Shown: positions 1-64,000 of the stretch, piece after piece
How positions within the stretch are numbered: position 1 is the first letter of the stretch
Layout of the letters: each line of letters starts with the position of its first letter
Origin: Candidatus Woesearchaeota archaeon
GTDB lineage: Archaea > Nanobdellota > Nanobdellia > Woesearchaeales > JACPIF01
Length of the DNA: 64,000 nucleotides
NCBI GenBank assembly: GCA_016188215.1
Contig: JACPIF010000003.1
Coordinates: 35,388 to 99,387 of the forward strand
Direction: 5' to 3'
The notes under the pieces: generated by a model
The model's input: the letters and a program-made list of their open reading frames with translations, nothing else
Database searches by the model: none
Told to the model about the DNA's origin: nothing
Program-made: the position numbers and the translations under genes

Positions 1-56
1 TTAATTTTTTTAAGCTTGTTATAAACCTCATCCGATACCATCATAGGTTTTGCCAT
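1..56 (-). CDS. 5' end (18 codons, MAKPMMVSDEVYNKLKKI...) of a gene that runs off the left edge of the window
   Basis: ATG at 54-56 on the minus strand with an open frame to position 1; no stop codon inside the window. Confidence 0.2.
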   Translation of the reverse strand, partial: MAKPMMVSDEVYNKLKKI

Positions 57-100
57 GGCTTATTTATATATATACATATATATAAATCTATCGTTCAGAA

Positions 101-3100
101 TCAGATATTCACCACTGGCTTGCCTGATCTCCCGCCGCCCCGCCGCGCTGGCGAGGATGTTGTTGTGCCGCCCACTCCCTTTCCTGTTCCGGAGCTGCCA
201 TCCTCTTCACCGCTGCCGCCCCAGCATGCCGGCATGAACAGCGTATAGGCGCCGCCGCACGGGTCTCCTATATTCATCTGCTGCGGCCCGTTTGCAATAA
301 GCGGGCTGCTGAGCTCATCGCCCTCAGAGACCCCGTCAAGGCATGGCGTTACTTTTCCAGTGAGTTCAATGAATTTGATTGAAACCTTATCATAGCTGTT
401 CTGGCTCTGTGCAAAGACCATGTTATTGCCTGCAAAATCAACAGGATCCCCGCCTGCCTCCACGCCAAATACGAAATCGCTGCCGTCGCCTGAATCAACA
501 AACAATGATCTCCTGCCTGAAGGGCCCGAGACCATTACCTTAAAGTTCATGTTGCAGCCCCTGCTCTCAATGCCAGGATTCACTTTCAGGCTGATCTTGT
601 ACAGGAACAGGTTCGGCTTTCTTTGCCCTGTGGACGCGTTGAAATCTATGATAGTTGCCTTCTCCCCTTCAACGTGGGCAAATGCCCCTGAAAGCGAGGT
701 TGCAAATGCAGCTCCTAGCTCATGTATGTCAGTTGCCCTGTCCGCGCATATCTGCGAAGTCCAGCCGTACAATTCCCCGGTCGGCCCGCCAAGTATGTTG
801 AGAAGCGTAGGGTCATCAACCCATGGGGCAGGCTCACTATACAGGAATGAGAAGAATGAATAGCCTTTAACTGCGGTCTGGATCTCCCTCAGCATATCTC
901 CGAACCAATTGAACCTTTGGACAACTGTAGGCTTGATTCTTTCTAATTGTTCTTTTGTTAGCTGAACTTTAATCCCTTGCTTTTCTAAATTATTAAGCAT
1001 TTGCGTTCCGCCAGTGACAGCCCAAAATGAAAATCTATCCAATGAAGTGCCAAGGAGATCGAGATATCTTATGTCCAATTGTCTTTCTTGGAGGTTAGGA
1101 TCATTCAGTCCAAAAGGTATTTGAGAAGCAACTGTCTCAACAACTGTTACACTTCCGTCAGGATAGAATTTAAGTGAAAGGCCATTAGCTGTGTTGTAAG
1201 TGATTATATCTGTTGAAGTTTTCGTAAAAGTAGAGCCATCATTTGCAATAAAAAGCTTTACACTTACTTCCAGTCCGTTTTTAGGATCACGATACTTCAA
1301 GTCGCTCTGGCTTTCATAAAATCCGTTTGGTTGCTTGTTTAAAGGAAGCAACAATGGATTTGCTTCTGCATAAACTGAAATCGGATAATAAAGCTTGCCA
1401 TCATCTTTGTTCTTATAAACGAGTGTATCACCTATTTTATAGGTATTGTACTTATTTTCATCAAAGGAAATAGTTCCGGAATAGTCATTGATAGTTGCTG
1501 GGGCGAGAGCAGGTGGCGGAGCACTAGGTACAGGAGTGCCGGCTGACACAGGAGCCTCCTTTTGCACTGGCGAAATTACCAAATTGCCAGTTCCTAGAGT
1601 ATTCTGAATCTTTGCGATTATCCCGGTTGTATCACTTCCAGACAGTTTTTCAGTAATGTATCTTAAATCAGATGCACTCAATGGATTACCACTGGAATCT
1701 GTAAATGTTATCTCTTGAATAGTCTTTTTTTGTTGAGTTTGTCCTGTATCTGCTACTGTAATAACATCATCTCCACGTTGTTCCCTTTGAACCTCTTTAG
1801 TAACTATTCTAACATCATAATTAATACCTTTCTCGTCTACAAATCTAACTAGCCGTGTGTCTTCACTTCTCTGCTCTGAATAGAATATACCAGTGGACAG
1901 CGCCGTATATGTATTTCCATCCAGCCCTTTATACGGCACAGCAGTTATCTCGCCCTCTTCCCTTTTAATATCTCCAGACACTTCAAATAATTCTCCGCCA
2001 ATATCAATGAACATCTTTTTATCTTTGTCCTGATATATCTGATATTCTTCTTTTTCATTCACGGTCATCTTTTCTACAGGCTTCAGCTTAAGAGCCGCTA
2101 TTTTCGCAGCTTCAGCCTCTTTAGCCTTACTCAAAGCCCTTTGTTGAACATCTCTAAAGCCAATTGGAACTTTCAACGGATTATTTGGATCTGCAGCATC
2201 CTTGGAAACTTGAGTTGCTCCACTGCTTGACACCAGTATAAGCCCTGTAAACCTGTGATAAGTATTAGTCAATACATTATTTCCTGCCTCATTAAACCAA
2301 ACCGGATTTGGAACTCCTCCTTGGCCATAGATGGCGTCATCAGTTATAGGAACCCCCCCTGAACTTATTGGCCTTAGAAACCAAAAACCTGTTGTTGGAT
2401 TTTGATCGGCTCTATAATAAACTTCAACCTGATTAACTTTATTTGGATCTTTGAGATCCTTGTGTTCCTCCAATCTGCCAACTATATCCCCCTTCTTCAG
2501 TTGTCTTTCAACACTATCAGAATCCACAAATGTAAGCGGAGGAATTGCAGAGGTTGTTCCGGTGGTTGCGGAATCTGGTGTTCCTGGGCGCACAACTGCA
2601 GCTTCAGCGGTTCCGGGTTTTGGTCCAGATTGGTCATCTTGAGGTTTTGCATCCCCGCTTGGAAAAGCTGCTGCAACAGCTTCGGGATAATATCTTCTCA
2701 GAATATTATAACCCTGCTCTTCGTTTGCATTTGCCAGTTCTGGAAAAAGGGAACTTTCTGATACATCAAACCATGTCAACTTAAAAAAACGTGACATTTG
2801 CCACTTTTGGGAATCTTTATTGAATCTGAACCAGAAAGATCTATACCATATACTGATTACTGGTTGTGAACTGGTCTCGAGTACAGGTGTTTCAGGCGTC
2901 TGCTGTCCTTTTTTAGCATTAGAGTTTTGAGCTTCTGGTGGTCTTTCCTCAGCAGCCCTTTCTGGAAACGGTCCTGGCCTGTCAGGCTCTCCGCCAGTGC
3001 TTGCTTTTGTGGAAGGCTCTGTTGGATATTTCTGTCCAAAAGTAAATGCTTTAAATCCGCCTTCATCTACGCATCCTTGCGGATTAATGCAGTACCATTC

Positions 3101-4540
3101 ATCTGCTCTTTGCTCCCAATCAGTAGCTTGCCCTATTGGTGAGGTAGTTGATGGTCCATCTCCAGGTGGCGTTTCGGCAGATGCTGGAGGCACTAATTGT
3201 GGCAATTCAGGTGTTTTTGCCCCTTCTGTTTTAGCCCATTCCTCCTGCAATTTTCTTAGCGCTTCGTAGCTTTTTGGAGAACTTGCGATCTTATTTACTT
3301 GGTCTTGAGTTAGAACAGTATTTCCACCCCAGTCATCAATAACAAATTTGCCATTTTCAATCTTTACCTTGGAATCTCCAAGAAATCCAAAGGTTGCTTT
3401 GGCTCTTAAATCGCCATTTCCATCTACATAAACTAGGTTCCCCCCGCCGATGTCAGTTGGATTCTCTTTAGTGAATTGGTTCTGTGGTTGTGGAGAGGCA
3501 CTTGCATCGTTCGCTTTTGGTTGGTCATCTACATTAGAACCAGCGGATTGAGCGCGGGCAGTTTCTCCACTCTCAGCCGATTGTATGTCTGTAATCACAA
3601 TGTCAATACTTTGCTTGATGATAACTCTGCTTTTACCTGACAGAGGCAGTCCACTACTGTCGACATCAGACTTATAATAAAATTGAGGTACGCCTCCAAC
3701 ATCAACAACTACAGCTTCTCTTCCCGCTATAGTAATCCTATAGCTATTGATTATTGATGGATCATTTACGCCAAATGCGCTGCTTACTACATCATATGCA
3801 GTAGCACCAGGATCTTTATCATAATCATATGAAACTGTGTAGATGCCACCTTCTGTTCGTATAGCTTCATACTCAACGCCCCTAGATTGTGTAGAGCCTC
3901 TTCCAATATTGTACCCCTCCATAAAGTGATTAGTTCTTCCTATGCCCGCGCTTCCCTCGTGTAAGCTTCCTTTAAATATGTCATTCGCTGGATTTTTTGG
4001 ATCTGCCAGATAAGCCTCAACTTGCCTGGAGGTAGGCATATTTCCAGGTCCTCTATTCCATGCTACCTGCAATTGATTCGCTCTTATATGATCTTGTGCG
4101 GAGGAATCAAACCTAGAATTTCTCATGAGATCTTGTGTTATCCATCTTGCAGCAATTTCTAATGATCCCTCCAAAGTATTCACATCATACATGCCATTCG
4201 GATTATACCTTCTGTCATTATATCTGGCGCCAGTTAAACCAAAAATGCCAGTGCTACCTGCTTTCTGATCAGCAGGATGATTGTGGTTGACATTTGTCCC
4301 ATAAGTTGATTCAGATGCATACAGCCCTTCCAAGGTTCCCCTAGGTATTTGAGGATATTTCACATAAGTTGCATCAAATTTTGCTTTAACTTCAGGCGGT
4401 ATAAGAGGAGAAACTGCCGCAGCCCCGCTCACCTTATTTCCATAATCTCCGCTAAGCAGAACCCCGCTGACTAGCATGATAACTGCTATGACCGCCAGCA
4501 TCTTCTGGAATTCGCTCATTGCCTTCTTGCTCTTTCTCAT
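101..4540 (-). CDS. giant secreted protein (1479 aa) with an N-terminal lytic transglycosylase/lysozyme-like (SLT-type) domain; the rest is probably beta-rich repeat/adhesin-like
   Basis: Uninterrupted 4.4 kb ORF with an N-terminal hydrophobic signal/anchor (MLAVIAVIMLVSGVLL). 'YASESTYG...STGIFGLTGA...DVNTLEGSLEIAARWI' matches the SLT catalytic ES motif plus a GLMQ-like segment. The start lies 4 nt after the upstream gene's stop. Confidence 0.85.
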   Translation of the reverse strand: MRKSKKAMSEFQKMLAVIAVIMLVSGVLLSGDYGNKVSGAAAVSPLIPPEVKAKFDATYVKYPQIPRGTLEGLYASESTYGTNVNHNHPADQKAGSTGIFGLTGARYNDRRYNPNGMYDVNTLEGSLEIAARWITQDLMRNSRFDSSAQDHIRANQLQVAWNRGPGNMPTSRQVEAYLADPKNPANDIFKGSLHEGSAGIGRTNHFMEGYNIGRGSTQSRGVEYEAIRTEGGIYTVSYDYDKDPGATAYDVVSSAFGVNDPSIINSYRITIAGREAVVVDVGGVPQFYYKSDVDSSGLPLSGKSRVIIKQSIDIVITDIQSAESGETARAQSAGSNVDDQPKANDASASPQPQNQFTKENPTDIGGGNLVYVDGNGDLRAKATFGFLGDSKVKIENGKFVIDDWGGNTVLTQDQVNKIASSPKSYEALRKLQEEWAKTEGAKTPELPQLVPPASAETPPGDGPSTTSPIGQATDWEQRADEWYCINPQGCVDEGGFKAFTFGQKYPTEPSTKASTGGEPDRPGPFPERAAEERPPEAQNSNAKKGQQTPETPVLETSSQPVISIWYRSFWFRFNKDSQKWQMSRFFKLTWFDVSESSLFPELANANEEQGYNILRRYYPEAVAAAFPSGDAKPQDDQSGPKPGTAEAAVVRPGTPDSATTGTTSAIPPLTFVDSDSVERQLKKGDIVGRLEEHKDLKDPNKVNQVEVYYRADQNPTTGFWFLRPISSGGVPITDDAIYGQGGVPNPVWFNEAGNNVLTNTYHRFTGLILVSSSGATQVSKDAADPNNPLKVPIGFRDVQQRALSKAKEAEAAKIAALKLKPVEKMTVNEKEEYQIYQDKDKKMFIDIGGELFEVSGDIKREEGEITAVPYKGLDGNTYTALSTGIFYSEQRSEDTRLVRFVDEKGINYDVRIVTKEVQREQRGDDVITVADTGQTQQKKTIQEITFTDSSGNPLSASDLRYITEKLSGSDTTGIIAKIQNTLGTGNLVISPVQKEAPVSAGTPVPSAPPPALAPATINDYSGTISFDENKYNTYKIGDTLVYKNKDDGKLYYPISVYAEANPLLLPLNKQPNGFYESQSDLKYRDPKNGLEVSVKLFIANDGSTFTKTSTDIITYNTANGLSLKFYPDGSVTVVETVASQIPFGLNDPNLQERQLDIRYLDLLGTSLDRFSFWAVTGGTQMLNNLEKQGIKVQLTKEQLERIKPTVVQRFNWFGDMLREIQTAVKGYSFFSFLYSEPAPWVDDPTLLNILGGPTGELYGWTSQICADRATDIHELGAAFATSLSGAFAHVEGEKATIIDFNASTGQRKPNLFLYKISLKVNPGIESRGCNMNFKVMVSGPSGRRSLFVDSGDGSDFVFGVEAGGDPVDFAGNNMVFAQSQNSYDKVSIKFIELTGKVTPCLDGVSEGDELSSPLIANGPQQMNIGDPCGGAYTLFMPACWGGSGEEDGSSGTGKGVGGTTTSSPARRGGGRSGKPVVNI

Positions 4541-4544
4541 ATTC

Positions 4545-7500
4545 CTAACCCAGGCTCGGAGTCCCCTCGCTCACCTTCGGCTTATTTTCATCCTGCAGCG
4601 CTTCCTTGCATGCCGCATCAGTATCAATCTTCAGCTGCTCCCAGACAGGCTCGCATCTTGCAGGCCCAATGCCCAGGTCGCATAGCACATCAGTGACCCA
4701 GCTGATAGTATCTGCAGTATAGCATGCATAGCAAAATCCAGTAGGCGTTAGCTCATTCATACAATTTAATTTGTAGCACACTATGGAAAGGCCAGTGCTC
4801 ACCAGCTCAAGCGGATGAGAAAGCGCTTTGGTGACAGCCTGCCCTATGCTTGTTAAAGCCGCCGCGAACGGAATTATATTGAACACCTGCCCCCACACGT
4901 ACTTGCAATATGCATAATCCCTTTGTGCAGTGCATAAGTAAAGCGGCATGCCGTTCTTGGTCTCCTTAAGGCAGTTGATGTACCTGCAGTCTATGACCCT
5001 TGCTTTCTGCAGATTATAGATAACCCCAGGCAGGCATAAAAACGCAACGCTACCCACCAGGCTTTGCTTTGGATCAATATTGGCAACATAAAACTGAGCC
5101 CATGCTTTTGGATCTTTGGTATTTTTCCCACGCACAGAACTAGGCACATTTGCATTGCTTAAGACATCAAAATACGGATTTTTTGCCCACTCTGCATCAA
5201 TAAGTGAAGCATCACTCCCGCTCTTTGACTTGGTGCCTGCTTCTTTTCTTAGCCAGTCTCCCCAGAAGAACTGGCAGTTTATTGCTTTGCAGAACTGCGC
5301 TGTCCGCGCCTGGAATCCAGTCTTTGCAAGTTCAACTGAAGCAGTTGTGCTGACTCCAAGGGCCTTGGCAAGCGGGCAGCAGAACCCTCCGCCAAACCCT
5401 CCCAAGGCAATTCCCGCCTGGCAGCATGATTTTAATTTTTCAGTCCCGCCAAAGAGAATATTCCATACAGTAAAAAGATAGCTAGTGAACTTGCACACAG
5501 TCTGCGCAAAATTCAGTATCTTCTGGGCAGTCTCCATCCAGGTGGCCTGAACAATCCAGCTGTCCCTTACCCTTTCAATCTCATCATTGATCCTTGAGTC
5601 AATAGTTCCAAGGGGATTGTTGAAGTAATTGATGGTGAACGTGATATTCTCCGTCTCTTCAGGAGAAAGCTCCCTGCCATCAACCAGCGTCCTCACCTTT
5701 ACAGTGCAGCTCACCTTTACAGAATCCTGCGGAGGCAGCGCTCTCTCCATGGTGAACTTGAAGAATGTATTGTAGGGAAGCGTGCTGTCAACTTTTGGAG
5801 TTATAGGATTGAAGTTGAAAACCTCAGGCTTGTTGCCGGTAGTTGAGCTGAGCAGCGCAGCAGTATCATCAGAGCATCTGTCAAGCGTAACTGATACAGG
5901 CCATCTTGTTAGGGAGCTTTCAGCTGTTGCAAAAGATGAAGGTGTTCTTGTCAAATTGGTATTTGCATCAACACTTAAGGAAACCGGGAACCATACGAAA
6001 GGGTCGTATCTTGTAACGAGCTGCTTGTCAAGCGCAGATGGTGATGGGCTTCCAACCGCAGCTTTCCAGTAATTCACCGGCTTGTCGCTTATCCCCGTTA
6101 CAGTAATGGCCTTTTTGTACACCAAGGCATTGCCCGCAATGTCGCTGAAATTAAACACAAGATCTTTTGCGATGAACCCCTTTATATTCACCTCATCAGT
6201 GTTCCATGCGCAGCGCCAGTTCCCTGCCGCATTCCTGGTGCAGTCATCAGCCTCCAGTATGCTCGCATTCTTGATGAATCCAGATGCGTCTAGAAACGCC
6301 CTGATCCCGTTCTCTTCAGCTAATTCAGCAGTAATTGCCAGTGCGTTTCCTGTTAAAATCAATCCAGGCAGCACGCCCTGTGATCCTGCAACTGCGCTTA
6401 CATTTACAGAAAGCACCGCAGGAGCTATGGTATCAAGCACAAGCGCGTCTATCCCTGCCTGTGCAGCCAAGGGATTGCCTGCCTTATCCTTGGTCAGGGG
6501 ATTAATGCCTATATATTTCTGCCCTGAAGATCCCGAAATAGGTATTGAATTCCAGACGCAGGTAACCTGCCCTTCGCCCGTGCAGCTGTCCGCAGGAACC
6601 GCATTGCCCGCGCCCAATCCTGAGGCATCAAGCAGGACATCTTTTGCATCCAGTCCAGAGCCAGTCTCAACAATTATTGCCTCAATCCTTTTTTTATTTG
6701 CACTGATATAGTAAGTCCCGTTTGAATCAGAAGATTCAGTATCTATATCGCTTACCACAGGCCCTTGCGTATCAATGAAGATATTGTAAACAAGCGATTC
6801 GGATGCATTGTTGCCTGCCTTGTCTGCTGCTTTGAAAGAAAGCGTGAGGGCAGTGCTCCGTGTAGTGTCAGGAGGCGCGTTCAGGTCAAGCGTCAATCCA
6901 TTCCAGAAGCATCGTGTCCTGTTTTGGTTAAGTGCCGAGCAGCTGCTTCTGGCAACATCACCCACAGTAACGCGTGGTGTCAATGCATTGAGATTCGCCT
7001 TGACTGTGTTCAGGTCCAGGCCGATATCCTGCTCAATGATGTCTACGCTTACTGTTATGCCTGTCAGTGCCCTGTTTGACACACCTGTGACAGCTCCTGA
7101 AGAGCTTGTGATGCTTACATTCTCAAAATCAGGAGGAGCCGTATCCGGCCGCAGCACTTTATCAAGGGCTATTATTCTTGTCCGCCTATTGCCTGCAGTA
7201 TCAGAAGCCTGCGCTGTGACAGACCCGGAAAATGTGGCAGTGTTCACCCTTATCAAGGCAGTGTTCAATGAGCAGCGCATCATGGTTTCATTTACAGCAG
7301 CGCACGAAGGTGTTGTTGAGCCGCCCCGCACGTCAAGGCTGCTCAGGTCAATGGCGAATGAATTTGTGTCAAGGAGTTTGTCTGACACCTCAAAGCTCAT
7401 GCGCGCCAGGTATGTCTCCGGCACGAAAAAATCAACGAAGGAGCCGTCCTGCTTCCTGATGTCAAACTCTTTAAGCTCAATGCTCGGGCTTGAGAAGTCA

Positions 7501-8273
7501 GTGGTAAAGCTCATGCTCTGGCCGGCCCGCTGCCCGAACAGGTCAAACGCAGCCAGCGTTGCAGTGGGATTGCCCTCTGCGAATGCATTGCTCAACTCCT
7601 GGACTGAGCCGCTGTAGCTGCATCCGCTCGGGAATATCTGGAAATTCCTGGAATAGTTGCCTGACGAGAGCGTGATATAGTTGAGCAGGCCTGTGCATTC
7701 AGCAGCGCCGCTTGATACCCTTGCCTTGTCAGTGAGTGTAAACGAAAAGGTGACGTTCTGGTTTGCCCCGTATTCTGACTTATCTGCCGAAGATGTAACC
7801 ACAGGCGCTTCTGTATCGCAGATTGGTGTTATGGTTTTTGCGTCTTTAAGCACGTCAGACTGGTTTAGGAGCCTTACGGTAAAGCTGAATTCAGGGCAGA
7901 TGATAAAGTCAGACATGTTCCTTGAGAATGTGCAGTCGTAGCTCCCGTCCGCCACCGGTGTGCAGGAGTCAAATGCAAACCCGCTGGAGCCTCCCGGCCC
8001 GATGAGCCGCACCTTGGTATTGTTCACAGATTCTGTATCAATAAAAGCGCGTGCAATGAACGTGTAGTAATCGGCATTGCTCCTCACATACCCGGTCACG
8101 CCATCCTTGCCGCGCACATTAAGGTTGCTCAATCCATTAGTTGCCGCCAGCGCATCTGCAGAATATATGGGCAGCATTATCATTAATGCGGCCAGGAAAA
8201 TTGCAATCCCTTCAATACCGCTAAAGCGATTCCGGAACTCTGTTTCAATACTCACCTTTCTTTTTGGGTTCAT
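4545..8273 (-). CDS. giant secreted surface protein (about 1240 aa), paralog of 16878..22175, with a conserved Cys-rich C-terminal domain
   Basis: The N-terminus aligns with 16878..22175 ('LNVRGKDGVTGYVRSNADYYTF' versus 'LTVKGRDGIKGYVRSNIDFFTF'), and a shared C-terminal motif reads 'CRYINCLKE...YAYCKYVWGQ' versus 'CMYRNCLQHE...CLYVDGAQ'. The start is assigned to the Met before the signal peptide at 8273 (the ORF track extends to 8327); a TATA-like box lies about 30 bp upstream of 8273. Confidence 0.85.
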   Translation of the reverse strand: MNPKRKVSIETEFRNRFSGIEGIAIFLAALMIMLPIYSADALAATNGLSNLNVRGKDGVTGYVRSNADYYTFIARAFIDTESVNNTKVRLIGPGGSSGFAFDSCTPVADGSYDCTFSRNMSDFIICPEFSFTVRLLNQSDVLKDAKTITPICDTEAPVVTSSADKSEYGANQNVTFSFTLTDKARVSSGAAECTGLLNYITLSSGNYSRNFQIFPSGCSYSGSVQELSNAFAEGNPTATLAAFDLFGQRAGQSMSFTTDFSSPSIELKEFDIRKQDGSFVDFFVPETYLARMSFEVSDKLLDTNSFAIDLSSLDVRGGSTTPSCAAVNETMMRCSLNTALIRVNTATFSGSVTAQASDTAGNRRTRIIALDKVLRPDTAPPDFENVSITSSSGAVTGVSNRALTGITVSVDIIEQDIGLDLNTVKANLNALTPRVTVGDVARSSCSALNQNRTRCFWNGLTLDLNAPPDTTRSTALTLSFKAADKAGNNASESLVYNIFIDTQGPVVSDIDTESSDSNGTYYISANKKRIEAIIVETGSGLDAKDVLLDASGLGAGNAVPADSCTGEGQVTCVWNSIPISGSSGQKYIGINPLTKDKAGNPLAAQAGIDALVLDTIAPAVLSVNVSAVAGSQGVLPGLILTGNALAITAELAEENGIRAFLDASGFIKNASILEADDCTRNAAGNWRCAWNTDEVNIKGFIAKDLVFNFSDIAGNALVYKKAITVTGISDKPVNYWKAAVGSPSPSALDKQLVTRYDPFVWFPVSLSVDANTNLTRTPSSFATAESSLTRWPVSVTLDRCSDDTAALLSSTTGNKPEVFNFNPITPKVDSTLPYNTFFKFTMERALPPQDSVKVSCTVKVRTLVDGRELSPEETENITFTINYFNNPLGTIDSRINDEIERVRDSWIVQATWMETAQKILNFAQTVCKFTSYLFTVWNILFGGTEKLKSCCQAGIALGGFGGGFCCPLAKALGVSTTASVELAKTGFQARTAQFCKAINCQFFWGDWLRKEAGTKSKSGSDASLIDAEWAKNPYFDVLSNANVPSSVRGKNTKDPKAWAQFYVANIDPKQSLVGSVAFLCLPGVIYNLQKARVIDCRYINCLKETKNGMPLYLCTAQRDYAYCKYVWGQVFNIIPFAAALTSIGQAVTKALSHPLELVSTGLSIVCYKLNCMNELTPTGFCYACYTADTISWVTDVLCDLGIGPARCEPVWEQLKIDTDAACKEALQDENKPKVSEGTPSLG

Positions 8274-8298
8274 TATTTTCTGACTTTTTATCTGGCTT

Positions 8299-8321
8299 TT
8301 ACATATTTTACATATTTTAAT
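8299..8321 (-). promoter_or_regulatory. TATA-like box(es) upstream of the 4545..8273 gene
   Basis: Minus-strand 'TAAAATATGTAAAATATG' lies 30-45 bp upstream of the 8273 ATG. Confidence 0.4.
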
Positions 8322-8330
8322 GAGCATACT

Positions 8331-8435
8331 GAGCGCGTAATGCGCGCTCTACCATAGGGAAGTCCCCGAACAGCAAGGCTACAGCCAGAATCGGGGACTG
8401 TTCACAGCAGCCGAGATTCATCTCGGCTGAGTCAT
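8331..8435. repeat. modular intergenic hairpin repeat, copy A (GCGCG hairpin, inverted gtccccga..tcggggac core, CAGCCGAG-atttatc-CTCGGCTG hairpin)
   Basis: Hairpin gagcgcg-taatg-cgcgctc; a core 'gtccccgaacag...aatcggggac' that is the reverse complement of the cores at 38876 and 45157; 'tgttcacag' followed by the hairpin cagccgag-attcatc-ctcggctg, which is identical to the one at 45297. Confidence 0.75.
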
Positions 8436-8480
8436 GCTCGTTTCTAGTTTTACCCGTTCCTGGTTTTATTATCATAGTCT

Positions 8481-10643
8481 TCACCTATAAGTCGGCTCAA
8501 TGCTTGCCCTGAACTGGGCTGCGAGGATCTCTGATTTCCCAACCTGGCTGATATCTTCAACGTCTAATGAGTCAAATGATGCGCTGTCCGGGCTGCTTAC
8601 AGCATAAAATATAATCTGCTGCGCCCTGTCAAGGTCAGCCTGGCTCAGTACCAATTCCAGGGTTGTTGATCCTTCGTTAAACACTCCGGTAAGCGGGTCA
8701 ATGTGCACTTTCTGCCCAGCAACAATCTTGTCCTTGAACTCCACATAAGTCCTGCCTTGTGCATCCGGCAGGCCATAATAAAGCTCAATGCTCACCGTAT
8801 ACTTGCCCGGCACCAATCCAGGGAGGACCTCTACGCTGCTCTCATTTCCATAATAGATTACCGTTGCAAACAGGTCAGGCTCTGCCTCAGCCTCCTTTAT
8901 CTTCTGGATACTAACAACTGCGTATTCATTCTTCAATAATGGAGCGGGTGATGCATCAAAGTTCCAGGTGCCTCCTGATTTAATGTTCCGCTTCTTCATT
9001 ACCGCGATATTCTTTGCCCTGTACGGCTCAACTGATACAGAGACCTTTCCGTTGTTACATACCACATTCTTCTGCCTGCACATTGCATGGTTCTCAGGAA
9101 GATCGCACCGCACGCTAAGGCTCTGCGGGGAGCTGAACACCTCATGGCCTGAGACTGTAAGCGTGCATCCGCTGCCCACGCATTGCGGCAGGCTGACTTT
9201 GCCTGCGCTTATCCTTCCCACAGAGCAGGCCTCTCCTTCATGCCCATAGGCAATCTCTGCATCCTGTGACAGGTTGCCCGAGCTTGTCGCTATGCTTACA
9301 TTAGCGCAGAACAGCCTTGGATCGCAGAGCAGCGTCCCTGTTGGCGGCAATGTTGCCGGCAGCCCAGTGCCTGTGCAGTTCAATGGCTTGTTGCCCCGTA
9401 CATTTGATTCAAGGTTGAACATGAAATGGTAGCCGCGATTATTCAGTGCAGCAGGATCATAAATATCAATCCTGACAGGATATGAGACATCATAGTAGAA
9501 ATTATAGCGCTGCAGGCCCAGCCAGCTGAAGAGTCCTGTTATGCCCGCTGTCTCCGGCCCGATGAAGTCGCCTCTCACTCCCCTGCCTTTTATGTCAAAA
9601 TAAATGGGCCACCAGCTGAGGTATTCAAAAGTCACCTTCAAGTCTGCATATGTTTCATTTACAGGAACCGTAGCCTTCTGGTAATAGCCTCCTCTTTCAT
9701 CATAGTTGCTTGTCCTCCACACCTGCAGGAATTGGGTATAATAAGGCAATATTGAAAACTGCATGAGGTTCTTTGCATCAGACTTCTGCCAGTACTCCGG
9801 CTTCTTGCTAGGGTCAAAAACACTGGCAGCAGTCGGCGGCAATGCTTCTGCATCAGGCCCCAACCCGAATGCAGTGACCTGCTCAAGTGTCCATCTCTCA
9901 AGGAACGGGTATTTTATCTCGGTATTGGTTATTTTTGAGGCAAACTCGTACAGCCTTGCAATCGGCACATTGACAGAAGCAGTGAACTGTTTCATGGATA
10001 TCTCAGAATTCTCAAGCACTACGCTTATCGGGTAATTGAGGATTACAGAAACTCCGTCACCGGCAACAATTACATTGCTCGTTGCAGGCCCAAGCTCCTG
10101 GACCACAAATCCGTCCTGTTTAAGGCTCCTGAACCCCTGCAGGCAATTCCCCAGATTTTCATTGATATAGCGGCCGAGCTGCCCTTCAATGCTTGGCTCT
10201 CCCTGGTTTTTCCTGAGGTTGGGCCGTTCTGAGCCGCATTGGCAGTTTTTAGTGCACAGGTTATTGCTCTTGAAATGCCACCAGTATGCGATGGCTGTAT
10301 CCTCATTGCTGGGATCAAATCGCACAGCCCTGCCTTCTGTGGGCTCTGCAGGATCTGATGCTATCCCATACCTTCTGGGCTCTATATATCCGCCTGTCTG
10401 GCCGATCCGTACAAGTCCTTCTTCAGCAACTTTTGCAGCGCAATTCTCAACAAATACCTGCACTGCGTTGAACTGGCTTGGAATCTCCTGCTGCTCTTCA
10501 ATCTGCCCTTCGGGCAATGACAATCTTTCCGTGCTGACAATGTAGAGCGTTACACCGCCCAGTAGCAGGATGCCGAGAATTATAAATAAGGTAGTTTGAG
10601 CCCTAGTACTAGCTAAAACCCTACACCCTCTTTTGCATACCAT
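8481..10643 (-). CDS. membrane-anchored large extracellular protein (720 aa), paralog of 12093..14372
   Basis: One N-terminal TM helix (LFIILGILLLGGVTLYIV); a shared 'IAYWWH...NLC' region with 12093..14372 ('IVYWWY...NLC'); Cys-rich. Confidence 0.85.
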   Translation of the reverse strand: MVCKRGCRVLASTRAQTTLFIILGILLLGGVTLYIVSTERLSLPEGQIEEQQEIPSQFNAVQVFVENCAAKVAEEGLVRIGQTGGYIEPRRYGIASDPAEPTEGRAVRFDPSNEDTAIAYWWHFKSNNLCTKNCQCGSERPNLRKNQGEPSIEGQLGRYINENLGNCLQGFRSLKQDGFVVQELGPATSNVIVAGDGVSVILNYPISVVLENSEISMKQFTASVNVPIARLYEFASKITNTEIKYPFLERWTLEQVTAFGLGPDAEALPPTAASVFDPSKKPEYWQKSDAKNLMQFSILPYYTQFLQVWRTSNYDERGGYYQKATVPVNETYADLKVTFEYLSWWPIYFDIKGRGVRGDFIGPETAGITGLFSWLGLQRYNFYYDVSYPVRIDIYDPAALNNRGYHFMFNLESNVRGNKPLNCTGTGLPATLPPTGTLLCDPRLFCANVSIATSSGNLSQDAEIAYGHEGEACSVGRISAGKVSLPQCVGSGCTLTVSGHEVFSSPQSLSVRCDLPENHAMCRQKNVVCNNGKVSVSVEPYRAKNIAVMKKRNIKSGGTWNFDASPAPLLKNEYAVVSIQKIKEAEAEPDLFATVIYYGNESSVEVLPGLVPGKYTVSIELYYGLPDAQGRTYVEFKDKIVAGQKVHIDPLTGVFNEGSTTLELVLSQADLDRAQQIIFYAVSSPDSASFDSLDVEDISQVGKSEILAAQFRASIEPTYR

Positions 10644-10733
10644 TTATAGGCCATAACCCGCCTTTTCTATATATAAAGGTTTCTGGTAGAGCTTTGTATA
10701 GTCTTGAAACCATAAAGAACCACTAAAACCCTG

Positions 10734-10878
10734 CAACTGGCTGCGCCACGCCACCCAGCTGCCCAGTCAGCTGGCACCTGAGGCGACCTCGCTTTTGCTC
10801 GGTCACCAGGTCCGTGATTGTGGATGTGCTCGCAGTTCGCGGACCCCGCACAGTCCAGTTGAGCTAGAGCTCAACTGG
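10734..10878. repeat. modular intergenic hairpin repeat, copy G (divergent core variant)
   Basis: 'gtccgtgatt...gttcgcggac' core variant, followed by 'cacagtccagttgagctagagctcaactgg' (compare 38917 'cacagtccagctctgctttagctgagctgg'). 'ggcgacctcgc..ggtcaccagg' recurs inverted at 59240-59290. Confidence 0.55.
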
Positions 10879-10943
10879 TTCCTGCTCATTTGTAGTAGAT
10901 AATCAAAATCAAAATTTTCCAACATGGGAAAGTAGCTACGAAG

Positions 10944-10952
10944 CTTTATATA
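10944..10952 (+). promoter_or_regulatory. TATA box for the 10976 gene
   Basis: 'ctttatata' centred about 28 bp upstream of the ATG. Confidence 0.5.
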
Positions 10953-10975
10953 CCTGCAATTCAGGAAATCTGCTA

Positions 10976-12100
10976 ATGCCGGATCCACGATTAACTGCAT
11001 ATATTCAGGCGCAGCTGCAGAAGGGAATTCCTCTCCAGGCTGTCCGTGATGGGCTGATTAAATATGGCTACCAGCCGCAGCAGGTTGATGAGGCATTCGC
11101 AGCCTTGCACCAGACTGTGAAGCATGAGCACAGCATATCAGCCGGGACACTGCTCAGTATCGCTGCAGTCCTTCTTGGAATTATCCTAGTCACTTTTGCA
11201 TTTTTCTACATGAATCCCTTCACTCAGAAGCAGGAGCAGCTTTTGGACATTAATCTGGAAGAGATTATCACTGAAGCCAAACCAGGAGAAACAATAACAT
11301 TCCTTAAGGAAATCTCAAATCTCGGCTCAGACAAGAGGTATGATATTACAGTTAAGCATGAGCTTCTGGATACGAGCGGCAATTTGGCTTATTCAAAGGA
11401 GGAAACCCTGGCAGTAGAGACCAAAAGCTCAACCCAGACAAAATTAAAGCTTCCTGCAACTATCAACGCATCATGCCAAGAGCTTACTGACGCCTGTCCT
11501 GCTTCATGTGACGATGAAAATCCCTGCACTGCTGACAGCTGCAGTCCTGCTACAGGCTTCCAGTGCGCTCATGAGCTGATTGCATTCTGCTGCGGCAACA
11601 ATGAATGTGAGGCAGATGAGACTTCAGCGACTTGCGCTACAGACTGCCTGGCATCAGAGCCCGATATCTCAATATTTGACCGTCTTGAAGACATAAAAAG
11701 TCTTGCAGCTTCCAACCCTGACAAGGCAAGCTCCCTGTGCGCCGGCATTGAGAGCAATACATACAGGGATGACTGCTACGGAAATGTAGGGAAAGTAAGC
11801 CGCGATCTGCGATTCTGCAGCCTCGTCAAGAGCGACCGCACCAAAGACGACTGTGTTTCAGAAATTGCCAAATCAAGCGGCAGCAGCAGCTTATGCCAGC
11901 AGATAACCCTTGACACAAGGCGTGATGCCTGCTACATGAACTTTGTCCTTACCGGGGACTACAGCGTCTGCGAAAGCATAGTTGATAATTATCTCAAGGA
12001 TTCCTGCAATGCGTTGAAGCAGAACGCTGAATTTCAGGCACATAGCCAGGCACAGCCTCAGGCCGAGCAGGCGACTGAAGAAAGCCAAACTCCTAGCTAA
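10976..12100 (+). CDS. single-pass membrane protein with a Cys-rich extracellular domain (374 aa)
   Basis: TM helix (LLSIAAVLLGIILVTFAFF), then repeated C-x-x-C/CC motifs (CPASCDDENPCTADSC...FCCGNNECEAD). Confidence 0.75.
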   Translation: MPDPRLTAYIQAQLQKGIPLQAVRDGLIKYGYQPQQVDEAFAALHQTVKHEHSISAGTLLSIAAVLLGIILVTFAFFYMNPFTQKQEQLLDINLEEIITEAKPGETITFLKEISNLGSDKRYDITVKHELLDTSGNLAYSKEETLAVETKSSTQTKLKLPATINASCQELTDACPASCDDENPCTADSCSPATGFQCAHELIAFCCGNNECEADETSATCATDCLASEPDISIFDRLEDIKSLAASNPDKASSLCAGIESNTYRDDCYGNVGKVSRDLRFCSLVKSDRTKDDCVSEIAKSSGSSSLCQQITLDTRRDACYMNFVLTGDYSVCESIVDNYLKDSCNALKQNAEFQAHSQAQPQAEQATEESQTPS

Positions 12101-14372
12101 ACACTGGTTCAAGCTGCGCTCTATAGCTTCTCGTAATGTTGGTGATGTCCCCGCCCCTTGCCACGTCATCAAACTTGCTTGGGTTGAATACCTTGTACAC
12201 ATAGAATGTTACCGCTTTGCCGGCATCAAGCGCATTCCTTGGCACGCTCCAATAGCCTGTTTCACTGCTCATTTCAACCCCTCCCACGATAACTGGCTTG
12301 ATAGTTACACTAGGTATGCTGCCTCCTGCAATCCCCGCGCCGCCGGTGGTATCAGTTGATATTACCGTGCCGTCCAGATTCTGGAGGACAGCCCTAACTT
12401 CATAAGTTCCGGGAGCCAGCCTGATTGTCTGCTTTGGATTTTTGGCATCCATTACAAGTGAGCTTGCAATACTGTCATCTTCACCACTCTGCCGCACCCT
12501 GCTTACTGTCAGGGTAACCTGCTCATTTCCAAGCAGTGATCGTGCAGCCTCCCTGAAATTACCTTGAGCCAATCCATTGATATCTGATGCAAGTATCTTT
12601 ACTTCCTTCTCTACAATGGTATCCAGTAACGTATTTACTGCTTTTGTTTCATCCGGCCTGCTCTCAAGCATCACTGTCCTTGCGATTACACCATCTTTCT
12701 CAAGCTTGAGTATTCCCTGCCCAATGCAGACCGGTAGTTTTCCTGCAAATTTCCCATCCGCGTCAGTAGAACCAATAGTGCAGCTCCTGTAATTCCCGCA
12801 GGTGTAGGTTATTGAAACGTCTGGGATAGGATTCTGTTTTGCATCCGAAAGTGCAAGCGTAAGGTTTGCCCCTATCCTTTGGTTTGCATTGCAGAGCAAG
12901 GTCTCAGGAATCCTCGGCCTTGACGTCTTTGCCGTGCTGGTTGTGCACGCGAAATTACAGGTTATGTTGTCTGCATACGACTTGCCGTTCAGCGGGCAGC
13001 TCCATGCAGCTCCTGATTGGGTACATCTGCCTAATGAAGGCTCAGAGCTTTTGAAGGTGACAGAAACCGAGTTAGGATCATAATACCCAAGAGTACCCCT
13101 TCCCTGGTTCCATTCGTGCAGGTCCTTGTTATCCCGTATATTTGCTTCAAGTGCAAACATAAAGGTATACCCATGCTCAGCTTCCGAGAGCAACGAAGCC
13201 TCGTCCCTGATGACGGCAATGACTGGATATGATATGTCATAAAAGAACTCGTAGTAGTTTGTCTGCTCAGGCGGCGCGAAGTTTGAGGGGAATGACTGTC
13301 TTATCACTCTTGGCTGTATTGTGCTTCCGCTCCTTGGCGTTATGTCAAAAAATATCTTCCAGCCGGGGTCATAAAGGAAGCGCATGCTGAGGCTTGGATA
13401 CTCAAAGGGCAGGTATGAAAGGTACAGGCTCTTGTAGAATCCCTGCACCACGCTGCCTGAAGCCTCAATCGGCTTTGCATCCTTTGTCTTGTCAACCTGG
13501 ATGATGTTTATGTTGGGCGCCAGAATCTCATTCCTGATCCTATCCTCAACTTTATCCTTAGGCCATGTCGCAAAAGTTTTCCTGCTGTCAATCCAGCTGA
13601 TTGGCGGTATCTTGTCTGCATCCGGTGCAGAATATACGCTGAACAATCCTAAGGTGATGTCCTCAAGGCTTAGATTATTGATCTCCTCAATCATGGTGAG
13701 CACTGCAACGTCATACACATGCTGGAAATCAAGGTCAAGGTTAATGCTGAAATCTGACATCTCGTACAGCGCATTCTCCTTTCTGATAGTGAGCGGATAC
13801 CTCACTCCAATGCTCACATCATCCCGGTTCACCCTTGCTGTTGCCCCGGGCTTGCCTTCCTGTATCTCAAATCCGGCCTCCTTGAATGAGGCAAACCTAT
13901 CGGTGCATTCCTGCAGGTTCCTGTTGACGTACACATCAACCTGCCTTTGGATATGCTCAATAGAAGGCATTAGGCTTGAGACCCTGCACTCACTGCACAG
14001 ATTGTCAGTCTGTAGGTACCACCAGTACACAATAGGGGTCGTATCTGCTAAAAATGCAGCGTCGCTTTCAGTCGGGCTATTCCTGTCAAGATTAAATGAG
14101 AATCCTGAAAGCTGCGCATCATACGGGTCTATATAGCCTCCATGCGCCCCAAGCTTCTTGAATGCCTCAATGCTTTTGGCCTTGATGCAGGAATCAACAT
14201 ACTCCTTGACCGGCTTGACCCACTCAGGCATTTCAAGCGCCATCACTGCCTCAATATCCTTCTCTTTTATTGTTGCATTGTAGTAGACAATGGTTACAGC
14301 TGCTGCTGCAAGGAACAGGATTCCGAGTATAATAAATACAGCAAGCTGTGATTTCTTGCTTTGAAATATCAT
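12093..14372 (-). CDS. membrane-anchored large extracellular protein (about 759 aa), paralog of 8481..10643
   Basis: Paralogy to 8481..10643. The start is assigned to the Met (MIFQSKKSQLAVFIILGILF...) immediately before the TM helix, as in the paralog. The ORF-track extension to 14672 runs through an intergenic repeat and is rejected. Confidence 0.8.
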   Translation of the reverse strand: MIFQSKKSQLAVFIILGILFLAAAAVTIVYYNATIKEKDIEAVMALEMPEWVKPVKEYVDSCIKAKSIEAFKKLGAHGGYIDPYDAQLSGFSFNLDRNSPTESDAAFLADTTPIVYWWYLQTDNLCSECRVSSLMPSIEHIQRQVDVYVNRNLQECTDRFASFKEAGFEIQEGKPGATARVNRDDVSIGVRYPLTIRKENALYEMSDFSINLDLDFQHVYDVAVLTMIEEINNLSLEDITLGLFSVYSAPDADKIPPISWIDSRKTFATWPKDKVEDRIRNEILAPNINIIQVDKTKDAKPIEASGSVVQGFYKSLYLSYLPFEYPSLSMRFLYDPGWKIFFDITPRSGSTIQPRVIRQSFPSNFAPPEQTNYYEFFYDISYPVIAVIRDEASLLSEAEHGYTFMFALEANIRDNKDLHEWNQGRGTLGYYDPNSVSVTFKSSEPSLGRCTQSGAAWSCPLNGKSYADNITCNFACTTSTAKTSRPRIPETLLCNANQRIGANLTLALSDAKQNPIPDVSITYTCGNYRSCTIGSTDADGKFAGKLPVCIGQGILKLEKDGVIARTVMLESRPDETKAVNTLLDTIVEKEVKILASDINGLAQGNFREAARSLLGNEQVTLTVSRVRQSGEDDSIASSLVMDAKNPKQTIRLAPGTYEVRAVLQNLDGTVISTDTTGGAGIAGGSIPSVTIKPVIVGGVEMSSETGYWSVPRNALDAGKAVTFYVYKVFNPSKFDDVARGGDITNITRSYRAQLEPVFS

Positions 14373-14394
14373 ATTTGAACGAGCCTTTCCTATT

Positions 14395-14600
14395 TTGGAA
14401 CTGGTCAAGCTGGGTAAACATTTCGAAAACCATGGTTTTCGGATGTCTCGAAACTTTGTTTCGAAACATGTCCGCGATTCAAGCTGTAAAGCCTTCTGTT
14501 CGCGGACCAACGTCACCACGGAGCGAAGCCAGAGGAACTTTAGTTCCTTGGCCAAGAAAATGCTATGCATTTTCTTTGGCTTTAGCTGAGCGACCACTTT
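14395..14600. repeat. modular intergenic hairpin repeat, copy B
   Basis: Hairpin tcgaaac-ttt-gtttcga; core 'gtccgcgattcaagctgtaaagccttctgttcgcggac' (a ccc/ggg to cgc/gcg compensatory variant of the 38876 and 45157 core); hairpin ccagaggaac-tttag-ttccttgg; hairpin gaaaatgc-tat-gcattttc. Confidence 0.75.
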
Positions 14601-14631
14601 GCTCATTTTTCCAATTTTAATACTCTTTATT

Positions 14632-15519
14632 TTATCCATGGTGTGAGTCTTTGAATTTCCTATAAGCCTCATAATAGTAAAACTTGATCCACGCGGTTTC
14701 CATGATGAACAGCAGCAGCAGGATCAAAAGCGCGGCATCCAATGAAAGATAGATTGCAAGCTGCGCCGATATGCTGAAAAGCACTCCTGAAAACAGCACT
14801 ATGATTATCATAAAGAATGTGAAAAAGAATACAGCAGGCATGAACCTGTAAAACCTGAATATAGCTGTGTGCAGCGCATGCTTCGTATTGCCCCAGGCGC
14901 TTCTTGCTTCAGTATAGCTTGCATGCATGACCATCAGCAAATAAAGGAAAGCAATGACCCAGAGCTGTGCAGAAAGTACGTCAAGTGGGCTCCTCAGGAA
15001 ATAGAGGCAGCCAAAAAAGGTAAGTATAGCTGCCCAGAACCACATAAAGTTTATGGCAAGAAATCTCTTGAAGTAAAGCCTTGAAAAATCAGTTCTCTTG
15101 ATTTTTGCCCATGCATACCCCTTAATCAGCGACACTAAAAACACGGCAAAAGTAAACATTACGGCAATTGTCGCTACAGTCTTCCGCAAAAAGCTGCTGA
15201 GCGCAGCTCCCAAAAGATACACGCCATCGTATAATTCACTGATTACCTCAGGCGTAGCCTGAATCCTGGGGTCATTCATGAACTGGAATACCGTAATGGC
15301 CTTTGGCAGCGCTACATTTGCCTGCTCTGCATAGGAATTGAGCAGTTGCTTGAAAATTCCGGCAGTGAGCAGCAGCCCAATAATTAGCAGAATGTCCATG
15401 GCAAGCACAATGAAATACCGCCTGTCAAGGTCAAGGCTTCTCATGAATGCAGTGCTGTAGAACCATGCGATTAGATTGGTTCTTTCCTTCACCTTCCTGG
15501 CTTTCTTATGCGCTGCCAT
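14632..15519 (-). CDS. polytopic membrane protein (295 aa)
   Basis: Six to eight hydrophobic helices; 1-nt overlap with the downstream ORF. Confidence 0.75.
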   Translation of the reverse strand: MAAHKKARKVKERTNLIAWFYSTAFMRSLDLDRRYFIVLAMDILLIIGLLLTAGIFKQLLNSYAEQANVALPKAITVFQFMNDPRIQATPEVISELYDGVYLLGAALSSFLRKTVATIAVMFTFAVFLVSLIKGYAWAKIKRTDFSRLYFKRFLAINFMWFWAAILTFFGCLYFLRSPLDVLSAQLWVIAFLYLLMVMHASYTEARSAWGNTKHALHTAIFRFYRFMPAVFFFTFFMIIIVLFSGVLFSISAQLAIYLSLDAALLILLLLFIMETAWIKFYYYEAYRKFKDSHHG

Positions 15520-16016
15520 TATCCTTCCACCTTGATCACAGGCACTTTAACATATTGGTTGTTTGAATATGTCAGCACGACATGCGTCAGCTGCTCAGTG
15601 ATGTTAAAGTATTTCGCGTAAAATCCGACTCCTGGATTACTATTAGTTGCGGTTGACGCCTCCTGCACGCTCCACGGGCTTATCGGGCTGTTGCCAACAA
15701 GCTCAACCTTGTAGGAGACTGAGCTGGCAGCAGGCTCTATATACCATGTGACTTTGAAAAGCGAGGTATTATCCGGCTGCTCTATCTTCTCACCCTGCAG
15801 TGTCAATGTCAGGACAGAAAGGTAGATTGGCTGCGACAGCTGTGCGCCTGCCTGTGCAGCCTCTGTCCCGCCCCATTTGCTGCAGATGTCCAGCTCCCAC
15901 TGCTCAACCTTATACCAATCATCCATCTTGGGGTTGAACTGCTTGGATTTCGCATAGGCTATAGTTGTAAGCAGAAGGAAAGACAAAAGCAGCACAATAA
16001 TTCTCTTATCAGTCAT
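15519..16016 (-). CDS. small secreted protein (165 aa)
   Basis: N-terminal signal peptide (IIVLLLSFLLLTTIAYA), then a hydrophilic body. Confidence 0.7.
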   Translation of the reverse strand: MTDKRIIVLLLSFLLLTTIAYAKSKQFNPKMDDWYKVEQWELDICSKWGGTEAAQAGAQLSQPIYLSVLTLTLQGEKIEQPDNTSLFKVTWYIEPAASSVSYKVELVGNSPISPWSVQEASTATNSNPGVGFYAKYFNITEQLTHVVLTYSNNQYVKVPVIKVEG

Positions 16017-16044
16017 TAATAATCCCTCCTTTGCATTCCATAAG

Positions 16045-16055
16045 ATTTATAAATA
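16045..16055 (+). promoter_or_regulatory. TATA box for micro-ORF 1
   Basis: 'atttataaata' centred about 26 bp upstream of the 16076 ATG. Confidence 0.45.
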
Positions 16056-16075
16056 ATAAAGTATAGACGATTATT

Positions 16076-16186
16076 ATGGCAAAGAAGTATAAAACTAAGG
16101 AAGAACTGATAGCAGCTATAAATGAAGCTATGAAGGATCCAGAATTTAGGAAAGGTATCCGACAGTTTATTAAGGCTACTACTTGA
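16076..16186 (+). CDS. micro-protein 1 (36 aa, MAKKYKTKEELIAAINEAMKDPEFRKGIRQFIKATT)
   Basis: A tandem paralog of 16254..16361 sharing the 'KDP[ED]FRK..[RA][QR]F[IV]K.TT' motif, with its own TATA box; the minus-strand ORF covering this region has low-complexity, un-protein-like sequence. Confidence 0.5.
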   Translation: MAKKYKTKEELIAAINEAMKDPEFRKGIRQFIKATT

Positions 16187-16221
16187 TATTATGTTCAAAC
16201 CTTCTTTTTCTATTGCGAAAT

Positions 16222-16231
16222 CTTTATATAT
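16222..16231 (+). promoter_or_regulatory. TATA box for micro-ORF 2
   Basis: 'ctttatatat' centred about 27 bp upstream of the 16254 ATG. Confidence 0.45.
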
Positions 16232-16253
16232 CTCTTCTTCTTCAATAGAGATT

Positions 16254-16361
16254 ATGAAATCAAAAAAATATGAAGATTTTTGGGAAAAACTGGAAGAATG
16301 GCAAAAAGATCCAGATTTTAGGAAAGCAGTAGCAAGATTTGTCAAGATAACAACCTCCTGA
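16254..16361 (+). CDS. micro-protein 2 (35 aa, MKSKKYEDFWEKLEEWQKDPDFRKAVARFVKITTS)
   Basis: Paralog of micro-ORF 1 with its own TATA box; its 3' end overlaps the 3' end of the convergent PIN gene by about 20 nt. Confidence 0.5.
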   Translation: MKSKKYEDFWEKLEEWQKDPDFRKAVARFVKITTS

Positions 16362-16878
16362 TTTCTTTTATGAATTTTGTATAGTCCTCAAAATACGGCG
16401 TTCTGATATTATTTAATCCGTTTACTATTTTGTAACTCTTAACTGCTGTTTCGCTTGCCATTGTTTTGTTGTCTTCTGAATAAATTATATCAAAATTCTT
16501 CATGCTCGATCCTGCCACTATAATAAAATCATTCAGAATTTCATGCTCCTTTGAAGAACCTCCTAATTCTTTATATACTTTATAATACTTTCCTGCGAGA
16601 TCTTTCATCTCTTGGTCTATGACAAGTGTATGATTCCCCACCAGCAAATCATAGAAATTAAGTACCGTTAATCTTACCTTTTCATTACCAATAATAGTTT
16701 TGCGTGAAGTCGCTCTTAATTCCTTTCTTATGACGTCAAATCCGTAAATTATAAAATGGCCTTTCAATACGCCTCTATCAACAGCTTCACGTATAACTTT
16801 CTGATGAAATTCCTCTAATATCCTGCCATAAATATTAGTATCAAGAATTACTCTTTTTGCAGGGCTATCTTTACGCAT
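16342..16878 (-). CDS. PIN-domain (VapC-like) protein (178 aa)
   Basis: N-terminal 'RVILDTNIY' carrying the conserved acidic residue of PIN domains, plus a later 'IIYSEDNK'. The gene is AT-rich relative to its neighbours. Its start codon overlaps the stop of the 1765-aa gene by 1 nt (TGATG). Confidence 0.6.
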   Translation of the reverse strand: MRKDSPAKRVILDTNIYGRILEEFHQKVIREAVDRGVLKGHFIIYGFDVIRKELRATSRKTIIGNEKVRLTVLNFYDLLVGNHTLVIDQEMKDLAGKYYKVYKELGGSSKEHEILNDFIIVAGSSMKNFDIIYSEDNKTMASETAVKSYKIVNGLNNIRTPYFEDYTKFIKEIRRLLS

Positions 16879-19800
16879 CAGTAATCCCTCCTTTCATCAG
16901 GGTACCCTGCGGTTGCGCAGTAATCCGGACCGTTTAACGCGCTTTTATCATAGCTGAATCCGCCATATAATGTGTCCCAGACACCTTTCAGCTCAAGCAA
17001 TGTTTGTACGGTCCCTACAATTCCGCATGCTGTAGGATATTTGCCTGCAGTTGCTATAAATGTTGTAAATGCCTGCTGGCAGTATTCAGGGCCGCCTGTA
17101 ATCGAATATGCTCCGCAAACACTTTGATATATCAATCCCCCAATCAAGAAAGGAAGCTTTTGCGAAATAGCATTAATCAGGTTGCCCATTGCATTCTCAT
17201 TGTCAAATAACTTGAATTGAGCTCCATCAACATAAAGGCATTGCCTTTCTTTATATGCCAAATCACATGCTGTAGTTGTAACTCCAGAGGTTAATTCATG
17301 CTGCAGGCAGTTTCTATACATACATTTTATCTGCCGCTCCTTCTTGAGATTGTAGATTATTGGCGGATAGCACATGCACGCATATGCATAAGGCTTGCTC
17401 TTGTACGGATTCCATATCCATGTTGCACTTTTAAGTTCTTCAGGGGCCTCTGTCTCTACAATAGAATTTCTCCAGCCGTTATTGTCTGGCCTGTAAGTTA
17501 CTTGAGGCGGTTTATAATCTCCAACACCAGGTACATCAGGGGGACCTGCTGCTTGGCCTGTGAAAGGGAAGCCTGAGTAGATGACAGTTGATATAGGTCC
17601 AGAAGGTGGTGGAGGTGTAGAAGGTGGTGGAGTTATAGTTGGCTGATCTCCAGTTACGAATAGATTTAGCGCTAAGGGATTTTCAGCGAGTTTCCAATTA
17701 ATTCCATTCGAAGTCTCGTACCAATACCATACACCATCAATTTGTCTGCTGGAATATACAAAAAATCCTCTCTCATCTCCTGCATTTGGGATATATATCC
17801 GCTCTCCAGAAAGCACATCAACAGCATAATAGCTTCCCCGTTCATCCCAAGCTTGGTATGCTAAATTTTTATCTACGTTCGTAGCTATATCATCAATAAT
17901 ACCCTGAGCAAATCTAGGATACCCTAAATCAACATTTTGTGGAGGAGAAGGACTAAATGTTTCTATAAGATTATATGGATCAGTATCTCCAAGAGGGGGG
18001 GTGGGTGGAGTGGTGAGTATATTAGTGGATGATTGGGAAATATCTCTTAATCTCGCAGGAAGTTGATCTTCAGGTATACTCCTTATCTCATCTCCACGAG
18101 CTACTTGCCATTCCAATCCTCTATCCGTCTGTGATGCAACATAAACTAAACTTCTATCATCACTTGGTATTAGAATTAATTTGTTATCCTCGGTAATTGC
18201 CATAAAATTATCATTTTTGTCAACTCGATGATATGTCGCTATGCTTTTATAATAATCAACTAGATCAGCTTGAGGTGATGTTGCACCGTCATAATTTGGG
18301 CTCCACCCACTCCCACTAAAATCTGTTTGTTCCACACCTCCTTCTTGATAACTTGCAGGAACTACTAAACCTCCCTCTTTTGGAGTTTTATATCCTTGAT
18401 ATGCCTCTTGTTCCTCTTTAGTCGCTGGCGCAATACTTTTGCTCCATCCAGACCCATCTTCATTTTCAGATAGCCTTCCAGTAAAAGGTTTTTGTTCTTG
18501 AGACTCAGGTGGTGGTGGACTTGATCCTCCTACACTAGAAGGACTTTGAGTAACAGGCGCAGAAGGAGTACCAATTGGAGAATATCTATAAGTTTCATAA
18601 GATTTTAGAATAATAGATTCTCCTCCTCCAACATCAACTGTATATACCCATACACCTGGTTTTTCACCCACTTTCTCGCCAGCAGTAACTTGGACAATAT
18701 TGCCTTCTCTACCATCAACAATAATTTTATCACCCTTTCCTACTGCAGTTTTGGTGCTAGTGTCTGTAACATCTGCTCCAGTCCCAGTTCCAAAGAAATT
18801 AGCCACAGTCCCCTTAATATGCTTTCCAAATGCCTTATCCAGAGCATCAAATCCGACATCTATCCAATCTTCCCAGTCGCACAATGCGCATTGGTAGCTT
18901 ATTGCGCAGCCCATCTTGTTTATCATGCCTATTAGGCTTAGCGCTGCAGCTGGGTTGCCGCTAACAGCACTTGAAGCTGCGCCTGAAACCCCCCCTGCTG
19001 CCGCAGTCGCAGCACCTCCCAAGCCAAACGGCCCGGGCGGCCATATGAATTTGTCAACAAATGAGTGGAACCATCCGAATTTAGTGCAGATAGACATGAA
19101 ACTAGTTTTTGCACTGTTCCATACTGCTGTCCCTGCAACAATTGTAGAGGCAGATGTTGCCAAGGCTGGTGAAAATCCCGCTGTAGTTGGACATGCAGCA
19201 GTTGATGCGGATGCCGTAGCAAATATCCCGGCAACAGTATCAGCGGATTTTGCTGCAAGAATATTGCCTGTTGAGGATAAAGCATTATACTCTGCAACAC
19301 CTTCTGTAACCCCTATCTCTAATGCAATTAGTTTAGCCTTTACTGGACAACATACAGTAGATGTTACAACAGCAGAACAGCCTGCAGAAGCAGCAGGAAT
19401 TGCAGCTGTAAAAGCAGCGGTACCAGCTGACATTGAAGTTGATATTTGGCTTATTGCATTTATCTCTTGAAAATTCGTAACAGTATACCACAGCAATTTC
19501 ACATTCTGCAACACGCTATTCAACTGCCCCATTAATTTGGAAATAGTGCACCACGTTGCTAATATGCTTGCAAACTTTTCTTTTGCTTCTATCTCTTTTC
19601 CTAAGTCTTTTATATCTTTGTCAATCTCATTTAATTTAGCCTGCACGTTTGCATCTGCAACACCAGTAGGTGCATCATAAAGCGGGATTTTCAGCTCTAT
19701 GGCCTCAACTTCAGGCTTTGAAAAGATAGTGCTGCCTCTTTTCACTGTCATGCTGAGCTTGCATGGTATAGTTATCTCATTCGCAGCAACATTGCCTACT

Positions 19801-22175
19801 TCAGAAGTCAGCCTGAAAGCAATAACAGGATCAATAGTTCCTTCATTTATGATATAGGTGCTTCCTCTCTCTGCATACTCTGAACTGCAATCTGCGCTCA
19901 TAGAGAGTATCTGCACGTTCTCTTTTGTCCCTAAAGAAACCTTGCCGAACATGCTGAATGGAACTTGTGATGTAGCTTTTCTTGGCACTTTGGTAGGTGT
20001 TATCCCGGTGCTCTTAACTGTAAGAAAATCAGGAGTCCTGCGCGCATCAGGCTCAGCTATTTCAAGCAACAGAACTCTCTCAGCAGTATTCCCTGCAAAG
20101 TCCTCAACTAATATCTTCACTTTATCTGACTGCGCTTTGGCAGGCAAGCCTGTTAATTCAAGATGGCATGTCACGTCATTCCTGTTTGTTTCATTATCAG
20201 TAGCGCTCCTGCATTCCATTCCCAGCTCAGTTGCATTAACAATGCTTCCCGGATACAGCACTGCTCTCTTGACACCTGAAACAGTATCTGCAGCTTTCAC
20301 TTCAAAGAAAATCTTGTCTGTATATGCGGGATACTGGGGTATTTGCTTTATTTCATTGATTGCAGGATTGCCCTCATCTATCTCAAGCTCAAGGGACAGT
20401 GAACTTGCAGCCTTGTTCCCAACCTTGTCCTGAATCAGCAAACTGCTGCTTATGGCCCTTCTGTCAGTGAAGCTGCTTCCAAGCTTATTCCAGTAGCACG
20501 TAAATATATCGCCCTGCTGCACACATCTGTCTGCAGCCAGATTTGGATTTCCGGTTATGGCAGATGCATCAAGCATAACATGGGACTCATCTAGCCCCAT
20601 GCCTATCTCCTGCAACACCAGCACGAATGTGCTCCCCTTTGGTGAGATATAGTTGACAGTCTCAGGCTCCTGCCCTTCCACATAAAGCTGCAGTGGAACA
20701 GGGGGCTCAGCATCAACAAAGACGCTATAAGGAAGATTCTCAGTTATATTATTGCCTGACTTGTCGCCTGCGGTGAACGCAAGGCTTTTGTGATTCAGCC
20801 CTTGGACATCAAGCCTTGCATTGACATTGTTCCAGGTGCACCTTGTGAGATTTTCCTTTAGAGGAGTGCAGTAATCCTTCGCAAGGTTTTTGTAGTTTGC
20901 AAAAGAGTTCAGTGCAGATAAGTCAGCCTTGACTGTTATTGTTTCAAGACCAGTCTCAGGCTCAAGTATGTCAACGCTGATGCTCACCTGATGCGTTCCC
21001 GGATTGGTGACATTAAACACTTTGCCTTGCTTCTGCACATTAAGGTTAGCTATCCTTGGCGCTTTCTTGTCAACAGGAAGGGATTTGACTAGGCTCAGCA
21101 CAGTTGTCTTCTTGTTGCCTGTTGAATCTTTTCCAGAGACAGTAATTATTCTGCTGAGTGAAGGCTCCTGAAGTGATAAGGGAATATTGCTCCATGCGCA
21201 GCGCTTCCTCCCATCTATATCAAAGCATCCATATTCAGCTGACGTAATGCCAAACTCGCTCAAGTCAGCCTCTAGGCTGCTTTCATCAAAATCAGGCTCC
21301 AGCACATCAACTGCAAATTCCACCAGTACCTGCATAGGCAGGAAATAGGCAATATCTTTATGGTTTGTATCCGTTACATTCACATAAGCCAGGATGAAGC
21401 TCAATCCCTGGAAATCAGTATCAAAATGAGGGTAGGCGCTGCCACCTTGGCCGAAAGCATCAAAACCAGTTACATTGAGCGTTACGCTGCTAACATTGGT
21501 TCCGGTATTGAAAACTGTTGCTGATTCTGTTATGGTTCCAGAGTAGCTGCATCCATTTCCAGGGGTTATCGTGTATGCTTTGGAGAAGCTGCCTGAGCTG
21601 ACTGTGATGGTATTCTTTATTCCGGAGCATTCAAAAGCTGAGCTGCTGCTGTAGGCAGTATCCTGAACAGAATAGGAGATGGCAACTGTATCCTGCGAAC
21701 TGTACTTGGCCTTGTCAACAGATGCTGTGACTGATGGAGCTGCGGTATCGCACAATACTGTTGCCTGCTCGTCATCAATAAAATTTCCGTTAGGATCATA
21801 CAGATTGACATCAAACGTAGTCTTTGGGCATATAAGGAACCCGGTCATGTTCCTCGCAAGCTTGCACTCATATCCATCACTTGAAGAGATGCAGGATTCA
21901 AACGCAAATCCTCCGTTGCTTGAGGTTCCTCCCAGCCTGACTTGCTCTGGTGCAATATTCTGGTCGCCATTTTTTGCAATGACTGAAAAGGTAAAGAAGT
22001 CAATATTGCTGCGGACATACCCCTTGATACCATCCCTTCCCTTTACCGTCAGGCTTGACAACCCCTGCGGCGCAGCCTGAAGGGAGGCGAGCGTAACCAG
22101 GAGCAGCAGCACTGCAACTATCCCTAGGCTTATACCTCTTCTAACATCCCTAGTGACCCCTTTTTTTTCCTTCAT
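16878..22175 (-). CDS. giant secreted surface protein (1765 aa), paralog of 4545..8273, with a Cys-rich C-terminal domain and an AT-rich inserted middle segment
   Basis: Signal peptide (LGIVAVLLLLVTLASLQA); N- and C-terminal paralogy to 4545..8273; Pro-rich linkers (PPPSTPPPPSGP). Confidence 0.9.
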   Translation of the reverse strand: MKEKKGVTRDVRRGISLGIVAVLLLLVTLASLQAAPQGLSSLTVKGRDGIKGYVRSNIDFFTFSVIAKNGDQNIAPEQVRLGGTSSNGGFAFESCISSSDGYECKLARNMTGFLICPKTTFDVNLYDPNGNFIDDEQATVLCDTAAPSVTASVDKAKYSSQDTVAISYSVQDTAYSSSSAFECSGIKNTITVSSGSFSKAYTITPGNGCSYSGTITESATVFNTGTNVSSVTLNVTGFDAFGQGGSAYPHFDTDFQGLSFILAYVNVTDTNHKDIAYFLPMQVLVEFAVDVLEPDFDESSLEADLSEFGITSAEYGCFDIDGRKRCAWSNIPLSLQEPSLSRIITVSGKDSTGNKKTTVLSLVKSLPVDKKAPRIANLNVQKQGKVFNVTNPGTHQVSISVDILEPETGLETITVKADLSALNSFANYKNLAKDYCTPLKENLTRCTWNNVNARLDVQGLNHKSLAFTAGDKSGNNITENLPYSVFVDAEPPVPLQLYVEGQEPETVNYISPKGSTFVLVLQEIGMGLDESHVMLDASAITGNPNLAADRCVQQGDIFTCYWNKLGSSFTDRRAISSSLLIQDKVGNKAASSLSLELEIDEGNPAINEIKQIPQYPAYTDKIFFEVKAADTVSGVKRAVLYPGSIVNATELGMECRSATDNETNRNDVTCHLELTGLPAKAQSDKVKILVEDFAGNTAERVLLLEIAEPDARRTPDFLTVKSTGITPTKVPRKATSQVPFSMFGKVSLGTKENVQILSMSADCSSEYAERGSTYIINEGTIDPVIAFRLTSEVGNVAANEITIPCKLSMTVKRGSTIFSKPEVEAIELKIPLYDAPTGVADANVQAKLNEIDKDIKDLGKEIEAKEKFASILATWCTISKLMGQLNSVLQNVKLLWYTVTNFQEINAISQISTSMSAGTAAFTAAIPAASAGCSAVVTSTVCCPVKAKLIALEIGVTEGVAEYNALSSTGNILAAKSADTVAGIFATASASTAACPTTAGFSPALATSASTIVAGTAVWNSAKTSFMSICTKFGWFHSFVDKFIWPPGPFGLGGAATAAAGGVSGAASSAVSGNPAAALSLIGMINKMGCAISYQCALCDWEDWIDVGFDALDKAFGKHIKGTVANFFGTGTGADVTDTSTKTAVGKGDKIIVDGREGNIVQVTAGEKVGEKPGVWVYTVDVGGGESIILKSYETYRYSPIGTPSAPVTQSPSSVGGSSPPPPESQEQKPFTGRLSENEDGSGWSKSIAPATKEEQEAYQGYKTPKEGGLVVPASYQEGGVEQTDFSGSGWSPNYDGATSPQADLVDYYKSIATYHRVDKNDNFMAITEDNKLILIPSDDRSLVYVASQTDRGLEWQVARGDEIRSIPEDQLPARLRDISQSSTNILTTPPTPPLGDTDPYNLIETFSPSPPQNVDLGYPRFAQGIIDDIATNVDKNLAYQAWDERGSYYAVDVLSGERIYIPNAGDERGFFVYSSRQIDGVWYWYETSNGINWKLAENPLALNLFVTGDQPTITPPPSTPPPPSGPISTVIYSGFPFTGQAAGPPDVPGVGDYKPPQVTYRPDNNGWRNSIVETEAPEELKSATWIWNPYKSKPYAYACMCYPPIIYNLKKERQIKCMYRNCLQHELTSGVTTTACDLAYKERQCLYVDGAQFKLFDNENAMGNLINAISQKLPFLIGGLIYQSVCGAYSITGGPEYCQQAFTTFIATAGKYPTACGIVGTVQTLLELKGVWDTLYGGFSYDKSALNGPDYCATAGYPDERRDY

Positions 22176-22517
22176 CTACTTCATCCAGACTTCCCTCACC
22201 TCAAAGGGAACCTTATGCTGGTTAAAATAATTGCTAAAATACATTGCAAATCCTGCAGGGACAAGCAGCACATTGCTGCCCAGCTTCTGCGAATAATTCT
22301 TCTGCAGCATGCCCTCATGCCTGTATTCAGCCTTGCCTTTCTTTTCCCTGTATCCAAGAAGCTCCCTCAGGATTTTTACCTTGTCTTTCTGCGGCTTGCT
22401 GCTCAGGGAATAGGTAAATAGCATGAAATGGCGGAGCTCCTGCTGCTTCATGTGCAGGGCTATCTGCTTTTTGATATATAAACCTTTCTGTAATAAATAA
22501 CAATATTTTATAATCAA
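22176..22517 (-). CDS. small basic protein (113 aa) directly upstream of, and abutting, the 1765-aa gene
   Basis: Its stop codon is immediately adjacent to the giant gene's start; a 110-bp region of more than 85% A/T (22518-22626) precedes it. Confidence 0.5.
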   Translation of the reverse strand: MIIKYCYLLQKGLYIKKQIALHMKQQELRHFMLFTYSLSSKPQKDKVKILRELLGYREKKGKAEYRHEGMLQKNYSQKLGSNVLLVPAGFAMYFSNYFNQHKVPFEVREVWMK

Positions 22518-22626
22518 TCACAAAATTCCATTACATTTAATAGAAAATATTTAAAAATTAACATTATATATGTTACTTATAACAATAATCTGTAATTTAA
22601 TCAATATTTATAATAATCTTAACAGA

Positions 22627-23142
22627 TTATGCCTTCCTGTTGCTTTCAATATGTGCAATCAGCTCAGGTATCTGTGCATTAAACGGGGTATAGATCTCTA
22701 TGGGTGTCGCTGTGTAGCGCAGCCTTATCCTTAGCCTACCGGTGAATGAGCTTATGAAATGGTGCAGCGCCACCAGGCCTAGCACAAAAAAGAGCAGTGC
22801 GAGCAGCCTGATAAGGTAAATTAGCCCCTCAAGATTGAAGAAGAAACTCCAGAACGATATCTTGGCAGTGCCCAGCTGGAAGTAGAACACATACGAGAAT
22901 GCGAGCCAGAAGAATGAAGTTATGGCCGCATGCCACCTTACTTCGGTCGTGTACTCCACAGATTCAACGTCACTTATCTTGAACGCCATCAGCTGCTTAT
23001 GCAGGCTCTTTTCAATGATTACCTTTGATTTGGTTGCGGTGATGCGATAGCCGCCTATAGAAAAACGCTTTGAAGGCTTCTCACCCCTATGCAGATAAGA
23101 AGCATAACTATGCTGTCCTCTATCCCCCCTTTTTTTCTTCAT
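22627..23142 (-). CDS. membrane protein (171 aa)
   Basis: Two or three hydrophobic helices in the C-terminal half. Confidence 0.6.
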   Translation of the reverse strand: MKKKRGDRGQHSYASYLHRGEKPSKRFSIGGYRITATKSKVIIEKSLHKQLMAFKISDVESVEYTTEVRWHAAITSFFWLAFSYVFYFQLGTAKISFWSFFFNLEGLIYLIRLLALLFFVLGLVALHHFISSFTGRLRIRLRYTATPIEIYTPFNAQIPELIAHIESNRKA

Positions 23143-23183
23143 CTTTAGGTAATATAAAATTGTGGATATATAAACCTTACTTA

Positions 23184-25301
23184 CTACTTGATGCGAGCAC
23201 CATCTCCTACCTTTTCTGCGCTCAGAAGCTCTTTATCTGTCTTCATGGCCTTTCCATTGTAGTAAATCCCGCCATCTTTCGTGTGCATCTGTACCTTTGT
23301 AAAATCTTCATAAGTTATCTGTCCTTTGTTGACCTTTGTAAAGCCCTCCATATAAACCTGGTCTCCCGGCTCTGATAATTTTGGTGCCACTACCCCTATT
23401 TCTTTTCCATCATCACCTGCAAGCAGCATGCCGTTGCTTTCCTTGCCGCGCAGCATCGCAGGCTTCAGGTTAGTGAGCACAACAATTTTCTTTCCGAGCA
23501 GCTCTTCCTTGCTGTAAAACTGCTTTATTCCCGCCACAATCTGCCTTTTCTCAGTTCCCAGGTCAATCTGCAGCACAATAAGCTTGTCTGCATTGGGGTG
23601 GTCTTCCACCGCAATTATTCTTGCAACCTTGATGTTGAGCGGGAACACTGCAGCCTTATCCTTCTCAGGCGCAGCAGCAGCTTCAACAATTTCAATCTTG
23701 GAGAACACTATTTTAGCCTGCCCCAAGGCATGCTCTTTTATGTCAAATGATGCATCCTTCCAACTGAGCTCTTTCAAATTCAGCTGCTTCTCAAGCTCAG
23801 CGCAGAATGCAGGCAATATCGGCTTTGAAATAATTGCAAGTATCTTCACGATATCAGCAGCAAACCCGATTACACCTGCTGCCTTCTCCCTATCAGCCTT
23901 GATAAGGTTCCATGGCTGGTTATCCTGCAGGTATTTGTTGCCGAGGCTTGATATGGCAAGGGTTTCCTTCAGCGCCTCGCCTATCTCCAGGTTATAGTAG
24001 TGCTCTTCTATGTTTTTTACTTTCTTGAGAATTTCTTTCTCCAGCTTCTTCTCAGGGGATACATGGGTTATCCTTGAATCCAGGTTATTGTTTGCAAAAC
24101 TCAATACCCTATAGCAGAAATTAGCGAGATTCGCAACCAATTCATTGTTGATTGAATCCTGGAAATTGCTGAAATTAAGGTCTATGTCAGACATGTTCCT
24201 GGCAAGAGTTTTCGCGTAGTAGAACCTAAGGTATTCAGGCCTGTACTTTGAGTGAAAGTCAGCGGCAGTAAAAAACGTGCCCCTGCTCTTGCTCATCTTC
24301 TCGCCATTGACTGTCAGGAATCCATGAACGGGGATGTTGAACGGCAGGTTGAATCCCGAGCCCATCAGCATTGCAGGCCAGAACAGGAAGTGGAAATAGA
24401 TAATATCCTTGCCGATGAAATGAATGATCCTTGATTTCCTATCAACCCAGTAATCCTCTGTCTTAAGCCCCCTTTTCTTACAGTAATGCTCAGTTGCTGC
24501 AATGTAGCCGATAGGAGCATCAAGCCACACATAATAGTATTTGTCTTCCTCTCCTGGAATCTTAAATCCAAAGTACGGTCCATCGCGTGAGATGCACCAG
24601 TCTTCCAGCCCATTCTTTATCCAGCTGTATACAAAATTCTTGATTTCAGGTTGCAGCTGCTTGTTTTTATCAAGCCATTTCCTCAGCCTTTCAGAGAAAG
24701 AGCTGAGCCTGAAGAAATAATGCTCTGCCTGCTTCCTTATCGGCGTGTTCCTGCAGATAACGCAGTATGGGTTGATTAGATCAGTGGTCTTGTAGGTTGC
24801 GCCGCACCGCTCGCACACATCTCCATACTGGTCAGGAGCGCCGCATTTCGGACACGTCCCTTTTACATACCTGTCCGGCAACGTCCTTTTATCATATTCG
24901 CAGTACGTTACCTCCATCTCTTTCATGTAGATATATCCTTTCTTGTTCAGCCGCTCAAAGATGAGGTCAGAATAGTATTTATTCTCGGGGCTATGCGTTG
25001 TGTAGTACTCGTCAAAGCTTACCAGGAAATTGGAAAAATCCCGGGTGTGCTCCTTATATACATCCTCAATCAGTTTTTCAGGAGTTATGCCCAGCTCTTT
25101 CGCTTTAATCTCAATAGGAGCGCCATGAGTGTCATCTGCGCAGATAAAGATAACATCTTCTCCTGCCAGTCTCAGGAATCTTACAAATATGTCTGTCTGT
25201 ATGTATTCTACTAAATGGCCACAGTGAATCGGCCCATTAGCGTATGGTAAGGCGCTCGTTACCAGAATCTTGCGTCTAGTCTTGGACTTTAGTTTGACCA
25301 C
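23184..25301 (-). CDS. metG: methionyl-tRNA synthetase with a C-terminal tRNA-binding (EMAP/Trbp111-like) domain
   Basis: 'PYANGPIHCGHL' (HIGH-type), zinc knuckle 'CPKCG...CERCG', 'KMSKS', and C-terminal 'ADKLIVLQIDLG...IVAGI'. Confidence 0.95.
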   Translation of the reverse strand: MVKLKSKTRRKILVTSALPYANGPIHCGHLVEYIQTDIFVRFLRLAGEDVIFICADDTHGAPIEIKAKELGITPEKLIEDVYKEHTRDFSNFLVSFDEYYTTHSPENKYYSDLIFERLNKKGYIYMKEMEVTYCEYDKRTLPDRYVKGTCPKCGAPDQYGDVCERCGATYKTTDLINPYCVICRNTPIRKQAEHYFFRLSSFSERLRKWLDKNKQLQPEIKNFVYSWIKNGLEDWCISRDGPYFGFKIPGEEDKYYYVWLDAPIGYIAATEHYCKKRGLKTEDYWVDRKSRIIHFIGKDIIYFHFLFWPAMLMGSGFNLPFNIPVHGFLTVNGEKMSKSRGTFFTAADFHSKYRPEYLRFYYAKTLARNMSDIDLNFSNFQDSINNELVANLANFCYRVLSFANNNLDSRITHVSPEKKLEKEILKKVKNIEEHYYNLEIGEALKETLAISSLGNKYLQDNQPWNLIKADREKAAGVIGFAADIVKILAIISKPILPAFCAELEKQLNLKELSWKDASFDIKEHALGQAKIVFSKIEIVEAAAAPEKDKAAVFPLNIKVARIIAVEDHPNADKLIVLQIDLGTEKRQIVAGIKQFYSKEELLGKKIVVLTNLKPAMLRGKESNGMLLAGDDGKEIGVVAPKLSEPGDQVYMEGFTKVNKGQITYEDFTKVQMHTKDGGIYYNGKAMKTDKELLSAEKVGDGARIK

Positions 25302-25347
25302 CTTGGCTAAAGAAATAAGTCAATTGTTTAAAAATGTATTGATGCAT

Positions 25348-26184
25348 TTAAGACCTCTTCTGAGGAGGCATTGTCGTCACATATGAAAGAACAGCTATAT
25401 TCTGTACTCCCTCAGCTTTGTAAGATGGTCGTTGATCTGCAAGTATATGAAGGGGAGTCTGAACTTTAAAATTTCCATCAATTATTCTCCTTAAAGTATA
25501 ATGATCAGATGGCCAAATAGAAGCTTTATCTAATCCTCTTCTTAATCTTTTGATATCCATTTCAGATTGGGAAACTTGGATTCTTCTTCCATTAACTTCA
25601 GCCTGCAATAAATTTCCTTCAGTCATCCTATATGCAAACGTAAGCATAAAATATTCAAGGCCCCTAAGATTTCTAGCATTAGGGTCTGCTGGCGTATCAT
25701 TCGAACTGCTACCTAACATATAGATGAACCTGTCTGGTCCTAAACCCTTTGCGGCTTGTGTATATCCGCTAGCAGCAACAGGAACCGCAATTAATTTTAC
25801 AATATGGTGCAACGGTAGAAAATCAGGACGCGAACCAGGAAAAAATCCTTTACCATCAAGGCCCCATACTATTCTTGGATCAGATAAATCGCTTAATCGC
25901 TCAATTCCTTGTATCTCTGTAGGGCTGAATACTTCTGGTTTACACCGCGCCGCAAGACTAGCAGCCAAATTTGCATACTCATTTGCTACTATTTCTCTTG
26001 TATGTTGATTTTCGACTCTGGAATAAGTTTGCTCAAGTTCATGTAATCTTCGTTTCTGTTCAGCTATCGAATGCATCTGAGGAGCTTTGGTATCATCTCT
26101 GCCCATTCTCCTTTCTTTCATCCTTTTAGCTGTATCAGCACCCGGTCTCCCTTCTGTGTCAGGTTTCCATCCAAAATGTCCCAT
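25348..26184 (-). CDS. hypothetical protein (278 aa) with deviant AT-rich codon usage
   Basis: Long ORF. Codon usage (AGA/AAA/TTA-rich) differs from the flanking metG. Confidence 0.6.
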   Translation of the reverse strand: MGHFGWKPDTEGRPGADTAKRMKERRMGRDDTKAPQMHSIAEQKRRLHELEQTYSRVENQHTREIVANEYANLAASLAARCKPEVFSPTEIQGIERLSDLSDPRIVWGLDGKGFFPGSRPDFLPLHHIVKLIAVPVAASGYTQAAKGLGPDRFIYMLGSSSNDTPADPNARNLRGLEYFMLTFAYRMTEGNLLQAEVNGRRIQVSQSEMDIKRLRRGLDKASIWPSDHYTLRRIIDGNFKVQTPLHILADQRPSYKAEGVQNIAVLSYVTTMPPQKRS

Positions 26185-26246
26185 ACTACCTGAAAAATTA
26201 TGACTCTTTATAAAGATTATTACAAAACTAGAAATGCCCCAAACCC

Positions 26247-26675
26247 TTATTCATCATCAGTCTTGTCACCTTCACCCTTCTTCCCGATCTCCTTCATCTT
26301 TTTGGTGATGTCAATGTTTGCATTGCATTTCTGGCACTGCACTCTGAGAACATCAACACCCTGCACCTTCTTTCTTTTGAACGGTACTTGTACCTCGCCT
26401 GAATTCTTGCAGCTGGGGCAGGTATACATGACATTTGCGGTAAGCGTATCCTCATACGCCTGCTTTTCAGCTCTATATCCACAAGCAGGACAAACATATT
26501 CCTTTGCCCGGATTGATACTTTGCCGGTTTTCTTGTCAACAGGCTTGCCCATCAATGCCTTGCCGCACTTAGGGCAGGGGTTCCTGAATACCCATGCCAT
26601 TACTTTTCCGTCTCCAATAACGCGCCTTGTAAAGTAGACACATTCATCTGCTGAGTTAGGTAGTTTTAGTGCCAT
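26247..26675 (-). CDS. double zinc-ribbon protein (142 aa)
   Basis: Four CxxC pairs (CPKCG, CPACG, CPSC, CQKC); Lys-rich C-terminus. Confidence 0.6.
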   Translation of the reverse strand: MALKLPNSADECVYFTRRVIGDGKVMAWVFRNPCPKCGKALMGKPVDKKTGKVSIRAKEYVCPACGYRAEKQAYEDTLTANVMYTCPSCKNSGEVQVPFKRKKVQGVDVLRVQCQKCNANIDITKKMKEIGKKGEGDKTDDE

Positions 26676-27300
26676 TATTTTGACCTAATTCCTGCTTTAA
26701 TCCATTGACAGCTCCATTAAATCTTGCCAGACTAACCCGCGCATATATATCAGTTTCTACTAAAAGCGTTACATCAATTGTAGGCTCTCTTACAAAGCCA
26801 AATCTAGTCCTTAAAGCATCAAATGCCGTGCCAGGATCTGGAGCTGCTTTATAAATTTGTATTTTTGCGAATAAAGGAATTCCGGAATATCCATTACCAG
26901 ATTTTGTCAAATATCCTTGAATAGAATACCAACTCCCGCCTGGCATAAGTTCAATGCGGGCATCTTGTGCTAACATCTCAGCAATTTCGGGGATTTCAGT
27001 ATCAATAAATCCCACTGGTGAAGGTTTTAACACCACCTGACCATCTCTGGAAATTATTTGGACAATTCCCGAAAATCCAGATCTTTTCTCATGAGGTGGC
27101 TTAAACCCTTGGGCACTTAGAGCATTACTGTATAGTACAACCTGCCAGTGGACTTCAGGAAAAGACGTGCATGCCTTTTTAGTTTCAAATGTATTAAAAA
27201 ATACAGGTTCATTAGGATCAATCCCAAGAACTCTTCTATTCCATACCCCCGCAATGTATTGACCAGCGACATCCAAAAAACTCAACCCAACACCACCCAA
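26656..27300 (-). CDS. hypothetical protein (214 aa)
   Basis: ORF overlapping the downstream gene by 20 nt (operon-like). Confidence 0.55.
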   Translation of the reverse strand: MGGVGLSFLDVAGQYIAGVWNRRVLGIDPNEPVFFNTFETKKACTSFPEVHWQVVLYSNALSAQGFKPPHEKRSGFSGIVQIISRDGQVVLKPSPVGFIDTEIPEIAEMLAQDARIELMPGGSWYSIQGYLTKSGNGYSGIPLFAKIQIYKAAPDPGTAFDALRTRFGFVREPTIDVTLLVETDIYARVSLARFNGAVNGLKQELGQNNGTKTT

Positions 27301-27348
27301 AACTTGCTAATTAGTTACTTTCCGAACTTCTTTATAAACTTTATTGTG

Positions 27349-28191
27349 CTACAAATCAAGTCGTTTTATTTCAACAGAGATAGCGTTCTCATTAACCCTG
27401 ATATATCTAGGACATTCGCTATACTCATATCCATTTCTTTTGCAGTAATCTATAAGCTGCTGCTTCACAGTATCATCCTCATACTTCACGATGACCACGA
27501 TCCCCATCTTGTCCTTATGGATAATATCAAATCCATCAAGCTCATACTTTACCTTGCCTACTTCCTTGTACAATGCAGCAAGCCGCTCAGGTGCTTTTTG
27601 CAATGCTGCAATCACCTTTTCCTGCTGTTGCGCATCAAAGCTGTATATTGCCGGATTTTCCAACCGTGCTGCATCTATGACTTCCTTTAATCTGCCGACA
27701 AATCCCTTGCTTCTTGCGCTGATAAACCCTCCATAGCCTGCATTAGCTACTTTCCACTTCCCAAAGCTGCACACAAAGAAATCAGCAGCATCAGCAGTGT
27801 ACATGTACTCATCTGAGATGCAGCCAGAAATGTCCATAATGACAAAGCATCCATTTCTCTTGCAAATCTCATATATCTCATGAAACGGCTGCCCTGCACA
27901 GTAGCCTGAAGGATTAGCATAGATTAATGCGGCAGCGCGTTTCGCCTTCTCTTCCAGGTCGTGCAAATCAATGACGCCATAGCCTGTCTTGACTTGTACT
28001 GTCCTTAGCCCCAATCTCTCAGGATACTCAAGAAAGGTCTTCCATCCGCCTTGGTCCTGCACCAGTATAGGACCTTGCTTCAGCAAGGAAACTGTTTTCA
28101 GCGCAACCCAGATTGCAGCATTCCCTCTTGCAGTAAGGAATATGTTGTCATGGCCGGTATACTTCCTTATTAGTTCAAGGATTTCTTCCAT
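27349..28191 (-). CDS. PLP-dependent enzyme, aminotransferase-fold-like (280 aa)
   Basis: 'GNAAIWVAL', 'DISGCISDEY', and a putative Schiff-base lysine in 'SFGKWK'. Confidence 0.5.
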   Translation of the reverse strand: MEEILELIRKYTGHDNIFLTARGNAAIWVALKTVSLLKQGPILVQDQGGWKTFLEYPERLGLRTVQVKTGYGVIDLHDLEEKAKRAAALIYANPSGYCAGQPFHEIYEICKRNGCFVIMDISGCISDEYMYTADAADFFVCSFGKWKVANAGYGGFISARSKGFVGRLKEVIDAARLENPAIYSFDAQQQEKVIAALQKAPERLAALYKEVGKVKYELDGFDIIHKDKMGIVVIVKYEDDTVKQQLIDYCKRNGYEYSECPRYIRVNENAISVEIKRLDL

Positions 28192-28211
28192 TCAAAAGCC
28201 GCAATCAAAAG

Positions 28212-28223
28212 TATTTATATAAT
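28212..28223 (+). promoter_or_regulatory. TATA box for the 28244 gene
   Basis: 'tatttatataat' centred about 27 bp upstream of the ATG. Confidence 0.5.
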
Positions 28224-28243
28224 CTTTTGTTTTCCTTGCCTGC

Positions 28244-28720
28244 ATGAGCCTGCAGGAATACAAGTTTCCGGATTCTTACGAGCAGTTGCGTGCAGCAGAG
28301 CAACTCAATAAGTTGAGAATCATCAGCAACGAGCTGAACCTTAGCGAAAAATCAATATTATTAGACATAGGTTGCGGCACGGGCTTGTCACGCAAGGTTT
28401 TCAATTGCAATATTGTAGGCGTTGATCCTGAGCCAGCACTTCTCCGCAAAGCGCCCCTGCACAAGAGCCTGGCCCGCGCAGAATCATTGCCTTTCAAAGA
28501 CAAGACATTTGACGCGGTGATTGCAGTGACTTCATTGCATAATGTGGAAGATATCCACAAAGCATTGGCTGAAATAAAGAGGGTTGGCAGGGGGAAGTTC
28601 GCCTTCACCATCTTGCGGAAATCACAGAAGCATGATTCAATTGTCACTGATATCACAAGGCTGTTTAATATTACTGACATCATTGAAGAGAAGGCAGATA
28701 CTATCCTGGTACAGCACTAA
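28244..28720 (+). CDS. class I SAM-dependent methyltransferase (158 aa)
   Basis: Motif I 'LLDIGCGTGL'; acidic residue after beta-2 in 'VGVDPEP'; 'FDAVIAVTSLH'. Confidence 0.85.
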   Translation: MSLQEYKFPDSYEQLRAAEQLNKLRIISNELNLSEKSILLDIGCGTGLSRKVFNCNIVGVDPEPALLRKAPLHKSLARAESLPFKDKTFDAVIAVTSLHNVEDIHKALAEIKRVGRGKFAFTILRKSQKHDSIVTDITRLFNITDIIEEKADTILVQH

Positions 28721-28772
28721 CTCAAACAAATAAGTATATATACTTGTTTTCTGAGAAATTGACCAAGGAATC

Positions 28773-28964
28773 ATGAAACAGCACCTGAAGTCAGTGGGAC
28801 AATTCTTCCTGACATATCTGAGGAGCCTCAACCCTACATCCTACTTAGAACTATATACAAGGATGCATCGCAACATGCTGCACTTTTTCTTCTCGCTTAT
28901 CTTTGTGGCCATGGTAGCACTGTTGGTGCTTTCCCTGCCGAAAATGGTCCTGTTTCCCTCATAA
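28773..28964 (+). CDS. small membrane protein (63 aa); in the same frame as 29001..29576, separated by a single TAA
   Basis: One TM helix; the two ORFs may be one interrupted gene. Confidence 0.4.
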   Translation: MKQHLKSVGQFFLTYLRSLNPTSYLELYTRMHRNMLHFFFSLIFVAMVALLVLSLPKMVLFPS

Positions 28965-29000
28965 CTGGACAAGCAGCTTGACAAGTTCCAGAAGCTGGAG

Positions 29001-29576
29001 GTGAAGCCGGATATAGTCATGACTGCTCCAATATTCTTCACCGATTCCCAGCCGCTCATAATCATTGACACCTCAGGCACCATAACATCGCTTGAGAACC
29101 TGCCTGCAAAAATCCTCATAACTGACAAGAAGATACAATTCAGGTCTTCATTGGCGAGCATCTATGAAGCTGACATCTCAGGCTATTCAAATGTGATTCA
29201 GCACCGGGTGGAGATCAAGCGGTTCCTGATATACCTCATTATTGTTGCACTGCCAACCATCCTGTTCATACTTTACCTGTTGTTAACTATCAAATACCTT
29301 ATCCTTATCCTGCTTGCCATACCGATAGCATTCGCTATAACGCGTGCATTCAGGAGCAATATCATGTTCAGGAGCGTAATCCGCGTTGTCTTTTATGCGT
29401 CAGCAGTAATGATTACCCTGGATGTGCTCACCATGACCTTCGGCATCGGAAAATACTTCTATGCAATTCCCTTTATCCTTGGCCTGGACCTCTATATAGT
29501 ATCCCTGCTGGCTTTTATAGTTTATATCAGCATTGGAATCGTCTTGGTAGCTGCAAGGGAGCGGTATGATTCCTAG
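29001..29576 (+). CDS. polytopic membrane protein (191 aa)
   Basis: Four hydrophobic helices. Confidence 0.65.
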   Translation: MKPDIVMTAPIFFTDSQPLIIIDTSGTITSLENLPAKILITDKKIQFRSSLASIYEADISGYSNVIQHRVEIKRFLIYLIIVALPTILFILYLLLTIKYLILILLAIPIAFAITRAFRSNIMFRSVIRVVFYASAVMITLDVLTMTFGIGKYFYAIPFILGLDLYIVSLLAFIVYISIGIVLVAARERYDS

Positions 29577-29629
29577 GGCAATGTTTATATACCATTTCTC
29601 AGTAAAGCAGTAGTAAGTAAGTTAACTGA

Positions 29630-29727
29630 CTTTGAAACTAGCAACTCCAGAGAAACGCTTTGCGTTTCTTGGCCAAGGAACTTTCAGTTCCTCTGGGGTC
29701 ACACGGGCGGCGCGCAGCGCCGTGCAA
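29630..29727. repeat. modular intergenic hairpin repeat, copy F
   Basis: Hairpin gaaacgc-ttt-gcgtttc (a T-A to C-G compensatory variant of cgaaatgc-ttt-gcatttcg at 45197); 'cttggccaaggaac-tttcag-ttcctctgg', which is the 14521 module in inverse orientation; hairpin ggcgc-gca-gcgcc. Confidence 0.65.
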
Positions 29728-29758
29728 ATTATCAAAATTTTAAAATTCAGATAAACAA

Positions 29759-30154
29759 ATGGCAACTGAAGACGAAATTTATAACATGGCTGTTTCTCTG
29801 GGCAAGACCGGTGTAGCTGCCAACATGACCGAGTCATTGGCCCTTGCACGCAGCCTGCTTTCGCACCAGGAGGAGAAGGCAAAGCTGAAGGAAGAGCTGA
29901 AGCAGAAAGAGCTTCAGGAACGCTTGTCAAGGCCTTTTATCCTGCCGCCAGTTAGGCTTGGAGTAGAGGGAGAGATTGACCTGAGCAAGCCATTGAATGA
30001 ATTATTGGCAGAGCCTGTTGAAAGGCCTCAGGTACCTGCTCCTCAGCCAAATGCTAAGGTTGCATCAGAAAAAACTCAGCAAACGCAGGATAATTCAGCG
30101 CAAAATAATTCTCAAGAAGCGCCTAATCTTTTTAATGCTTTTAAAACTAAATAG
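29759..30154 (+). CDS. hypothetical charged protein (131 aa)
   Basis: ORF with an A/T-rich box about 20 bp upstream. Confidence 0.5.
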   Translation: MATEDEIYNMAVSLGKTGVAANMTESLALARSLLSHQEEKAKLKEELKQKELQERLSRPFILPPVRLGVEGEIDLSKPLNELLAEPVERPQVPAPQPNAKVASEKTQQTQDNSAQNNSQEAPNLFNAFKTK

Positions 30155-30222
30155 GATGCTATCACTACTCATAAATAACGAATGCCATAACCTTTAAATA
30201 CCATAAGCTTCTCTACAATACT

Positions 30223-31581
30223 ATGAAGATTCAGGCTATAGTGTTGGGCTTATTCGTAATATTATTTGCATCTGTAGCCACAGCTTTGCTGTCAATTAAC
30301 CCATATCCGGTATACCTTGGAGACTCTTTGAGGGGCGTTAACTTTACAGGCAACACATTCAACATCACAAACACCGCAAGCACAGCTATAAGCAGTGTTT
30401 CCATCAGCTCAGATGCGGCCTCTAAATACAGGCTAACATTTAACACAACAAGCATTTCAAGCCTTGGAGCAGGCAGCACAGCAACTATTGCTTATAATCT
30501 ATCAATACCTACAGATGAGCCCATAGGCAACCGCTCTCTTGCATCATTAAATGTGTCAGCAGGCACTGTATCTAACTCAACTTCATTCATGGCAAATGTA
30601 AAGGGCAGGCTTAATATTAAGGATGTTGATGTAACCATTGATGGAAAAGGCTCATCAAACATGCAGGATGGAGGAAAGATTACACAGGATGCAAAGCCCC
30701 GCTCACGGGTAAAGTTTGAAGTTGACATTGAAAACCTGTTTGACAAATCGCAGCATGATATAGATATTGAGGATGTCCAGGTTACAATAACCATAGAAGA
30801 GATAGATGATGGCGACGACATAGAATTAGAATCAGGCACTTTTGACATAAATGCAGGAAGGACAAAGATATTTGAGCTTTCTTTTGAGGTGCCTGAAATC
30901 ACAGCAGAAGGGGCTTATGACGTAAAGATTCTTGCAGAAGGGATAACGGATGAGGATGCTGAAGAACAGCAGGAAATTACTATTTTGCTGGAAGTAGAAA
31001 AACAATCTCATGATATCCATATAACACAGTCAAAGCTTGATCCAGCAACTATAGTCTGCTCCGGCCAGGCAAAGCTTGACATTACAATCCAGAATGTAGG
31101 GGATCAGGATGAGCGATTGGCATATATCCTGGTAGAAAGCCCGGGCCTTAAATACAGGGGCCATGCAGGCGAGATTGAGCTTTTTGCGGATCCGGATGAT
31201 GAGGAGAACATCGCTTCAAGGAACTTCACCATAGCTGTACCCAGGGGAACTGAGCCAGGAAGCTACTCTATTGAAACAAGAGTTTATGATGACAACAATG
31301 ATGTTCGGGACTATAACAAGCAAATCCTCACCGTAGAATCATGCACCCAGCCAGTTACTCCTTCTAGGAATCAGACAGCTGAAACAGGCGGCACAAGGGA
31401 TTTGACAGGCGCTAATGCAAGCACTGCAGTGATTCCTATAATAAGGGAAGAGCAGCCTGAGCCGGGGTTTAGCCTTGATGCATTCAGGAAGTCTCCATTG
31501 TACTGGCCAATGCTCGGCCTTATAGCATTGGTTGTGTTCTTTGCAGTTGTTATAATCATACTTAAGATTTCAAGGAAGTAG
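30223..31581 (+). CDS. cell-surface protein with an N-terminal signal peptide and a C-terminal TM anchor (452 aa)
   Basis: Signal peptide (LGLFVILFASVATA), Thr/Ser/Asn-rich body, C-terminal 'LGLIALVVFFAVVIIIL-KISRK'; TATA-like 'ctttaaatacc' about 28 bp upstream. Confidence 0.75.
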   Translation: MKIQAIVLGLFVILFASVATALLSINPYPVYLGDSLRGVNFTGNTFNITNTASTAISSVSISSDAASKYRLTFNTTSISSLGAGSTATIAYNLSIPTDEPIGNRSLASLNVSAGTVSNSTSFMANVKGRLNIKDVDVTIDGKGSSNMQDGGKITQDAKPRSRVKFEVDIENLFDKSQHDIDIEDVQVTITIEEIDDGDDIELESGTFDINAGRTKIFELSFEVPEITAEGAYDVKILAEGITDEDAEEQQEITILLEVEKQSHDIHITQSKLDPATIVCSGQAKLDITIQNVGDQDERLAYILVESPGLKYRGHAGEIELFADPDDEENIASRNFTIAVPRGTEPGSYSIETRVYDDNNDVRDYNKQILTVESCTQPVTPSRNQTAETGGTRDLTGANASTAVIPIIREEQPEPGFSLDAFRKSPLYWPMLGLIALVVFFAVVIIILKISRK

Positions 31582-31582
31582 C

Positions 31583-32419
31583 TTAACGCGGCTCAGTCCC
31601 TGATATAGAAAGCAGGCTTCCGCTGCCTAATGCAAGCGGCATCTTCCCGTCCCATTTCTGTATGGTAAGGTAATTGATATATTGCGGGCTCTTGAGGAGC
31701 TCTTCATTGATGATTTTTATTGCTTCTGCTTCACCTTTTGCAGCTTCTATCTTCTGCTGCGCCTGGAATTGCACAACTCTTAGATTGTTCTGCTCTTTGA
31801 GTGCATTCTGCTCTGCAGTCACTTTCTGCTCAATCGCATGGTTGAATTCCGGGCTGAAGTCAAAATTAGTAATGGAAAGGTCATCCAGGATTATGTTGCT
31901 TTGTGCAAGCCGCTCAGCCAATTGCTGCTTTATCTCTTCCTTGAGTATTGCCCTTTTTGTGATAAGCTCTTCTGCGATATGCTTTGCAGTTGTTGCCTTG
32001 ACCACTTCCTGTATTGAAGGGCTTATGATTCTCTCTTCGTAACGCTCGCCGATGTTCTTGAACAGGTCATTCACCTTATCTTTTTCTATATGATAATTGA
32101 GTGCAACCTCAGTAGAGACTATCTGCAGGTCTTTTGATGCTGCAGATGCATGCGCATTGTAGATTCTTGTCCTCACTTCAAACCTGTATGGAGTCTCAAA
32201 GAAAGGCAGCTTGAAATGCAGCCCTTCTTCATATGTCTGCGGCTTGATGCCGAAAAAGCTGTTGAATATGACTCCTTTCTGCCCAGGGCCCACGACAAAG
32301 AATGAGCCATAGATAAGTGCAAATAGGACAATCCCTATGATGATATATTTTACTACCTTGAAAACAGACTTCTCATCAATCTTGCTTCCTCCTGCGTCCC
32401 AAGGCTTTTTTTCTGCCAT
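31583..32419 (-). CDS. prohibitin/SPFH (band-7) family membrane protein
   Basis: N-terminal TM helix, then a typical prohibitin core (VGPGQKGVIFN...FKLPFFETP...) and a C-terminal coiled coil (AEQNALKEQ...). Confidence 0.9.
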   Translation of the reverse strand: MAEKKPWDAGGSKIDEKSVFKVVKYIIIGIVLFALIYGSFFVVGPGQKGVIFNSFFGIKPQTYEEGLHFKLPFFETPYRFEVRTRIYNAHASAASKDLQIVSTEVALNYHIEKDKVNDLFKNIGERYEERIISPSIQEVVKATTAKHIAEELITKRAILKEEIKQQLAERLAQSNIILDDLSITNFDFSPEFNHAIEQKVTAEQNALKEQNNLRVVQFQAQQKIEAAKGEAEAIKIINEELLKSPQYINYLTIQKWDGKMPLALGSGSLLSISGTEPR

Positions 32420-32476
32420 GCTTATCCCCTGCAGTATACTTTAGAACCGAATATTTAAGCTTATTGCAATTAAAAA

Positions 32477-33319
32477 CTATTTCTGCCGCTTATGATACCC
32501 GGACTGCTCCCGCTTCTCAATGAACTTCTGCATCACGCCGACATATGCCTGCGCTTCCTTCAGGTACTTGTCATACTCCTGCCCGGAAACCTCTTTTATC
32601 TCGCGGTGCATTATCATTTTGGAAATCTTGTAGAAGTTCCGCATCACGTCAGCATAGCGCTTATCAAGCATCTTGGTCTTTACCATTTTCTCGTCAATCA
32701 GGTCTGCGACATGCTCTGGTGTCGGCGGGATCTCGCCAAGGGACATGAGCGCGGCATGGCTTGAGTCAATGACAGCCCAGTAAAGGTCAATCACTCCTTG
32801 CATCACGTGCCACTTTGAGCTGTTGACTGTCATGGGAGCCCGTGCAAAGTAAGTCCAGATGGCTTCCTGCGATGGCCTAATCCTTCCCTGACCCAGCAAA
32901 ACTTGTATCGGCTCAAAGAAACCCTCATCAATGAGCGGCACGCCGTCCCGCAGCATATTTATCACTATTGGATCGCCATTCCGTACATACTCCCAGAACG
33001 CAGTCAATCTCAGGGTTGTGATATGCAGCCTTTTGGAGACTCTTGATGCTGCATTTTCTGCAATAATCCTGTACGCGGTGATTACCTCCTTGTTCAGGAT
33101 GAGCGTGAGGTCATTCACTATTACAAGGACATCAATGTCCCGCTCATATATCTGCGTATGTGCGCTGGCTCTTGCAGCGCTGCCGAACAGGATAACTGCT
33201 TTTAGAAAATCCCCAACTTCTTTCTTCAATTCTTCGCCGAACTTCCTTGCAAGCTCATAATCTTCCTTAGAATAGCTCTTGGTATTAGGATTATCTCTTT
33301 TTTCTATCTTAAACTCCAA
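32477..33319 (-). CDS. nucleotidyltransferase-domain protein with a C-terminal HEPN-like region (280 aa)
   Basis: 'ILFGSAARASAHTQIYERDIDVLVIV' is a minimal NTase GS...DxD motif; the helical C-terminal half is HEPN-like. Confidence 0.55.
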   Translation of the reverse strand: MEFKIEKRDNPNTKSYSKEDYELARKFGEELKKEVGDFLKAVILFGSAARASAHTQIYERDIDVLVIVNDLTLILNKEVITAYRIIAENAASRVSKRLHITTLRLTAFWEYVRNGDPIVINMLRDGVPLIDEGFFEPIQVLLGQGRIRPSQEAIWTYFARAPMTVNSSKWHVMQGVIDLYWAVIDSSHAALMSLGEIPPTPEHVADLIDEKMVKTKMLDKRYADVMRNFYKISKMIMHREIKEVSGQEYDKYLKEAQAYVGVMQKFIEKREQSGYHKRQK

Positions 33320-33380
33320 TAATATCCCCTCTTTTTTATTTATAATGATGGCTATTGTTTATATATGTTACTAAATTAAA

Positions 33381-33893
33381 CTAATTAGTAAAGTGCCTAT
33401 TATCCCCGCCATATATTACTCTTGCTGTCTTTTCCACATATTCTGCAACTTTATCCTTTCCAAGTATTGCAGCTGTAATCACCCGCGTCTCATATTCACT
33501 ATCAGTATGTACGTGCTCGTGTATATTTACTTCCCCGTCCATGTCTTGCAAATCAGCAGGCTCTTGTTTCACGAGCATGCGCGAACCCAAGTATGTGTAG
33601 CCAAGCAAGCTTCCCATTTGATTTTTCCTTAAGGTGAAAATATCCTTCCAGGGAATCAGCTTAGTCATATCTTTTTTTGCGTCTTCAAACATTTTTAAGT
33701 ACATTGAAGGTTCAATAGGAATATATCTCAAAGATCCTTGTTTGTAAGCCTGATTATTAGAGACTTGCTCATGGTTTTCACTTGTATTCACAACTCCTTC
33801 CAACCCCTTGCTGAATTCCATAACCTTATGCATAACTTTTATATACTTAAATGTTTGGCTGGATATTATATCCAACGGATAAAAGAAAGACAC
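33381..33893 (-). CDS. hypothetical protein (170 aa), AT-rich
   Basis: ORF; it abuts 33895 on the opposite strand. Confidence 0.5.
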   Translation of the reverse strand: MSFFYPLDIISSQTFKYIKVMHKVMEFSKGLEGVVNTSENHEQVSNNQAYKQGSLRYIPIEPSMYLKMFEDAKKDMTKLIPWKDIFTLRKNQMGSLLGYTYLGSRMLVKQEPADLQDMDGEVNIHEHVHTDSEYETRVITAAILGKDKVAEYVEKTARVIYGGDNRHFTN

Positions 33894-33894
33894 T

Positions 33895-34404
33895 GTGGGG
33901 TTGAGTGCAATTCAAACATTTGCAGAGCTAAGCAGGTATAGGGCGCCATTTTCAGAGATTGATTCTAGCATAGTTGATTACCAGGGGAAAAAACTACCTC
34001 AAGTAAAGGCGAGAATACCTGACAAGAAGGATGGGGGCAGCCTGGAGCGCACTGTAAATTCTATTGGGCAAAGGCCTGACGGGAATTTTGTGATTGATGG
34101 CAGGGTTGCAGAGCCGTTCAAGCCGCAGTATGATGCGAGCAAAACAGTTGGATACCATCCGGCGCAAGAGCATGCGCAAGAATACCAGCAGCCCCCAGCC
34201 CTGAGGAATGATGAAGATTCTACTGCCTTATCCCATCAAAAATTACATGAGATGGCGCAGCACGATGCCTTCAAGAATATGGGATTTGTAGAAGGGAATG
34301 GGAGGCATTACACTCCCGCAGAAAAGGAAAAACGGAAACATAGGAACTATGCCCGCATGTCACCTTTATTGACCCAGATGGAATATTCTGGTGCTTTTAA
34401 TTAA
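33895..34404 (+). CDS. hypothetical protein (169 aa)
   Basis: ORF. Confidence 0.5.
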   Translation: MGLSAIQTFAELSRYRAPFSEIDSSIVDYQGKKLPQVKARIPDKKDGGSLERTVNSIGQRPDGNFVIDGRVAEPFKPQYDASKTVGYHPAQEHAQEYQQPPALRNDEDSTALSHQKLHEMAQHDAFKNMGFVEGNGRHYTPAEKEKRKHRNYARMSPLLTQMEYSGAFN

Positions 34405-34407
34405 ACC

Positions 34408-34805
34408 TGCTCAACCTACCCTCTCAAGAAACTGCTTTATCTCACTTACTTTCCGTGGATTCAAAGAAATATGCTCATTTGATCCTTTGCCAGTTCTCTT
34501 TGGCGCAAGAATAACCCACTCTGCATTTATGAGTTCTTTCAATACTTTTTCAACTGCTTTCTTTCCTTTATGAGTATTTCTATAATGCTCTGGAATTCCT
34601 TTAGTAACAAAGTCAAGAGGGATATATGTTTTCCTCCCCAGACATTCGCCCTGGCAAGCCTCTGAAGGATTAGCTTTTTCAAAATATCTGTCTCGTCCAT
34701 GCCTTTGCCTTTAGGCAACTCATTAATAATTCTTTCTTGACATTCTTGTACATCAACATACAATAAAGAAAGATTTAAATACTGTTTGGTATTATCATGC
34801 AGCAT
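34408..34805 (-). pseudogene. frameshifted gene whose 3' portion encodes a HicA-like (YcfA family) segment
   Basis: The 88-aa ORF 34539..34805 ends prematurely. The +1 frame continues as '...KAVEKVLKELINAEWVILAPKRTGKGSNEHISLNPRKVSEIKQFLERVG', which resembles HicA/YcfA mRNA interferases (G-S-H region). Confidence 0.3.
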
Positions 34806-35136
34806 GAAAGAAGAATCAATATTTTTGGACTATGTCGGGGACAGCCCAAGGATGAGAATTTTGCAGTACATAATAGAAGGCCGTGACTTTGACTATACAC
34901 TTACAGATATGCTCAATGCTGGTGTGAGCTGGGGGACGTTGAATGTTTTGGTTCCCAAACTTTTAGAACTAGGAGTTGTAATAAAAACAAGAAAAATAGG
35001 CAGGGCTACGCTTTATAAGATCAACAAAAACAATATAGCAGCTAAGCAACTCATTGATTTGTATGACAACCTAATTCTACAGGAATTAGGCCATTTGGAA
35101 AAATCTTCTAAGAAAAAGGTAAGAGTTCCTGCATAA
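34786..35136 (+). CDS. winged-helix DNA-binding protein (about 110 aa)
   Basis: 'MRILQYIIEGRDFDYTLTDMLNAGVSWGTLNVLVPKLLELGVV' is a helix-turn-helix followed by a wing; it sits in an AT-rich islet. Confidence 0.6.
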   Translation: MVLSCSMKEESIFLDYVGDSPRMRILQYIIEGRDFDYTLTDMLNAGVSWGTLNVLVPKLLELGVVIKTRKIGRATLYKINKNNIAAKQLIDLYDNLILQELGHLEKSSKKKVRVPA

Positions 35137-35151
35137 TAATTTATATGATTC

Positions 35152-37377
35152 TCATTCAAACGGAACCTGGCTCCACAGCGTCCACTCATTGCTCGGGCTG
35201 TAAGCCCCAAAGATAAAGTATGGGGAATATGCTCTTCCGGAATAGCTGTGCTGGAACTGCCCCCAGCTCACGCCTCCCGCGTACCCTCCCCTGAATGTTG
35301 GCGCTCCAAATGCCCGCCACGTCTGAGTCAATATCCTGCCCTGCCCGAACTGCTCTTCCTCATGCCCTTCTGAGACAATGAAGCCATTGAAGCCTTTTTC
35401 CTTGAACCTCTTGACAGCTTCAACCACCGGAAAGATTCCCTGCCCGGGCGGCAAATGACCATGAGCACCGCTTGCAGAATCAACTGCTTGTATTGAGCCT
35501 ACGACATCCTCGCGTGCAAGCATATCCACCTGATCAAGATACCATTTCCTGAACGCCTGCAATCTTTGCTCCTCACCTTCTCCTGGAACCCTCCTGAAAT
35601 GGTTGTACCACATGCCCATGTGGGAAGTATCAAACAATCCTTTAATATGCTTTTTCGCCTCTTCCCTTGCGCGAGCTTCATCCATCTCTCTATAATGTGG
35701 ATTATGTACCTTTACTCTCTGAAGGTTGCCCTGCTCATCAAGCACCTCTTTCTCAAATTCTGGCTTTGTAAGGAATTTCACCATATCATCCCGCGCCTTT
35801 TTAATCAGTTCCACGAATTCAGTCGGATGGCTTCCCCAGCTTCCGGGCCATCCTATCTCTGGCCCAACCGAAATATCCCGCTTCACATTAGGATTCTTAT
35901 GGGTCTCATCCATGGCATAGATGCCTGCAATTGCATACCCTTCAACAGACTTTTGCTTTGCGTACTTTTCGGCTGTCGTGATGTGCCTCCTGAGGATGGC
36001 AGCCTCCTCTGCCTGCTGAAGCTGGCCGCGGCTCATCTCCCTCCTTGAGTTCATGTCATTCCTCATGCTTTTTATCGCATCTTCAATAATTTCACTTGGT
36101 TTTTTATAACTCGCAGGAAGCAGGCCTCCTGCAGTTATATGACGGGCAGTTTCATCGCTTACCTGCCGCATGACTTTCCATTTCTCCTCTTCTGGCAGAT
36201 TGTCCTCAATTCTTTTATAGAATTCAAGGGATTTCTTGAGCTTTTCAATCTCAGCAACTTTCTTGTTTACATCCTGCCCATGGATCTGCGCCCAGCCGCG
36301 AGCAATGGATTCCTGGCTTTCAGTGGTTGCGAACATGAAGGCTTCCTGCACAGTATATTCTTCCTCTGGCCGCAGCCGCCTTCCCTTCTTTTGCTCAAGC
36401 TCGCGATTTAGCTCGTTCCTTTCGTCCTCAAAATCTTTCCATCGCTTTACCCTGATAATCATCTGCCCTTCTTCATCAATCTCGGGCACTCTGTCTTTCC
36501 TCGCCACTTTTCTTCCTTCAAAATCTACATAGTCGCCTTTTTTGATAGATGCCCTGTTTCCCTTGTCATCCACTCCTTCATAATCTGACTTTGCACGCTT
36601 CCATTCCGGATACGGCACTTCCTGGTTCAGCCTGATCTCCTGGATGACTCTCCCGGTTCTATCATCTACCAGATGCTTCACCGCACGCTCTTCTTCCTCG
36701 GGGTAAGCTACAAATTCAGGGATTTCTTTGCCATTGATGTTGTACTTCCTTTTGTTCCATGTAGCGTCAAAAACTGTTCTTGGGAACTCCATAGACACAA
36801 CATCAACAGCGCCCCCGCCGGAGATATCCCCGATAAACCTGATGGCATCCCTTATCTCGTTCAGGTCCTGGAATCTTTTGTCGTCGCTTATAGTCCCGTT
36901 CTGCGGATTATAGCCGGATAAGTTGCTGATAGCAGTCGGCAATTCAACGCCGGAAATCATGACCTCGTTCGCCTTCGCCAATTCACGGATAGCTTCCCTG
37001 ACATCTTTTCCATAAGCTTTCGGCCTGCCGCCTATTGCAGATTCAGGCGGCGTTGTCAGCACAAACTGTATATTGGCAGCTCCTGCCTTGATGGCAGCTT
37101 CAGTCGTTTGCAGGATATTAGCCCCTGTCCTGGGATCTCTCTCTGGAACTGTCTGGCCCAGCTCGTGTATCGGTACGATGGGCTCCTCCAGCTTCGGCTC
37201 GCCCTGAGCCATCGCCTCAAAATACCCCCGGTCCATCGGGATGTAATATCCTGTGTTTGTGTTGAATTCCATCAGCTGAAAATCAGCTGGCACTTTAGGC
37301 GGGTTCGCTCCGCTCACCCACCGGACAGCTGACATTTTATTCTTTATGAACCTTATGTGTCGGCTATCACGATACAC
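35152..37377 (-). CDS. large protein (741 aa) with a C-terminal xylose-isomerase-like TIM-barrel domain
   Basis: C-terminal 'GAHGHLPPGQGIFPVVEAVKRFKEKGFNGFIVSEGHEE' fits the H.H...pGeG.idf...L...gy.G...E pattern of sugar-phosphate isomerase/epimerase TIM barrels; the N-terminal 450 aa are charged and coiled-coil-like. Confidence 0.65.
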   Translation of the reverse strand: MYRDSRHIRFIKNKMSAVRWVSGANPPKVPADFQLMEFNTNTGYYIPMDRGYFEAMAQGEPKLEEPIVPIHELGQTVPERDPRTGANILQTTEAAIKAGAANIQFVLTTPPESAIGGRPKAYGKDVREAIRELAKANEVMISGVELPTAISNLSGYNPQNGTISDDKRFQDLNEIRDAIRFIGDISGGGAVDVVSMEFPRTVFDATWNKRKYNINGKEIPEFVAYPEEEERAVKHLVDDRTGRVIQEIRLNQEVPYPEWKRAKSDYEGVDDKGNRASIKKGDYVDFEGRKVARKDRVPEIDEEGQMIIRVKRWKDFEDERNELNRELEQKKGRRLRPEEEYTVQEAFMFATTESQESIARGWAQIHGQDVNKKVAEIEKLKKSLEFYKRIEDNLPEEEKWKVMRQVSDETARHITAGGLLPASYKKPSEIIEDAIKSMRNDMNSRREMSRGQLQQAEEAAILRRHITTAEKYAKQKSVEGYAIAGIYAMDETHKNPNVKRDISVGPEIGWPGSWGSHPTEFVELIKKARDDMVKFLTKPEFEKEVLDEQGNLQRVKVHNPHYREMDEARAREEAKKHIKGLFDTSHMGMWYNHFRRVPGEGEEQRLQAFRKWYLDQVDMLAREDVVGSIQAVDSASGAHGHLPPGQGIFPVVEAVKRFKEKGFNGFIVSEGHEEEQFGQGRILTQTWRAFGAPTFRGGYAGGVSWGQFQHSYSGRAYSPYFIFGAYSPSNEWTLWSQVPFE

Positions 37378-37457
37378 GGCGATGATTAGCCGACCCTTGG
37401 CACAGTAGCCTGACTTTTGTCAGGCTCGTCCTTTGCAAATTATTTGTTTCCTTTGCT

Positions 37458-38105
37458 CTATCCTCTGATGTATTGCATTATATTCTTCGTCAGGCTTGCT
37501 GTCTTGTCGATGAGTTCAGCAGTCCTTTCATTGCCTTTGTACACGCCTTCCTGCATGTCCCTTCCTTTGTAGAGTGCAGCATATTGCAGGTCCCTTGCTT
37601 TTGAGACTAATTCCTGAGCTTGCTGCTGGTACCTGTTTGGATCAAGCTGTTTTGCCTCTTCAATCAGCTGTGAAGCCATGCTGTACAGGTCCCTGATTGG
37701 CGCTGTTGCCAGCCTGGTTTGGTATTGCCTGTGGGCTTCCAGCTCAACAGGACTTAGCCGTGTAGGTTCTGAACCAAGTGTCTCTTCCAGCTTTTTCTCT
37801 GCGCGTTTTGGCTTTTCATCTTCATCGTCCTTCTTCCTGGCGCTGACCTGCCTTTTGGTGGCAAAAATCCTGCGCTCTTCCTCACTGACAAGCGTATCAA
37901 AATCAACAGCCTTCAGCTGCGGTATAGGGAGCTGCTCTTTCTCTTTCTCCTCCTCAACAAGCTCTGCCTCGGACTCCTGCATCAGCTTGTGGGCCTCCTC
38001 AATCTCTTTCTTGTTGCGCTCTTCAATCTCCCTGAGCCTCTTGAGCCGCTCCTCAGGAGGCAGGTACATCAGCTCCTTCAGCTTCGCTACGATATCATCT
38101 GCCAT
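37458..38105 (-). CDS. Glu/Lys-rich coiled-coil protein (215 aa)
   Basis: ORF with heptad-like charged repeats. Confidence 0.55.
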   Translation of the reverse strand: MADDIVAKLKELMYLPPEERLKRLREIEERNKKEIEEAHKLMQESEAELVEEEKEKEQLPIPQLKAVDFDTLVSEEERRIFATKRQVSARKKDDEDEKPKRAEKKLEETLGSEPTRLSPVELEAHRQYQTRLATAPIRDLYSMASQLIEEAKQLDPNRYQQQAQELVSKARDLQYAALYKGRDMQEGVYKGNERTAELIDKTASLTKNIMQYIRG

Positions 38106-38162
38106 GCTAAAATTAAAGCTTTTAACTTATATAAACTATATGGACTTTTCATGAGCTGGTCT

Positions 38163-38789
38163 TTAGCTGTAATTCTTGTATAAATGAAAGATATTCCCAT
38201 TGATTGCGACGCTTGCCTCGCGCTGCAGCTTTGTGGTATTTAAAAACGGCCCGTAGACTATCAACCTGCCCTGCAGCTCCTTCCTTAGCTTTGCATCCAG
38301 GCCCCTGTACAGAGGCTCGTCTGGAAATGAGAACACCATGTCATATGGTGCAATGCCGTGCTTGTAGAAATCCTCTTTAAGGAAGCTTGCGCTCAACCCC
38401 AGTTTGTGCTTTATCTCAATGCTCTTGCTCAATAATTCCTGGTCGCACTCAACTCCTGTTGCGTTCGTGAAAAGGGATGCAATCAATACTACCCTTCCGT
38501 CGCCGCTTCCCAGGTCAATGAAATTCCTGTACTGCGAAAGGCCAATCTTCTGGAATAATTCAAACACCTCATCGCATACTGAGACTCCCCAGAAGCCCTT
38601 TTCCGTTGACTTCACCGGCAGCCTTCCCTGCCTCAATAATTCCCTATGGTACCTGCTGTATTCTTCCTTTATCTGCCTGAACTGCCCGTGCCTCTGCCCG
38701 ACCCTCTCGGCAGCCTTCCTGCTGATCTTATCCTGCTCGCGGTTCGCAAGTATCTGCGCAACCTTTTTGCTGTACTTTATTTTGAGCAT
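38163..38789 (-). CDS. putative SAM-dependent methyltransferase-like protein (208 aa)
   Basis: 'FIDLGSGDGRVVLIASL' glycine-rich motif I followed by an acidic residue pattern. Confidence 0.5.
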   Translation of the reverse strand: MLKIKYSKKVAQILANREQDKISRKAAERVGQRHGQFRQIKEEYSRYHRELLRQGRLPVKSTEKGFWGVSVCDEVFELFQKIGLSQYRNFIDLGSGDGRVVLIASLFTNATGVECDQELLSKSIEIKHKLGLSASFLKEDFYKHGIAPYDMVFSFPDEPLYRGLDAKLRKELQGRLIVYGPFLNTTKLQREASVAINGNIFHLYKNYS

Positions 38790-38825
38790 TCAACACCTTC
38801 TTTTTGAAATGTATTAACTTTGACC

Positions 38826-38946
38826 TTTGCACCGCGCTGCTGCGCGGCATGCGCTTCGCGCACTGCAATATGTCCCCGATTCTGGCGGTAAGCTTTCTGT
38901 TCGGGGACTGTTCACAGTCCAGCTCTGCTTTAGCTGAGCTGGTCCT
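38826..38946. repeat. modular intergenic hairpin repeat, copy C
   Basis: GC hairpins (tgcgc-ttc-gcgca); core 'atgtccccgattctggcggtaagctttctgttcggggac'; 'tgttcacag'; hairpin ccagctc-tgctttagc-tgagctgg. Confidence 0.75.
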
Positions 38947-38997
38947 GCACATTTCCTAGTTTTCTTACTTTTGCTAGTATAAAATACAATACATTAC

Positions 38998-40467
38998 TTA
39001 CCATGAAAGCATGCCATGCGCTTTCTTGTAGTTCTTGTATGTTGGCCACATGAATCCCCTTGCGTCCCTTTCTGCATCGCGCTTCTCGTACACTACTGCA
39101 AGCTTGCTCATTCCTTTTTCATGGGGTTTGCCTTTCTTTGATCCAAGGCCGAACAGCTCGCCGAAACCTTTGAACATTGAAGTGAATGGGTCGTATATAG
39201 TGGCAGGCTTCTTCTGCTCAGGTTCCTTGCGCTCAACCATCTCGCCTGCTTCCTCAAGGTATTTCATCAGCTCGTCGCCTAGCGCGACCATTGCATCCTC
39301 CACGCTCCGGTCAACCAGCGCAAGCAGCTCAAAATCCTCCTCTGCCCTGTACCTCTTGTAATTCTCAATATCATCCTTGCTCCACCCGTAGCCTCTTGCG
39401 GTGACTTTTATTTCACCGATGTGGATGGGCCCTCTCTGATAGCCTTCTGCCTGGTACTTGAGCTCGGGCCTTACCCTGAACCTGAAATTGTAGATGGCGA
39501 CTCCCATGTACTTCTTATTGGTTCTCGGAAGCCTTTTGCATAATAGCTCAACTTCTATGACAGCCCCTTCAAACGCCGTGATCAGGTCAGGCGACGTTTC
39601 CTTTTGGCTCTCCAAAACTTCAGAATGCATGCGCTTTATGTTCCTGAGATACGGCTTGACCCACATCATGTACATCTTGATTATGTCAAAATGCTGCCTG
39701 AGGTAGCGCAGCGTAAATAATCTTCTTGACTTGAGTTCCTTGTAAGTATGCTCTTTCCATTCAAGGTAGCTGCGCAGCTTCCGCTTCAATACTTCCTTCA
39801 CCTTGCGGTTGAAGTCTAGCTTTTCAACAACCCTGTCAACATCATCTGTTCTCAGTGGATGCACGCTGAAGAATAAATCAGGCAGGGTGGTGAACTGCAG
39901 CTCGCGTGCCATGCCGAACACAGATGCAGGATTCTTTGCCCCGCCCTCTGCCTGGTCAATGAATACTCCTTTTAGCGTGATTTCCGCGCTTTCCCGTGAC
40001 CTGCTTTTTTCATCGTAAGAGTCTGCGTAGTAATGCAGCCTCTCATCCAATATGCGAAGCTCCCTTACCAGCTGGAACAATTCCCTTACCATCTTGCCGA
40101 TGGTCGCAAGAAACTGGCTTACCTTGTCCTGCTGCAACCCTATGCGCTGCTGGGAAACGCCAAAGAATGTTGAATGTTCTGTCCCTACAAACACATCAGT
40201 TATCTTCTCAACCTGGCACCCAAGATCATAGCGTAGGTAGTTCAGTACCCAGAAATACGTTTCCTCAAGACTGGCAGAGAATGTCTCATATACAAGGCGG
40301 TAGCGTTTGGTAGGCTTGGGGTAGCCTGTCTTGACCATCTGGTCCTTCCCCTCTTCCATGATCTCTTCTTCGTACTGCCCTTTAGGCTTGAAATACTCGT
40401 CCTTGGTCATCCGCGGCTTTACCGTGAGCGCAGGAGTAGGCTTAGCCGTTATTAGTGTTGATGCCAT
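38998..40467 (-). CDS. hypothetical protein (489 aa)
   Basis: Long ORF. Confidence 0.65.
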   Translation of the reverse strand: MASTLITAKPTPALTVKPRMTKDEYFKPKGQYEEEIMEEGKDQMVKTGYPKPTKRYRLVYETFSASLEETYFWVLNYLRYDLGCQVEKITDVFVGTEHSTFFGVSQQRIGLQQDKVSQFLATIGKMVRELFQLVRELRILDERLHYYADSYDEKSRSRESAEITLKGVFIDQAEGGAKNPASVFGMARELQFTTLPDLFFSVHPLRTDDVDRVVEKLDFNRKVKEVLKRKLRSYLEWKEHTYKELKSRRLFTLRYLRQHFDIIKMYMMWVKPYLRNIKRMHSEVLESQKETSPDLITAFEGAVIEVELLCKRLPRTNKKYMGVAIYNFRFRVRPELKYQAEGYQRGPIHIGEIKVTARGYGWSKDDIENYKRYRAEEDFELLALVDRSVEDAMVALGDELMKYLEEAGEMVERKEPEQKKPATIYDPFTSMFKGFGELFGLGSKKGKPHEKGMSKLAVVYEKRDAERDARGFMWPTYKNYKKAHGMLSW

Positions 40468-40670
40468 TTCAAAAATGTTCCATTTTTGAGACCCTGAAAA
40501 TGGTTACATTTTCATGGTATCCCTCTTTTACTGTAGTACTGACTAGCTACTAGTATACTATTTAGGTGCTTTATATAGTTTTCTGTTTGAATCTTTTAAG
40601 TAATTATACTACTAATAGGTAATAACAAAATCATAAGATTTATATAGTAGAAAACATGTGTTTATAGTAT

Positions 40671-41279
40671 ATGACAAAAAATCCATATATTGGATCAGAT
40701 AATCCTTTGACAGATATTACTAAACCATATAGTCTTAGAAATGAGCGTCTTTTATACGGGGCTGGTGTAGCCGGTCATGGTATTTTAGGGGCAGCTGCCG
40801 GTGGTACTGGCAAGCTTATTTTGACAGTTGCAGGGCAAGGTGTTGATGCCACTATGAATACTCCAGCTGCCGCTAAGCAAGCGGCCCAACGAGTATATGA
40901 CAGCGCTAAAGAGACAGCAATTAACACCACACGGAAGGCATGGGCTTTTGTCACACGTACAAAGCCTGAAGAATACAAAGCTGAAGTTAGGCCTGAGCCA
41001 GAATACTCCCGAGCTTTTGAGAAGCAGTGGGGCGGTGTATATGGTGATGTTTTCCTTACATTAGCTCTTTTGACAGGCCTCGCATGGGGCGCAGTCAAGA
41101 ATAGCAGATGGTATCTTGATGCCAAAAGGCAAGCTGCAGATATCAATGTTCAGCGTGCACGTGCATATGCAGATTTCCAGCGCGCAGAATCAGATAGCCA
41201 GCTCGCATCTTCAAATCTTGCTTTAGCAAGAGCTGCTATCGCAGGCAAAGGCACTCTGGAAGAAAAGACCCAAGCATAA
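40671..41279 (+). CDS. hypothetical Ala/Gly-rich protein (202 aa) with one hydrophobic segment
   Basis: ORF, GC-rich relative to its flanks; TATA-like 'gatttatatag' about 30 bp upstream. Confidence 0.55.
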   Translation: MTKNPYIGSDNPLTDITKPYSLRNERLLYGAGVAGHGILGAAAGGTGKLILTVAGQGVDATMNTPAAAKQAAQRVYDSAKETAINTTRKAWAFVTRTKPEEYKAEVRPEPEYSRAFEKQWGGVYGDVFLTLALLTGLAWGAVKNSRWYLDAKRQAADINVQRARAYADFQRAESDSQLASSNLALARAAIAGKGTLEEKTQA

Positions 41280-41282
41280 TTC

Positions 41283-41657
41283 TCAAAGTCTGCTCAACAC
41301 CCTCAGAACATCAAACGGGCTGACTTGCCTGTTTCTGTAAAACTTTACAATTAAGTGTTTATCTTCACTAGTTACCGAAGCTACTGGTTTTTCTGTTTGT
41401 GCAATATAGCCTACTACTTTTGTATGATCCCCTTCCTTTCTTGAATAAAGACCATCTGAAACAACGTTGAATGCTTGGGCAACTGCATATGCAAGGTTAT
41501 TAGGATCTTTAATATGGCCCGTCTTTTGAAAGCGCGCAGTCACAGGCCCTGATCCCTGCTGACCATTCAAAGTAACATATTCGCCGCGCAAGTGAAAGCC
41601 ATGCCTTTCATATACTTCTATATTCGGCATACCCAGATGAACTCCTTCTAAACCCAT
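41283..41657 (-). CDS. hypothetical protein (124 aa)
   Basis: ORF convergent with 40671..41279. Confidence 0.5.
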   Translation of the reverse strand: MGLEGVHLGMPNIEVYERHGFHLRGEYVTLNGQQGSGPVTARFQKTGHIKDPNNLAYAVAQAFNVVSDGLYSRKEGDHTKVVGYIAQTEKPVASVTSEDKHLIVKFYRNRQVSPFDVLRVLSRL

Positions 41658-41833
41658 CTTAAAACCCTAATGTTAATTCCTGAAGAAACTTATATATAAA
41701 GTTTTATGCCTAAACTGACCAAATCCCTACTCTCTATACACACATTAGCAAACTATATATTACTGTTAATATATAATCTCCATAGGAAATCAAAGATTTC
41801 CTGGTCTCAAAAATCCCTGATTTTTGAAACATT

Positions 41834-41844
41834 AACTATAAAAG
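41834..41844 (+). promoter_or_regulatory. TATA box for the 41867 gene
   Basis: 'aactataaaag' centred about 28 bp upstream of the ATG. Confidence 0.5.
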
Positions 41845-41866
41845 ACACCGTATCTTCAATAACACT

Positions 41867-42841
41867 ATGAGAGCAACAATAGTCCACACATTAATCTACT
41901 CAATACCGAAGGAGATTGAGAAGGCTAAGCCAGAGGTAGTCAAGCCTGCAAGAAGCTCCCCTAACTATGAGGAATACTTCCCGATGTTCAGGATTCTTGA
42001 GCAGGGCGTCGCGAAGGAGATAGCAGGGAAGAAGGTCACCTTCATGTTGAAGGTCTTTGAAGATAACTTGATTGTGGAGGCAGAGACATATTTTGATTTT
42101 AAGACAGCCCAGGCAATCCTTGACTTTAAGGAGCTTTTGTCAGAGGAGTCCAAGAAGTTTGCAAAGAAGTACAAGCCTTCCAGCTTTTTTGAGGAATACA
42201 CATTTTACCTGAAAAAGGATTATGACAATGCGCAGGGCTACATCAATGCCAATAAGAATACAATTGCAGCTCTCCTTAAAGACGAGAAGTCAGGATTGAC
42301 TCAGAAAGAGGTTGATAGCACGCTACTGAACCGCATCACTTATGGAAAGGAAGACCTGACCATTATTGAATGGGATGGCGCATTCCTGTTTGACAAGGAG
42401 GGTGAGTTCAAGGATACCATCTCAATCATAGAGCTGGCAAATGTTCAATTGCTTAATCTCAGGCTGCTGGACAATAGCCTGCAGGACGACATCGGAAAGA
42501 TCAAGGACCAGCTTGAGCCAGGCGGCCTGCGCTCATTCTTCAGGCTTTCAAAATTCATGAAGGACATCATCAAGGTGAGGACGCAGAGCGTCATTGAGCT
42601 GGACAGCATTGACAACTCGCTGAAGCTGTACGGCGACTGGTATTCAGCAAGGGTCTATGACATGGCTGCAAGGAAATTATACCTGGAGCGCTGGCGCAGC
42701 AATGTAGAGAAGAAGCTCAATGTGCTGAAAGACATCTACGAGATGATAGCCCACAGGATGTCAGAGAACTATAACCTGCTGCTTGAATTCACTATTGTCG
42801 TCTTGATTGTGCTGGAGATACTGCTATTTCTTCCCACCTAA
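41867..42841 (+). CDS. hypothetical protein with a C-terminal TM anchor (324 aa)
   Basis: Long ORF with a hydrophobic C-terminus (LLLEFTIVVLIVLEILLFLPT). Confidence 0.65.
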   Translation: MRATIVHTLIYSIPKEIEKAKPEVVKPARSSPNYEEYFPMFRILEQGVAKEIAGKKVTFMLKVFEDNLIVEAETYFDFKTAQAILDFKELLSEESKKFAKKYKPSSFFEEYTFYLKKDYDNAQGYINANKNTIAALLKDEKSGLTQKEVDSTLLNRITYGKEDLTIIEWDGAFLFDKEGEFKDTISIIELANVQLLNLRLLDNSLQDDIGKIKDQLEPGGLRSFFRLSKFMKDIIKVRTQSVIELDSIDNSLKLYGDWYSARVYDMAARKLYLERWRSNVEKKLNVLKDIYEMIAHRMSENYNLLLEFTIVVLIVLEILLFLPT

Positions 42842-43092
42842 CCTTCCGTGTACAGAACAACAACCCTCCCAACTACATCAACCAGCTGCGCTGCAGTTTT
42901 CACTGCAAGCTCTGCTCCCAGTGCTTTGACGTCTTCAACCGGTGCATTCTTCAGCAGCTTTATCTTGACCAGTTTCCTTGCCTTGAGCTGCCGCTTTATC
43001 TCTTCAATGGTTGTATGAGTAGCCCCGAACTTGCCTATCCTGACAGAAGGCTCAATTGCCCTTGCTTTTGCCCGCAACGCCCGCAGTTCCAT
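42838..43092 (-). CDS. YhbY/CRS1 (CRM-domain) RNA-binding protein
   Basis: 'VRIGKFGATHTTIEEIKRQLKARKLVKIKLL' matches the CRM-domain GxxG motif; 84 aa. Confidence 0.75.
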   Translation of the reverse strand: MELRALRAKARAIEPSVRIGKFGATHTTIEEIKRQLKARKLVKIKLLKNAPVEDVKALGAELAVKTAAQLVDVVGRVVVLYTEG

Positions 43093-43098
43093 AGTGCC

Positions 43099-44805
43099 TC
43101 AGCTATGGAGCGGATGCTCATGCCCAATCTCCTTCCTTAAGACAAGCTCCTTGATGTGCTGCAGCTTGTAGGGAAGGACGCTGCTTGCTTTGCCAGTGAA
43201 CCTTTCAAGAAGTCCTGAGGCATATTCCCCTCCTAAAAAGTGAGGCAATATTACGTAGTCTGCTCCAGCCTTGTACAACTCAAGCGCATCTTCTATTGAA
43301 TTTGCAGTAAGCATGATAACTGCCTTCTTATTTGCATCTTTAACTTTTTCCAGCAGCAGCAAGCTGTCATAAATGCTTGGAACAGTTGAAACCACCATCT
43401 TTGCATGCTTGAAATCAATGGCGTCAAGCACCTCCTCATCACCTATATCCCCATAAAGCGTAAAGGTTTGCTTATCCCTTATTTTCTCAATAATTTCAGG
43501 ATTATAGTCTACAACGAGCACTTTCATATCCAGATTCTTTAACTTTCTCCGTATGCTATACCCTATCCGGTTGTGGCCTGCCAGCACGACATCATAGCGA
43601 TCAGCTTTTTTAGATACATACTCCTCTTTCCGGAACCTCAGCAAATCCAGGAACCCCAGATATGGCTTGCATACCCTATATACTGTTTCCTGGTACTGCA
43701 TGAGATATGTGGTGAATGCAATGGTTATTGCGGTGACAACCATCACAACAGAGACGACCTCCTGCGATATAACCCCAAGCAGAAAACCTTGCGCAATTAA
43801 TATCAGGGAAAACTCACTAAGCTGTGAGATGCCTATGCTTGAAAGGAATGAAATCTTCTTGTCATATCCCATGAGCGAAAGCGGGATCATGACGCTTAAT
43901 GGGTCTATTACCATAACAAGCAGTATAAATAGAACTGTAATCCAGATATATCCCAATGCCGCTCCGAGCACAATCTGCATGCCAAGAGATACAAAGAATA
44001 TTGTGGCAAAGAAATCACGTAAAGATCGCACTTTTGCAACAATCTCGATGTGAAATGGAGAGGCTGCAAGGCTGATCCCTGCCAGAAATGCGCCTATGGC
44101 AATGGAATAATCAAGAAAATCTGCCAGAAAAATCATAATAAAAAGCCAAGAGACCGAGCTTAAGAAAAGCAGCTCTTGCGATTTTGCAATCCTTGAAAAT
44201 AAGTAAGGAGCGAGCCAGATAAGCAATGCAGTCAAGCTGAACAATACAGCCCCCTTTACAAGAGCAATAAATATCGGATATATCTGGAAAGAGCTGCCTA
44301 CGGTTGCAAGCAGCGCAAGCGCAAGTATTGCAACAAAGTCCTGCACTAACAATATGCCTATCATAAGCCTGCCGTGCAGGGTCTCAATCTCTTTTTTATC
44401 TGAGAGTATCTTTACTACAATAAGCGTGCTGCTGAACGCAAGCGCCAGCGATACATACAATGATACTATGTGGTTGAAGCCAAGCCATAGTGCCAGCAAA
44501 TAGCCCAGGAATGTTGTCGCCGCAATCTGTGCAATACCAGCAATGACCGCAGCTTTTCCGACCTGGCGCAGCTTTCTAAAGTCTAACTCCAGCCCAACAA
44601 TGAAAAGCATGAACGCTATGCCTAAAAGTGAGAGCGTGTTGATGACTTCTATGTCTTCAATTAGCGCCAGGCCAGACGGCCCGATGACAAGCCCGGCTAA
44701 AATGTATGAAAGGATAGGTGGCTGTTTGAAAAACCTGATAATAATTGCTACACCTGTTGCAAAGATAAGTACAATCCCCAGCGTAAAAAACAAGTCAAGC
44801 TCCAT
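43099..44805 (-). CDS. monovalent cation:proton antiporter (CPA2/KefB-like) with a C-terminal TrkA-N/RCK domain
   Basis: About 12 TM helices followed by 'VLAGHNRIGYSIRRKL...VVDYNPEIIEKI...DIGD' (Rossmann fold, KTN). Confidence 0.9.
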   Translation of the reverse strand: MELDLFFTLGIVLIFATGVAIIIRFFKQPPILSYILAGLVIGPSGLALIEDIEVINTLSLLGIAFMLFIVGLELDFRKLRQVGKAAVIAGIAQIAATTFLGYLLALWLGFNHIVSLYVSLALAFSSTLIVVKILSDKKEIETLHGRLMIGILLVQDFVAILALALLATVGSSFQIYPIFIALVKGAVLFSLTALLIWLAPYLFSRIAKSQELLFLSSVSWLFIMIFLADFLDYSIAIGAFLAGISLAASPFHIEIVAKVRSLRDFFATIFFVSLGMQIVLGAALGYIWITVLFILLVMVIDPLSVMIPLSLMGYDKKISFLSSIGISQLSEFSLILIAQGFLLGVISQEVVSVVMVVTAITIAFTTYLMQYQETVYRVCKPYLGFLDLLRFRKEEYVSKKADRYDVVLAGHNRIGYSIRRKLKNLDMKVLVVDYNPEIIEKIRDKQTFTLYGDIGDEEVLDAIDFKHAKMVVSTVPSIYDSLLLLEKVKDANKKAVIMLTANSIEDALELYKAGADYVILPHFLGGEYASGLLERFTGKASSVLPYKLQHIKELVLRKEIGHEHPLHS

Positions 44806-44815
44806 GTAACATCTC

Positions 44816-44962
44816 TTACACCATCTCCAGCCTTCCCGAATCCTTTTCCTCTTTTGCCCCCTTATCCCTTAGGTTCAGCTCAATGACATCCTGTTTTTTC
44901 AGCATTGTGACAGCTTCAGCTTCTGAAATGCCCATCAGCTCTGCCAGATCCTTCAGTTTCAT
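44816..44962 (-). CDS. small HTH-like protein (48 aa, MKLKDLAELMGISEAEAVTML...)
   Basis: ATG to TAA ORF just upstream of the antiporter gene; TATA-like 'ccttataatcc' about 27 bp upstream; helix-turn-helix-like sequence. Confidence 0.3.
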   Translation of the reverse strand: MKLKDLAELMGISEAEAVTMLKKQDVIELNLRDKGAKEEKDSGRLEMV

Positions 44963-45134
44963 GCGAACCTCTTTTTATAAGGGATTATAAGGGGAGTTGC
45001 CCGCCCAGCCTGGACGAGCAGCTCCGTCAACCCCTCACTTTGTGGTGAGCTTGTCTATTTTTGTAATCTCTTTTGTGCTTTTTCCTTTTCTTTGCATTGC
45101 TTTTTTTTTATTACTCTACTATATGTGCATGACT

Positions 45135-45325
45135 GGCGCGAAATGCGCGCCCAATTTGTCCCCGATTCTCGCTGTAAGCTTTCTGTTCGGGGACCATCGA
45201 AATGCTTTGCATTTCGGGGGTTTCGAAACTATGTTTCGAGACTAGGAATTGGGCACAATTCCTTTGTTTCGGAACGATAGTTCCGCAACTATTCACAGCA
45301 GCCGAGATTTATCTCGGCTGAGTCT
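45135..45325. repeat. modular intergenic hairpin repeat, copy D (composite, 5 hairpin modules)
   Basis: ggcgcg-aaatg-cgcgcc; core 'tgtccccgattctcgctgtaagctttctgttcggggac'; cgaaatgc-ttt-gcatttcg; tcgaaac-tat-gtttcga; aattgtgccc/gggcacaatt hairpin; 'tcacag' followed by cagccgag-atttatc-ctcggctg. Confidence 0.8.
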
Positions 45326-45346
45326 CCAAATTATTAGTCTCTTTCC

Positions 45347-45526
45347 CTAGCTTTTCTTGAACCTCCGGTTATACTCTGCAAGGAAACCCTTTTCTGATAA
45401 GTATGCAATCAGGATATTCTTCACTTTCTCCGCATCTTTCGTTCCCAGCCCGTACAGGCTGCTCAGTATCCTTGCCTGCTCCTTGTCAATTGAGATAGAG
45501 ACCCGTTTAGTCACGCAGCATGCCAC
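45347..45526 (-). CDS. ribbon-helix-helix (CopG/antitoxin-like) protein, GTG start (about 59 aa)
   Basis: 'VTKRVSISIDKEQARILSSLYGLGTKDAEKVKNILIAYLSEKG' is a classic RHH beta-strand plus two helices. There is no in-frame ATG, so a GTG start is required. The direct repeats ATTGTTACAAAT (x2) lie upstream. Confidence 0.45.
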   Translation of the reverse strand: MACCVTKRVSISIDKEQARILSSLYGLGTKDAEKVKNILIAYLSEKGFLAEYNRRFKKS

Positions 45527-45637
45527 CTAGCAGGATATTGCACTATTTGCACTAATTTGTAACAATTTATAGTCAATTTAGTTACGGATTTGTAACAAGA
45601 AGTATATAAAGCTTTCTACAAGCAGAATAAAGCAGAA

Positions 45638-46498
45638 TCAGAAGTTCTGCTTCCTCAATCTACCAATCTCCTCAACCATATCGCTCGCTAGAAAACTATA
45701 CCCTTTTTTCTTTTTCAATAATTGGTCGCCAATCATCCCATTGTAATACGCAGCATTGATAGCTGCCTGCAATAAGTTCCTTTTCTTGTCCTGCGCCAGG
45801 AACCCTGCGCATAATCCCGCCAGTACGTCTCCTGTTCCTGCTTTAGTCATTCCTGGATTGCCTGTTTTGTTGGCAAAAACTTTTCCTGCGGCAATGATAT
45901 AATCAACAGCTCCCTTAACGACAAGCACATTATTCCCGATGTATTTTTGCTTGCTTAACTCTTTCACTTTAGCTTCCATTGTCTTAAGCGCATTAATCTT
46001 CCCGCAGCCGGAATTCTGCAGCAGGTTCTCAAGCTCGTTATGATGCGGCGTGAGGATTGTATTCCTCAATTCGCCCAGGTTTACCATCCTGAGTGCATCT
46101 GCGTCCAGCACCAGCGGCTTGCGTATCTTTCCAATCAGGAAATTAACAAGTTTGCTGGTCTCAGGGTGCAGGCCGAGCCCGTTGCCTATCAGCACAACGT
46201 CATGCCGTTCAGCTTCTTTAAGGATTATAGGCGCATGCTCCAGGCCGATATGCTCTCCTTTCAGCTTAAGGGTGATCAAGTCAAGAGAAAACGCATTAAT
46301 TGCCCATGCAACCTTTTCAGGCGCAGCTATCCTCACCAAATCACATCCGCTCCTTAGCGCAGCCGCTCCAGCAAGTGCAATAGCCCCTGTATATTCCCTG
46401 CTTCCTCCTATGCAGAAAACATAGCCTCCATCACCTTTATGGCTTGGTTTCGGCCGCTTTGGAATCTTTAGGAGCTTCTTAGTTATGAGTTTAGGCAT
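45638..46498 (-). CDS. ADP-dependent NAD(P)H-hydrate dehydratase (YjeF C-terminal domain / carbohydrate-kinase fold)
   Basis: 'GAIALAGAAALRSGCDLV', 'LVLDADAL', 'ILTPHHNE', 'KAGTGDVLAGLCAGFLAQ'. Confidence 0.85.
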   Translation of the reverse strand: MPKLITKKLLKIPKRPKPSHKGDGGYVFCIGGSREYTGAIALAGAAALRSGCDLVRIAAPEKVAWAINAFSLDLITLKLKGEHIGLEHAPIILKEAERHDVVLIGNGLGLHPETSKLVNFLIGKIRKPLVLDADALRMVNLGELRNTILTPHHNELENLLQNSGCGKINALKTMEAKVKELSKQKYIGNNVLVVKGAVDYIIAAGKVFANKTGNPGMTKAGTGDVLAGLCAGFLAQDKKRNLLQAAINAAYYNGMIGDQLLKKKKGYSFLASDMVEEIGRLRKQNF

Positions 46499-46546
46499 CG
46501 ATTGGCAGATAGGTTTAATGGGCTTTTATACTTTACCTTTAACACT

Positions 46547-47461
46547 TTACTTTCCTGGCTGCGGCCTTTTCAGCAGCTTGTCATATTCCGATTTGATGAC
46601 ATCCCCAATCTCCTTGGGCTGCGGGCCAGTCTCCAGCGGGAAAGGTGACTGCTGGATAGTCTGCCGCTCCGGCTGCATTGCAGCATCTGGATCAATCCTT
46701 TGTTTCTTCATTTCTTCTGGCATAAATGCCCTTTGCTCAGGCGTAGTTGGAAATGGGGCATAGTGCACCTTTTGCTTTTCAAGAGTTAATCCTTGTTTTA
46801 CAAATTGTTCGCTTGGCTTGACTATCTCTTCAGGGTGCGGAATTTTATCATCCCTTGTCATGAATCTTGTATCAAATTGTGGGATAGGTGCAGGTTTTTT
46901 TAAGGGTTGACCTTCTGCAAGCTGGTGGTCCATAGTGTCTGGATGGAAAGGCAATCCGGGCATTGGTGTCATGGGAGGCTTTACTGGCCCTGTCCCGTCA
47001 ATTTGTTTTTCCTGAGATGTCTTTGCCTCTGCCTTCTGCCTTGTCTGCTCCTCAAGAGCTTTCTTTGCCTCGTATGGCTCAGGGCTTTGCTTGTATCCCG
47101 CAGGCGCTGTCTCAACTCTGTATCCCTTCTGATTCTCACTGCCTTGTGGAGCAGGCGCTGTCCGCGGCTCATCTATTCCAACATTCTCCTGCATCTTCTC
47201 AAATGCTCCTGGTGCCTCGCCTGGAATTCCTTCGCCTGGAATCCTGGTCTCTGTAGATACATCCACCTGCATGGAAAACCCTGCTTTCTGCTTGACTTTC
47301 CGTATGGCAGTGGAAACATCGCCCTTTTCTGAAGGCTTGGCGCGCGGCAATGCCTTCAGAAATTTAGATTTTGTCCTGCCTCCAAAAGACTTCTCAAGAG
47401 CTCTAGCTTTTTCTTTCAAGCCCTTTTTAGCCAATGTTTTCCTTATTGTTGCCATAGTCAA
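46547..47461 (-). CDS. hypothetical Pro/Gln/Lys-rich low-complexity protein (304 aa)
   Basis: ORF. Confidence 0.45.
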   Translation of the reverse strand: MTMATIRKTLAKKGLKEKARALEKSFGGRTKSKFLKALPRAKPSEKGDVSTAIRKVKQKAGFSMQVDVSTETRIPGEGIPGEAPGAFEKMQENVGIDEPRTAPAPQGSENQKGYRVETAPAGYKQSPEPYEAKKALEEQTRQKAEAKTSQEKQIDGTGPVKPPMTPMPGLPFHPDTMDHQLAEGQPLKKPAPIPQFDTRFMTRDDKIPHPEEIVKPSEQFVKQGLTLEKQKVHYAPFPTTPEQRAFMPEEMKKQRIDPDAAMQPERQTIQQSPFPLETGPQPKEIGDVIKSEYDKLLKRPQPGK

Positions 47462-47526
47462 AAGAAATCTTATTTAACCTAATCCCCTGGCTTTTTTAAA
47501 ATTAGTGATGCACAAATTCAGGGAGT

Positions 47527-48066
47527 TCAGAGAAGTGTTGCGTACGCATCCTGCTCCTTTTGGTATGAGAAAGAATAGCTGAGATACTGGTCGCTGTATA
47601 TATCCCTCAGCGAGAAGAATTCCGCAATATTGTTCAATATCTTTTTTATGACATCTGTTTCCCAGTAGGCTTTTATCGGCTTCAGCGGCTGCAGCGGGTT
47701 GAGACGTTCCCCTGCTGCCTTGTCAAATGCCACCTGCTCCTCTGCAGGCCCTTTCAGCTCCCATACCTTTTGCTTTATTGGGATACTGATAGAATAATGG
47801 TAATGCACCTGCCTTGGCTTTTGAACGTATTGCTGTTTAAGCTCATCTATCTTTTCAATGGCCTGCGGTGTCTCAGTTTCATGCGCAATATGCACTGCAT
47901 CCGCTACAAGCTTCTGCTCCAGATCCTGCTTAGATTCATTGCCTGCGCTGAATTGCCGGGCGCATGCCTCGCTGCAGAACTTATTCTCATCAAAGAATAC
48001 TCTTCTAAGTACTGTAAATGGGTTTGCTGAACGCCTAATAGGCTTGTTACAGGTTTTGCATCTCAT
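47527..48066 (-). CDS. zinc-ribbon protein (179 aa)
   Basis: N-terminal 'CKTCNK...CSEAC'. Confidence 0.55.
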   Translation of the reverse strand: MRCKTCNKPIRRSANPFTVLRRVFFDENKFCSEACARQFSAGNESKQDLEQKLVADAVHIAHETETPQAIEKIDELKQQYVQKPRQVHYHYSISIPIKQKVWELKGPAEEQVAFDKAAGERLNPLQPLKPIKAYWETDVIKKILNNIAEFFSLRDIYSDQYLSYSFSYQKEQDAYATLL

Positions 48067-48132
48067 TTTAGTGCATTCAGAATATACATTAATAGGTATA
48101 AGGCTTTTTAAAATTAAGTATACATAAATATA

Positions 48133-48930
48133 CTACTTTTCAAAAGAGCAATCTCCTGGCGGCAGGGCTGCCATTATATCATCCAGGCTTATTTTTTGCT
48201 TGGTGTGCTGCTCAATCATTTTCTGCAGTTTCTTGGCAGCATCGCTCTTTTTTAGCCTGCCCGGCTTTACTGTCACAAAATACGCGCAATGCTTCCTGCA
48301 GGCGCTTTCAGCAGCAGCCATCACCTTCCCTGCTTCAGTGACTCCTACGCTTATCTTAACGTCTGCAAACATCTTGTTTTTCTTGCCGTATATCATAAAT
48401 GCCCCTTTCCCGATGTATTCTCCGGAAGGCGCATCTTTGCTGACCTGCTCCGGATTCACATGGTATACCTCTAGGTTAGAAAGCTCAAGTTTCCATGCCC
48501 GCGAATTAGCTGCACAAAACACAGCAGTCTCTTGCAGTGTCTGCTCCCCAACCTGCTTTCCTTCAGCCTTGATTATGCAAAAAGGAGAGCCTGTAATGTC
48601 TGCATGAAAGATAATATCCGTTGGATCAACATGCTTCTTGACAAGAATATCATTAGTTGTAGCATCCCTGCCGCCCAGCACCATGAACCCCTCGCTTGAG
48701 ATAAACCATCTGAACTTCTCATACCACTCTTTTTTCTGTTTTGCAGCCCTCTTTTGCAGCTCTTCCTGCTCCTCAAAAGTGGCCTTGCGCTGCAGCTGCT
48801 CCAATTTCTTCTGGTGCATGGCTAATGCTTCACGCGCACCCGCTGCCTTCTTCCGCGCCTTCTTCGCCTTCTCAAAATAATAGGCGGCATTCTGCTCCAC
48901 AGTCTTGTTGATGTCCAGCCAGAGCCTCAT
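48133..48930 (-). CDS. NFACT-R/DUF814-domain RNA-binding protein (265 aa)
   Basis: 'FMVLGGRDATTNDILVKKHVDPTDIIFHADITGSPFCII' matches the G(R/K)na.eNd.L...DiwfHa..gs.hv core. Confidence 0.7.
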   Translation of the reverse strand: MRLWLDINKTVEQNAAYYFEKAKKARKKAAGAREALAMHQKKLEQLQRKATFEEQEELQKRAAKQKKEWYEKFRWFISSEGFMVLGGRDATTNDILVKKHVDPTDIIFHADITGSPFCIIKAEGKQVGEQTLQETAVFCAANSRAWKLELSNLEVYHVNPEQVSKDAPSGEYIGKGAFMIYGKKNKMFADVKISVGVTEAGKVMAAAESACRKHCAYFVTVKPGRLKKSDAAKKLQKMIEQHTKQKISLDDIMAALPPGDCSFEK

Positions 48931-49002
48931 GGTGTATGTGAAATTGTCTTACGTATTAAAACTTTCTTACTGCTAATTTGCAACTGATCATACTGTATAT
49001 CC

Positions 49003-49082
49003 ATGTCCCCGTTTCCGGAAGTCAATTTGCTGTACGGGGACCACTCGCCCAGTGAGACGAGATTTATCTCGTCTCAAGTCAA
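49003..49082. repeat. modular intergenic hairpin repeat, copy E
   Basis: Core 'atgtccccgtttccggaagtcaatttgctgtacggggac' with an extended 8-bp stem; hairpin gagacgag-atttatc-ctcgtctc, a compensatory variant (C-G to A-T) of cagccgag-atttatc-ctcggctg. Confidence 0.75.
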
Positions 49083-49138
49083 GCACCAAAAATTTAGTTT
49101 TAATTACCTCTCGAAATCCTTACTAAAACATCTAGAAA

Positions 49139-49149
49139 CATATATAAAA
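49139..49149 (+). promoter_or_regulatory. TATA box for the 49173 gene
   Basis: 'catatataaaa' centred about 29 bp upstream of the ATG. Confidence 0.5.
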
Positions 49150-49172
49150 CCCATATTCAAGTATATCTCCCA

Positions 49173-51662
49173 ATGGTAACCACAAAATTCCAAAAGGAAT
49201 TTTGGGTCCCGAAAATCAGGAGATTTTCGTGGAAAAGAGGAGGTAGGCAGTCTCAGCTAGCTGTGCATCCGATTATGTTTCTCTATATTGCATTTGGCTT
49301 TGCAATAGCAGCCCTGGCTGGCGTCAAGATATACAATTACGTGCAGGACAGTCAATGCAGGACTGCCCTCATCACTCTGAAGAGCAATGTTGATTCAGAT
49401 TTCACTGAGATTGCTTCACGGCAGGGCTCAGTCATGGAGCGTTCTTATACCTATTCCTGCGACACCGATGCGATCTACTTTGTGGATGCTGCCCAGAACA
49501 TTCCCCAGGATGCATTTAACCAGAGTGCTGAGATCCAGAACAGCCTTTTCGGCAGCACGACAGATAACCTCTTTATCCTTCGGAAAGGTAGGTTATTTGC
49601 CTCTTTCAACATAGGCCAACTCTCATTGCGCCATCCGTATTACCAGTGCTTCAACACGACTGGAGTAAAGAGGCTTGAGCTTCTTATCCAGGGTGAGGGA
49701 AACGGTGTTTCATTGTCACATACAGAGAAATACAAAAGCACAGGATATGACTGCACTGATTACAGCCTTCCGGAAGAGATTGCAGTACAGCCGGGCGCTG
49801 ATAAGGCAAGCAGCATCATAGGAAACTCAGCAGAATACCTGGCACGAAGCTACGGATTGGATGCAAGGACAGCATTTGAGCGTTTTAATGAGACAGAGGA
49901 GCGTGTAGAGATTGACCGGGAATTCCAAAAATTAGAGACAGGCACTAAAGTCAAGATAAAGATACGCCCGAAGAACCGCAAGGTTATTGACAATTTCATC
50001 TACATAGAGGACATCCCAAAAGCATGCCTGAGCTTCCTGACAGATTATGAGATTGAGGATCAAGGCGAGGTAGTCACTGCAGACCCTGTAATAGCATGGC
50101 ACTTCGCTTCAATAGAGGGCAGGCAGGAGGCAAGTTATTTCATACCTGATATTGAGCTTAAGGAGCGCTGCAAGGAACTGATTGATGGTGTAGGCCTGGC
50201 TGAGAACTTTGTAGATTCAAAAGAGGCAATCAATAATGACCCGCCAATCCTCGCCCTGCCTGACCTGTTCCTTTCAGAAGATGATGCATTGACAACAGAC
50301 CTAGCTCCATATATTTCTGACCCTGATAACCTAAAGAAAGAACTGAGGGTGAGCATAGCATCCCCTGCAAACCTTCGTGCAGAGCTTGACGGATTCATCC
50401 TGGTGCTGACTCCAAATCCGGATTGGAATGGTGCTGAAAAGCTTTATATCACTGTGCAGGACCAGGCGCAGGCGACAGTCCAGGCAATAACTGCTACAGT
50501 CCATCCGGTAAATGATGGGCCAGTGATAACTTCAACACCCCTTACTCAGGCTGTCCAATACCAGCAGTATAACTATCAGGTGACTGCCACTGACCTTGAG
50601 GCTGAGATAGAGCATGACATCCTTAAATACGCCTTGCTGGAATATCCTGCAGGGATGTCAATTGATGAAGCAGGATTAATTAGTTTCATTCCACAGCAGT
50701 CAGGGGAATTTACTGTAAAAGTGCAGGTTTCCGATAGGGGGACTTCAGCAGTCCAGCAATACACGCTTAATGTTCAGCACATAAACAAGGCTCCCCAGTT
50801 TGCAGCGCTGCCTGCAGTCTCATTGCAGGGTCTGGGAACAAATGATAACGGCGGCAGGGATAATGTTATAGCAAACCTCTGGGTGTTTGTTTCAGACGAT
50901 AATGATCCCAAAACTTTCACTTATTCAATAATCGCGCAGACCAATCCTGGGCTGGTATCCTGCTATGTTGATTCTATAAACAATCTTGACTGTGTTGTTA
51001 AGAAAAATGAGGATGGCTATTCAGACATCTCAATCAGCGCTTATGACGGGCAGTACAGCGCTTATACGACAGTGAGGGCAACTGTGAAGACAGTTCAAGT
51101 CCAGCAGGTTCAGCCTCCACCCACGCCTCCTCCCCCGCAGCCTGCGCAACAACCGCAGCCTGAACCTCAGCCCCAGACACAGCCCCAGCAAGAACCTGAG
51201 CCGCCTCCTCCAGAGCCTCCCCAGTCTTCTGCTTATTCCACAAAGATTATTAGTGGGGATAACCCCAAATGCGATTCTGGAGAAACTATAAGGAAATACT
51301 GGGCAAGCACCACCTGTTTTGACTCAGTCAATTGCAATACCTGCTCAACTGCTGCGGGATGGAGCGCTGACGCGCCAATATGCTTGTATGGAGGTTACCA
51401 CAAGAAAAAGTGTGGGGCCCCAGAGCTAACCTGCAAGGCAAATACCTGGACACAGGTTGAATGCTCATGCACAGGCAAGCCTGTAAGGCGGTGCGAGGGC
51501 AATAATGTATACGATACTGATAGCTGCGGGACAAGCTCGCTCATTAAATACTGCGGTGATTTGAAATGCCTGAGCGGCAGATGCTGCTATAAAAAGACAA
51601 AAGAGAATTGCCAGTGGTGGAAATGGCTCTTTGGCCAATGCTCAGAATGGGTGTGCCCATGA
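49173..51662 (+). CDS. membrane-anchored surface protein (829 aa) with a PQ-rich linker and a Cys-rich C-terminal domain
   Basis: N-terminal TM helix; paralogy of residues 60-200 with the next gene; 'PPPTPPPPQPAQQPQPEPQPQTQPQQEPEPPPPEPP' linker; 22 Cys in the last 140 aa. Confidence 0.8.
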   Translation: MVTTKFQKEFWVPKIRRFSWKRGGRQSQLAVHPIMFLYIAFGFAIAALAGVKIYNYVQDSQCRTALITLKSNVDSDFTEIASRQGSVMERSYTYSCDTDAIYFVDAAQNIPQDAFNQSAEIQNSLFGSTTDNLFILRKGRLFASFNIGQLSLRHPYYQCFNTTGVKRLELLIQGEGNGVSLSHTEKYKSTGYDCTDYSLPEEIAVQPGADKASSIIGNSAEYLARSYGLDARTAFERFNETEERVEIDREFQKLETGTKVKIKIRPKNRKVIDNFIYIEDIPKACLSFLTDYEIEDQGEVVTADPVIAWHFASIEGRQEASYFIPDIELKERCKELIDGVGLAENFVDSKEAINNDPPILALPDLFLSEDDALTTDLAPYISDPDNLKKELRVSIASPANLRAELDGFILVLTPNPDWNGAEKLYITVQDQAQATVQAITATVHPVNDGPVITSTPLTQAVQYQQYNYQVTATDLEAEIEHDILKYALLEYPAGMSIDEAGLISFIPQQSGEFTVKVQVSDRGTSAVQQYTLNVQHINKAPQFAALPAVSLQGLGTNDNGGRDNVIANLWVFVSDDNDPKTFTYSIIAQTNPGLVSCYVDSINNLDCVVKKNEDGYSDISISAYDGQYSAYTTVRATVKTVQVQQVQPPPTPPPPQPAQQPQPEPQPQTQPQQEPEPPPPEPPQSSAYSTKIISGDNPKCDSGETIRKYWASTTCFDSVNCNTCSTAAGWSADAPICLYGGYHKKKCGAPELTCKANTWTQVECSCTGKPVRRCEGNNVYDTDSCGTSSLIKYCGDLKCLSGRCCYKKTKENCQWWKWLFGQCSEWVCP

Positions 51663-52990
51663 GAAAAGCCCAGCTTATGTCGCAGCCCATGAATTTCATC
51701 TTTGCACTGGTGATACTAGGCTCTATCGCCATCATAGGCTACAAGGCTGTGAGTTTCTTCACTGACAAGGGCTGCGATTCAAAGCTGCTCAGCATGCAGA
51801 TTGACCTTTCTGAAGCAACACAGCAGCAGGCATCATTCACAGGCAGCAGGAAAGAAAAGACTTATGGCCTCTGCGACCTGGAGAGGCTATACCTGATTGA
51901 CGCATCCAAAGATGTGAGCTTCTCAGAATTCCAGGAATATCCGACTATTGTAAATGCGCTGAAAGGCAAGCTCCAGAAAAATATGTTCCTTGTAGAGCAG
52001 CGGCAGGTGGCGAAAGACCTCTATATCCCGAACCTTGACCTCGGCACACCCTATTACTTATGCTTAAGGCCGCGCAACAACAAGGTTGAGCTTGTCCTTG
52101 AGGGAAAAGGAAGCGGCACAAGGGTATATCCCAAATCAGGATTGTATGACTGCACGTTCAATGCAACGCCTATTGAGCTGACAAGCCAGGACCTTGACGA
52201 GCTGCTGGCTGACATCCAGAGCGAGATAAATATAGGCGATAATGAGGTCATTGATCCAAATGATGCGTGCCTGAGCCGCAGCATCGTGGAAAGCAACACC
52301 TCTGACAGGACAAGGGTTACCATACGTAAATGCCAGGGAAATTTCAGGTTTGTAGAGCAGATCCCTAAATGCGCTGTTGAAGAGCTAAAACGCTCTATGG
52401 AGCGCGGCGATATAATATTCTCAGAGCCGCCTTCCATCCTTGAAGCAGATCCCCTTATCATGTGGGAATTCTCAGGCTCAGGTGACGAGGAAAAATATTA
52501 CGAGATCAAGAAGCGGATTGAGGAAAGCTGCAAGACTCAGTTCAAGGGCGTTGGCGTGAAAGGAAAGAAGGAAGATGCTGGCGTCAACAGGAAGCCGGGA
52601 AAGAACGTGAGCCAGCGGCCGATAGACCTGCGGGTGGCATACATTACTGATATTGGCCACCAGCGCAGCGAAGATGCCCTGGACAAGGTAATGGCGCAGG
52701 ATGATGATGAGGAAAGCGTTGATGTAAACGAGTTATTGCACGTTGAATTTGAAAAAGGCCTGGGAAATAGGGCTGCGGTCCGGGTATATGCGCGCTGCGA
52801 GCCTTCAGGAATCATTTATTTAGGCTCTGAGAAGCTAGGCACGCTGCTTGCGACTGCCTCCTGCGATGACAAGTTTAGGATGATTGAGCTTACTATCAAT
52901 GCGCGTGATTTCTCAGGCAATGTCTTTGATTTAGGGACTACTCTGCCGGTAAGGAAAGTTGAGTATGATTATGTTGATATTAAAAAATAG
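51659..52990 (+). CDS. membrane-anchored surface protein (about 443 aa), paralog of the N-terminal half of 49173..51662
   Basis: 'PYYLCL...VELVLEGKGSGT' versus 'PYYQCF...LELLIQGEGNGV'. The start is assigned to the ATG at 51659, which forms an ATGA overlap with the upstream stop. Confidence 0.75.
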   Translation: MRKAQLMSQPMNFIFALVILGSIAIIGYKAVSFFTDKGCDSKLLSMQIDLSEATQQQASFTGSRKEKTYGLCDLERLYLIDASKDVSFSEFQEYPTIVNALKGKLQKNMFLVEQRQVAKDLYIPNLDLGTPYYLCLRPRNNKVELVLEGKGSGTRVYPKSGLYDCTFNATPIELTSQDLDELLADIQSEINIGDNEVIDPNDACLSRSIVESNTSDRTRVTIRKCQGNFRFVEQIPKCAVEELKRSMERGDIIFSEPPSILEADPLIMWEFSGSGDEEKYYEIKKRIEESCKTQFKGVGVKGKKEDAGVNRKPGKNVSQRPIDLRVAYITDIGHQRSEDALDKVMAQDDDEESVDVNELLHVEFEKGLGNRAAVRVYARCEPSGIIYLGSEKLGTLLATASCDDKFRMIELTINARDFSGNVFDLGTTLPVRKVEYDYVDIKK

Positions 52991-53040
52991 AAAAGTTTAT
53001 ATATTATATATATTTATTAGACATATAGACTTATATAACA

Positions 53041-53301
53041 ATGGCAAAAATATTGCACTATCCAAACTTAAAGACTGTACTTCAAGTAGAAAAAGTGCTG
53101 CAAGCTGCAGATACTGTTATCTCCAAGAATGAACTGAAGAGAAGATTGCCAACCAAAATAATGCACCAGACATTAAATCTTATCCTTGACTATTTAGAGG
53201 ATAGCGGAAAAATAGTAACAGGTTCAAAAGGGATAACTTGGATCCAAAACGATAATCCCAAACTAAGGAAACTTCTGGCAAGAGCAGTGAGAGTGGCTTG
53301 A
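53041..53301 (+). CDS. small winged-helix protein (86 aa), putative antitoxin
   Basis: It precedes the RelE/ParE-like ORF and overlaps it by ATGA; 'cttatataa' lies just upstream. Confidence 0.5.
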   Translation: MAKILHYPNLKTVLQVEKVLQAADTVISKNELKRRLPTKIMHQTLNLILDYLEDSGKIVTGSKGITWIQNDNPKLRKLLARAVRVA

Positions 53302-53669
53302 TGAAAGAGGTATGGGTTGAATTCTCCGAAGAATCAAATATAGATTACCTTGAATTACAGAAACAAGTTTTATTGGAAAAAGAGCAAGGGAGGGAAAATT
53401 CATTTAACCTGCAGTTGCTTAAGGCGGTAGAGCGGGAAAAGAGCAATCTAAAGATAGATCCGCAACATGGAACCCATATCCCAAGAAGGAACATACCTAA
53501 AAGCTTGATTGATAAATATGGCACTGATAGATTGTGGAAGATTGATTTAGTGGGTTATTGGAGATTACTATACACAATTACAGGTGACGAAGTTAAGATT
53601 ATTGCGTTTGTTCTTGAATTTATGGACCATAAGAAATATGATAAGCTATTTGGGTACAGGAAAAAATAA
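53298..53669 (+). CDS. RelE/ParE-superfamily toxin-like protein (123 aa)
   Basis: C-terminal 'LWKIDLVGYWRLLYTITGDEVKIIAFVLEFMDHKKY' fits the RelE L.g..W..R.g.YR.iY.i....v.I...g.H...Y pattern. Confidence 0.5.
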   Translation: MMKEVWVEFSEESNIDYLELQKQVLLEKEQGRENSFNLQLLKAVEREKSNLKIDPQHGTHIPRRNIPKSLIDKYGTDRLWKIDLVGYWRLLYTITGDEVKIIAFVLEFMDHKKYDKLFGYRKK

Positions 53670-53969
53670 TTATCTTTTCTTCCTCACGGTAACGTGCCGC
53701 ATAGGCTCATGCTCTTTTCTTATGCCGTGTAACCATGCCCTCAGGTCCTTTGAGAAGAAAAAGCTAAGCAGCAGGGCATAGGCCAGCATGAATCCCAGCA
53801 GGCTGAGCACGAAAAACGAATTGTCGCGAACCGGCGCAAGCCTTATCCCTGATGCCCCTATGGTTATAGCCTCTTCATTGAATAAAGGGACGAGCAGCAC
53901 CAGCGCAATAACTAAAGGGATAGAGGCTATCGTCATCCTGGTGCTTTGATTGTAGTTGAAGTCCAGCAT
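53670..53969 (-). CDS. small membrane protein (99 aa)
   Basis: Two hydrophobic helices. Confidence 0.4.
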   Translation of the reverse strand: MLDFNYNQSTRMTIASIPLVIALVLLVPLFNEEAITIGASGIRLAPVRDNSFFVLSLLGFMLAYALLLSFFFSKDLRAWLHGIRKEHEPMRHVTVRKKR

Positions 53970-55611
53970 TAGTGGTATTTTTAGGTTACGAGAATTTAAA
54001 GGTTTTGGTTCGTTACCTTTTTATACTTTCCTTCTTAAACACTTACAGATGACTAAAAGGGGTGAACATGAGGCTAGCAAGAGCAGGATACCGTACAGGC
54101 TCTTCTTTGAGGAGTTCCTGCTTCTTTACCTCTTATGGTCTGATATCTCAGGATATTTTGGAGTATTGCCTGCAGACTTTGAATACGTTGACAAGCTCAT
54201 TGCATGGGTTGTCATTGGCCTGCTCCTGTACCATCTCAGCCTGACCAAGCTCATGTTCGGCCACAAAAACCCAAGGGAGGATATCCTGATAATCATTGCG
54301 TTCTTCTTGCTGGTATTAAAGAATAATTTCGTCATCATCAAGGACTTGGCAAGGGAAAGCATCTTCTTGACAGACTACTTTAAGTTCATGCTGAAGCATA
54401 TCATAATTATAGAAAAGCTCGGCTTCTATGCAGGAGGAATACTTATCATCCTTATTGCATTCTACACAGCCAAGAGGCTCTCAATCAGGAAGCCAAGCAT
54501 CATGCATCTTATACATGAAGAGGGAGAGCCTCCAAAAACAGCAAGCAAAATATTTGCCCGATTCATTACAGTATTCCTTGTACTAGTTGCATTCTTTATC
54601 ATGCTATTCAACCTTTTCATAGAATGGATTGGCTACCTGGGTGATGATGCCATTACACTCCTTTCAATAATTCTGGCAATAATTATAATACGGAAGCACA
54701 CCACCCATCTGTCAGAATACAGGCTCTTCAGAAAAATCAATACCCTATCAGAAAAGTTCATAGATAAGATCTTTGAATCATTGGAATCAAGGAGGCATGT
54801 TTTTATTGCGCTCTCAGGAATATTGGTATTGCACCTCCTGACTGATTTTGTAGTGTTTATCATGCCATTATTAATAGGGCAGCCTTCTGTAAGTTATCTT
54901 GGGTCCTTGGATTCAAACCATCCCACCCTGTTCAGCCTTGCCGCGGCAGACATTGCGCCGCTGCCTCTTTCCGGGAAATTCGTATTCCTCTATTTGTATG
55001 CTGCTGAATTCATAGCCATAACATTCCTCATGGCCTTTCCGCTGTACATATGGTATCTTTACTATGCCGGGAAAGAGATGAAAGTTCCCCACAGCATCCT
55101 GGCGCTCTTCCTTGCCTCATTGCTGCCGTTCTTCCTTGCGCCAATCTTCAGGCTCAGCTCAATCTCAAAGGCTACGCTTCTTGGAGTGGACATCCGCATC
55201 AATCCTGTTTCCTTTGCCGCTTCCATAAATCCGGAATATATCATGATGGCATCATTAGTTACATTCATCCTTGTGTTCATTGCGCTGCATTACTTTACAT
55301 CCCTAAAGAAAGCATTGGTCTATCTTTCATTCATTCCCTTTGCCCTTTTTATGCTGAGGTATGTATTCCTCTTCCTCAAGGATCTTGCAATCTTCTACCT
55401 CAAGGCTATCTCAGGCTTCCTGCACGCCTCTGAAGCCTTCTTCCTGCTTTATTTTGCGCTGTTCCTCATACTCACTGTATTGTTCTACGGCTTCGGCACT
55501 ATATATTTCCTGTACGAGGCAGAGAGGAAGCTGGGATATTTTGCCGAGCACATTGACAGGAAATTTTATAAAGGCAGCAAGGATGTTTCTCCAGGGAAAA
55601 AGAAGCGGTAA
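53956..55611 (+). CDS. polytopic integral membrane protein (about 520-551 aa)
   Basis: At least 12 hydrophobic helices. It is directly followed by the IMPase and Ham1 genes. The true start may be the internal Met near 54050. Confidence 0.75.
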   Translation: MKSSISGIFRLREFKGFGSLPFYTFLLKHLQMTKRGEHEASKSRIPYRLFFEEFLLLYLLWSDISGYFGVLPADFEYVDKLIAWVVIGLLLYHLSLTKLMFGHKNPREDILIIIAFFLLVLKNNFVIIKDLARESIFLTDYFKFMLKHIIIIEKLGFYAGGILIILIAFYTAKRLSIRKPSIMHLIHEEGEPPKTASKIFARFITVFLVLVAFFIMLFNLFIEWIGYLGDDAITLLSIILAIIIIRKHTTHLSEYRLFRKINTLSEKFIDKIFESLESRRHVFIALSGILVLHLLTDFVVFIMPLLIGQPSVSYLGSLDSNHPTLFSLAAADIAPLPLSGKFVFLYLYAAEFIAITFLMAFPLYIWYLYYAGKEMKVPHSILALFLASLLPFFLAPIFRLSSISKATLLGVDIRINPVSFAASINPEYIMMASLVTFILVFIALHYFTSLKKALVYLSFIPFALFMLRYVFLFLKDLAIFYLKAISGFLHASEAFFLLYFALFLILTVLFYGFGTIYFLYEAERKLGYFAEHIDRKFYKGSKDVSPGKKKR

Positions 55612-55613
55612 AC

Positions 55614-56384
55614 ATGTCAATGCATCTTGAAGTGGCGAAAAAGGCGGCGAAGAAAGCAGGCATACTGCTCTTGAGGCAGTTCGGCAAAAAAGTTGTTTCA
55701 TACCGCAAGCACGGGTTAGCGTATGTCACGGATGCGGATTTTAAGAGCCAGACTTTGATAAAAAGGATATTAAAGCAGGCGACCCCCTCTTTTAATATAA
55801 TCTCTGAAGAGGCCGAGATTGAGCAGCATGGCAGTGAATATACGTGGTATATTGATCCCCTTGACGGCACCCATAATTTCATTCACAACCTCCCTGAGTT
55901 TGGAATTTCCATAGCACTCGCGTATGGCAATGAAATAATAGCAGGCGTAATTTATATCCCGTTCCAGGGTAGGATGTATTATGCCGAAAAAGGCAAAGGC
56001 GCATACTTGAATGGAAAGAAGATCCATGTCTCTTCCAGAACTTCAAAGCAAAGGTATATCCTTATGATAGAGCTTGAGCAGGCGACCCGCTCCTCTACTA
56101 CAAGCTTAATGAGGATCATGATACCTGAAAAAAACAGGTTGCGCGCATTTGCCTGTGCAACCTATAGCCTTGCCAACCTTGCTTCAGGAAACATAGACGC
56201 GTATGTAACCTTGAAGACGCATCCATGGGATGTTGCAGCAGGCATGGTGCTTGTGCAGGAAGCTGGAGGAAAGTTTACCACACTCAGGGGCAAAAAGGGG
56301 AATGTCAATGATCCCGGGCTTATATTCAGCAATGGAAAAGTGCATGAAAGGGTATTGTCATTATCTAGGAAGGCAGGATTATGA
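55614..56384 (+). CDS. inositol monophosphatase / FBPase-family phosphatase
   Basis: 'WYIDPLDGTHNF', 'WDVAAGMVLVQEAGG'. Confidence 0.9.
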   Translation: MSMHLEVAKKAAKKAGILLLRQFGKKVVSYRKHGLAYVTDADFKSQTLIKRILKQATPSFNIISEEAEIEQHGSEYTWYIDPLDGTHNFIHNLPEFGISIALAYGNEIIAGVIYIPFQGRMYYAEKGKGAYLNGKKIHVSSRTSKQRYILMIELEQATRSSTTSLMRIMIPEKNRLRAFACATYSLANLASGNIDAYVTLKTHPWDVAAGMVLVQEAGGKFTTLRGKKGNVNDPGLIFSNGKVHERVLSLSRKAGL

Positions 56385-56944
56385 AACTATACTTTCTCAC
56401 AGGAAATCGGCACAAGTTTGAGCAGGTCAGGAACGCCATGGAAAAGCTCGGCGTTGAGATTGAGCAGATCAAGGTTGACAAGCCGGAGATACAGGCAGAT
56501 ACACTGGAAGAAGTGTCACGCTATGCAGCTGAGAAGGTTGCGGCTGAGCAGGGTAAGGCAGTCGTAGTTGAGGACACTGGAATCTTCTTTGAAGCTTTCC
56601 GGAATTTCCCAGGAGTCTATGCAAAATTCATTTCTCATTCGCTAGGCTATGAAGGCATCCTAAAGCTCCTGCAGGGGAGAAAGAGAGGCGCTTATTTCAA
56701 GACAGTTGCTGCATATGCAGAGCCGGGAAAGCCAGCCGTTCTATTCTCTGCAGAGACGCATGGCAGAATCTCAGAGGAGGTCTATTGCCAAGATGCAGAT
56801 GTCATGTATTATGACCGCATCTTTATCCCGGATGGCTGGAATGAGCCTTGGTGCAAGAAAATTGCTCATGAGGATTATGCGAATCACAGGAAAGCTGCCT
56901 TTGTAAAGCTGGCTGAGTATCTTAAAAAAGATAAACATAAATAG
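56381..56944 (+). CDS. non-canonical purine NTP pyrophosphatase (Ham1/ITPase family)
   Basis: 'FLTGNRHKFEQ', 'VVEDTGIFFEA'; ATGA overlap with the upstream gene. Confidence 0.85.
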   Translation: MKLYFLTGNRHKFEQVRNAMEKLGVEIEQIKVDKPEIQADTLEEVSRYAAEKVAAEQGKAVVVEDTGIFFEAFRNFPGVYAKFISHSLGYEGILKLLQGRKRGAYFKTVAAYAEPGKPAVLFSAETHGRISEEVYCQDADVMYYDRIFIPDGWNEPWCKKIAHEDYANHRKAAFVKLAEYLKKDKHK

Positions 56945-56965
56945 GCTATTAAATTAATATCAGCA

Positions 56966-57376
56966 ATGGAAACCTGCATATTCTGCAAAATCGTAAAGGG
57001 TGAGATCCCTTCAAGCAAGGTCTACGAGGACAACGAGTTTCTGGCATTCCTTGATATAGGACCTATCCATAAAGGGCATACTCTATTGATCCCAAAAGAG
57101 CACCATGAAGACTTATTTACCATGCCGGATAATCTGCTTGAGCTGATGAGTGGAATTCTAAAGAAAGTAGGAGCTGCTGTCATGAAAGGGACAAAAGCAG
57201 ACGGCATCAATGTCGGCATGAACAACAAGCCGGCAGCCGGCCAGATTGTCTTCCATGCGCATTACCATATCATCCCAAGATTCAAAGGGGACGGCTTAAG
57301 GCACTGGCCGCAGGGCAAGTATGAAAACCCGGAAGAGATGCAGAAGTATAGCGATATTATTAAGCAAAATCTCTAG
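56966..57376 (+). CDS. HIT-family (histidine triad) protein
   Basis: 'CIFCKIV..EIP...VYEDNEFLAFLDI.P...GHTLLIPKEH', 'FHAHYHIIPR'. Confidence 0.9.
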   Translation: METCIFCKIVKGEIPSSKVYEDNEFLAFLDIGPIHKGHTLLIPKEHHEDLFTMPDNLLELMSGILKKVGAAVMKGTKADGINVGMNNKPAAGQIVFHAHYHIIPRFKGDGLRHWPQGKYENPEEMQKYSDIIKQNL

Positions 57377-57522
57377 CTAAAGTCAGGCTCCCAGTCAACA
57401 TGGAAGGTTTCTTCTTTCCCGTCATGCTCATGCACTAGCTCGTTGGCATCCACGCATTCTGCATAGTCGGGAATCTTGACAGTTTCCTTGCATTTCGGGC
57501 ATTTGGTCTTCCAGCTGCTCAT
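57377..57522 (-). CDS. small zinc-ribbon protein (48 aa, MSSWKTKCPKCKETVKIPDYAEC...)
   Basis: ATG to TAG ORF with a CPKC...C/H cluster; too short for the ORF track. Confidence 0.35.
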
Positions 57523-57558
57523 GATTAGAGAATCTATTTAGCGATATTTAAATTTATT

Positions 57559-58203
57559 CTAAACATACTTCTCCACACCCTGCCTTGGGCATAATTTAAA
57601 AAGCACGCACTTGGTGCAAATTGGAACAGGAGCCTTGCACACAGCCCTCCCATGCTCTATAACCAAATAGGTGAATTTAAACCACTTATCTTTGGGCAGG
57701 AGCGCCATCAAGTCCTTCTCTATTTTAGTTGGATCTGTATGCTTAGTCAGCCCTAACCTAAACGTGACTCTCTTCACATGGGTATCAACTGCAATCCCCT
57801 CAACAATATTATAGGCATTGCCCAGCACTATGTTTGCGGTCTTCCTGGCAACACCTGGCAGCCCAAGCAATGCAGCCATAGTATTTGGTACTTTGCCATT
57901 ATGCTGCTCTACAATCATCTTTGCTGCCCCCTGGATTGATCTTGCCTTTGCCCTATAAAAGCCAGTAGAGCGGATCAGCTGCTCAAGTTCCTTAATGTCC
58001 GCATTCGCATAATCCTTTGCTGTCTTGTATTTCCTGAATAATGCAGGCGTCACCATGTTAACTCTCTTGTCAGTGCACTGCGCAGAAAGTATTGTTGCAA
58101 CAAGCATCTCCATAGGATTTGAGAAGTGCAGTGCTACTTTTGCATCGGGATAGGTTTTGTTCAGGAGAGTATAGACTTGGAGAGCCTTCTTTTTCTCATC
58201 CAT
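57559..58203 (-). CDS. nth: endonuclease III (HhH-GPD DNA glycosylase with a 4Fe-4S cluster)
   Basis: 'LLGLPGVARKTANIVL', 'VDTHVKRV', and the C-terminal Cys ladder 'CKAPVPICTKCVLFKLCP'; TATA-like box about 30 bp upstream. Confidence 0.9.
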   Translation of the reverse strand: MDEKKKALQVYTLLNKTYPDAKVALHFSNPMEMLVATILSAQCTDKRVNMVTPALFRKYKTAKDYANADIKELEQLIRSTGFYRAKARSIQGAAKMIVEQHNGKVPNTMAALLGLPGVARKTANIVLGNAYNIVEGIAVDTHVKRVTFRLGLTKHTDPTKIEKDLMALLPKDKWFKFTYLVIEHGRAVCKAPVPICTKCVLFKLCPRQGVEKYV

Positions 58204-58389
58204 GGGAAAACCTGGTATTCCACAACCTTTATAAAATATAGTATAACAATAAAGCTACTTCACGCCGAAGTAACTCAGCCTGGCTAGAGTGATGCTCTCA
58301 TAAAATCATTTGGGCAAGGCATAAGTCGGGAGTTCAAAAAGAACTTATGGCACACGCCATGGTTCTGGAATTTCTCCCCTTCGGCATTT

Positions 58390-59121
58390 TTAAGCTACAC
58401 GCCTGACAGTAATATCCCTTCCCCTGACTCTGACATGTACTTCTTCCACCACTTTCTGTTCCAGGGAGAACCTAGCTCTTGTCACACTTCCCCTGTCCAC
58501 ACCTTTTAAGAGTTTATTGAAGTCTTTTGTTAGCAAGACCCTGCTATTGGGGTATAACAGCTCGGTAATGCTAAGCGCTGTATAGTTAGGCGCGCCTGTC
58601 CTATTTGAGAGCAGCCATACAGGAAATGTTTTCTTGCCTGGCTGACTTCCATGGTATCTATAATTGAGGTATGCGGAGCCTATATCATCTAACGGCGCAT
58701 CTTTTCTGATGGGAACCTGTGTAGCAGTCCATCCGCGCTTGAATGTAGCATATGGCTGCTCAGCATCCCAATGATAGGATATTTCCGTATCCCTATGCAA
58801 TAAAATTGTAGGCAGAATTCCTGACATTTCTATTGCAGATTCAGTTGGCCTAAAATGCCCGTTTGCAATTATACCTTTTGAATCTACATTGACTGAAGCA
58901 AGGAACCTTATACCGCCCTTTATTGTTATGTGATAAGTATTTGCCGCCCTATCTATTTTTTCTTGGAGGGTCAGCGGTAGCGTTATAGCAGTTTCTCCAA
59001 CGCTGCCTATAGCTTCATACAGGTAAGTATTATAAGTTTCTGCACGAGCCATCTCAGGCAAGCCAAAAGACGTGTAGGCTAGCGCAAGAAAATGGCGCCT
59101 TGTCAGTTCCAGCCTTATCAT
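58390..59121 (-). CDS. exported protein with a twin-arginine (Tat)-like signal (243 aa)
   Basis: 'TRRHFLALAYTSFGLPEMARA' matches S/T-R-R-x-F-L followed by an AxA cleavage site. Confidence 0.6.
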   Translation of the reverse strand: MIRLELTRRHFLALAYTSFGLPEMARAETYNTYLYEAIGSVGETAITLPLTLQEKIDRAANTYHITIKGGIRFLASVNVDSKGIIANGHFRPTESAIEMSGILPTILLHRDTEISYHWDAEQPYATFKRGWTATQVPIRKDAPLDDIGSAYLNYRYHGSQPGKKTFPVWLLSNRTGAPNYTALSITELLYPNSRVLLTKDFNKLLKGVDRGSVTRARFSLEQKVVEEVHVRVRGRDITVRRVA

Positions 59122-59174
59122 GTGCCCCCCTTACTTATTTGATGAAGCATCTATATAAAATATTTGTAAAAAAA

Positions 59175-59375
59175 ACGCCGGCGCCCGGACTTTCAAACCG
59201 AAAGTTTGAGCCTTCTGGTCTTTGAACCGAGAGTCCCTTGCGGGAGCAGTTCGCTCTCTGGTGACCGAAGCGACGCGAGGTCGCCCAGGTGCAAGCTGAC
59301 TATGCAGCTTCGAGATTCAGCTTTCCCATCTGCCGCTCTACCGGATTAAGCGACGCCGGCATAACAGACAGGAGG
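59175..59375. repeat. intergenic hairpin/repeat cluster, copy H (distant member)
   Basis: Direct repeats ggactttcaaaccg / ggtctttgaaccg; 'ggtgaccgaagcgacgcgaggtcgcc' is the inverse of 10795-10830; multiple GC hairpins. Confidence 0.45.
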
Positions 59376-59417
59376 CTTTAAACGCCTTATATACCTTACG
59401 CAAATCAGGATGGAAAC

Positions 59418-59428
59418 CCTTAAATAAT
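59418..59428 (+). promoter_or_regulatory. TATA box for the CaCA gene
   Basis: 'ccttaaataat' centred about 27 bp upstream of the 59450 ATG. Confidence 0.5.
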
Positions 59429-59449
59429 CTTCTTTTCAGAGTAAGGTAT

Positions 59450-60511
59450 ATGCACATCAGGAATAAGCATCTGTTCAATGCCCTTCTTATATTCTTCCCG
59501 ATCTCAATAGTAATGTGGTACATCGGCATAAAAGGCGCGCCGTTATTCATTGTCTCTATCCTTTCATTGCTGCCCATTGCAAGGGTGATAGGCAAGGCAA
59601 CTGAAGAGCTTGCCCTGCAAACCAACCCTACTATCTCAGGCATTCTCAGCGCAACCTTCGGCAACATCATTGAGATTATCATAGCGATTATTGCCATCAG
59701 GGCAGGCCTGATTGAGCTGGTAAAGGCGTCTTTAGTTGGCTCAATCCTTGCCAATATCCTTCTGTTGATTGGTCTGTCAATCTTCATAGGCGGGATAAAA
59801 TACAAGGAGCAGCGCTTCAACACGCAGGTCGCAGGAGTATCCTCGACCATGCTGATCATAGCTGTTACCGGCATGTCATTGCCGTCAATATATGCTATAA
59901 CCACAGGAAAGCGGCTGCTTATCCTTGGGGATATTGTAGCAGTGCTGCTTGCCATTATCTACATCGCAGGATTGGTCTTTGCGCTCAAGACGCATAAGCA
60001 CCTTTTTGATTACACTGATTCCTACAAGCGGGAGGCTCACAAGCCACTCTGGAGCAGGCGCAAGGCAGGCTTCATAATGGCAGCATTCATAGGCCTTGCT
60101 GCAATCCAGTCAGAGCTCTTGGTAGAGAGCATTGCGGGAGCCTCAATAAGCCTTGGGATCTCACAGACATTTATCGGCTTCACATTTATAGCTATCCTCA
60201 CAAATATTGCAGAGAAAAGCGCAGCCATACAGATGGCGCTCAAGAATAAGATAGATATTTCCCTGGAGATAGGAACAAATTCCGCGATCCAGATTGCCCT
60301 TTTTGTGCTTCCAATCCTTGCATTCATAAGCCTTTTCATGCAGAATCAGTTCTCATTGTTCTTCAACCTGTTTGAGATTGTCTCAATGCTGTTTGCAGTT
60401 ATGATTATCAATTATCTTTCCTCAGACGGCAGGTGCAACTGGCTGGAAGGCGCGCAGCTGATGACTGTTTATCTTATATTCGTGGTTGCATTTTTCTTTG
60501 CAGGGAGATAA
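59450..60511 (+). CDS. Ca2+/cation:H+ antiporter (CaCA/CAX family)
   Basis: About 11 TM helices with two alpha-repeats ('GNIIEIIIAIIA', 'NIAEKSAAIQMA...GTNSAIQIALFVLPIL'). Confidence 0.85.
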   Translation: MHIRNKHLFNALLIFFPISIVMWYIGIKGAPLFIVSILSLLPIARVIGKATEELALQTNPTISGILSATFGNIIEIIIAIIAIRAGLIELVKASLVGSILANILLLIGLSIFIGGIKYKEQRFNTQVAGVSSTMLIIAVTGMSLPSIYAITTGKRLLILGDIVAVLLAIIYIAGLVFALKTHKHLFDYTDSYKREAHKPLWSRRKAGFIMAAFIGLAAIQSELLVESIAGASISLGISQTFIGFTFIAILTNIAEKSAAIQMALKNKIDISLEIGTNSAIQIALFVLPILAFISLFMQNQFSLFFNLFEIVSMLFAVMIINYLSSDGRCNWLEGAQLMTVYLIFVVAFFFAGR

Positions 60512-60516
60512 AAAAG

Positions 60517-60604
60517 CGCTCCTGCCGGGATTCGAACCCGGGTCTCGGCCTGACCCCTCGGAAGAACGAGAGGGCCGAATGATTGGCCGCTACACTACAG
60601 GAGC
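60517..60604 (-). tRNA. tRNA-Glu (anticodon CUC) with a roughly 15-nt intron in the anticodon loop
   Basis: Minus strand: acceptor GCTCCTG/CAGGAGC plus discriminator G; T-arm CCGGG-TTCGAAT-CCCGG; the D-region 'GTGTAGCGGCCAATCAT' is typical of archaeal tRNA-Glu; anticodon stem CGGCC/GGCCG encloses 22 nt (7-nt loop C-T-CTC-G..A plus 15 nt); no encoded CCA. Confidence 0.7.
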
Positions 60605-60660
60605 ATAGTGTAGCAGTTTTGAGGTCAATTTATTAAGTTTATGGTAGAAATGAGCAGCTG

Positions 60661-61107
60661 CTAAGAAACCTCATGCAGCTTGTGCTTCAGTGATTTCTTG
60701 AAGTTCTTGATGTCTTTGACAGTCTCTTTATATCTCTTGATGGTAGTGTGGTCAAACTTGTGCTTCATGGCTCTGCTCAGCGCCATCTCAGCGCGCTTTT
60801 CCTGGATCTCAGCCCATTGCTGCTGCAGATCAACAATCTTGCGGTTCCTACCTCTGCTTGATATGGTCTTGTCCTCTGCAGTCTCAAGCAGCTTCCCGAG
60901 GACTTCCATCTCCGCGATATAGGTTCCGATATGCTCATCCTGATGCCCAAAATCCAACAGTTCTTTTGGCCTGAATATCTTTTTCTTATCTGAGAGGAAC
61001 CTGCCCAGCCTGGAGATAGCCATCTCGTTCTGGACCAGCCTGATCTTTGCATGTATAAGAGTTTTAGTGACCCTGTCAAGCCGCTTCTTAAGAAGGTAAG
61101 ATTCCAT
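60661..61107 (-). CDS. hypothetical Lys-rich helical protein (148 aa)
   Basis: ORF. Confidence 0.55.
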   Translation of the reverse strand: MESYLLKKRLDRVTKTLIHAKIRLVQNEMAISRLGRFLSDKKKIFRPKELLDFGHQDEHIGTYIAEMEVLGKLLETAEDKTISSRGRNRKIVDLQQQWAEIQEKRAEMALSRAMKHKFDHTTIKRYKETVKDIKNFKKSLKHKLHEVS

Positions 61108-61271
61108 ACTTTTGGGATAGCATCTTCTTATTTAAATTTTGCGAAACCTATTGCAACTTTTACATTGCTTTTATCCGCTCCCATGCCAATTTTCTCGCAA
61201 ATCTCCATATATTTTTTTTAAATTTGAAATATGAGTTGCATGCCTAGCTGCATTTGAATATCTTAGTCCTA

Positions 61272-62138
61272 CTAGCATGCAGCTGCTGCTTTTTCTGCGT
61301 CTGCGAGCAAGCCTTTCCTGTAAGCGAACATGTCCCTTTCCAGCGTCCTTTTTGCATCTTCTACCCTGCTTGAATATATTGCAAGGTCAGAGGATTTCTG
61401 CGGGTATAGCCTGATTACTGTATTTGCAGTGCACCAGACAGAAGCCACTGGAAAGATGTACCCTCCCATTGCATTATCATACCTATAGAACAGGATAAGG
61501 TGCGATTCAAATATCACTTTCTTGCCTTTGACTTCTTTTTCTTCCATTTCCGGCTCATACGAGTAATTGGCATCAATCCAGTCTCCCTCATAGAGCTTAT
61601 TGTAATCTATCAATTCCTTTGATAGCACATTGTAGTTCCTTACATCAAGGTCAAAATTTCGCTTCATAAATTCAGTAAAATTATTGTAGTAATAAAGGTA
61701 ATTGTGAGGTTTCTTGATCTGCCATATGTATATCCTGGTAGGAGAGGATTCATAGACTTCAAAAAGATTCTCAAAATCTGTTACGTTCCCCCTGTCCATC
61801 ACCTTGAAGGAATAGAGCGTCTTATTTGTAGAGAATGTGTCACTCATAATCTCTTGGACATCCTTTATTGAAAGATTTGCCTGCTTCTCCGGCTGCTTCA
61901 ACTCTTGAGGGGCTTCAACAGGTGCCGGCTCTTCCAGGGAGATATTCTCTGGCTCTCGTGACTCATAGATGTCACAGATAGAGTTTGCATCTGCATCAGT
62001 GCAGCACTCTCCTGCAACCATGATCTCCGGAGCCTTGCACTGAGGAGCAGCTACAGCTGCCGCGCTTGGCGACTGGGATGCTGAGCACCCTGCAAGAATT
62101 ATAATTGTAAAGCACAGGATATATAGCATATACTTCAT
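61272..62138 (-). CDS. secreted/lipoprotein-like protein (288 aa)
   Basis: Signal peptide with the lipobox-like sequence 'IIILAGCSASQS'. Confidence 0.65.
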   Translation of the reverse strand: MKYMLYILCFTIIILAGCSASQSPSAAAVAAPQCKAPEIMVAGECCTDADANSICDIYESREPENISLEEPAPVEAPQELKQPEKQANLSIKDVQEIMSDTFSTNKTLYSFKVMDRGNVTDFENLFEVYESSPTRIYIWQIKKPHNYLYYYNNFTEFMKRNFDLDVRNYNVLSKELIDYNKLYEGDWIDANYSYEPEMEEKEVKGKKVIFESHLILFYRYDNAMGGYIFPVASVWCTANTVIRLYPQKSSDLAIYSSRVEDAKRTLERDMFAYRKGLLADAEKAAAAC

Positions 62139-62142
62139 TGTT

Positions 62143-63207
62143 TCATCCCCTCAGCGTCTGGTTTAATTTTTTACCTTCCTGCAATAGCTCGGCATACCCT
62201 ACCCATTCTATCTTTTCTGAAAATTCATAAAATATCTTCAGGTCTGCATCTGTTATGATAAGCCATACATAATACAGCGTATCAGGCGGCATGCCCTGGT
62301 CAAAGAGCTTTATATCCTCAGTCTTGTTCATGTGCAGCATATATTCTCCTGTCTGCGGCTCAACCAGGACTGCATGCTTCATGCTGCCGAAGACTTCCCT
62401 AGATGCAACGATGGGCGAGCTTGTCAGTGCATTCACGCAGTGTCCGCCAAGCTGGTTGCCAATGGCTCTTGGATGGAACAATCCGCAGAGGACGTACATG
62501 TATTGCCCAGTGAGCTTCTCTTCCATGTCAGTTGTCCCAGTAGTTATGTTTTCTCTCCCAAAGCCGCGGCTCCCGCACTCTTCAAAAAGGTAATTGTATT
62601 CAGCCATGAAAAGCAGCGAGAAATCCTCGCAGTCGCCTCCCTTGAACAGGTCTATCTGCGTCAGGTTAAGCATGAAATCCTCTTTCCGTATTGAACTGGT
62701 ATCCTCTATGTAGCGGATGCCATTGTCATAGTTCACCTGGTACACGCATGACAGGTTAATATAACAATTGGCATCTGTTTTTATGCAGGTGCTATTGAGC
62801 TTCTCCCGCGTTGAATTGTATGCATCAGAATGCCTTATGTTGCTGTTTGCGGCAAACCATTCCATAGATTGCCTTACCCTGACATCAAAATCATGGAGCT
62901 TATCAAGCGACTGGTCCAGCTGCAGCTCAATCTCCTTCATGGATTGGTTTAGGGAAGCTGATTCCTTCTTGAGCAGCTCATTCGCCTTTCTGCTCTTGTC
63001 ATAATTTGCCTTCAATGTTTCATAATTTGCTTTTAAGGAATTAAGGTTCAGCTGCACAGTCTGCAGGGCCTGTTTTGTGAGCGATAATTCCTCGCGGGTT
63101 GATGCCAGTTTTGAGGAGAATATGAAATATACGCTTCCAAGCGCTATAAGGGCTATAGCTGCGATAGAAACCAGGGAAATTACTAAGGTCTTGCTGTTGC
63201 CCCCCAT
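62143..63207 (-). CDS. membrane-anchored coiled-coil protein with a C-terminal transglutaminase-like (papain-fold) domain
   Basis: N-terminal TM helix, a 150-aa coiled coil, then 'KGGDCEDFSLLFMAEY...GGHCVNAL...VEPQTGE', which resembles a TGase-like Cys-His-Asp core. Confidence 0.55.
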   Translation of the reverse strand: MGGNSKTLVISLVSIAAIALIALGSVYFIFSSKLASTREELSLTKQALQTVQLNLNSLKANYETLKANYDKSRKANELLKKESASLNQSMKEIELQLDQSLDKLHDFDVRVRQSMEWFAANSNIRHSDAYNSTREKLNSTCIKTDANCYINLSCVYQVNYDNGIRYIEDTSSIRKEDFMLNLTQIDLFKGGDCEDFSLLFMAEYNYLFEECGSRGFGRENITTGTTDMEEKLTGQYMYVLCGLFHPRAIGNQLGGHCVNALTSSPIVASREVFGSMKHAVLVEPQTGEYMLHMNKTEDIKLFDQGMPPDTLYYVWLIITDADLKIFYEFSEKIEWVGYAELLQEGKKLNQTLRG

Positions 63208-63277
63208 TCGTATGAGGAATCAGTACCCATTTAAAAACATTTATGCTAAGATATATGTGAAAGTATATATTACCTGG

Positions 63278-64000
63278 TTAGATTTGAAATGTAACCGACC
63301 TGCACAGGTCGTATGTTCCCTGCATAATTTGAGCAACCTCGAATCTTCTATCCATGACATCATGCAGCCTGTTTGCACAGAACAAAAGAGGATTCTGCTG
63401 CTTAAAGTTTACCTTTTTAGGATCAGGGCTGAAAAGTACTCTCTCTGAGTTTAGCACGCCATCTTCCATATAGCCAAACCGATGCAGAAAGCCAAACATG
63501 TTCTCTACTCGCCCCATTAAACCTTCTTTTGAGCCAAGGGCGTAGTCAACTGCTGTATTCGGCAGCTTACTTACAGCTTCTGCCCTAATTGAAACTAAGG
63601 CACATAAATTATCTAAAGTTAGCCTCTGTTTCCCTTTTTCCTGTGCAAGCCTTACAAGATATTCGCCTCCAAGCTGCGCAGCAGTATAAACGTTTAAATC
63701 AATGTATGCTTCCCTTATCCGTCTTGTGTGATGTTCTACGTCCGCCCTTATGTATTCCCCATTCGATTCGTTAGGTCGCCTTTGTACAGGCTCATAGAGA
63801 AATGGTCTCGAGAAATTTACAAAAATCAGATGTGAGTTCTTTCCACTAGAAAGCCTTCTTCCAGAGAGCAAGTCAACAGTCAAGCCTATTGGGGCAAATG
63901 CAACAGTTTCAATGCCACTATCCCCGCGCAGGACAGAAGCGTAATAGCAGCCTGCCTTGATTGGATATATTGTACCGTCAGTGCTTGTAGTCCCTTCCGG
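63278..64000 (-). CDS. hypothetical protein, 5' end beyond the window (more than 240 aa)
   Basis: The frame is open from 63278 through position 64000 with no stop; the ORF track's 201-aa version is an internal Met. Confidence 0.6.
   Translation of the reverse strand, partial: PEGTTSTDGTIYPIKAGCYYASVLRGDSGIETVAFAPIGLTVDLLSGRRLSSGKNSHLIFVNFSRPFLYEPVQRRPNESNGEYIRADVEHHTRRIREAYIDLNVYTAAQLGGEYLVRLAQEKGKQRLTLDNLCALVSIRAEAVSKLPNTAVDYALGSKEGLMGRVENMFGFLHRFGYMEDGVLNSERVLFSPDPKKVNFKQQNPLLFCANRLHDVMDRRFEVAQIMQGTYDLCRSVTFQI

Follow-up and report, generated by a model that had tools for sequence, protein, structure and literature searches.

The locus examined here, part of a DPANN (Woesearchaeota) genome, raises the question of what an AT-rich PIN-domain gene, faced by two micro-ORFs on the opposite strand, is doing at the end of a giant gene in the window (the whole 64-kb stretch of DNA analysed). 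The upstream neighbour (16878..22175, minus strand) encodes a putative surface protein of 1765 aa, which has a hydrophobic N-terminal segment and in which a Pfam search found no domain. The downstream neighbour (15519..16016, minus strand) encodes 165 aa with a signal-peptide-like N-terminus. Between them on the same strand lies a 178-aa ORF (16342..16878). Its ATG (16878-16876) has one base in common with the TGA (16880-16878) of the 1765-aa ORF, and the minus strand reads TGATG there, as a first-pass annotation of the window had reported.

The 178-aa ORF encodes a VapC-type PIN domain, as judged from its fold, the PF01850 matches of its homologues and a conserved acidic quartet. An AF2 model of the protein had a pLDDT of 95.2, and the top 26 PDB matches returned by Foldseek were all VapC, FitB or PIN proteins, including Pyrococcus PIN proteins. 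Ninety-eight homologues were found, in DPANN archaea; in their alignment D13 and E53 were invariant, and D117, S134 and D136 were conserved at 90% or above. The PIN assignment had been made without profile searches. Pfam gave no match for the window protein itself even at E<=1, but upheld the assignment among the homologues, 20 of 40 of which matched PF01850 (best E 5.7e-7). Relative to the family's usual start, the window protein carries a 7-residue N-terminal extension (MRKDSPA). No TATA box was found upstream of the window PIN gene, and 34 of 36 family PIN genes likewise had none within 60 nt, with an SD-like motif there instead; in most cases the PIN gene overlaps the stop codon of the ORF that precedes it.

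The PIN gene had been suspected to be an insertion captured into the operon, and this was confirmed by an empty site in relatives and a flanking direct repeat. In relatives at 79% and 44% identity the giant gene is directly coupled to the 165-aa gene with no cassette; the syntenic empty sites are L051-L054 and L055-L057, and the single-copy junction in L051 reads ATAAGGAGGGATTACTGATGGATAAG. The window instead has 839 additional nucleotides (16037..16875, minus strand) between two direct-repeat copies, made up of 18 nt of filler and the coding sequence of PIN, with two micro-protein genes and their promoters on the opposite strand. The left (upstream) repeat copy (16876..16898, minus strand) contains the 3'-terminal codons of the giant gene together with an SD-like GGAGGG and TGATG, and its ATG is the present start of the PIN ORF. 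The right (downstream) copy (16014..16036, minus strand) likewise has an SD-like GGAGGG, here with TAATG, and includes the ATG start codon of the 165-aa gene, whose start region was duplicated by the insertion. A repeat search returned a 19-nt direct repeat at the cassette borders, 89% identical and with a spacing of 862 nt, which reaches 23 nt if one indel is allowed; the 13-mer AAAGGAGGGATTA occurs exactly twice in the 64 kb, once per border. The unit is best explained as a small mobile cassette that entered precisely where the stop of the giant putative surface-protein gene meets the start of the next operon gene. Because the insertion duplicated 19-23 nt of this junction, the promoterless PIN gene would share the giant gene's transcript and begin translation at a copied host start codon. 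The cassette of L062 has the same design, and direct repeats of the host gene's start region (18-182 nt) were present at about half of the family's cassettes (17/34, versus 4/29 controls).

The PIN region is, as first described, far more AT-rich than the giant gene. GC content was 0.32 in the cassette, 0.44 in the giant gene and 0.45 in the window, and fell to 0.30-0.33 across about 15900-16650, compared with 0.42-0.50 in the surroundings. The earlier use of this composition as a sign of insertion did not hold up as proof of a recent one, since the family's PIN genes were AT-richer than their flanks at 35 of 36 loci.

To judge from their sequence features, both plus-strand micro-ORFs are real, promoter-bearing genes. 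The proximal gene, m2 (16254..16361; 35 aa, 'WQKDPDFRKAVARFVKITTS' type), is convergent with the PIN gene, their 3' ends overlapping by 20 nt, and the distal gene, m1 (16076..16186; 36 aa, 'AMKDPEFRKGIRQFIKATT' type), is without a PIN partner of its own. The peptides were 42% identical over 33 aa (tblastn E 1e-5) and have in common the motif KDP(E/D)FRK...F(I/V)K.TT, in agreement with the paralogy first proposed for them. They had also been called tandem duplicates, but m1 and m2 are distinct old subtypes that recur in other genomes and not a local duplication. The m1 subtype is directly paired with another PIN subfamily in L012, L013, L015 and L017 and takes the distal position in L025, and tandem micro-ORF pairs also occur in P0099, P0123, P0223 and P0224. 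Against the micro-protein HMM, m1 scored E 1.6e-19; the AF2 model of m2 has two helices (pLDDT 88), and m2, whose start is an internal ATG of a 56-aa ORF, was called as a gene in independent assemblies. The family comprises 240 clusters, nearly all of 32-65 aa, and has no model in Pfam or NCBIfam.

The m2 promoter (16215..16230, plus strand) consists of a BRE-like GCGAAA at 16215-16220 and the TATA box TTTATATA at 16223-16230, which begins 31 nt ahead of the m2 ATG. The m1 TATA box, TTTATAAA (16046..16053, plus strand), starts 30 nt before its ATG, and the cassette ends 39 nt beyond that ATG. These starts place the octamer centres at about -26/-27, the 26-27 bp noted at first reading. The box likewise starts 30-31 nt upstream of the ATG in 28 of 48 family micro-ORFs, a spacing that implies leaderless mRNAs, presumably from an archaeal BRE/TATA promoter. 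A T5 run 19 nt past the m1 stop (16205..16209, plus strand) is a likely archaeal terminator. Directly after the m2 stop, TTTCTTTT (16362..16369, plus strand), which is the antisense of K/E-rich C-terminal codons of the PIN gene, likely terminates the m2 transcript. Among 48 family members, 19 had a T-run 0-9 nt past the micro-ORF stop.

In relatives the micro-ORFs were kept as peptides, with pN below pS in 99.9% of pairs. Their conserved P, R, T and F are encoded by many synonymous codons, and start and stop positions were conserved. Codon statistics alone do not fix the coding strand, because the wobble-matched antisense frame gave nearly the same pN/pS as the sense frame (0.55 vs 0.49); our call of the probable coding strand rests on stops, promoters and ORF boundaries. 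The resemblance in pN/pS favours reading a 109-aa ORF antisense to both micro-ORFs (16016..16345, minus strand) as the real gene and the micro-ORFs as its shadows. So do a preceding AGGAGG, tblastn matches in relatives down to E 1e-8 and its perfect start/stop coupling on either side, by TTGA to the end of the PIN gene and by TAATG to the start of the 165-aa gene. However, the AGGAGG represents the RR codons of PIN, and it was the junction duplication that incidentally gave the ORF its '...QRRDY*' C-terminus and its downstream coupling. Among 48 relatives the antisense frames stayed uninterrupted in just 25, 19 and 0, with stops in 9-14 of 41 core segments, and the relative frame differed between the m1 and m2 crossings. 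Its start is not conserved, its sequence is of low complexity, the promoters have the opposite orientation, and gene callers on independent contigs called the micro-ORFs instead. With antisense frames interrupted in about half of the relatives and a C-terminus derived from the duplicated junction, the 109-aa ORF was rejected as a gene; that it is real is extremely improbable, and its original dismissal as spurious stands.

A faint resemblance of the micro-proteins to Nif11-type leader peptides had also been suggested. The likeness to these or other RiPP leader or precursor peptides is loose and comes down to shortness and a helical N-terminal region that bears a 'DPE'-like acidic motif. None of 40 family members matched Nif11 in Pfam or NCBIfam (E<=0.1). 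The micro-proteins have no GG cleavage motif and no Cys-rich core peptide, their conserved part is the C-terminus, no maturation enzyme was found among the immediate neighbours scanned against Pfam, and their constant partner is a PIN gene. We regard this reading as effectively refuted.

The order in which the micro-ORFs face the 3' end of the PIN gene, remarked on in the first-pass annotation, recurs across the family. A convergent micro-ORF lay 150 nt or less from the PIN stop in 48-49 of 60 PIN HMM hits, at 42 DPANN loci, with a modal overlap of 20 nt; these micro-ORFs are typically of ~35-40 aa and stand beside nearly every full-length PIN homologue. For just four of the full-length PIN hits the HMM found no micro-ORF, and at one of these (L036) tblastn found a divergent micro-ORF in the convergent position. 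Seven micro-ORFs were orphans. Orphan micro-ORFs thus occur but few orphan PINs, the asymmetry expected of an antitoxin. Distances among PIN proteins and among micro-proteins co-varied (Mantel r 0.63, reached by 0 of 5000 permutations), and genomes contained several paralogous modules as well as tandem arrays (L015, L018), as is typical of toxin-antitoxin (TA) modules. The gene pair looks like a TA-like module of unusual layout, conserved across DPANN and present in no family database searched. We favour, with a probability of roughly 0.58, a mobile cassette that combines a promoterless VapC-type PIN toxin with an independently transcribed micro-protein antitoxin. Where antitoxin- or regulator-like peptides had been offered side by side, we infer an antitoxin as the best reading of micro-protein function. 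No antitoxin-family match was obtained for the micro-protein, apart from a lone MazE hit (E 0.037) in 1 of 40 members. The micro-protein has no DNA-binding domain and the two genes form no operon, so the module lacks two hallmarks of classical type II systems.

In the proposed mechanism the micro-protein, a two-helix hairpin, would be a minimal protein antitoxin. It would bind PIN and occlude the acidic active site in the way that VapB does with its C-terminal tail, although it lacks a DNA-binding domain. Each micro-protein gene would produce a leaderless mRNA from its own canonical BRE/TATA promoter, and the toxin/antitoxin balance would depend on two promoters, a strong constitutive one for the peptide and a borrowed one for the toxin. 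The analysis shows the PIN fold with its catalytic residues, the conserved convergent gene pair with its promoters, and the insertion with its repeats; toxicity, binding, neutralisation and any antisense effect are what we infer for this module. The micro-protein is comparable in size to the C-terminal toxin-binding segment of VapB. Like VapBC systems (Shigella VapBC, 3tnd; FitAB, 2bsq; Pyrococcus VapC4, 5h4g), the module combines a VapC-like PIN fold and acidic quartet with a closely linked, very small partner gene; it too is patchily distributed, occurs in several paralogues per genome and lies in variable or mobile DNA. It differs in that the partner is a 35-aa two-helix peptide, lies convergently on the opposite strand across the toxin gene's 3' end, and has a putative leaderless BRE/TATA promoter, whereas the toxin gene is promoterless and on host signals. 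Archaeal type II TA loci have been described as two-gene operons (PMC6393860); with opposite strands, a separate promoter and borrowed toxin signals, the present pair is therefore no two-gene operon.

The convergent layout makes the antisense interplay raised at first reading geometrically plausible. The micro-ORF transcript might be a cis-antisense RNA to the 3' end of the PIN mRNA, or the head-on promoter might block PIN, with the peptide secondary or in another role. In the B. subtilis type I systems txpA/RatA and bsrG/SR4, the toxin gene is likewise met by a convergent, 3'-overlapping antisense RNA with a strong promoter of its own. Their toxins are small hydrophobic peptides and their antitoxins non-coding RNAs, whereas here an enzyme is the candidate toxin and the opposing transcript codes for a conserved, hydrophilic peptide. 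Coding sequences overlap in most convergent modules (mode 20 nt, range -44 to +38 in 35 full-length pairs), and a promoterless PIN gene is faced by a strong BRE/TATA promoter. The first PIN-strand T-run lies 32-105 nt beyond the PIN stop, inside the micro-ORF, and the transcripts must therefore overlap further. Antisense regulation of type II toxins also has documented precedent, at archaeal type II loci (PMC6523106) and at the M. tuberculosis 'type IIb' locus relBE2-asrelE2, where a convergent complementary transcript faces the toxin gene (PMC9325379). At that locus, however, a canonical antitoxin, RelB2, is still encoded in the operon; the antisense RNA does not code for protein and works via RNase III (PMC9325379), and the layout is not a conserved family-wide architecture. 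Moreover, overlap length in the present modules is variable, some modules have no overlap, orphans such as m1 are intact with a promoter despite no PIN overlap, and no Rfam family matched. Peptide sequence, length, start and stop are kept at about 30-70% identity with synonymous codon turnover. Control at the RNA level is thus unlikely to be the principal mechanism; as a supplement to a protein antitoxin, opposed transcription and base pairing where the 3' ends overlap may add a layer of control.

PIN domains also have non-toxin roles, and the module may be no TA system at all. A PIN protein co-transcribed with giant surface-protein genes could process or destabilise their long mRNAs, with the micro-protein tuning it. 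PIN cassettes repeatedly adjoin giant genes with signal peptides: homologues of the window's giant gene lie directly upstream of cassettes in L015, L027 and L039, and giant genes near those in L058 and L060 are weakly similar to it over its C-terminal part. The PIN gene relies on the transcription and translation signals of its host gene, and the cassette separates the downstream gene from the host promoter. This recurrence could reflect a regulatory function rather than selfish addiction. However, the cassette is wholly absent from the same operon in close relatives, up to four divergent modules stand in tandem (L018), and some upstream partners are unrelated, such as a wHTH gene (L010) and a 202-aa ORF (L021). 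The copy number, patchy occurrence and AT-rich composition agree with a selfish or mobile module, and the same sites are taken elsewhere by a different cassette. A regulatory RNase accordingly seems improbable to us, and a TA cassette remains the preferred reading.

Integron gene cassettes are compact, largely promoterless and externally expressed, and TA cassettes occur in chromosomal integrons. The PIN cassettes resemble them in being compact, largely promoterless units under an external promoter, in containing no recombinase, and in the way unrelated cassettes line up at a single site (L015, L018, L016, L030). Unlike integron cassettes, the window cassette showed neither an attC-like inverted repeat nor terminal inverted repeats, and the flanking repeats, of variable length, copy the host gene's own start region. 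The other cassette type found at the same sites carries a 335-342-aa gene, which we take to be PD-(D/E)xK/YhcG-like.

Re-reading of the sequence and its ORFs returned the coordinates of the first-pass annotation for every feature of this region of a Candidatus Woesearchaeota (DPANN) genome. The ORF for a putative PIN nuclease (16342..16878, minus strand), whose 178-aa product is identical to NCBI protein HYV81_01330, opens with an ATG whose first base is also the last base of the TGA that ends the 1765-aa ORF at 16878..22175 (TGATG), hereafter the giant gene. Two plus-strand micro-ORFs face it: m1, the distal one (16076..16186, 36 aa), and m2, the proximal one (16254..16361, 35 aa), which overlaps the 3' end of the PIN ORF by 20 nt. 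The GC content of the segment falls to 0.30-0.33, compared with 0.42-0.50 in its surroundings. The region is covered by eight contigs that were assembled from further runs of the same sequencing series, and the two that were compared base by base were 100% identical to the window; an assembly artefact was therefore excluded. No tRNA genes were found in the window, and Rfam gave no match between 15500 and 17500 at E<=1. Nothing significant was obtained from Pfam, NCBIfam or PADLOC for the products of the PIN ORF, the micro-ORFs, a 109-aa ORF antisense to them (16016..16345, minus strand) or the neighboring genes. The locus sits in a run of large ORFs on the minus strand (101-22517; 1479, 1260, 720, 859, 295, 165, 1765 and 113 aa) without Pfam domains, likely a variable surface-protein island, which ends beside the methionyl-tRNA synthetase gene at 23184-25301. 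The sole plus-strand gene within this run of large ORFs (10976-12100, 374 aa) carries a Dictyostelium-type Cys-rich repeat (PF00526, Dicty_CTDC, E 7e-9).

The 178-aa product had been called PIN-like, and this assignment was borne out by the fold of its model, by conserved acidic residues and by profile matches among its relatives. The profile searches themselves were divided: hmmscan placed the window protein in no Pfam family even at E<=1, whereas PF01850 was matched by 20 of 40 homologues, with a best E of 5.7e-7. A PIN-family profile searched against PDB sequences returned noise only. A protein-database search gave 98 homologues, 160-180 aa long; those that carry a taxon name belong to Woesearchaeota, Aenigmarchaeota and Nanoarchaeota. 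When 40 of these were aligned, D13 and E53 were invariant and D117, S134 and D136 were at least 90% conserved; with catalytic positions assigned by motif order, these residues appear to form the PIN acidic quartet with its S/T-x-D motif. The AF2 model, built with the homologue alignment, reached a pLDDT of 95.2 and a pTM of 0.89. Its top Foldseek matches in the PDB were all VapC, FitB or PIN proteins (probability 1.0, E 1.5e-4, target-normalised TM about 0.65-0.72), the best being Shigella VapC, FitB, Pyrococcus PIN proteins and VapCs of Rickettsia, Salmonella and Mycobacterium. The model thus identifies the 178-aa protein as a VapC-type PIN domain and a predicted nuclease. A homologue of 35% identity was also present on a 2.9-Mb contig labelled Candidatus Moanabacter sp., a non-DPANN genus name (locus L041). 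The peptide HMM found no micro-ORF adjoining it, and it could represent either horizontal transfer or a more distant PIN subfamily. On a Woesearchaeota contig (L060), the gene downstream of the cassette (3290-3763) begins MRKKIIIDLDVV... and may be another, different PIN-like gene.

We fetched 42 loci with PIN homologues from one-genome-per-species contigs. By tblastn and a peptide HMM, a convergent ORF of about 35-40 aa lay on the opposite strand at the PIN stop codon in 48-49 of 60 PIN hits; this conserved ORF is the constant partner of the PIN family. The unpaired hits were mostly partial genes; the HMM left only four full-length PIN hits without a micro-ORF, and for one of these (L036) tblastn showed a divergent convergent ORF. 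The coding regions usually overlap, by a modal 20 nt (range -44 to +38 among 35 full-length pairs). The micro-ORFs evolve as coding sequence: pN was below pS in 99.9% of 1128 pairs (medians 0.42 and 0.82), pairwise identity averaged 0.54, 0.65 and 0.36 at codon positions 1, 2 and 3, and near-invariant Pro, Phe, Thr and Arg positions were encoded by up to six synonymous codons. They also carry their own promoters. A canonical archaeal promoter of the form cGAAAgg-TTTAWATA starts 30-31 nt before the ATG in 28 of 48 micro-ORFs and lies no further than 60 nt away in 42 of them. The window's own TATA boxes lie on the plus strand at 16046-16053 for m1 and at 16223-16230 for m2, the latter with a BRE (GCGAAA) at 16215-16220, and the distance from TATA to ATG implies leaderless mRNAs. 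Convergence with PIN across the family, selection on the peptide and separate promoters all support m1 and m2 as real genes.

The micro-ORF products are K/E-rich and hydrophilic. An AF2 model (pLDDT 88) consists of two helices, residues 2-17 and 20-34, with a break at the conserved K-D-P, and Foldseek gave no meaningful match to it. A HMMER search of 1.84 billion representatives recovered 240 micro-protein clusters at E<=1e-3, nearly all of 32-65 aa; those from the indexed search had no name beyond 'hypothetical protein' and no Pfam domain. When 40 members were compared with Pfam, NCBIfam and PADLOC, no family reached more than 4 of them. DUF1641, GerD, STI1-DP and MazE (one match) were rejected as candidates, with matches in at most 4 of 40 members each, all below curated cut-offs. 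A 430-aa protein from the representative search (P0227) contains the motif IMKDPEIRKEWQxFV, which resembles the core of the micro-proteins, in four repeats; this was judged a chance similarity of helix-DP-helix motifs. The faint likeness to Nif11-type leader peptides suggested from the sequence was not upheld: no Nif11 match was obtained for 40 members in Pfam or NCBIfam at E<=0.1, neither m1 nor m2 contains a GG (double-glycine cleavage) motif, and the genes between 101 and 26184 that were run through Pfam matched only MetRS and the Dicty_CTDC repeat, with no maturation or export gene.

The 109-aa ORF had been dismissed as spurious, and we agree, on the grounds of interrupted antisense frames, opposite promoters and the conserved ends of the micro-ORFs. 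The three antisense frames across the micro-ORFs were open in 25, 19 and 0 of 48 relatives, and in the conserved core the two otherwise open frames contained stops in 9-14 of 41 sequences. It runs across m1 and m2 in different relative frames, and a duplicated junction (see below) accounts both for its '...QRRDY*' end and for the TAATG that couples it to the next gene. The wobble-matched antisense frame had a pN/pS of 0.55, nearly the same as the 0.49 of the sense frame, and the 109-aa translation yielded tblastn matches. The decision against this ORF therefore rests on the stops, the promoters and the conserved ORF ends, as codon statistics by themselves did not tell the two frames apart.

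The AT-richness of the PIN gene had been taken as a sign of an insertion captured into the operon. By itself composition is little proof of this, since AT-rich PIN genes are the rule in the family (in 35 of 36 loci they exceed their flanks in AT content). The insertion was instead borne out by relatives with an empty site and by a direct repeat at the cassette borders. Homologues of the 165-aa protein encoded downstream (15519..16016, minus strand) led to two sets of syntenic contigs, L051-L054 (79% identity) and L055-L057 (44% identity). In the first set a 168-aa gene starts on the same base where the giant gene ends, and in the second the giant gene and the 165-aa homologue overlap by 4 nt. 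Synteny continues through homologues of the 859-aa gene in both sets and of the 295-aa gene in L051-L054, and no PIN gene or micro-ORF was present in either. The empty sites were reached through the protein database; a JGI metagenome scan for the 165-aa protein returned no relatives, and the contigs with an identical 165-aa protein all carry the cassette, with no empty site among them. The uninterrupted junction in L051 reads ATAAGGAGGGATTACTGATG-GATAAG. The window contains this junction twice, as GAAAGGAGGGATTACTGATG before the PIN gene and as CAAAGGAGGGATTATTAATG before the 165-aa gene, and within the 64 kb the 13-mer AAAGGAGGGATTA is confined to these two places. A repeat search recovered the two copies as a 19-nt direct repeat, 89% identical and spaced 862 nt apart, which extends with one indel to 23 nt (16014-16036 and 16876-16898). 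The cassette was thus inserted at the junction of the giant gene and the 165-aa gene. The PIN ORF begins at the duplicated host ATG and then reads through an 18-nt filler, which accounts for the atypical MRKDSPA extension before the (M)KRVILDT usual in the family.

Direct repeats of this kind recur across the family. Of 34 modules, 17 carry a sequence that ends 0-44 nt upstream of the PIN ATG and recurs directly beyond the micro-protein promoter (40-182 nt, 76-100% identity); a control region equally far away on the opposite side gave 4 of 29. With tandem arrays left out, the figures are 13 of 29 and 1 of 23. The flanking repeats, found at about half of the PIN/micro-protein cassettes (L006-L039 and L062), vary from 18 to 182 nt; examples are those of L031 (2805-2976 / 3643-3813), L014 (2898-2954 / 3672-3728), L017 (2941-2996 / 3663-3718) and L062 (208-227 / 893-912). 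Of the two copies, the downstream one is the authentic 5' end of a host gene, in many cases encoding a giant, signal-peptide-bearing protein, and the upstream one is a shortened duplicate, a mini-ORF that feeds into the PIN gene with translational coupling (61 aa for a host of more than 944 aa in L031; 18 codons for one of more than 947 aa in L017). Minimal cassettes of 628-666 nt run from within about 5 nt of the PIN ATG to the BRE of the micro-protein promoter. L062, whose PIN protein is 66% identical to that of the window, shares the window design, with an 18-20-nt repeat comprising the giant-gene stop and the next ATG, and the giant genes upstream of PIN in L015, L027 and L039 are homologous to that of the window. 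Of 36 PIN genes, 34 lack a TATA box in the 60 nt ahead of them. PIN genes have an SD-like motif instead, GGTGA or GGAGG, and a 4-nt overlap with the stop of an upstream ORF is seen in roughly half.

Further micro-ORF copies within the loci face additional PIN paralogues, and modules also occur in tandem, three in L015 (2977-5689) and four in L018 (2048-5542); the L018 modules have differing PIN genes and 182-nt spacers that are 95% identical. In L016 (3663-4861) and L030 (3638-4836), a second copy of the same small signal-peptide target ORF is followed by a 335-342-aa gene that abuts or overlaps its stop. Inspected by eye, this gene resembles one for a PD-(D/E)xK/YhcG (DUF1016) nuclease. It seems that cargo of different kinds can enter one and the same target site, in the manner of an integron array. 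The window cassette contains only the PIN gene and the micro-ORFs, with no recombinase and no terminal inverted repeats. It thus differs from transposon or IS-type insertions, which have a transposase, terminal inverted repeats and target-site duplications of fixed length. Unlike an integron cassette, it has no attC-like inverted repeat at its ends, where an inverted-repeat search gave only scattered repeats of 11-13 nt. IMG/VR viral contigs and GenBank phages yielded no carrier of the module. The variable duplications could have arisen by Campbell-type integration, from an excised circle with a single repeat copy, or by replicative template switching at ATGAAA microhomologies.

We next considered what the two products might do together. 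PIN and micro-protein distances co-vary (Mantel r 0.63, reached by 0 of 5000 permutations), which suggests inheritance as a unit. Orphan peptides exist, as against only four full-length PIN hits without an HMM micro-ORF. The modules are multi-copy, patchy and mobile, which fits toxin-antitoxin logic, and of the two genes, that of the peptide is preceded by a consensus promoter and that of the nuclease depends entirely on borrowed signals for its expression. Based on co-variation, the orphan asymmetry, mobility and the promoter contrast, we propose the micro-protein as a minimal antitoxin. It would bind PIN much as the C-terminal segment of VapB does, without a DNA-binding domain, and head-on transcription with pairing of the 3' ends may add a second layer of control. 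A T-run begins within 9 nt of the micro-ORF stop in 19 of 37 cases with a run, which suggests that many micro-ORF transcripts terminate close behind the stop codon; on the PIN strand, termination seems to come 32-105 nt into the micro-ORF. These positions imply a transcript overlap longer than the 20-nt coding overlap.

Such an overlap would also suit a mainly RNA-level antitoxin, and the convergent, 3'-overlapping geometry is shared with some type I loci and with relBE2-asrelE2 (PMC9325379). In contrast to those, however, the counter-transcript here encodes a conserved peptide. Type I systems also have a small hydrophobic membrane peptide as toxin, whereas the candidate toxin here is a 178-aa enzyme; the antisense RNA over the toxin mRNA that defines them is permitted by the geometry, with its 20-nt coding overlap. 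A second rival reading, a non-toxic regulatory RNase tied to surface-protein operons, draws on the frequent giant-gene hosts. In its proposed working the pair resembles a type II system but lacks two of its defining features. VapBC-like genes are co-directional and in one operon, whereas these converge with overlapping 3' ends, both here and for 48-49 of the 60 PIN hits of the family; and a type II antitoxin has a DNA-binding domain (AbrB, RHH, HTH or Phd/YefM) with autoregulation, whereas this is a 35-36-aa peptide without such a domain. Archaeal toxin-antitoxin loci have been described as two small genes in one operon (PMC6393860), and the PIN/convergent micro-protein architecture was not found described in the literature we searched. 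Comparative-genomic accounts take type II loci to be co-directional one-operon pairs, and screens of that kind would likely miss a convergent pair with a 35-aa partner.

The boldest reading, to which we assign a probability of about one in three, is a new non-autonomous mobile DPANN cassette of 628-666 nt. It would land at or just after host start codons, mostly of giant surface-protein genes, and duplicate 18-182 nt of the start region; PIN would hijack the host signals and leave the host gene behind a head-on promoter, repeated hits would build integron-like arrays with other cargo, and the micro-protein would be the smallest free-standing protein antitoxin known for a VapC toxin. The insertion behavior could prove the more novel part. 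If the pair is a toxin-antitoxin module, a widespread unannotated DPANN micro-protein family of at least 240 sequence clusters gains a testable function, and a VapC toxin would be controllable by a minimal antitoxin lacking a DNA-binding domain, via separate promoters and head-on transcription. As the cassettes lie between promoters and giant surface-protein genes, with variable target duplications, such modules would also offer a handle on gene movement, and possibly on rewired surface-protein expression, in genome-reduced uncultivated archaea. For annotation, a leaderless ORF with the motif KDPxF...F[IV]..T[TS] that converges on a PIN gene can serve as a rule.

The two micro-ORFs of the window had been read as tandem duplicates. 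They are not a local duplication, as the m1 and m2 types recur elsewhere with different PIN subfamilies. The m2 type (WQKDPxFRK...TTS) adjoins the subfamily that includes the window protein, and the m1 type (AMKDPE[FI]RKGI.QF) pairs directly with a different one in L012, L013, L015 and L017 and takes the distal position in L025, as in the window. Tandem micro-protein pairs also appear as fused gene calls (P0099, P0123, P0223, P0224 and P0284). Because no second PIN gene was found in the window, m1 is an orphan there, although it retains a promoter and, past the stop codon, a T5 run. Over 22 nt, the DNA that codes for KDP(E/D)FRK is 91% identical between m1 (16133-16154) and m2 (16305-16326), despite only 42% identity between the peptides overall, which may reflect local gene conversion or shared codon choice. 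The m1 TATA element is near-palindromic, so that the minus strand also reads TTTATAAA (16040-16060), 37 nt before the ATG of the 165-aa gene; we speculate that it might drive the displaced downstream genes in the other direction.
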